DNA of 64,000 bases from Haliotis rubra. Taxonomy: Eukaryota. Each line of letters starts with the position of its first letter. Position 1 is the stretch's first letter. The notes beneath the pieces are model-generated. The model was not told the origin of the DNA, made no database searches, and saw nothing but the letters and a program-made list of their open reading frames with translations. Below are positions 1 to 64,000 of the stretch, piece by piece. The DNA is taken from NCBI RefSeq assembly GCF_003918875.1, contig NW_025767210.1:62001-126000 (forward strand). Reading direction: 5' to 3'. The position numbers and the translations under genes are program-made.

Positions 1-3000
1 TTCTGTACAGAGGACGATGATGTGATACAGACACTATAAACGACGGTGATTGTGTAAAATCATGTTATCAACACTTTTGTTACATATTTTGACGATTGTT
101 TGAACACAATAGGTAATTAATGGATTTTTAAAAAATCCAAACGCCTACGCGTTTCTTTTTGGGATAGTATATAATTTTCATAGTATGAGAATCCTATACT
201 TGACCATTAGTATTTCACTTACTGCCAGTTGAAAGTTGCCCCGGAGCCATTGCTGAAATCATAAAGATGTGTACAATCATTTTAGAAATAATTTCTATAA
301 ACAGAGTGCGTTCATGCAGTCATTATGCAGTTGCCCACACAGTTTAAACCCGAGCAGGCAGGTGTGTACACAAAGTTGATTTACACAAAGTACCAACACA
401 CGTGGTGTACATTCATAAATCCGTCAAAGAAAACACGTTATTAAAGTCAAATCTTACCAATAAACATGTACACAACATTAACGACAGAACAATGCCACAT
501 GTAGCAGTAATGAAGCTTTGGACACAGTCATTCAGGAAGGATACCGTTCTCCGTTTATCACCGTGACCCGGTATATATACTGAGGGAAAAACATAAGGGA
601 TCACCTGAAAGCACAAGTGTTCCTTTATTTGTTTCCAGGTTTCTTCACAAGCTATGCGATACAACGCTTGTGAAGCAACCTGGAAACAAATTAAGAAACA
701 TTTGTGCTTTCATGTGATCCCTTATTTGTTTCCCTCAGTATATTTCATTTTATGGAAACGTAAGGAATGAAAAGAGGATTGTCAGCCAATCAAATGCCCC
801 AAACACTTGCAGTGTATTAGTTGTGTTATGGTATTACAGGGCTCCAGATAAGGGCCGTATCGGCGTATGTACGGATATAAAATAAGCACGATACGGTAGG
901 AAACAATTTTAAAAACGTAGCAGATACGGACCACAGCAATGGTGTACGGTTTCAGAATCATTTACAGACGTATTTATCTGAAAAAGTATTGTTTTATTGT
1001 TTACCCAAGAGTAGTAATGTTTTGGTGCATATATGAAGCGAAACACAAGATTACTGATACGCCATTAAATTCCATTCAGTACTCTAAATGTACTCAATGT
1101 TTCCAGTACTCCTATATTGAAAAAATAAGGAGTACGTACTCCTGATTATGAAAAATTATCTGGAGCCCTGGTATTATATAGGTATACACATGAACCCCAT
1201 CCGTTTTCAGTATCTACAATGCAAGGACTTACTGGTTGTAGTGGTTCCTGGCGTGGTAGGACTGGTCGGACCTGAAGCCAGGGACAGACATAGTGAGTTG
1301 GGCAATTGTAGCTCTGGTGCTACACCCGTATATATGTAACGTTAGCTTACTACAGAGAAGGTGTTTATCAAATGAAGCTGTATTTGTTGACGTTTGTCAG
1401 CTTGACACAGAGACCTACGAGAACAAATTCGATGATATGCAAAGCATAACCAAATATTTAGTTTGAACTCTAAACTGTTATTATCTAAAGCGAACTGTAT
1501 CAACACGGAGCGTTGCCTTTGACGTGACGTCATGTCAAAAAATTCTTTCTGAGTGCATAAAGCTTATAAAAAGGCGGCTACGAAAAGACTATGTTATTCA
1601 CCACTTCAAATAAAAGCTGTAATGTTGGAACTGCAAAGACACGTAGACCCGGTGGATGGTGGAAATGTATTAACATTGAACGCCCTCTGAACTTTGGGTG
1701 TGTGTTAGAAAGTAATTAAGAAGGCTAGAAGACTCGCTGAAGATGGAGATTGTGCCATGAATCTGTCCTACCTTGACAGGTGGGGGGAGTTTATGTCACA
1801 GAACTTGATGTTGTCGTTCCACACAGTCCCGGGAGGACAGGGGTTGTTGTCAGTGATCTTCTCGCTGACACATCGCACATAAACATCACAGCCCTGACAG
1901 GACTGGTAGAAGCCATCACCCTTACTGCTGCAGTCGCTGACACATTCTGTACAGAGGACGATAATGTGATACAAACACTATAAACGATGGGGATATAGGT
2001 ACTGAACTCACTTACAATGCAAGTTTGAATACATATGGAAATGTTTGTTTCGATACCAAGCTATATGCAGGTTTGAATTAACGGATCCAAATGATTGTGC
2101 CTAAGGCACTGGGGGTATGAGTGAGTATGGTTTTACGCCGCTTTTAGCAACAGTCCAGCAATAACACAACAGAAATGGGCTTCACACATTGTACCCATTT
2201 GGGGAATCGAACCCGGGCCTTCAGGCTGACGTGCGAACGCTGTAAGCACTAGGCTATTCCACTGCGCCTCTATGGTAATGAAGCTTCCATTTCAACTTAT
2301 ACACATTTAGAACTACGTAATTATATGTACACAGCATCAAGTGTATTTCAGTTTCAGCATTATTTTATTCTCTAAGTCTACGTCCGAGTTCAGCCTGTCA
2401 ATTAAACCACAGTCGCCATTGTGCAAGCTTACTCTATCGGTTCCTTTGGTGTTTATTGTCTTGCCCCAGCCAAATATGTTCAGCGACAGTGAGTTGACGT
2501 ATTTACGCAGGCATAAAAGCAAGCCAAGAATACCTATAACTTCTTATAGTGACATTTAGAAGCTGGTATGATCAAGAGAACGATAGATTCTAATTACGGG
2601 TATTCACTTCCATGACAACGACATTGGAATCTATGTCGAAACGTCGTCTAGACAGAATAAAGAAGTGGTATATCCATAAAAAAAATCGTCCTGATTTCTT
2701 CATCTTCTCAAATTTTAGAATGCCAATCAAAGAAAACTTGTTTATTGCACTGGATGCGAAGTTTCACTGTAGCTGCTAACACTGTTGTCAAGCAGTCGAA
2801 ATGTCTCATCCATTCCAGTCAACAAGTTGTCTGTCCATAAATAAATCGTTCCTCTATATCACAGCAGACCTAACCTGTCTGATTGTCTGTCGCTAAAACA
2901 ATCGTTCGTGTTGAAGAACAAGTGTGCCTCTGTTTAAATCCAGTTGCCGGGGATTTACTAATTTTATCTTACCTCACACATAAATGTCGCTTTCTGATTG

Positions 3001-4436
3001 CCTGCGCGCTCTTTTATTATTTTCAATGTACCCTGCTTACAAGCGAGTAACATTTCAATGTACCCCGCTGTCAATGGCAACTCATTTGGTACTTCGTGGT
3101 AGTAATTCTTTATCTCGAATAACATTGAATCACGTATGATGTACGGAAATTACCGTTTTTTTGCGAATGCAAATCGATGGAAGGGAGATAACTCTAAATC
3201 TGTTTTTCTTGTCAGCAAAATCTAGCGATGGCTACAAAAAGATTTGTACCCGTGCTTCAAACAATTCAAAATAAACATTAAGATGTTCGGTAAGATAAAT
3301 ACGTTGTTTACTGGTCCCTCGGGGCCCATGGGTTGATGTACCCTCGATGTTTGTTTATGTTCCCTGAGTCCGAACCCATGCCCCGTGACCCGTGAACAAC
3401 TTATAGTGTCCACAGCGATTATTATGTTCAAGTGTATTGGTCAGCTTGTATTTACATTTTCATTTGAGTTTCTCTTGTTTCAAGAGGTATTTTAATCACT
3501 GGTCATAATTGCCAGTTAATCACAATCATTTCATGGGGGCAAGTCATATAATTGGCCCGTTACGTAACTACCCCCAGTGCTATACATATTTTCCTAATCG
3601 CCACCTATTGTACAACTGACATATGCAGAAACCAGTGTTAATGATTCATTCACCACGCCACTCAGTTACACACCCTGTTATAATCAGATACAATCAGTCG
3701 AAATACGGTAGCATCGTTTCAGAGAAATCCATTTTGTTCATACCTTTAACAAAACACCAAATGGCATCAGTGCAAATGGCATCGGTGTTTTAATAGCAAT
3801 GCAAATAATGTCATGGATTTTGCAAACTGATCATAAATCGTCTTCTTGATCTGCGAACATATCAGAATATTGATAATCATCATAAGAATCCTATCAATGA
3901 CGATTATTTCACTTACGGCCGGTTGAAAGTTGTCCTGCAGCCATTGCTGAAATAGTAAAGAGTTATATGAATAATTATATATTATGTTAGCATGTGTGTT
4001 GTGTGTCTTTCACGTGTTGAGAATATAATTACAGAGAAAAGAAAACACCGTGTATATTTTATTGACGTCCTGTTTGCGCCCGACACGGTTTCACAACATA
4101 AATAATATGTCAGAATTTTTAGAGAACTTAGAGAATGATACAATCACGTTCGTTAGAAAACACACGTCATATTTCCTGTGGTTCCTATGTAAGGAAATAC
4201 CAACATCCTGGTGTCTATCTGTTCAGTTAGCCCCACACAAACGAACACGTGATAGCACACATGTCTTCTTTTCCAGAAAGCACAGATACAAAATATTAAC
4301 GTGAAACTGGTTGTAGTTGCCAACATTTAACCTACATTAGGTCCGAAAATGAATCACAATTTTTTATCTTTTCTTCTAGAACCTCCAATAGGCCTTCCAC
4401 AATTATCAGAATCATGTATGAATTACCTTCAGTAAA

Positions 4437-4476
<40 letters not shown>

Positions 4477-7400
4477 CGCGCGTGCGTGCGTGTGTGTGTG
4501 CGTGTGCGTGTGCGCACAACGTAAAAACTGATACTCATATATCAGCCAATTTCCCCGTATGGGCGTGACGTAAATGTTTTCGCTTTATGAACATACAGTC
4601 ACAGAAAAGACATGGTTGGTCGATCATATTACATAAATCACTTGTATTCTATAGATTGTATTTTACATAAGGAGAACCATTTCAGTATGTACAATGTAAG
4701 GACTTACTGGTTGTAGTGGTTCCTGGCGTGGTTGGACTTGTGGGACCTACAGCCAGAGACAGATATAGTGAGTTGTGTGTATGGTGGAACACTCCTTATA
4801 TATGCTACAGTTTGTCAGTTTCTCTCATAACAGTGCATTTCTGGTGTCCCCGCCGTGATATTGCTGAAATATTGCTAAAAGCGGCGTAAAACCAAACTCA
4901 CTCACTCACTCACTCATAACAGTGAGTGCATAATCTGATGGATGGTGTTTTAGGTGACGTGAACAGACCAAATGCATTTGTCAATATCTTTACGCAGTGT
5001 CTAAAGTTACCTCAGTAAGTGTCAATACATCTGTTCGTAAACATATTCATAGTGACATTGGGTAAGGAGATTATTCCATATACATAGTATCAGCAGCATA
5101 AAGTGCGAATGTTATACTGAGAGACACAAATAAAGAAACACAGGACAATTCAAGTGTTCCTTTAATGGTTTCCAGTTTTCATCACCAGCTGTGAATAGCG
5201 CTGTGGGAGGAAATCTGAGAATAAATAAAAGAAGACTGTCATGAAGTGGTGTTCCCTTATTTGTTTCCCTCAGTATATGTTCCATAAATGATAGCACGGG
5301 ACGGTCTCTATTCGTACCGTATAATACTTACAATGTGAAAACAGGATAATAATATCTTGTTCTTTAGGCTGAGGATGGTGTTTCGTGTGATCATTGAAAG
5401 CATTTCAGTCATTGATATAAACACGAATCTGTCAGCATGATGTTCCTACCTTGACAGGTGGGAGAGTTTATGTCACAGAACTTGATGTTGTCGTTCCACA
5501 CAGTCCCGGGAGGACAGGGGTTGTTGTCAGTGATCTTCTCGCTGACACATCGCACATAAACATTACAACCCTGACAGGACTGGTAGAAGCCATCACCCTT
5601 ACTGCTGCAGTCGCTGACACATTCTGTACAGAGGACGATAATGTGATGCAAACACTATAAACGATGGTGATATAGGTACTGAAGCTCACCCAACAAAAAG
5701 AAAGGAGAATATAGTATAATATAATTTGAAATAAAGGCAGTTTAGCTAAATGCAAATATGATGAGGTTAGTTCAAGGTTGTGAAAATTACTTTCATCACC
5801 ATCAATTTACCATGCTTTAACCTATAGTGTCCCAGTCGTCTAAGGTGCTAATGTGCTGTGGGGAGTTGTACCTCTGTTTGACAGCACCTTACCCGTGTTT
5901 GTGAGATTCACCACAGTGGTAAATACCTGTAATCTCCGTGTCCAACCCCCTCCCCAGCCACATCCCCGCTACATACATCGTGATACAACCGGAATGATGT
6001 TAAAAGCGGCACTAGACAATATCACTCTAAATAGATACATCCATTACTCAATAAGTACCTTTAACTAAATACCTTCATATTGAAATATATTTACTTACGG
6101 CCATTAGAGAGTTGTCCTGCAACAGCGACTGTAATGGGAATTTCATAGGTTTATTTTATACACTATGAAAATAGTTAAGCACCAACCGTTTGATGCATAC
6201 TTTCAAGCCTGATTTGGAATATCTACACCTGGCATTTTTCTCATTGCGGTACATTCGTAACAACTCGCCTCTTTCCGTGACCTACAAGAAGACTCGTACC
6301 CCTATCGTACGCCATTATTGCCAAGAATCGTGGCAAACCAATCAAATCGCGCGTAGTAAAACGCATTTCGAAGCATGAAAATGGCGGCACCGTTGAAGTT
6401 TGAAACTTCGCTGAACTATGCAAAGCACAATTTAAACATAAACTTTGAGCTAAAGGATCAGAAACTGTAAACACTGAAACATATTTACAAAGGGAATGAC
6501 TGTATTGCTCTTTTGCCCACGGGAAAAAGGATATTCTAGGAGCCATGTTTGGAAATTCAGAGTTATCTTTCCTTGGCAATAGTACTAGCCTATTTTAATC
6601 TCCATGCCCGTTTGCGCTTAGACAGGGCCCAGTCGTAAACATGGCCACGAAAAGGGTACGAGACGCCATCCGGCTTGCCGGAATGACACGAGTAGTTACG
6701 AATGATTGCGGTACTGCCCGGGATACTCCAGACCGTCCAGGCAGGTGACGTGTCGCAATAGTTTCAGAGATACCAAACAGACACGGCTAAAATTTGATAT
6801 ATATATTTGCGAAGAGAAACATCACTGTGTTTAAGCATTCATAAAAAAAGGATAATGTTGGCAGAATTTGATAAACTGTGTCTCAACAGAGCAACAGGTT
6901 GTATTCTACAATGAAATTCTGGTAACGATAAATCACGCACGTCTGGAATAATGCATGCTGAATATGAAAATTATACGGTTCCTTACTTGTCGGTGTTGTC
7001 GGTGCCGCGGTAGATGGTCCAGCTGTAGCTCCACCTAGGGACGATATCAAAATGAAATTGATACTTTTATAAAGCATCTTGTTATTGTCCTTGTGGAAGA
7101 TACCCTCAGGCTGCCTCAACTATCCAAATATTCTCTAATCTCATGGTTCTTTGAAAGACGGAAAGTGTCACCTGATCCAAACGCGATTATTTACAGACCG
7201 CTGCAATTTAGCTAGAATATACTTGTTAAACAGCAAGCAGACAACCCAGTGATTCCTGTCATGTTGATGTTTTGTCCCTGTCCGATTCCACCATTGTATC
7301 TCTTCGCCCCTGCACTGTTATTGGGAAAAACTCATATATTCTATAATGACCTCAAAGCACGAATGAATTCTTTATTATTGCTTCTATCCATGGAGATGAA

Positions 7401-10400
7401 GTGAGACAGATGGGTTCGAGTCCAACCCTGCGTCTGAGTCCTAAAACGTGTGTGAGTCCTACCACGTGTCTTAGTCCTATCACGTGTCTTTCTACGCTTC
7501 CGATTCCCACAAGTTGTCCTACCACAGACATAAGCCTGATCCCCGAGTGAGTAAGGTGATTTAGTATTACGCCGCACTCAGCACTATTTCAGCTACATGG
7601 CAACGGTCTGTAAATAATCGAGTCTGGACAAGATAATCCAGTGAACAACTGCATGAGCATCGGTCTACACAGTTCGGATACGATGACATGTGACAGCCGG
7701 ACCACCCGATACCGTTAGTCGCCTCTTACGACAAGCATGACTGATCCCCTGATGTGCAACCGATGACATTAATTTACCGACGTCACACCCACCAGAAGCA
7801 ATGTTACAGCCGTTAAGGTCCATCCTCATTGCGATGTATCCGTGCCACTCTACTGGACTGACTCGGACATACTGAGCGATGACTGGACATGCGAGACTGT
7901 TCGTTACATGCGTGGTGGAGTCGGTGTTGCCGTCGAAAACCTGAAATCCAAAATATTACAGTCGCATATAATCATGCCAAGATATGAGGTCATGAATACG
8001 TGGAAACATTCATGTGCCCAAGAGATCAACGGCTCCGTCATATCATGTTCCGAATATGATACTGTTATGAGAGTGTGTTTTTTTTGTAAGTTATAATATC
8101 ATTGATTTCGTGATAGTTAATTTGGGTCACACTGTTTAAAGTTTTGAGTGTTGGTTGTAGCTTACATCTTGCATCATGTTTGGTCAATGGCAATAATATA
8201 TTTTAGCGGTACGCCTTTTTCATAGCGCTCCAGAGTTGCCTCCATTGGCTTATTTTGTTTTGATTCCCGGTCGTATGTTCGAGAAAATGGCCTAATTTTC
8301 TGAGTGGATAGTGATGCTGCCCGCATTTACTTGAATGCTCGAGAACTGTGTAAGAGCTGTATAAAGGGTGCATGTTGCATTGTGCTGCGGGGCTTTATTA
8401 CATGACTGGATTTGTGTACATCTGTCTGCCATCGTCATCGTCTGACCGTGTTTGTCTATATTCAACTGTTGTCAATGTAAACAACCTTCAATCAGTATAT
8501 CTGCTCTCACTGTAAATGTCAAGACTCTGGTGAGTTAATATCTAATATTTGTGACCCGATATTTTAGATTTGTGACTCACTTCCATTGTACTAGAAATCT
8601 GTATTGTCATTCATTGTAGTTTGCTCATTGTTTGCTCAATATATTATTGAATATTTTAGACTTGTCGTTGTTCTATTTTGATGGTTCAAGGGGGACTCTT
8701 AAACCTGTTGTCACGGCAACTAATTAACCGTAACAATACAGGTCGAAATGTTATTTAAGATTTGCCGGAATCTTTGCGTGCGTGAGTTCGTTCTATTTTC
8801 TATACTACATGGTTTAAAAAAATCAGTGATTACAATGTTCTTGTCGGCCATTGTGGTGTCCATCTCGGTTTTATCAAGACCAGTGTGATCACCTACCCAT
8901 AAAATATCATTAAAAGCCCAGTTCAAATCTCATTCTGTTTGCATTTTGCACTTCAACACACCAAATTATAATAATCAATTAGTTTTTTGAAAATAGTATT
9001 TACAAATGTTTATCTCAAATTATATAAGAATTCTGTTAGGTATTTGTCCGAACTGTTACCAACCCAAACCCTTGTATTTATATGTACAGATTTACCAGCT
9101 GCGTATTAAACCAAAATTACAACTACTTTCATAACAGCTTAAATGTTTGAATACCTTTAGTCAGGCAATACCCGTGTATAGTTCACATCATGAGATATCC
9201 CATGGTTTATGGGGAATGTGGGAGATATCCAGTTTATATAAATTCACAAATCAGATGTTTGAAGTATTGGCTTAAGATTCTGGAAATGCATGAACAACGA
9301 ATACCTAAAATAGCTTATAATATGCTTGTTCATCTTGATAGCATGGGCAAGACAACTTGGGCTTCACATATTAGAAATCTTTTATTTTCTCATGGCCTTG
9401 GATTTGCATGGTTAAATCAGACAATGGGTAATGTAACTCTGTTTCTTAAACGTTTCCGAGAACAGTCAATTAATATGTTCCATCAAGAATGGCATTCGAC
9501 TCTCGAAAATAGTTCAAGGTATGATCTATATAGGTCCTTTAAGAGCCTTATCCAACCAGAAATATATTTATCTGTATTGACATCAAGAAATATCAGACGC
9601 ACATTTGTTCAGCTCCGACTAGGTTTATTAGATTTAAGTATTAATAAAGGTAGAAGATTGTCTATAGACAGAAATATGAGAATTTGTCCATTATGCACTT
9701 CATCTATTGAAGATGAAATTCATTTTATATTTGTATGTCCATATTATGATGATCTTAGAAGAAAATATATTTCAAGTAATTATCTATCAAAATATCCAAC
9801 AATAGCCTTTGTCTCGGTTCTCACTTCCAGAAATGAAACTGTTATCCGTAACCTTTCTCTATTTGTAAAACATGCTGTTGTCTTGAGAAATGATAGGATA
9901 TCTAAGCAATAACCATTATAATTGCCATTGTATTATGTACTGTAGTTATGTATATGTATGTTACTCCTTGTATATGGGCCGGAGGCCTTGAATACAATAA
10001 ACTTGACTTGACTTGACCATATGAAGTGAGTCAGTGACTTAGTTTAGTTTTACGCCGCACTCAGCAATATTCCAGCTTTTAAAAATGGTGTCGGTCTGTA
10101 ATAATCGAGCCTGGACCAGGCAATCCAGTGATCAACAGAATGAGCATCGATCTAAGCAATTGGTATACGATGACATGTGTCAACCAAATCAGCTAGCCTG
10201 ACCACCCGATCCCGTTAGTCGCATGGGTTACTTCTTTTGGGAAAATCCGTTGATCAAGGGAACCTTCAAGCGCCTTGAGCATGTACTAGTTATGTGGGTA
10301 TGCGTGCTATAAAAATATGCTATAATAATATCCTATGAATATACATATCGAACTTTAGCGAACATGCTAATAATATGATTGACGATTTGCTTACACCAGA

Positions 10401-11684
10401 TCCTGTCTTAAAGTGAGTAAATTGCATTGGAAGTAGATTTAAACAGTATTTCAGTAATATCAGTGCTTGCGTCGAATTCGAGTGGGGGCAATTTCCAGAC
10501 TGATTCAGGTGTAAGAAGTTCACCAATTTGGTAAACACACCAAACCGTGAAACACAGTCAGAACTACTTGTCCACGCTTCCTTGCACAAACTCTGGAGAG
10601 TAAATTGCCGCACCTCAGAAAACTAGGTCACCTTTTGTAGCTCACCTTCTCTGCTCCAGCGCTGTCGGTAACCGTTGTCCACGATGCACCATCCAGACTG
10701 TACTGAATAGTATACTTTGTCACCCACTGTTTGCAGCAGCCGCTGACGGGGTCGGGGTCGCGTCCCGCCGTCGTCACTGTCCGCACTACACTGGGCGCGG
10801 TAAGGTCAACCTGTAATGTGAGTTGTGGTGGTCAATGGGAGTTTGTGTGACCCCAACACAGCAATGTTCCAGCTGTACTACATGGGGCTGTAAATAATCT
10901 GGACCAGACAATCCAGTGACTGACCCAATGACACCAACCCGCACAGTGAAAATTACATGTTTCAACTAAGTCAGTAAGCATGATTTTCTGCCCCTGCTGT
11001 TCGTCTTTTACAACAAGCATGATTGCCAAAGACTCACTAGGAACTTTCCTGGAGTTGGCTTTAAGTTCCTCAAAATTGTAGCTTTCAGACATCGGATTCC
11101 TAGTTTACCTGCAACCATTGTTTTGTATCCAGATCAAGGGCGACCCAGGAGCCGACCTTGTAAGCTTGGGGGTTAGGGTCAACCTTGACGCTTAATCTTC
11201 CCCTGTAGGGGGCGTAGTCGTGAGCAGGAACCTTGCTGGTGTAGTCTGTGGAGGCGGAAAACGACGCGTCTGGTAGCGTCGCCGTCAGCGAGTCGTCACA
11301 TACACCTAAATTGAAGATTGAGTCTTCTGCTAATATGGGCATCGACAATTTACACCCTAAATTTCCCTTCCTTTTCAAACTGATGTACATGTTCAATGGT
11401 GAATTCTCAATATTTGTTCAAAATTAATCTTAGGGGCATATCTTTCACAATAATAAGAATTTTGAAATTTGCTCTGAATATAATTTTATGAAATAAGAAT
11501 ATATTTATTAAATCTACGAGACCCAGTTTCAACATTAGTGACTCAATTCCGGGAAGGAGTTTGTTCTGAGTGCCCCTGGAATATCACAGTAAGAACATGA
11601 TCAGCCTTTGTGTCCTTTGTAGGAATGCCATTCATTACTTACCTGTTGTTGTCGTTGATCCTGGAGGAACAGGAACGGCGGCAC
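1..11684 (-). CDS. Multi-exon secreted-type protein: F5/8 type C (discoidin) domain + repeated CBM14 (peritrophin-A) chitin-binding domains with Thr/Pro linkers; continues beyond window start
   Basis: Minus-strand exons with canonical AG/GT ends and compatible phases: 11643-11684, 11109-11305, 10646-10810, 7778-7940, 6987-7034, 6099-6128, 5450-5623, 4708-4746, 3917-3946, 1772-1946, 1233-1271, 223-252, plus the acceptor of another CBM14 exon at 1-2. A possible further 21-bp exon lies at 12207-12227; the first coding exon was not identified with confidence. Confidence 0.85.
578..740. mobile_element. Palindromic MITE (Tc1/mariner-type, TA-flanked)
   Basis: TACTGAGGGAAAAACATAAGGGATCAC... is inverted at ...GTGATCCCTTATTTGTTTCCCTCAGTA; almost the whole element is a hairpin. 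A related copy lies at 5115-5275. Confidence 0.7.
837..1170. mobile_element. hAT-like MITE
   Basis: TIRs CAGGGCTCCAGATAA / TTATCTGGAGCCCTG, flanked by GTATTA on both sides. Confidence 0.65.
1772..1946 (-). CDS. CBM14 exon, duplicate copy carrying a +1 frameshift near its 3' end
   Basis: Near-identical to 5450-5623 but 175 bp long; + strand GGGGGGAG here versus GGGAGAG in the other copy. Confidence 0.75.
2118..2270 (-). mobile_element. tRNA-derived SINE copy
   Basis: B-box-like GGTTCGATTCCC on the minus strand and the family 3' end (TTGCTAAAAGCGGCGTAAAACC + ACTC tail), shared with 4838-4916, 30570-30680 and 52367-52500. Confidence 0.7.
4440..4516. repeat. (TG)n/(TGCG)n microsatellite
   Basis: Direct observation. 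Confidence 0.95.
5115..5275. mobile_element. MITE related to 578-740
   Basis: TACTGAGAGACACAAATAAAGAAACAC ... GTGTTCCCTTATTTGTTTCCCTCAGTA terminal inverted repeats. Confidence 0.6.
5450..5623 (-). CDS. CBM14 / chitin-binding type 2 (peritrophin-A) exon
   Basis: 174-bp phase 1-1 exon: CVSDCSSKGDGFYQSCQGCNVYVRCVSEKITDNNPCPPGTVWNDNIKFCDINSPTCQ, with ChtBD2 cysteine spacing and the CP.G..W/F signature. Confidence 0.9.
7548..7740 (-). mobile_element. SINE family 2 fragment
   Basis: Shares the CGAGTCTGGAC...AATCCAGTG...GAGCATCG...CACCCGAT.CGTTAGTCGC core with 10025-10230, 12470-12545 and 49590-49805. Confidence 0.6.
7778..11305 (-). CDS. F5/8 type C (discoidin/FA58C) domain, three exons
   Basis: Joined exons read CDDSL...FSAST...APYRGRL...GSWVALDLDTKQWLQ | VDLTAPSVVRTVTTAGRD...QWVTKYTIQYSLDGASW... 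| VFDGNTDSTTHVTNSLACPVIAQYVRVSPVEWHGYIAMRMDLNGC, the classic FA58C motif series (WLQVDL, T.GR, WVT.Y.I.YS.DG..W, F.GN.D, YVR..P..W....AMR.....GC). Confidence 0.9.
9190..10016 (+). mobile_element. 5'-truncated non-LTR retrotransposon (LINE) 3' end, in an intron
   Basis: 240-aa ORF matching a LINE ORF2 C-terminus (VYGECGRYP, R.LKYW.KI, CPLC...EDEIHFIFVCPYY zinc knuckle), followed by AATAAA and an (ACTTG)n tail. Confidence 0.85.
10025..10230 (-). mobile_element. SINE family 2 copy
   Basis: Same core and TTTTACGCCGCACTCAGCAATATTCC end as 7548-7740. Confidence 0.6.
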
Positions 11685-14084
11685 CTGAAATTGGAAACGT
11701 AAATAAATAATAATAATAATATGAATTTTAATCCATCCATGGCTCATACTCTAAATTTTCATTTTTAGCTTTCTTGGGACTATAAAATCCAAATCACATT
11801 ACGTTCCCATCAACCCATCTACTGCTGGATGATCAGAGACATAATATGGGCAAGACATCGGCCGAAGTCGACACCATGTGTACATCAGTGTGGTACATCA
11901 TCGGAGCCCCAGAAACGTTCAGATCACACAGAGTTACCATCTGACCTGATTCTTCACAAATACAGTGAAACACCCGGACTGCATCTTTTCGGATAAACGG
12001 GTGAACAAACCTGATATAAAATATCATACAATATACAGATTTGCGTGACTAAACCAATCGGATAAACTTGTTGTAATGATCCGTATTTCGAATTCGATAA
12101 AATCTCACCTACACCTAACCACATTCATCATTTAAAGTAAGAATATATGGAATATATTTCAAGAAACATGTTAATTACATAAACATTTAAAACGAGGAAG
12201 ACTTACATTTTACGATGCCTGTTATGGCTGCAAAAATAAATGTAAAGTGGTAACGCATGTACATTTACATCTAACAGACATACAACGTCTTGGAATTTGT
12301 GTTGCGATGTGAAAAATGAGCATGAACTAACATTGACCATGGGCAGTTATACAACGACAATGAAGGATCAATTTGTAACGGCCCGACTATTTGTATGTAT
12401 ATGGAGAGGCAACTAGTGGGGTCGAGTGGACAAACGCACTAAACATAGCAGGACCGTTGTGTACCTCATAATGACAATCACTGGATTGTCTGGTCCTGAC
12501 ATGTAGCTGGAATATTGTTGAGTGCGGCGTCAAGCAACAAACAAATATGTCTGCGGCGAAAACGATATTGTTACGTTGATTATTGTACTTATCACCTTAC
12601 TTCCGTTCATAGTGGAAACAATCAGTAAGATGAACTTAGGTCGTGTTAGAATCTACATGAAATGACCAATTGTACCCTGTAATTAATTAATTATATTATA
12701 TTACCAAGATATAGCCTACAAGCTGCGTCCGCAGGTTTGGTACATATCATGTCGAATTTACATTTTAATAAACACGAATTCGTTGGTAACAAGTAGCAAT
12801 ATCACGTGACAATCACGTGACCAAACACTATGAACTAAAGATATCCATATCCAGGCTAGCAGATTCGTGGAGATTTTTACAAGACGGAGATATTCAAAAC
12901 GCTGAGTTGCATGCTTTAAACCGTATGGTAAACCATAAACAGTCCAGTTTCAGTGTTTAAAGGTGGACGTGAGGCTGACATCATCTTTCTGATAAGGATC
13001 AGTCGTCTGTATTTTACACAATGTTTCGTTTCCTTTAGTCAGTCGCTCCTTCTCTCAAACATATTTTACCTTCAGCCTTTTCTGTTATCCATGAGCTACA
13101 AATGTAGCTGGCTTGAAGAACGTGTCTTAATCGTCGTTTCAAGCCTGCACTTTCATTTTTGTAAGATTAGACATTGACCTGAAATGCGTCTTGTGAGACA
13201 TGCTCCTCGTCTGGAGTAAGGACAGACTGGCCTGAATGCTTCATACTTTGAGATCGTGGTTGTGTGATAAGGACATGGCAGGTCCAGAAAAAAAGAAGAT
13301 AGTAATGACAACAGGCACTAGGACATCTGTTGATATACAGCTATGTCTTAAATGGATAGTCGTAAATCCACATCCACTTTAAATAAAACTGGGCCAATCA
13401 ATCCAGTGACGGATATTGAGAGCAACGTCACACACCATCAAGTAGGTCACTGACCCTGACCACGTGATCCATTAAGTCGTCTTGGTTGCTTGGAATCAAT
13501 GGGAAATGAGGGAGTCCCCACACGCTAGATCGATTAGGATACAGGCCCGAAGGACGACTTGAGATCAGCTCTTCCGATACATTTCATCAACACTCCCAGC
13601 CACCTTGGCTAAGTGACTGGAGCAAGTTCAACCTCCGAGACACTATTCACATCAGTGAACCATCAATTCCTGATTTTTCCCCATTTTATGTGAAAAGGAA
13701 GCTACAAAAACCTTTCGATTGTGTTTATCTTAAGATAAGTGCGTTTTAGGCACCAACGTTTCTGTTCTGGAAACGTTTAAGACGCGACAAAACCCTTTCC
13801 ACGTCAAAAGAAATGTCTGCTAAAAGCAGAGACGACTGTACAGTTGTGACAATATCATGAGCTGTACGATGTTGGTTGTAAGCAAAACTCGACCAGACCA
13901 TCCAGTGATTGTCACCAAGCGATACGATGACAGAGCATGTGTTCATGCATCACTATGATATAACGATTATACAAGGTGTTTGCCAACTGAATAAATACGC
14001 TCTACTTTCAGCTCTATGAACTCTCTCTATCTCTGTAGATTCCCTAAACACTGAAATAATGATTCAGCAGACTATCCCAGTGAT

Positions 14085-16907
14085 GAGTTTGATACTCCCC
14101 GAACAAGCCAAGACTTTCATTTTCACAATAATTATGGCATAAAATATTTTTTATGAACTTTGGCGAACATTTGGAATCCGTACCTTTAACGTCTGGCTCC
14201 ATAATGATAAATCTGGTGAGTTTACTTGTATCACTCACAATGGCTCCAGTGTTGTGGACAATATGATTGGAAGCTCATCAGTATTTGAAATTAGAAAATT
14301 TGAGATATGTACTCTGGACCTTTCTTGTCATTTCCCCATCTACTGCACTCTCGATATTTCATGTGCTCTGTCTAACTCTGAATGTACCACAACTTCTAAT
14401 ATAGATGCTAATCAGTGGGCCACTACTGAGGGGGATTCATGGGTTAGATATGTGTGGTCTAAGGACAGTAATAGTCAGTTTGCAACACAGTTTCACAACA
14501 AATTGTTAGATATGTCTGTTACACTAACTGACCGTGTGTATACCAATATTGATGAAGCAGTTAATCTCTTAGTTAGTGTGATACAACAAAAATACGATAA
14601 ATAATATGCATTACGTGCACACAGAGGCAATAATCAGGACATGGATATATTTCGACAGCTACAAAAGCTATTTAAAAGGACATTTATATACAAAAAGGAG
14701 AATTATCAGTGTAGGCAGAGACAGAAACTAGTGGATTCCAGCAGTGACTCGAGCCAATTTTGGAAGTTATTGAAACGACATAGAATGTGTGACAGTCTTC
14801 CCTCACCTATCTCCTGTAATCAGTGGTTTGATCACTTTCTATCATTACTTTGTGTTGACCAGCCTGATGTTTTACCTATTGTTTCACCAACGGTGTAAAT
14901 GCTACTGATGTTTTTTGTTTTACATTTTATATTCTCCTAACAATAAGTCCCCTGGATCTGATGGTATAGCAAACGAGTTTTTTAAAGTGCCTCCATTGTA
15001 CCTTTTCTTACAGTACTGTTTAATCAGATATTTGATAGTAGTAATTTTCCATGTTGTTAGGGCAAGAATATCTATATGCCCTCTGTTCAAATCTGGCTGT
15101 AAAAGTAACCCAAATAATTATAGGGGTATATCTCTTATTGATTCTATTTGTAAAACATTTTCCTATATTTTGAATAAGCGTTTAAAGTCATGGTGCGATG
15201 CACATTAAATTATTAATGAGTCCCAGGCAGGCTTCAGAGCCGCAATTGATCATATTTTCTCTCTTCAGGGTTTAGCCCAAACTATTCGGGTAAAGAGAGA
15301 GGTAGATTTTATTGCCTTTTTATTGATTTCTCAAAGGCATTTGACCTTTAACACAATAAGACATGATGTTCTCTTGCAATCTTTAACTGAAGTTGGTATT
15401 TCTGGTAAATTTTATAATATAATATCATCAATGTACAGCTGTTTATATGCATGTGTTAGAACCTCAAAGGGTTTATCTAAGTGTTTTACATGTAATATTG
15501 TTACACGTCAGGGTTGTGTGTTAAGCCCACCGCTGTATATCATATTTATTAATAACTTGTTTTCCTTTATGGAACAGGAAGGTGTTATAGGTGTTAATGT
15601 TTTATCTGATTTTAACAATTTGTGTTCACTTATGTTTGCTGATAATGTTTCTGCTCTTTCTGATACATGTAATCAGTTACAACAGAAGATAAATGCACGT
15701 GAATGTTTTTTTGTAAACAAACTGGAATGTCAATTAATCTTAGTAAACAAAAGTTCTTGTTTTTAGATGTGGTGGGCCATTACGGGAATATGACAAGTGC
15801 TTCTATAATAGTAATCCTATTAAAACTGTATCCTTTTATAAATATCTAGGACTTGTATTTACACCAAAGCTTGTATGGAATAAAGCACAAAGTTCTCTGG
15901 TATCTCAAGCTAACAAGGCAATATTTTCTGCAAATGGTTTTCAAAAAAACGACGGGAAGAGTAAATTGTAAAGTCTTGTTTAAGATTTTTTATTGTATAG
16001 TTTCACCTGTTTTGTGTTATAGGTCTGCGATTTGGGGTTCTAACAATTGTAGCATCATTGAGTCTGTTCAGGTAAAATTTTGTAAATATCTCTTGAAAGT
16101 TGGTTAATCTATGTGTAATAACATGGCTTTGGTGATTGTGGCAGACTTCCTCTACAAAGTACTTTTATGACTAAAGTAATTAAATACTGGTGTCACCTAT
16201 TGTATATTCCTTATAATAGACTGCGAAAACATTGCTATATTATGCTCAAGTCCTTAGATGATGTTTGCCGCACTACTTAGGCAACTTGTGTCAAAACTAT
16301 TTTATTTAAGTATGGTTTTGTCTATGCATGGATCAGTCAGGATGTTGGCAATGTTGATTATTTCATATCCTTGTTTAATCAGAGATTTTCGGATAATCTT
16401 AAACAATGTTGGTTCACTTCAATTCAAAATTCTAATAAATGTTTTTATTAACCACAACTTACGATATTTTTAAATGTGGAAAGGTATTTAAATTCTGATA
16501 TTCCTTTACATCTCAGATCTGCACTCTCTAAATTTAGATGTGGTATCTTTAATTTAGCCGTTGAAATTGGAAGATACAATAAAGTTAATTACAATGAGAG
16601 ATTATGTTTATTTTGTAAATTGGATGAAAACATATTATTGAAGATGAATTTGATGTACCCCTTAAGTGTGTACTTTCTTCTGATTTAAGATTAAGATATA
16701 TTTGACTGATGTTGATCCAAATGCCAATTTTATTAACATTATGAAAAGACATAATGATTGTATCATAAGAGATGTCAGTATTTTTTTCTGTATCATGTAC
16801 TTCAGCGCATTAGAAATGTTCTTCTTACACAGCATGTGCACTAAACTATCTGTATCATATACAAATGACTGTGACCTTTCAATGAATAAACTTGTCTGTC
16901 TGTCTGC
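14085..16907 (+). mobile_element. Degenerate LINE (endonuclease end, RT, C-terminal Zn knuckle) with many frameshifts
   Basis: ORF fragments KSPGSDGI.NEF, NYRGISL, RQGCVLSP.L, LMFADN (YADD-like), RLCLFC; 3' AATAAA plus (TGTC)n tail. Confidence 0.85.
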
Positions 16908-17484
16908 AAAAATCCATTTTAAATAACATTACCTATCACCAAATAACAACAGATATGTAAATCCCCATCATTCACATGAAGATGTGTTAAGATGCGCAAC
17001 TGAAGATGTGTTTGTATAATGTAAAAGTTGTTATCCGTAATACTCCTTGTAATTATCATGTCAAGCTTGTTGAGCTCATATGATTTCACTTCAAACTGAA
17101 GGTGACAGATGCAAATCATACAATTTATCGTCTTAGATTATTCTAAAACTTAAAACCTTCAGAAAAGATGTTGTTGAACCTTCTGTTTGATGGTAGTTTA
17201 AGAATTACATTCTTACTGTCTTGCGTGTGAAAAGGAATTCAGTCTTTTCCTATCAGAAATGCTGAGGCCTAATCTTTTACACAGCAATATATAATCAGGT
17301 CTGAGAATGTACATGTGTGCCATTCGCTCATTTGGCCTTTCTGACAAAATTCCAAGCAAGCCTATCTGTTGTTGAGGACCACATATTTATCTCTAATACC
17401 AACGTCATTCATTTATGTAAATGTGTATCGTGACTGAGATAAAAATGGAACGTCTAGGTTCCTAAATGCACCAGATCCTATCAG

Positions 17485-17491
17485 TATAAAA
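17485..17491 (+). promoter_or_regulatory. TATA box of sulfatase copy 1 (equivalents at 21828, 32699, 36866)
   Basis: TATAAAA about 45 bp upstream of the ATG in all four copies; a GATA-like site lies about 50 bp further upstream. Confidence 0.6.
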
Positions 17492-17530
17492 CAAATCCTC
17501 TACGACGTGGTCATATCCATTCTGACTTCC

Positions 17531-19069
17531 ATGCCAACGATGCAGTGGCTTGCATTTATACTTGTTCCTGTGGTGCTTGCCAGGAAGAATGTTCTGTTTC
17601 TCATTTCGGATGACATGCGGCCAAACCTTGGGGCATATCTTGGTCCTGACTTCCCTTCGCCTGTCTATCCAACAATGCACACACCTACTCTTGATGCATT
17701 AGCCAAGCGGAGTCTGCTCCTCAAGAGAGCCTATGTTTCCCAAGCACTTTGCAATCCAAGCAGAACAGCCCTTCTTACGAGTAGGAGACCCGATACAAGC
17801 CACATCTACGCCATCGGCCCTTACTTCAGGAAATATGGAGGAAACTTTACCACTCTGCCAGAGTACTTCAAGCAGAATGGCTACAGGACAATAGGGATGG
17901 GGAAGGTGTTCCATCCAGGGTCGTCTTCGGGTAATGATGATCCTGTGTCATGGACAGACCCGTATTTTCATGCACACGCTCATTATAAGGGAGATCATCG
18001 CAGTTGGACAGCTGTGCCTGAGGAAAGAGTAGCACAGCAACCTCTTGGAGACACCCTGCTGGCTGACAATGCAATAAAGGTTCTGCAAGATGTGGCGCCG
18101 AAAGCTAAGTCAGGTGAGCAACCTTTCTTTGTGGCGGTTGGACTTCACAAACCTCATCTTCCCTGGAATTTTCCAGCTCGTTTTATGGACTATTACCCTC
18201 TTGAGAATATTAGACCTCCTCCTAATTATTTTGCACCAGTGGGGATGCCCACAGTTGCTTGGCACAACTTCAGTAAATTTGCTGGATTCAAGGACATTAA
18301 GTCGCTCGGGTTAAAAGACATTGGAAATATCAATTTTACCTTTCCGCATAACCTTACTCTAGAGTTAAGAAGGGCATACTACAGCTGTATGAGTTTCGTA
18401 GACTACGAACTTGGCAGAGTAATAGTTGAGCTTGACAATCTTGGCCTGTCAGACAACACTATCATATCCTTCTGGGGAGACCATGGGTGGCAGCTTGGGG
18501 AACATAGTGAATGGCAGAAGCAAACAAACTTTGAGGATGCTACCCATGCTCCCATGATGATTCACATCCCAGGACTCACCGACCAGGGGATCGTCACAGA
18601 ACAGTTAACAGAATTTGTGGATCTCTTTCCAACACTTGCTGAAGCTGCAGAACTTCCTAAGATCGAGACATGTCCTGACAATTCGCAAAATGTTACCCTG
18701 TGTACAGAAGGACTCAGTCTGATGCCTCTTGTGAAGAATCCAAATACAACATTGAAGACTGCAGCCTTCTCCCAGTATCCCAATGAAAATGATGGAGACC
18801 CTCTGACGGGCAAAGCTGTGATGGGTTATACCATGAGAACAGACTCATATCGTTACACAGAATGGGTCAAGTTTACTGGTGGTAAGAAGTTCGTTACCCA
18901 CTGGAATAAGTTGGTTGCTGCAGAGCTTTACGATCATACCGTGGATCCACAGGAAAACTACAATCAAGCATTAAATGCTACCTATGCTAACATCAGGAAG
19001 GAGCTTAGTGCCAAGCTACAGGCTGGATGGAGAAAGGCAATGCCTGTCGGAGAAACGCTAAGCCATTAA
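17531..19069 (+). CDS. IDS: Iduronate-2-sulfatase-like sulfatase, copy 1 (intronless, signal peptide)
   Basis: N-terminal hydrophobic signal; SDDMRP metal-binding motif; CNPSR formylglycine motif; GKVFHPG, HKPHLP, GDHGWQLGEH, MGYTMRT..YRYTEW, ELYD...DP.E, all collinear with animal IDS. Start is placed at the ATG shared by all copies. Confidence 0.92.
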   Translation: MPTMQWLAFILVPVVLARKNVLFLISDDMRPNLGAYLGPDFPSPVYPTMHTPTLDALAKRSLLLKRAYVSQALCNPSRTALLTSRRPDTSHIYAIGPYFRKYGGNFTTLPEYFKQNGYRTIGMGKVFHPGSSSGNDDPVSWTDPYFHAHAHYKGDHRSWTAVPEERVAQQPLGDTLLADNAIKVLQDVAPKAKSGEQPFFVAVGLHKPHLPWNFPARFMDYYPLENIRPPPNYFAPVGMPTVAWHNFSKFAGFKDIKSLGLKDIGNINFTFPHNLTLELRRAYYSCMSFVDYELGRVIVELDNLGLSDNTIISFWGDHGWQLGEHSEWQKQTNFEDATHAPMMIHIPGLTDQGIVTEQLTEFVDLFPTLAEAAELPKIETCPDNSQNVTLCTEGLSLMPLVKNPNTTLKTAAFSQYPNENDGDPLTGKAVMGYTMRTDSYRYTEWVKFTGGKKFVTHWNKLVAAELYDHTVDPQENYNQALNATYANIRKELSAKLQAGWRKAMPVGETLSH

Positions 19070-19100
19070 GGAAATATCACATGTAAAGGTATATGGATTG

Positions 19101-19106
19101 AATAAA
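19101..19106 (+). terminator. Polyadenylation signal of copy 1 (equivalents at 23443-23448 and 34308-34313)
   Basis: AATAAA 32 bp after the stop, followed by T-rich sequence; absent at the same position after copy 4. Confidence 0.55.
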
Positions 19107-20372
19107 TATTGTCATTTACCATTTTATCAAATTTTGTTTTGGAAATAGATAAGGTTACTAAACCTTTTCCACAACCAAAAGAAGTCTCGATTCGATTGTG
19201 AGATTCGTATAGTTCCTGGAGCACGTGTGATAATGCCGAGTTTTCATGAACAGTTTAGTCTGCCCTGCCCCACTGATGGCACACGTCATAAACACATGTA
19301 AGGGCAAGTCAATTTGTCACCTTAGAAAAACACCAAAATGTAACATCAGCAACACAGGACCTAGTCTTACGGGCCATATCTTCGGGAACCATCTTTGCAT
19401 GGTCATAAAAAGCTGCTGGTCTATATAATCTAAATACCGGATGAAAGGTGTAGCTGTTTTAGAAGCTTCCAGATTACTCTTCACTCAACCTAAACTGTCT
19501 TCCAGTGGATCTTAACGGAAATAATTAATACAATTACAACACTGTTCCCTAAAAAATTACACTTACACGCGGAAAAATTCATCCCTTGAGTGCCTGTTTC
19601 TGGACATGCAGAGGGAAGTCAGGGTCCTTGTATGAACCGATGTCTTTTACATGTAATCGGCAACAAGAAACAAAACATGTTCATGGCACAGGGCCAATCT
19701 TTTTTTGCGGCAATCTGATCAGTTGAGAAACGATAAATGGCGTTAAATTTCAGAATTTGTTCTTGACTTGTAACTGCGAGTTAGTATCTTTCATAATTAG
19801 TATATTCTGCTGTGTCTCAAATTTGACTTACTAGTGCCATATGGCTAGGTGCTACGACACATTACAACACTACGATAAGAGCGTGACTTTATTTCGTAAA
19901 TACTGCTCCGAACGTCCAGCTTTTCAATCCTGCGGCTGACATGTATACGATGAAGGTCACGTTCGTCAATATTATGCTAATTGGTGTGCCAGGAGCTTGT
20001 CGAACGATTCCCCTTAAAAACCACGTTTCACTGTAAAAGTGACTCACTGCTGTGGCGGATTATGATGTAGTTACATCTCATGTAGTTTTACCTGCGAAGA
20101 TTTGCAGAACGTTTGACCTTATTTTATAAACAGAATGTTCTAACACGCACACAGACATATACGCAAATCTCTACATTCCAGTGATTATCTTGATCACGTT
20201 TTCTCCAGGACTTCCGATCAGATTTGTGTGTGTGTCCCTCTGCGTGGTTTGGCGCGCGCGTGCGCGCGTGTGTGTGTGAGTGTTTTCTTGCGTGCGGGTC
20301 TTTGCGTGTGTGTCTTCATGTATTTTTGTTTGTGTGTGTGTCTCCGTGTGTGTGACTGTGTGACTTTGGTTA

Positions 20373-20440
<68 letters not shown>

Positions 20441-21872
20441 TGCCCATTCACAGCTAGGTGGACTTGGACACATAGTCACAGTACTTTGTCCAAGTTTACT
20501 GCACGTTGCTCTACCCGCAACTAGGTGTTTGCACGTTTACATGGGGCTACCATCTGGTCATTTACTGACGGATTCGTATGTTCTTGTAAGTGCACAGGGT
20601 TGTGTACTGTACACTAGGGATTGTAACAACACTGACAGAATTTGCACACAAAATTGTCTCCAGGGTTTTTATACCCTTTACATGGGCTCGATTCCGGCAC
20701 CTCAAGCTCGCTAGATCAGTAGCCAGGCGCCTTAGCCAGTTCGCCTTTGCTAAATGTCATCAAGCAGGTCACTGACTCTGACCATGTGATCCATTAAGTC
20801 GTCTAGATTACTTGGAACCAATGGGAAACCGGGAGTCCCCACACGCTAGAAGCAGTGTTTATTATTTGAACACTCTGAATAAAAGTGAAAAAAGAACCCA
20901 TTCCACAATCACAGAGAAGTCCATTGAACTATCATAGCCTTATCGTATCTTTGACAGTGAATGGACTACATTGCAAATGTTGTGGACAGTCATACATGAC
21001 TGAAACCTGTCGACATACGCCCTGTAGAACGATAAGGATACAGGCCCTCCATCTAGAAGGCCGACTTGAGGTCAGGTCTTTCAGAACATTTCAACAACAC
21101 TCCCAGCCACCTTAACTAAGTCACTGGATCAAGTTCAACCTCTGAGACGCTATTCACATCTGTGCAACCATCAGTTTCTTAGTTTTTCCCAGTTAATGTT
21201 AAACAGAATACATACGCTTTACGTTCTGCTCTATGAACTCTTTCTATAGATTCCGCAAACACTGGAATAATCCATTGTACGTAACATTACCTTTCACCAC
21301 ACAACAACTAATATATATTCCCCATCATTCACATGGAGATGTGTTAAACTGCGGCACTGAAGATGTGTTTGTAAAATGTAAAGGTTGTTATCCATAATAC
21401 TCCTTGTAATTATTATGTCCAATTTGTTGAGTTCATATAGGGGTGACAAATGCAAATCATACATTTTATCATTCTCAGATTATTTTAAAAATTAAAACCT
21501 TCAGAAGATTTGTGGTTGAACCTACTATTTGATGGTATTCTAAGAATTACATTCTTACTGTATTGCGTGTGAAAAAGGACTTCTGTCTTTTGTTATCAGG
21601 TGTACTAAGGCCTAATCTTTTACATAACAATATATAACCAGGTCTGAGAATGTACATGTGTGCCATTCGCTCATTTGGCCTTTCAGACAAACTTCCAAGC
21701 AAGCCTATCTGCTGGTGATAACCACATATTTGTCGCTAATGCAAACGTCATTCCGTTCTGTAAATGTGTATCGTGACTGAGATAAAAATGGAATGTCTAG
21801 GTTCCTAAATGCACCAGATCCTATCAGTATAAAACAAATCCTCTACGGCTTGGTTATACCATTCCGATTTCC

Positions 21873-23411
21873 ATGCCAACGATGCAGTGGCTTGCGCTTC
21901 TCCTTCTTCCTGCGGTGCTTGCCAGGAAAAATGTTCTGTTTCTCGTTTCGGATGATATGCGGCCAAACCTTGGGGCATATCTTGGTCCTGACTTCCCTTC
22001 GCCTGTCTATCCAACAATGCAGACACCTACTCTTGATGCATTAGCCAAGCGGAGTCTGCTCCTCAAGAGAGCCTATGTTTCCCAAGCACTTTGCAATCCA
22101 AGCAGAACAGCCCTTCTTACGAGTAGGAGACCCGATACAAGCCACATCTACTCCATCGGCCCTTACTTCAGGAAATATGGAGGAAACTTTACCACTCTGC
22201 CAGAGTACTTCAAGCAGAACGGCTACAGGACAATAGGGATGGGGAAGGTGTTCCACCCAGGGTCGTCTTCGGGTAATGATGATCCTGTGTCATGGACAGA
22301 CCCGTATTTTCATGCACCTAATAACTATGTTATAGATCATCTCAGTTGGGAAGCTGTGTCTGAGGAAAGAGAAGCACAGCAACCTCTTCAAGACACCCTG
22401 CTGGCTGACAATGCAATAAAGGTTCTGCAAGATGTGGCCCCGAAAGCTAAGTCAGGTGAGCAACCTTTCTTTGTGGCAGTAGGATTTCACAGGCCTCATC
22501 TTCCCTGGAATTTTCCAGCTCGTTTTATGGACTATTACCCTCTTGAGAATATTAGACCTCCTCCTAATTATTTTGCACCAGTGGGGATGCCCACAGTTGC
22601 TTGGCACAACTTCAGTAAACTGGTTCGATTCAAGGACATTAAGTCGCTCGGGTTAAAAGACATTGGAAATATCAATTTTACCTTTCCGCATAACCTTACT
22701 CTAGAGTTAAGAAGGGCATACTACAGCTGTATGAGTTTCATAGACTACGAACTTGGCAGAGTAATAGTTGAGCTTGACAATCTTGGCCTGTCAGACAACA
22801 CTATCATATCCTTCTGGGGAGACCATGGGTGGCAGCTTGGGGAACATAGTGAATGGCAGAAGCAAACAAACTTTGAGGATGCTACCCATGCTCCCATGAT
22901 GATTCACATCCCAGGACTCACCGACCAGGGGATCGTCACAGAACAGTTAACAGAATTTGTGGATCTCTTTCCAACTCTTGCTGAAGCTGCAGAACTTCCT
23001 AAGATCGAGACATGTCCTGAAAATTCGCAAAATGTTACCCTGTGTACAGAAGGACTCAGTCTGATGCCTCTTGTGAAGAATCCAAATACAACATTGAAGA
23101 CTGCAGCCTTCTCCCAGTATCCCAATGAAAATGATGGAGACCCTCTGACGGGCAAAGCTGTGATGGGTTATACCATGAGAACAGACTCATATCGTTACAC
23201 AGAATGGGTCAAGTTTACTGGTGGTAAGAAGTTCGTTACCCACTGGAATAAGTTGGTTGCTGCAGAGCTTTACGATCATACCGTGGATCCACAGGAAAAC
23301 TACAATCAAGCATTGAATGCTACCTATGCTAACATCAGGAAGGAGCTTAGTGCCAAGCTACAGGCTGGATGGAGAAAGGCAATGCCTGTCGGAGAAACGC
23401 TAAGCCATTAA
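21873..23411 (+). CDS. IDS: Iduronate-2-sulfatase-like sulfatase, copy 2
   Basis: 512-aa intact ORF with the same catalytic motifs (HRPHLP variant). Confidence 0.92.
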   Translation: MPTMQWLALLLLPAVLARKNVLFLVSDDMRPNLGAYLGPDFPSPVYPTMQTPTLDALAKRSLLLKRAYVSQALCNPSRTALLTSRRPDTSHIYSIGPYFRKYGGNFTTLPEYFKQNGYRTIGMGKVFHPGSSSGNDDPVSWTDPYFHAPNNYVIDHLSWEAVSEEREAQQPLQDTLLADNAIKVLQDVAPKAKSGEQPFFVAVGFHRPHLPWNFPARFMDYYPLENIRPPPNYFAPVGMPTVAWHNFSKLVRFKDIKSLGLKDIGNINFTFPHNLTLELRRAYYSCMSFIDYELGRVIVELDNLGLSDNTIISFWGDHGWQLGEHSEWQKQTNFEDATHAPMMIHIPGLTDQGIVTEQLTEFVDLFPTLAEAAELPKIETCPENSQNVTLCTEGLSLMPLVKNPNTTLKTAAFSQYPNENDGDPLTGKAVMGYTMRTDSYRYTEWVKFTGGKKFVTHWNKLVAAELYDHTVDPQENYNQALNATYANIRKELSAKLQAGWRKAMPVGETLSH

Positions 23412-25692
23412 GGAAATATCACATGTAAAGGTATATGGATTGAATAAATATTGTCATTTACCGTTTTATCAAATTTTGTTTTGGAAATAGATAAGGTTAC
23501 TAAACCTTTTCCACAATCAACAGAAGTCTCGATTCGATTGTGAGATTCGTATAGTTCCTGGAGCACGTGTGATAATGCCGAGTTTTCATGAACAGTTTAG
23601 TCTGCCCTGCCCCACTGATGGCACACGTCATAAACACATGTAAGGGCAAGTCAATTTGTCACCTTAGAAAAACACCAAAATGTAACATCAGCAACAAAGG
23701 ACCTAGTCTTACGGGCCATAACTTTGGGAACCATCTTTGCATGGTCATAAAAAGCTGCTGGTCTATATAATCTAAATACCGGATGAAAGGTGTAGCTGTT
23801 TTAGAAGCTTCCAGATTACTCTTCACTCAACCTAAACTGTCTTCCAGTGGATCTTAACGGAAATAATTAATACAATTACAACACTGTTCCCTAAAAAATT
23901 ACACTTACACGCGGAAATATTCATCCCTTGAGTGCCTGTTTCTGGACATGCAGAGGGAAGTCAGGGTCCTTGTATGAACCGATGTCTTTTACATGTAATC
24001 GGCAACAAGAAACAAAACATGTTCATGGCACAGGGCCAATCTTTTTTTGCGGCAATCTGATCAGTTGAGAAACGATAATTGGCGTTAAATTTCAGAATTT
24101 CTTCTTGACTTGTAACTGCGAGTTAGTATCTTTCATAATTAGTATATTCTGCTGTGTCTCAAATTTGACTTACTAGTGCCATACGGCTAGGTGCTACGAC
24201 ACATAACAACACTACGATAAGAGCGTGACTATATTTCGTAAATACTGCTCCGAACGTCCAGCTTTTCAATCCTGCGGCTGACATGTATACGATGAAGGTC
24301 ACGTTCGTCAATATTATGCAAATTGGTGTGCCAGGAGCTTGTCGAACGATTCCCCTTAAAACCACGTTTCACTGTAAAAGTGACTCACTGCTGTGGCGGA
24401 TTATGATGTAGTTACATCTCATGTAGTTTTATCTGCGAAGATTTGCAGAACGTTTGACCTTATTTTATAAACAGAATGTTCTAACACGCACACAGACATA
24501 TACACAAATCTCTACATTCCAGTGATTATCTTGATTACGTTAATTGAGTAAGGAGTGTGTCATGTACAAAATGAAATGTTAACTTTTCTCCAGGACTTCC
24601 GATCAGATTTGTGTGTGCGTCCCTCTGCGTGGATTGGCGCGCGCGTGCGCACGTGTGTGTCTTCATGTATTTTTGTTTGTGTGTGTGTGTGTGTCTCCGT
24701 GTGTGTGACTGTGTGACTTTGGTTATTGGTCTTTCTTTCTCTCCCTGTGTGTGTGTGTGTGTGTGTGTGTGTGCCCATTCACAGCTAGGTGGACTTGGAC
24801 ACATAGTCACAGTACTTTGTCCAAGTTTACTGCACGTTGCTCTACCCGCAACTAGGTGTTTGCACGTTTACATGTGGCTACCATCTGGTCATTTACTGAC
24901 GGATTCGTATGTTCTTGTAAGTGCACAGGGTTGTGTACTGTACACTAGGGATTGTAACAACACTGACAGAATTTACACACAAAGTTGTCTCCAGGGTTTT
25001 TTACACCCTTTACATGGGCTCGATTCCGGCACCTCAAGCTCGCTAGATCAGTAGCCAGGCGCCTTAGCCAGTTCGCCCTTGCTAAATGTCATCAAGCAGG
25101 TCACTGACTCTGACCATGTGATCCATTAAGTCGTCTAGATTACTTGGAACCAATGGGAAACCGGGAGTCCCCACACGCTAGAAGCAGTGTTTATTATTTG
25201 AACACTCTAAATAAAAGTGAAAAAAGAACCCATTCCACAATCACAGAGAAGTCCATTGAACTATCATAGCCTTATCGTATCTTTGACAGTGAATGGACTA
25301 CATTGCAAATGTTGTGGACAGTCATACATGACTGAAACCTGTCGACATACGCCCTGTAGAACGATAAGGATACAGGCCCTCCATCTAGAAGGCCGACTTG
25401 AGGTCAGGCCCCGATTTCTCGAAACAAACTTAAGTTTTTACTCAAATTACAAACTGAGTTTGAGATTTTGACTCAGCTGAGTTTCTTACTCAGTTGCGTT
25501 TCTCAAAGCAAACTCAGTCAAAACTCAGCCGAGTTTATAACTCAGAATTTGAGATCGATCTGAGATTATTTTTTATACGTGGTTGAAGCGGCCATGGCGC
25601 GGAAATCAACTTCCGTTTCTAATGTAAACACGGTAGAAGTCGTCTGCTAGCGAAGTTGTCTACCGATAGGATAACGGCAAATAATGTTGAGA

Positions 25693-28247
25693 ATGACTAC
25701 CAGCGGGATGGAACCGAAACGTAGGCCGAACTGGACCGAGGAGGAGCGGCTTACGTTAGTTGATGAGGTGCGGAGGAGGGAGGAACGGTTGTTCGGCAAA
25801 TTTAGGGGGTGTGGAGGGAAGAGGGGGGCGGCGATGAAGGAAGAGGCATGGGAAGAGGCAATGGCGGCGCTAAATGCGTAAGTTACTTTTCGTTGAATGC
25901 ACCCGTAACTAAATTCCCATGAAAAGAATATGATAAATATAACCATAAACAACGTAATCGTGCATGGATGTATCTGACACCTGTGCAAAAACTGAAGGTG
26001 AAAAATTAGGTCAGCAGAGTGCCGAATTAGAGTTACTTGCCCCGTACATTATGACTGCAAGCTTTTGGCCCACGTTAATATTGGGTCACGTTACTCAAAG
26101 TTTTGCAGATTTGTGCTTATTCCTAATGTATTTTTTTTGTCTGGTAAATAATACCACAGTATAGATTTGTTAAAAATCTACTGTGAAAAGTAGTTGTACC
26201 AAATTCATAAGCATGAAATATTTTTTACGAATCCAGACTGTGGTATCGACGAGTGGGTGTGACCATGCAGTACCGTGCCAACATGTATATACATGTATAA
26301 TCAGTCTCACGTTTGTTTTTACAATAGGAAATCGAGTCAAATTAAACGGACGGTAGAGGAAGGGAAGAAACAGTATGCGAACTTGAAGCAAAGAGGTATA
26401 TCATTATACATTTTCTTTATGAAGTTGCTTAGATATTTAAATAAACATTTTCAAGCCTATTTGATGATTATAATGACATTAATGTCACAAATTAATTCTG
26501 TTAGAAATATTTTTTATACATGTAATGTAAACCGAAATGATTAAAATTTAATATCTTTATCAATACCTTGCAAAATATTTTCAGCAAAAGAAAAGAATGA
26601 TGCCAGCCGTCGACCCAAAACAGGAGGAGGGCCCAAACCAGCTTCCCCAACAATGCCAGAAGCTGCCATCCTGGAGACTATGGGGGGAAGGGCAACTCTG
26701 AGTGGTCTAGCAGGAGGCATAGACACTGAAGGTATAACTTATTTCAACTGACTTTGGGCTATAAAAATGGTATTTGCTGCATTTTGTGTAGTTTTAACAA
26801 CACATAAACACATAACTCAAAATAGAGCAATAATTTGTATTTCTTAATTGCATTGATTCACATAAAATATTCATAAAGAGTGTATGAAATAACACAAAAA
26901 CATCACTAAATCTACATATTACATGAGGAAACATTGTTCCTAATTTCACATTATTCAACAGTTAAAAACTGCAATTTTCCCTCAGATATGACTATATGTG
27001 ACCAGGCAATGTTACTATTGGAACAGAACACTTTCTTGACCAAAGTTTTTTTCATACTTTAGCAGCACAAAAAACTGTAAAAATATAAGCCAGTTTGTAT
27101 ATTAACAAGGTGTTATTTGGAAACATAAAACATTAACAATGCTTTATTTAGCAATTTAGCTTCATCACATTTTCCTACTGTAAATGCCATTTCATCATAA
27201 TATTAATAGTAGTAATAATAATGTTCATTTATATGTAGCTCCAAACTCCACATAAGGTATGCCCATAACGCTGACAATGAATAGCACAGCACACCTCAGA
27301 TAAGTGCATTCAAAAATACTGTTTCACTTTCCTCATGAATGTATTTTCAGATTTTGATGTAATTCCTTGTGTTTCGGAGGAAGAACCAAGTGTGTCCATG
27401 GACTTCACTGATACTAATGAGCATGGTTTGTCCACACTTATATACCATTCTTATACTTTATCCATTAAAATAAACTGTAAAATGTGGGACACATTTTTAT
27501 CGTACCATTACATGTTAATGTACTAAAAGATAATTGTCTCTTTAACCATGACATACTGACCAATCAGACTTTGCAATAATAATAAAATGGGACTATTCAT
27601 CTCCCAATAACTACTGTATTATCTGACAAACAGATGACTATTTACATAAAAAAATATATATATAGAAATCTATTGTAACCACTTTTAACATTTATAAATG
27701 AAATGGAACTGTCCTATGAAGAGATACTAAAAAAAATATATATTTGACTTATTGTCTCATTTCTAAATTTATATTGTGATTTATATGATTATAATCTGGC
27801 ATAACTGATATGCTATTCTATAGCAATTCTTTACAATAATAACTGTTGACAATTATTTATATAACAGTTCTTCAAAGTGCAATAAATTTCCTTGTCATGG
27901 AGGAAGGAATACTGCAGATCCCAACTATCGCCGCTGGTACTCCAAAATCAACCACTGTTACCACTACTACTACTGCTACTCCTATTGCAACTACATCTAC
28001 AGCTACAACTGCAACAGCAAATGCCACTAACAATTCCAATCTTCCGCCCAAAAAGAAACTAAAGCTGCAACAGCAGGAAATACTAACCCTACAGGCAGAG
28101 GAATCCAAATTTAAATGTGAAATTGTTAAATTAAAAGAAGAAGCAGAATTTTTCAGGGCAAAGGTAGCATTGATTAAATTAGAACACGAAAAGCTGAAAT
28201 TAGAAATGGAAATACTAAGAAAACAGAACCGTATTAGTGAAGAATAA
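25693..28247 (+). CDS. Harbinger Myb/SANT-like DNA-binding protein (about 284 aa, 5 exons)
   Basis: Exons 25693-25877, 26328-26395, 26585-26731, 27351-27425, 27868-28247 join in frame (855 nt): RRPNWTEEERLTLVDEV...LFG...KEEAWEE...LNA...RTVEEGKKQYANLK...KTGGGP; C-terminal PPKKKLK NLS-like motif and coiled coil. Start could be 25684, 25693 or 25708. Confidence 0.85.
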
Positions 28248-28476
28248 TTGTTAGGGGTGCCAAAAATGAAACATACAACTTTATGGATGAAATTTTCTCT
28301 TTACTGCATAGAATGATGTTTTGATGACTAATATTCATACACGTAATTGTTAATCAAGGCAGATAATCTGTCTTAAGTTATTTTCTGATAATGTACATTT
28401 CTATTCATTACTTGACCAAATATGTTCAACACAGAATGTTCTCATGAGATATATTGTTTAAGCTGTAATGGAATAT

Positions 28477-31400
28477 CTAACTAAAACACTGCTGACACAA
28501 GTGTTTTCGAACATTGTTACCTGTCCAGTCATCAGCTATATGGACACTGACATTTTGATTGGTCTCAATATCAACCTGTTCAACATCTATTATATCTTTT
28601 CTATCAATGCCAATATTATGTAGAATGACACAAGCAGTTACTATTTTGCAGGCATTTTGAGGTGTTGTCCTTAATCCTCTATGTAAACAAGAAAATCTCC
28701 TTTTCAAAATTCCAAAACTCTGCTCAATCAAAACTCTGGTTCTACTGTGACTTCTGTTATATTTCTCTTCAGCATGGGATGATGTGGTTAGGAATGGTGT
28801 CATCAAGTAGGACTTGCATTGATATCCTGAGTCTCCCAACAGTAATCCCTTGTAGGTACCTATAACATATAACAAATCACAATCTGTGTGGATGGTTCTG
28901 TTGACATTCCTATGTAAATTTGCAAACATGAAATATATGAAAATAAAAAAAGATATCCTACGGCTATTAATATTTCCTTCTGAAGTAAGAGAGAGCAAGT
29001 GAGTTTACAATCTTTAACATTGTACCGGTAGTTAAACTGTGGCAAGCTTAGCCTATCAGTGTAAAAATTGAAATGGCCGAGGGCTGGAGCAAAGAGTGTT
29101 GTGAGCATGCAGTGTTATTATTACTGTAGGTAAGACTGAGAGTAAAGCTTAGTATTTAGAGCTGGAAGAATATAATTAAGTAAAAATAGTGGTGGTCCGA
29201 TTAATTGAAATAATCAAATATTGGTCGCAATGACTAAACGACCAAGCAATCGATGTTTTCTCATAATCAAACATTAACAATTTTGGAACATTTGTTTGCA
29301 TTAACATTATTTTTTACAAGGTTGGTTGTGTCTGTTACATTTCATAAGCACTTCCAGCTCGTTTCAAGTCATGACTGAATTTATTATAAAAACTCAAGAA
29401 AAATTATGTTCCTAACATACAAGTTTTGTGCAATTAGTTAAAAAATGTATAAGAACTACACGTTTTCTACTCTATTTTTTGTGCATTAACAAACATATCC
29501 AGGAAAATTTGAATAATGACGTTAACCAAATATTTTCGATAATTGATTGGTTGTAATGAACCAATCATCAGTTAAGAGATTCTAACCAATGCCCAACACT
29601 ATTAGGAAACATAACTAAGCTTCTACCATTTTATCATATAAAACATACCAAGTGTATGACAGGTCTTCTTTTTGTTAAATATAGTAAGTAAATGGAAACG
29701 ATGTCTTACATAGGGATGTCATGATACATAAGTTTCATGAATCGATATGTAACCTGATACCCATGTCATGATTCAATACACAATACAATACCCATTTTCG
29801 CGGCATTATTGCTTAAATTTGGTAACATTTTGAACATTAATGTTGAAATATTGTCCATGAAAAGATCAACATGTTTGATTCTTAGAGATAATAAGTTCTA
29901 ATTTCCCATCTATGTGCATGAAATATAATCTTTTATAACCCTCATAACATCAAAAAACATGATACAATTGATAAATGTAAATATTTATAATATTTAAACC
30001 AATATTTTTAAACATAAATATCAATACAATTGTCAATGTATCGATAATTGTATTGCCTTAGAAAAAGTATCGATGCATTGATGTATCAATGTGTCATGGC
30101 ATCCCAAGTCATACACCTTACTACTTCATATGATGTACCTAATATTGTACCTCATCTTCAGTAAAAAGCTATGTTCATATATAAAATGTACCTACTATTA
30201 ATTCAGAAGAACAGAACCACAATTAATATTTTGTTTGAAAAAAAGTCTTCAAGAATTATTAAATAAACTGTGTTCTTCAAACAGTGTCATTTGGTATTTT
30301 GTTTGTTTATACAGTGGAAGTTATGTTATTACAGTTGCTCTATGAAGTTATACCATTTTCAAACGCAATGCTGATTCTGCTGTCTCTGAAGATGTGACTA
30401 TCATGGACACTCCCTGGCCACTTTGCAACACAGTTGATGAATTTGTATCTCGCATCACATATCATCTGAAAAGTGATTGAAATACTATGTCAGCTTAATA
30501 TAACAATTATTATTTGAAATCAGTAGGTAATTGGTCTTGACTGTTTTGGATTTACATTTGAGCATAAAAGTGACGGAGTTTAGTTTTATGCCAGCGCTTT
30601 TTAGCAATATTCGAGCAATATCATGGCAGGGGACAACAGAATTGAGCTTCACACATTCTACCAGTGTGGTGAGGAATAGGGCAAAATTCAAATTTGACTT
30701 AAGAAGAATTGATATGGTGATAATCTACATTTTGGTGGTAACAGCATAGGTAATGAAATATGTTTTTTTTAATGCTGAAAGTAATTTCATGCCTTGTACA
30801 TGAGAAAAGTGGTTATTAGTTAACATAAACATATTACCTGAACATTGAGTGAATGAAAGCCTTTCCTGTTCAAATAGTCTGCTTCATTCTCAGATGGTGC
30901 CATTAAACGGATGAATGTTCCATCCACACATCCCAGAACATTGGGGAATCCTGAAAAGTACATTTTCCATAATTCACATTTTTTTGATAAATTCATATAT
31001 TATACAATTATTATATAGACATTATTGTATCATTAAGTTTTGGGTGTTTTTTAAACAGTACATCAAGGAATATTTCTGGTTCTTTTCAAGTTTATAAAAA
31101 TATATTTTTATCATATCGTATGGGATATGTCTGTAAAGTTTAATTTTTTCCGACATTGGCAATATCGTTATGTCAGTGGGTCTTACGGGAATTTTTAATA
31201 CGAGTCTCTTCATTTATGCATGATTACATATCGGTTCATCGGAACTAGAAATGACAAGATTGAGAGTAGCCCCCCTTTATTTGACCTAGAATGAGCTTTG
31301 CTACGAAAGGAAGGTAAAAGCAATCAAATACACTCACCTGCAATTTGAAAGAACTGTTTCTTGGTCATGTCGGCATCTTGTCCGCTTGGCATACGTATGA

Positions 31401-31761
31401 AATGCCGGAGATGTTCAATGAGACAAGAGCATACATCCCTGACTGACCGAAACACAGATGAGGTGGAGATGGTCGCATACGTATCGGCGATTAATGAATA
31501 AAAAGACCCAGTGGCCAAGAAACGCAGAGTGACTAGAACTTGCGTTAAGACAGGTAGTGGGTTGCTTCGGATTGAACACCGTTCGAGTTTCCCGCAAACA
31601 AGTGAAACAATAAATAAAATACTCTCAGCACGGAACCGGAACCGCAGAAAGAGCTCCTCTTGTGACATAACCTCGAGAGGGTTCTGTCTGTCAACTAATG
31701 ATCTACTCAAAGTGGATTTACGTTTCACTCTACGGCGTCTACGTCTATTTATCATCGCCAT
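28477..31761 (-). CDS. Harbinger (HARBI1-like) DDE transposase, 343 aa, 4 exons
   Basis: Exons 31338-31761, 30838-30950, 30354-30465, 28477-28859 total 1032 nt with no internal stop. Motifs [78 protein letters not shown]. Confidence 0.92.
29711..30107. mobile_element. hAT-like MITE inside transposase intron 3
   Basis: Imperfect TIRs TAGGGATGTCATGATACAT / ATGTGTCATGGCATCCCAA; 8-bp TSD GTCTTACA / GTCATACA (7/8 match). Confidence 0.65.
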
Positions 31762-32743
31762 TTTGTGATCACCAAAAAACTTAAATCACCTCCCTACCAA
31801 ACTCAAATTGTCAACTCAGTTTGAGTCCAAAATCGAACTCAGTTTTGTTTGAGAAATGCATTTTGCTGAGTTTTCTCAAATTTGAGTAAAAACTCAGACT
31901 TAAGTCTGAAAACAGACTTAAGTTTGTTTCGAGAAATCGGGGCCAGGTCTTTCAGAACATTTCAACAACACTCCCAGCCACCTTAACTAAGTCACTGGAT
32001 CAAGTTCAACCTCTGAGACGCTATTCACATCTGTGCAACCATCAGTTTCTTAGTTTTTCCCAGTTAATGTTAAACAGAATACATACGCTTTACGTTCTGC
32101 TCTATGAACTCTTTCTATAGATTCCGCAAACACTGGAATAATCCATTGTACGTGACATTACCTTTCACCACACAACAACTAATATATATTCCCCATCATT
32201 CACATGGAGATGTGTTAAGATTCGGCATTAAAGATGTGTTTGTAAAATGTAAAGGTTGTTATCCATAATACTCCTTGTAATTATTATGTCCAATTTGTTG
32301 AGTTCATATAGGGGTGAGAGATGCAAATCATATATTTTATCATTCTCAGACTATTTTACAAATTAAAACCTTCAGAAGATTTGTGGTTGAACCTTCTATT
32401 TGATGGTATTCTAAGAATTACATTCTTACTGTATTGCGTGTGAAAAAGGACTTCTGTCTTTTGTTATCAGAAATGCTGAGGCCTAATCTTTTACACAGCA
32501 ATATATAACCAGGTCTGAGAATGTACATGTGTGCCATTCGCTCATTTGGCCTTTCAGACAAAATTCCAAGCAAGCCTATCTGCTGGTGATAACCACATAT
32601 TTGTCGCTAATACCAACGTCATTCAATTCTATAAATGTGTATCGTGACTGAGATACAAATGGAATGTCTAGGTTCCTAAATGCACCAGATCCTATCAGTA
32701 TAAAACAAATCCTCTAGGGCTTGGTTTTACCATTCCGATTTCC

Positions 32744-34276
32744 ATGCCAACGATGCAGTGGCTTGCGCTTCTCCTTCTTCCTGCGGTGCTTGCCAGGAAA
32801 AATGTTCTGTTTCTCGTTTCGGATGATATGCGGCCAAACCTTGGGGCATATCTTGGTCCTGACTTCCCTTCGCCTGTCTATCCAACAATGCAGACACCTA
32901 CTCTTGATGCTTTAGCCAAGACAAGTCTGCTCCTCAAGAGAGCCTATGTTTCCCAAGCACTTTGCAATCCAAGCAGAACAGCCCTTCTTACGAGTAGGAG
33001 ACCCGATACAAGCCACATCTACGCCATCGGCCCTTACTTCAGGAAATATGGAGGAAACTTTACCACTCTGCCAGAGTACTTCAAGCAGAACGGCTACAGG
33101 ACAATAGGGATGGGGAAGGTGTTCCATCCAGGGAAGTCTTCGGGTAATGATGATCCTGTGTCATGGACAGACCCGTATTTTCATGCACCCGATAAGTATG
33201 CTAGAGATCATCTTATTTGGCAAGCTGTGTCTGAGGAAAGAGAAGCACAGCAACCTCTTCAAGACACCCTGCTGGCTGACAATGCAATAAAGGTTCTGCA
33301 AGATGTGGCGCCGAAAGCTAAGTCAGGTGAGCAGCCTTTCTTTGTGGCGGTAGGACTTCACAGGCCTCATCTTCCCTGGAATTTTCCAGCTCGTTTTATG
33401 GACTATTACCCTCTTGAGAATATAAGACCTCCTCCTAATTATTTTGCACCAGTGGGAATGCCAACAGTTGCTTGGCACAACTTCACTAACATGGGTCGAT
33501 ACAAGAACATTAAGTCGCTCGGGTTAAAAGACGTTGGAAATATCAACTTTACCTTTCCGCATAACGTTACCCTAGAGTTAAGAAGGGCATACTACAGCTG
33601 TATGAGTTTCACAGACTACGAACTTGGCAGAGTAATAGCTGAGCTTGACAATCTTGGCCTGTCAGACAACACTATCATATCCTTCTGGGGAGACCATGGG
33701 TGGCAGCTTGGGGAACATAGTGAATGGGAGAAGCAAACAAACTTTGAGGATGCTACCCATGCTCCCATGATGATTCACATCCCAGGACTCACCGACCAGG
33801 GGATCGTCACAGAACAGTTCACGGAATTTGTGGACCTCTTTCCAACACTTGCTGAAGCTGCAGAACTTCCTAAAATCGAGACATGTCCTGACAATTCGCA
33901 AAATGTTACCCTGTGTACAGAAGGACTCAGTCTGATGCCTCTTGTAAAGAATCCAAATGCGACATTGAAGACTGCAGCCTTCTCCCAGTATCACAGAGAT
34001 GGCGATCCTCTGACGGGCAAAGCTGTGATGGGTTATACCATGAGAACAGACTCATATCGTTACACAGAATGGGTCAAGTTTACTGGTGGTAAGAAGTTCG
34101 TTACCCACTGGAATAAGTTGGTTGCTGCAGAGCTTTACGATCATACCGTGGATCCACAGGAAAACTACAATCAAGCATTGAATGCTACCTATGCTAACAT
34201 CAGGAAGGAGCTTAGTGCCAAGCTACAGGCTGGGTGGAGAAAGGCAATGCCTGTCGGAGAAACGCTAAGCCATTAA
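32744..34276 (+). CDS. IDS: Iduronate-2-sulfatase-like sulfatase, copy 3
   Basis: 510-aa intact ORF with the same catalytic motifs. Confidence 0.92.
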   Translation: MPTMQWLALLLLPAVLARKNVLFLVSDDMRPNLGAYLGPDFPSPVYPTMQTPTLDALAKTSLLLKRAYVSQALCNPSRTALLTSRRPDTSHIYAIGPYFRKYGGNFTTLPEYFKQNGYRTIGMGKVFHPGKSSGNDDPVSWTDPYFHAPDKYARDHLIWQAVSEEREAQQPLQDTLLADNAIKVLQDVAPKAKSGEQPFFVAVGLHRPHLPWNFPARFMDYYPLENIRPPPNYFAPVGMPTVAWHNFTNMGRYKNIKSLGLKDVGNINFTFPHNVTLELRRAYYSCMSFTDYELGRVIAELDNLGLSDNTIISFWGDHGWQLGEHSEWEKQTNFEDATHAPMMIHIPGLTDQGIVTEQFTEFVDLFPTLAEAAELPKIETCPDNSQNVTLCTEGLSLMPLVKNPNATLKTAAFSQYHRDGDPLTGKAVMGYTMRTDSYRYTEWVKFTGGKKFVTHWNKLVAAELYDHTVDPQENYNQALNATYANIRKELSAKLQAGWRKAMPVGETLSH

Positions 34277-35395
34277 GGAAATATCACATGTAAAGGTATA
34301 TGGATTGAATAAATATTGTCATTTACCGTTTTATCAAATTTTGTTTTGGAAATAGATAAGGTTACTAAACCTTTTCCACAATCAAAAGAAGTCTCGATTC
34401 GATTGTGAGATTCGTATAGTTCCTGGAGCACGTGTGCCGAGTTTTCATGAACTCTCTTCCAGTGGATCTTAACGGAAATAATTAATACAATTACAACACT
34501 GTTCCCTAAAAAATTACACTTACACGCGGAAAAATTCATCCCTTGAGTGCCTGTTTCTGGACATGCAGAGGGAAGTCAGGGTCCTTGTATGAACCGATGT
34601 CTTTTACATGTAATCGGCAACAAGAAACAAAACATGTTCATGGCACAGGGCCAATCTTTTTTTGCGGCAATCTGATCAGTTGAGAAACGATAATTGGCGT
34701 TAAATTTCAGAATTTCTTCTTGACTTGTAACTGCGAGTTAGTATCTTTCATAATTAGTATATTCTGCTGTGTCTCAAATTTGACTTACTAGTGCCATACG
34801 GCTAGGTGCTACGACAGATTACAACACTACGATAAGAGCGTGACTATATTTCGTAAATACTGCTCCGAACGTCCAGCTTTTCAATCCTGCGGCTAACTTG
34901 GATACGATGAAGGTCACGTTCGTCAATATTATCAAATTGGTGTGTCAGGAGCTTGTCAAACGATTCCCCTTAAAAACCACGTTTCACTGTAAAAGTGACT
35001 CGCTGCTGTGGCGGATTATGATGTAGTTACATCTCATGTAGTTTTATCTGCGAAGATTTGCAGAACGTTTGACCTTGTTTTATAAACAGAATGTTCTAAC
35101 ACGCACACAGACATATACACAAATCTCTACATTCCAGTGATTATCTTGATCACGTTAATTGAGTAAGGAGTGTGTCATGTACAAAATGAAATGTTAACTT
35201 TTCTCCAGGACTTCCGATCAGATTTGTGTGTGCGTCCCTCTGTGTGGATTGGCGCGCGCGTGCGCGCGTGTGTGTTTGAGTGTTTTTTTGCGTGCGGGTC
35301 TTTGCGTGTGTGTCTTCATGTAATTTTGTTTGTGTGTGTGTGTCCGTGTGTGTCTCCGTGTGTGTGACTGTGTGTCTTTGGTTATTGGTTTCTCG

Positions 35396-35480
<85 letters not shown>

Positions 35481-36910
35481 CCCATTCACAGCTAGGTGGA
35501 CTTGGACACATAGTCACAGAACTTTGTCCACGTTTACTGCACGTTGCTCTACCCGCAACTAGGTGTTTGCACGTTTACATCTGGCTACCATCTGGTCATT
35601 TACTGACGGATTCGTATGTTCTTGTAAGTGCACAGGGTTGTGTACTGTACACTAGGGATTGTAACAACACTAAAAGAATTTGCACACAAAGTTGTTTTCA
35701 GGGTTTTTGCACCCTTTACATGGGCTCGATTCCGGCACCTCAAGCTCGCTAGATCAGTAGCCAGGCGCCTTAGCCAGCTCGCCCTTGCTAAATGTCATCA
35801 AGCAGGTCACTGACTCTGACCATGTGATCCATTAAGTCGTCTTGGTTACGTGGAACCAATGGGAAACCGGGAGTCCCCACACGCTAGAAGCAGTGTTTAT
35901 TATTTGAACACTCTAAGTAAAAGTGAAAAAAGAACCCATTCCACAATCACAGAGAAGTCCATTGAACTATCATAGCCTTATCGTATCTTTGACAGTGAAT
36001 GGACTACATTGCAAATGTTGTGGACAGTCATACATGACTGAAACCTGTCGACATACGCCATGTAGAACGATTAGGATACAGGCCCTCCATCTAGAAGGCC
36101 GACTTGAGGTCAGGTCTTTCAGAACATTTCAACAACACTCCCAGCAACCTTGACTAAGTCACTGGATCAAGTTCAACCTCTGAGACGCTATTCACATCTG
36201 TGCAACCATCAGTTTCTTAGTTTTTCCCAGTTAATGTTAAACAGAATACATACGCTTTACGTTCTGCTCTATGAACTCTTTCTATAGATTCCGCAAACAC
36301 TGGAATAATCCATTGTACGTAACATTACCTTTCACCACACAACAACTAATATGTATTCCCAATCATTCACATGGAGATGAGTTAAGATGCGGCACTGAAG
36401 ATGTGTTTGTAAAATGTAAAGGTTGTTATCCATAATACTCCTTGTAATTATTATGTCCAATTTGTTGAGTTCATATAGGGGTGACAAATGCAAATCATAC
36501 ATTTAATCATACTCAGATTATTTTAAAAATTAAAACCTTCAGAAGATTTGTGGTTGAACCTACTATTTGATGGTATTCTAAGAATTACATTCTTACTGTA
36601 TTGCGTGTGAAAAAGGACTTCTGTCTTTTGTTATCAGGTATACTAAGGCCTAATCTTTTACATAACAATATATAACCAGGTCTGAGAATGTACATGTGTG
36701 CCATTCGCTCATTTGGCCTTTCAGACAAAATTCCAAGCAAGCCTATCTGCTGGTGATAACCACATATTTGTCGCTAATGCAAACGTCATTCCGTTCTGTA
36801 AATGTGTATCGTGATTGAGATAAAAATGGAATGTCTAGGTTCCTAAATGCACCAGATCCTATCAGTATAAAACAAATCCTCTAGGGCTTGGTTATACCAT
36901 TCCGATTTCC

Positions 36911-63099: not shown

Positions 63100-63710
63100 T
63101 TCATGATGGAATACACATTGTTCTGGGTTACGAAGTGTCACTGTAGGAACAGATGTTTTGTATCTGTTTTTGTTCATGGATTATGATGTGATAATACACA
63201 TTGCTTTGGGTTGCGAAGTATCACTATAGGAACAGAAGCTTTGTATGTGTTTTTGTTCATGGATTATGATGTGATAGAATACACATTGCTCTGGGTTGCG
63301 AAGTGTCACTGTAGGAACAGATGTTTTGTATGTGTTTTTGTTCATGGATTATGATGTGATAGAATACACATTGCTCTTGGTTGCGAAGTATCACTAGAGG
63401 AACAGATGTTTTGTATGTGTTTTGTTCTTGGATTATGATGTGATAGAATACACATTGCTCTTGGTTGCGAAGTATCACTAGAGGAACAGATGTTTTGTAT
63501 GTGTTTTTGTTCATGGATTATGATGTGATACAAAACACATTGCTTTGGGTTGCGAAGTATCACTATAGGAACAGACGTTTTGTATGTGTTTTTGTTCATG
63601 GATTATGATGTGATAATACACATTGCTCTTGGTTGCGAAGTATCACTATAGGAACAGATGTTTTGTATGTGTTTTTGTTCATGGATTATGATGTGATAGA
63701 ATACACATTA
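63100..63710. repeat. About 85-bp minisatellite, about 7 copies
   Basis: Repeating CATGGATTATGATGTGAT...GTTGCGAAGTATCACTA.AGGAACAGATG. Confidence 0.92.
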
Positions 63711-64000
63711 AAATATGCAGGGAAGCATTGATGCGTGAATCAAATCACAATTATCTGATTGCCGGAGGATTATTTTGTGATCGAAGATGAATTATTCTGT
63801 GAACATAAATGCTTGATCGACTACTCACGTACAAGACCTTCTAATGCTGTGATAGCCGAGGCATTACTTCAAGTCATACCATGCGTATTGTTGCAGGTGG
63901 ACGTATAAAACTTGAACCACGCTATGCATACACTACACAGGGAAACAAGTTCATCTTCAACTGCCATGTACAGACGGGCGTCCACGGTTTGGTTATCTTC

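What the first reader, a model, noticed from the sequence alone, without database searches (positions are those of the whole stretch)
25408..31943. Apparently intact, recently inserted autonomous Harbinger transposon with both genes open
Seen: perfect 28-bp TIRs and an exact CAG TSD, verifiable because the paralogous spacers give the empty site. The spliced transposase (343 aa, DGT/GDSGY/IEQ catalytic triad) and the convergent 5-exon Myb gene both reconstruct without stops or frameshifts. It is present in only one of three near-identical inner spacers, so it postdates the duplications. Knowledge: Harbinger transposition needs both proteins, and most animal copies described are defective. Inference: a candidate active element and potential genetic tool.
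Basis: partly seen in the sequence, partly recalled or inferred. Interest (0 to 1): 0.7.

Follow-up and report, generated by a model that had tools for sequence, protein, structure and literature searches.

The report
Intact-looking Harbinger transposon in abalone
This is a real, structurally complete two-gene "cut-and-paste" Harbinger transposon inserted between duplicated sulfatase genes of what is almost certainly the blacklip abalone genome. It belongs to an already described type, and nothing yet shows that this copy can still jump.

Summary
Window 25408-31943 is a 6,536-bp element with perfect 28-bp terminal inverted repeats and an exact CAG duplication. Two paralogous spacers show the uninterrupted site.

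A 4-exon DDE_Tnp_4 transposase (343 aa) and a convergent 5-exon Myb/SANT gene (287 aa) are both open, with GT-AG at all seven introns.

New context:
- The CWG target places it with the "NuwaI" group of the PIF/Harbinger (PHIS) superfamily (Han 2015).
- The genome (Haliotis rubra by assembly size and contig match) holds about 11 transposase-bearing copies.
- The same terminal repeat occurs 2,758 times, which corresponds to about 1,400 Tourist-like MITEs of 210-283 bp.
- A sister autonomous family at about 60% protein identity carries the same terminal repeat.

"Recent" and "active" are not shown:
- The nearest copy differs by 1.4%, and the host spacers differ by 2.5-3%.
- This copy carries private amino-acid changes, including P→Q in the conserved GDSGYP motif.
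- One presumed-RNA contig confirms one transposase splice junction, but it comes from another copy.
- The Myb exons appear only in unspliced contigs.
- A second copy (C2704) also has both genes open.

Intact two-gene Harbingers are already known in animals. This is a new member of a known kind.

The parts
25405..25407 (.). Left target-site duplication, CAG
   Evidence: The paralogous empty sites carry a single CAG.
25408..25435 (+). Left terminal inverted repeat, 28 bp, perfect match to the right one
   Evidence: The 27-mer occurs 947 times exactly and 2,758 times with up to 3 mismatches in the genome, against 0 for the control.
25436..25560 (.). Left subterminal region with five AACTCAG/CTGAGTT motifs; candidate binding sites for the Myb protein (inferred)
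   Evidence: 9 of the 13 window matches lie within about 140 bp of the two ends. CTGAGTT at position 47 is kept in 14 of 14 MITEs.
25684..25877 (+). Myb gene exon 1 (ATG at 25684; Myb_DNA-bind_5 positions 1-50)
   Evidence: E 2e-7. Homologues align up to 25875-25878.
26328..26395 (+). Myb gene exon 2 (Myb_DNA-bind_5 positions 52-71)
   Evidence: weak alone, but in register. (77% identity in the sister family; homologues align).
26585..26731 (+). Myb gene exon 3 (RPKTGGGP ... GIDTE motifs shared with homologues)
27351..27425 (+). Myb gene exon 4 (24 aa, acidic); the least supported exon
   Evidence: Supported only by GT-AG sites, phase compatibility and conservation among copies. Not detected by tblastn.
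27648..27729 (.). 82-bp segment in Myb intron 4 private to this copy, flanked by a 14-bp direct repeat
   Evidence: Absent from all other copies and skipped by DNA contigs of runs X1 and X4 (joint 27647>27730).
27868..28247 (+). Myb gene exon 5 (Thr-rich tract, PPKKKLK basic patch, C-terminal coiled coil, stop TAA)
   Evidence: The C-terminal part aligns to homologues and to the sister family.
28477..28859 (-). Transposase exon 4 (second D in GDSGY, E in IEQ; DDE_Tnp_4 positions 75-158; stop TAG)
   Evidence: E 3e-20; D and E invariant in 13 sequences; spliced contig.
29187..30108 (.). Two nested interspersed repeats inside transposase intron 3 (about 29187-29600 and 29711-30108), present in all family copies
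   Evidence: many loci at 82-85%. (very high depth, loose ends at 29187 and 29711).
30354..30465 (-). Transposase exon 3 (DDE_Tnp_4 positions 35-69)
   Evidence: In one search, run X11 record 12 joins it to exon 4.
30838..30950 (-). Transposase exon 2 (first catalytic D in VDGT; DDE_Tnp_4 positions 1-36)
31338..31761 (-). Transposase exon 1 (ATG at 31761; basic [11 protein letters not shown]-terminus; no Pfam domain but conserved)
   Evidence: relatives at 43-69%, one of them from Haliotis rubra. (11 loci in the genome).
31916..31943 (-). Right terminal inverted repeat, 28 bp
31944..31946 (.). Right target-site duplication, CAG
21073..21075 (.). Paralogous empty site in spacer 1-2
36111..36113 (.). 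Paralogous empty site in spacer 3-4

Best explanation
A structurally complete autonomous DNA transposon of the PIF/Harbinger (PHIS) superfamily, of the CWG-targeting 'NuwaI' type. It sits 0.8 kb upstream of the third gene in a tandem array of four intronless sulfatase genes, in what is almost certainly the Haliotis rubra assembly.

Inferred mechanism, by analogy with Ping/Pong and Harbinger3_DR:
- The Myb/SANT protein binds the repeated AACTCAG motifs next to the 28-bp terminal repeats and recruits the DDE transposase.
- The transposase cuts the element out and pastes it into a CWG site, duplicating 3 bp.

The same ends are carried by about 1,400 short MITEs and by a sister autonomous family, so the proteins of this group have mobilised many non-coding passengers.

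This copy entered the middle spacer after the array duplicated, so it is younger than about 2.5-3% paralogue divergence. It belongs to a moderately young family with 1-2.8% pairwise substitutions. Whether this copy, or any copy, still transposes is not shown. Open frames are necessary for activity but do not prove it.
For: Structure:
- Terminal repeats, target duplication and empty sites.
- DDE_Tnp_4 pieces in register across exons 2-4, and Myb_DNA-bind_5 across Myb exons 1-2.
- Both frames open, with GT-AG at all 7 introns.
- The catalytic D and E fall in invariant columns.

Target: CWG duplications in 5 of 9 large copies checked besides the window copy and in 11 of 14 MITEs.

Family census:
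- 7 near-full copies at 0.96-2.8% substitutions.
- 11 loci carry transposase exon 1.
- The terminal 27-mer occurs 2,758 times, control 0, mostly as pairs 210-283 bp apart. These are built from element positions 1-100 plus 6365-6536.

Gene models:
- The sister family L059/L060 keeps Myb exons 1, 2, 3, 5 and transposase exons 1-4 as separate conserved blocks in the same order and orientation.
- Full-length homologues align block by block to the predicted Myb exons.
- Synonymous changes are in excess among copies: pN/pS 0.43 and 0.38.
- A presumed-RNA contig joins 28856|30351. This equals the predicted intron 28860-30353 within a 3-nt TAC ambiguity.

Organism:
- Assembly size and scaffold count match PMC6774278.
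- P0007, 'putative nuclease HARBI1 [Haliotis rubra]', lies on a 703,663-bp contig, the same length as C2394.

Type: Han 2015 defines NuwaI by CWG duplications plus DDE and Myb/SANT ORFs.
Against: - No copy is identical or nearly identical to this one. The nearest differs at 90 sites, so there is no sign of a very recent burst.
- The MITEs are on average 7% apart. Only 34% of detectable ends are perfect.
- The transposase of this copy has private changes L3M, N64I, R203H, P230Q and S277R. P230 is P in 11 of 12 homologues.
- No presumed-RNA contig covers transposase exons 1-2, and Myb exons 2-4 appear only in unspliced contigs.
- The 'RNA' label of those runs is a guess, and they come from a different species label than the best DNA holder.
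- The assembly is Nanopore-based with Pilon polishing. The other copies carry many 1-bp indels, and only 11 of 41 window-private substitutions are transitions. Single-base details of any copy may therefore be assembly errors.
- Placement of the transposase in the NuwaI clade by phylogeny was not tested.
Confidence: 0.85

Rival explanations
1. One reading: this very copy is transposition-competent now and inserted very recently, so it is a ready-made natural two-component tool.
For: Both frames are open and all splice sites are canonical. The terminal repeats and duplication are perfect. The catalytic residues are kept. It is absent from two paralogous spacers. The family is transcribed and spliced in at least one sample. 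A large MITE family shows that the group's proteins have worked.
Against: There are private non-synonymous changes at conserved positions, P230Q and R203H. The nearest relative is 1.4% away. The spliced contig carries the other copies' bases at 28678, 28820 and 30395, so it does not come from this copy. There is no evidence of insertion polymorphism. The age bound is only the 2.5-3% spacer divergence.
Confidence: 0.12
2. The copy is an inert relic. The frames are open by chance or by recency, but the transposase is crippled by missense changes and/or the element is silenced. The convergent genes lie 229 bp apart and could yield antisense RNA (inference).
For: The private changes in the transposase run 5 non-synonymous to 1 synonymous, as expected for neutral decay. 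The P→Q change lies in GDSGYP. No presumed-RNA contigs cover exons 1-2, and the Myb coverage is unspliced. Most sister copies carry stops or frameshifts.
Against: Some private changes may be assembly errors, given the transversion excess. One homologue tolerates H at the R203 position. Coverage in the presumed-RNA runs is very thin, at depth 3-4.
Confidence: 0.5
3. It is a pair of domesticated host genes (HARBI1-like nuclease plus NAIF1/MSANTD-like Myb protein), not a mobile element.
For: NCBI names a sister copy 'putative nuclease HARBI1'.
Against: It has terminal repeats and a 3-bp duplication. Empty paralogous sites exist. There are about 11 dispersed copies with their own duplications, and thousands of MITE ends.
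Confidence: 0.01
4. The insertion is an assembly artefact, for example a repeat copy misplaced into the sulfatase array by the long-read meta-assembly.
For: The assembly is a merged Nanopore and hybrid assembly, and the locus is a tandem array. No reads were laid across the junctions.
Against: A misjoin would not create an exact 3-bp duplication of the very trinucleotide present once in the paralogues. Nor would it leave both flanks collinear with them.
Confidence: 0.03

Closest known systems
NuwaI group of the PHIS (PIF/Harbinger-ISL2EU-Spy) superfamily (Han et al. 2015, PMC4482050)
   Same: 5'-CWG-3' 3-bp target duplication confirmed by paralogous empty sites. Two genes: a DDE transposase and a Myb/SANT protein. 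The terminal repeats fall within the 12-61 bp range. Animal host; one mollusc was already listed.
   Different: The terminal repeat starts GCC rather than the usual GGG. At 6.5 kb it is longer than the 4.5-kb average, because the introns carry nested repeats. Clade membership by phylogeny was not tested here.
Ping / Pong / mPing of rice (Hancock et al. 2010, PMC2836001)
   Same: Two separate proteins. A Tourist-like MITE shares the terminal repeats. Two autonomous families with diverged proteins share ends with one MITE: about 60% identity here, against 62% and 77% for Ping and Pong.
   Different: The target is CWG, not TAA/TTA. The host is an animal. The genes are convergent and rich in introns. 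Mobility is not demonstrated here.
Harbinger3_DR of zebrafish (Sinzelle et al. 2008, as summarised in PMC2836001 and PMC13668399)
   Same: An animal Harbinger with a DDE transposase plus a Myb-like partner that binds the element ends and interacts with the transposase.
   Different: Harbinger3_DR had to be rebuilt from defective copies. Here natural copies have open frames. This transposase has a strongly basic N-terminus ([10 protein letters not shown]), so it may not depend on the partner for nuclear import (inference).
Harbinger-Snek of sea kraits, with marine relatives in sea urchins, fish and bivalves (bioRxiv 10.1101/2021.06.13.448261)
   Same: Intact two-gene copies, solo-gene deletion derivatives and short non-coding derivatives with the same ends coexist. 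The hosts are marine.
   Different: Copy numbers are far lower here. No evidence for horizontal transfer was sought.

Membership tests
PIF/Harbinger (PHIS) superfamily | DDE transposase of the IS5-like DDE_Tnp_4 type with an intact D-D-E triad | tested here: met
   Pfam PF13359 is matched in register by exons 2, 3 and 4 (1-36, 35-69, 75-158 of 158). The second D and the E fall in invariant columns.
PIF/Harbinger (PHIS) superfamily | [quoted passage not shown] | tested here: met
   PF13873 is matched by exon 1 (positions 1-50, E 2e-7) and exon 2 (52-71). The architecture is shared with homologues.
PIF/Harbinger (PHIS) superfamily | Terminal inverted repeats and a 3-bp target-site duplication | tested here: met
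PIF/Harbinger (PHIS) superfamily | Tourist-like MITEs sharing the ends | tested here: met
   2,758 terminal-repeat matches against 0 in the control. 14 sampled MITEs of 210-283 bp are built from the two ends.
PIF/Harbinger (PHIS) superfamily | Transposition requires both proteins | not testable with these tools
   Needs an excision and integration assay.
NuwaI group (Han 2015) | Target-site duplication 5'-CWG-3' | tested here: met
   Window copy: CAG. Large copies: CTG, CAG and one CCG. MITEs: 8 CTG and 3 CAG perfect out of 14.
NuwaI group (Han 2015) | Terminal repeats of 12-61 bp, usually starting GGG | tested here: inconclusive
   The length of 28 bp fits. The first bases are GCC, not GGG. 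The paper says 'usually'.
NuwaI group (Han 2015) | DDE domain falls in the NuwaI/NuwaII clade | not tested
   No reference NuwaI sequences were on hand.
Canonical PIF/Harbinger group | Target-site duplication TWA | tested here: not met
   No TWA pair among the window copy, the 9 other large copies checked or the 14 MITEs.
Domesticated HARBI1 / NAIF1-type host genes | Single-copy, immobile, no terminal repeats or duplication | tested here: not met
   Terminal repeats, a duplication, empty sites and multiple dispersed copies are present.

The most novel reading that the evidence does not exclude
The group is still mobile in living abalone. The group comprises this family, its sister family with the same ends, and about 1,400 MITEs. 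At least one natural copy pair would then supply working transposase and Myb protein. That would give a naturally active, CWG-targeting two-protein Harbinger system in a mollusc, usable for insertional genetics in a phylum with few such tools.
Probability: 0.2. Interest if true: 0.55.

Novelty: new member of a known kind. Interest (0 to 1): 0.3.

Why it matters
Taken as found, it is a well-preserved example of a known transposon type. It is useful mainly for repeat annotation of abalone genomes, where NCBI labels such copies 'putative nuclease HARBI1'. It also offers a clean case of an autonomous element, a MITE family and a sister family sharing one set of ends. If any copy proved active, it would be a natural two-component transposon for molluscs and a model for cross-mobilisation. 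The insertion lies 0.8 kb upstream of a sulfatase gene and could affect that paralogue's regulation.

Tried and rejected
- Rfam and tRNA scans of the window found nothing, so the host array is not an RNA gene array.
- Earlier scan notes: none for this place or for these words.
- A word search with Myb exon 5 gave no hit in the permitted length range, which says nothing about longer proteins.
- A PDB sequence search with transposase exon 4 gave no solved relative.
- I looked for an allelic haplotig that might show an empty site. The left flank occurs only in this contig, so there was no polymorphism test.
- Insertion polymorphism from reads was not attempted.
- MITE origin: the MITE interiors are no closer to the sister family than to this one (78-90% against 81-88%), so neither can be named the parent.
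- Dating from perfect terminal repeats was rejected as powerless. About 0.7 changes are expected in 56 bp at the bounding divergence.
- The spliced (joined) proteins were never sent to any search, fold or look-up tool. Each exon was searched by reference, and frame continuity and codon statistics were computed locally. Whole-protein searches, structure prediction and exact-sequence look-ups were therefore left out.
- No consensus of the copies was built.
Full report
**What is at the coordinates**

The element runs from 25408 to 31943 (6,536 bp). Its outer 28 bp are perfect inverted repeats, and the complementarity continues at 82% over 55 nt. CAG stands immediately outside both ends.

The surroundings are a tandem array of about 4.3-kb units. 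Each unit holds an intronless ORF of about 510 aa with a Pfam Sulfatase domain. There are four genes and three inner spacers.

Aligning the two flanks with the two other spacers shows the uninterrupted sequence GAGGT-CAG-GTCTTTCAG, with a single CAG at 21073-21075 and 36111-36113. The 3-bp duplication and the exact boundaries are therefore verified, not merely plausible. A one-base shift (AGG) also fits this site, but it is excluded by the other copies and the MITEs, which all show CWG next to GCCCCG.

The spacers differ from each other by 2.5-3.0%, so "near-identical" is generous.

**Gene models**

The transposase lies on the minus strand:
- Four exons (31761-31338, 30950-30838, 30465-30354, 28859-28477) join in frame into 343 codons.
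- The boundaries are CAG|GTGAGT-type donors and polypyrimidine-AG acceptors.
- Searched exon by exon, exons 2, 3 and 4 match Pfam DDE_Tnp_4 at model positions 1-36, 35-69 and 75-158 of 158, which is consecutive register.
- Exon 1 has no Pfam domain. It has relatives at 43-69% identity, including a Haliotis rubra protein.
- In an alignment of exon 4 with 12 relatives, the D of GDSGY and the E of IEQ are invariant, and the reading frame runs to the homologous C-terminus.

The Myb gene lies on the plus strand:
- Five exons (25684-25877, 26328-26395, 26585-26731, 27351-27425, 27868-28247) give 287 codons, all with GT-AG introns.
- Exon 1 matches Myb_DNA-bind_5 positions 1-50, and exon 2 matches positions 52-71.
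- The stop codons of the two convergent genes are 229 bp apart.

Joining was done only locally, to check frames and codon statistics.

**Independent support for the exons**

1. A sister family in the same genome (L058-L061) shares the terminal repeat. Its proteins are only about 55-62% identical in the longer exons, and 75-81% in the short exons M2, T2 and T3. It shows Myb exons 1, 2, 3, 5 and transposase exons 4, 3, 2, 1 as separate conserved blocks. Their order, orientation and spacing are the same, and the DNA between them is unconserved.
2. The one whole-library search was run with Myb exon 1, after Pfam and the word search had left exons 3-5 open. It returned full-length relatives of 170-284 aa. 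Locally, these align block by block to 25681-25878, 26317-26400, 26584-26748 and 27882-28235. They share the layout: Myb domain, RPKTGGGP, G-x-DTE, acidic linker, basic patch, coiled coil.
3. P0058 is 95% identical and uses the same exon 1-2 and 2-3 junctions.
4. Exon 4 (24 aa) is supported only by its splice sites, its phase and its conservation among copies.
5. Among the seven near-full copies, synonymous changes are in excess. Pooled pN/pS is 0.43 for the transposase and 0.38 for Myb. Counting each variable site once, p is 0.044 and 0.0003, uncorrected for transition bias.

**Transcript evidence**

All four runs were Logan contigs, and the "RNA" label of X11 and X12 is a guess.

- One 311-nt contig of X11 lies on 28659-28856 and continues at 30351-30463. 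Because TAC occurs on both sides, this equals the predicted junction 28859|30354 (transposase intron 3). No such joint is listed for the DNA runs, though 7 joints were not shown.
- That contig differs from the window at exactly three places: 28678, 28820 and 30395. These are the window copy's private codon changes, so the transcript came from another copy. It also came from a different species label (organism B).
- No contig of X11 or X12 lies on transposase exons 1-2.
- Myb exons 2, 3 and 4 are covered only by contigs that run into the introns on both sides (26251-26410, 26571-26864, 27241-27501). These could be unspliced RNA or DNA carry-over.

In total, one of seven junctions is confirmed, and none is contradicted by an alternative junction.

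**The family**

The genome has 1,378,282,171 bases in 2,855 contigs. This matches the published Haliotis rubra assembly (1,378,265,264 bp, 2,854 scaffolds; Nanopore with Racon/Pilon polishing; PMC6774278). A RefSeq protein named "putative nuclease HARBI1 [Haliotis rubra]" is 98% identical to exon 4. It lies on a contig of 703,663 bp, the length of C2394, which holds a sister copy.

Copies in the genome:
- Six other near-full copies exist, on C2704, C2394, C2369, C2409, C349 and C597. There are also older and deleted ones on C2754, C835, C1757 and C2204.
- Eleven loci carry transposase exon 1.
- Pairwise substitution divergence is 0.96-2.8%. The window copy is 1.40% from its nearest relative.
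- As assembled, C2704 also has both genes open. C349 has only the transposase open. C597 has only Myb open. The rest have stops or frameshifts.
- Three copies carry so many 1-bp indels that assembly noise is likely, so the broken state of sister copies is not secure.

Duplications are CTG/CTG, CAG/CAG and once CCG/CCG.

**MITEs and the sister family**

- The terminal 27-mer occurs 2,758 times with up to 3 mismatches and 947 times exactly. The reversed control occurs 0 times.
- Most occurrences form inverted pairs 210-283 bp apart.
- Fourteen sampled MITEs consist of element positions 1-100 plus 6365-6536. Their terminal repeats are identical over 28 of 28 bp, and their interiors are 81-88% identical to the element.
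- The MITEs are 93% identical to each other on average, with a 96-98% subgroup. Perfect CWG duplications occur in 11 of 14.
- The MITE interiors are no closer to the sister family.
- AACTCAG/CTGAGTT is concentrated in the subterminal 140 bp (9 of 13 window matches). The copy at position 47 is kept in all MITEs. It is the obvious candidate site for the Myb protein, but this is inference.
- The arrangement parallels Ping, Pong and mPing. There, proteins 62% and 77% identical both mobilise one MITE, both proteins are required, and excision is usually precise (PMC2836001).
- Precise excision means the empty paralogous sites cannot strictly exclude earlier presence and loss. Later insertion is simply more parsimonious.

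**Classification**

Han et al. 2015 (PMC4482050) defined the NuwaI group of the PHIS superfamily by CWG duplications, shown there too by paralogous empty sites. The group has a DDE ORF plus a Myb/SANT ORF and terminal repeats of 12-61 bp. It is found in animals, including one mollusc, and 11 of its families have two intact ORFs.

The present element meets these features, except that its repeat starts GCC rather than the usual GGG. Its place in the tree was not tested.

**Is it recent or active?**

- The only firm bound is that it is younger than the spacers' 2.5-3% divergence.
- The window copy has 41 private substitutions in 5,869 shared columns (0.70%).
- In the transposase, six codons are private, and five of them change the amino acid: L3M, N64I, R203H, P230Q and S277R. 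P230 is the P of GDSGYP, kept in 11 of 12 relatives.
- DNA contigs of both species labels, and the presumed-RNA contigs, show only the P codon there.
- Only 11 of the 41 private changes are transitions, so some may be assembly errors.

Either way, the sequence of this copy cannot be taken at face value. An open frame is not evidence of activity.

**Known or new**

Intact two-gene Harbingers are documented in many animals, and an active family was shown genetically in a nematode. I found no paper on Harbingers in abalone beyond repeat tables.

The finding is a correct and careful observation of an ordinary, well-preserved transposon. It is a new member of a known kind, with a modest chance that the group is still mobile.

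Noticed in passing
L058-L061 (G000 C165:208500-217500, C591:531500-541000, C2474:99000-108300, C2389:2873000-2882300): A sister autonomous Harbinger family has the same 27-bp terminal repeat, exact in two of the four loci. Its termini are 86-89% identical in DNA over about 100-170 bp, but its proteins are only about 55-62% identical in the long exons. The ends are far better conserved than the genes. This suggests strong constraint on the ends, or exchange of ends between families or with the MITEs.
   Followed up: partly
Genome-wide; examples L043-L056: About 1,400 Tourist-like MITEs of 210-283 bp share the element's terminal repeats and CWG duplications. A 2.2-kb derivative (L057) has MITE ends around unrelated DNA.
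   Followed up: partly
window 17507-38443: A tandem array of four intronless sulfatase genes (Pfam Sulfatase plus SGSH_C), 2.9-4.6% apart in DNA. The transposon lies 797 bp upstream of the start codon of the third gene.
   Followed up: partly
window 27648-27729: An 82-bp segment in Myb intron 4, flanked by a 14-bp direct repeat, is private to this copy. It is absent from every other copy and from the DNA contigs of two species labels.
   Followed up: yes
window 29187-29600, 29711-30108, 30599-30631: Other interspersed repeats lie inside the transposase introns and are shared by all family copies. A 33-bp piece at 30599-30631 belongs to an extremely abundant repeat, with contig depth up to 1.2 million in one run. 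The long intron 3 is largely made of such insertions.
   Followed up: no
window 24771-25078: A repeat of about 310 bp in the sulfatase spacer has dozens of copies at 88-90% identity across the genome. It looks SINE-like.
   Followed up: no
L037 (G000 C1757:1301300-1305400): An internally deleted copy of the element sits directly next to a MITE-like element, and the two share one CAG between their ends. This is either a tandem or nested insertion into the duplication of the other.
   Followed up: no
L032, L034, L035 (copies on C2394, C2409, C349): These copies carry 37-68 indel events per pairwise comparison, mostly of 1 bp, alongside 68-182 substitutions in most pairs. That ratio is typical of unpolished long-read consensus in repeats, so the frameshifts in these copies may not be real.
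   Followed up: partly
window 41415-41900 (minus strand): An ORF with Tc1/mariner-type HTH domains (HTH_29, HTH_Tnp_Tc3_2). It is the N-terminal part of another DNA-transposon transposase.
   Followed up: no
window 53100-55000: A long minisatellite with units of about 31 bp (54 or more register matches). N-masked stretches lie at about 50.1-52.1 kb and were left untouched.
   Followed up: no
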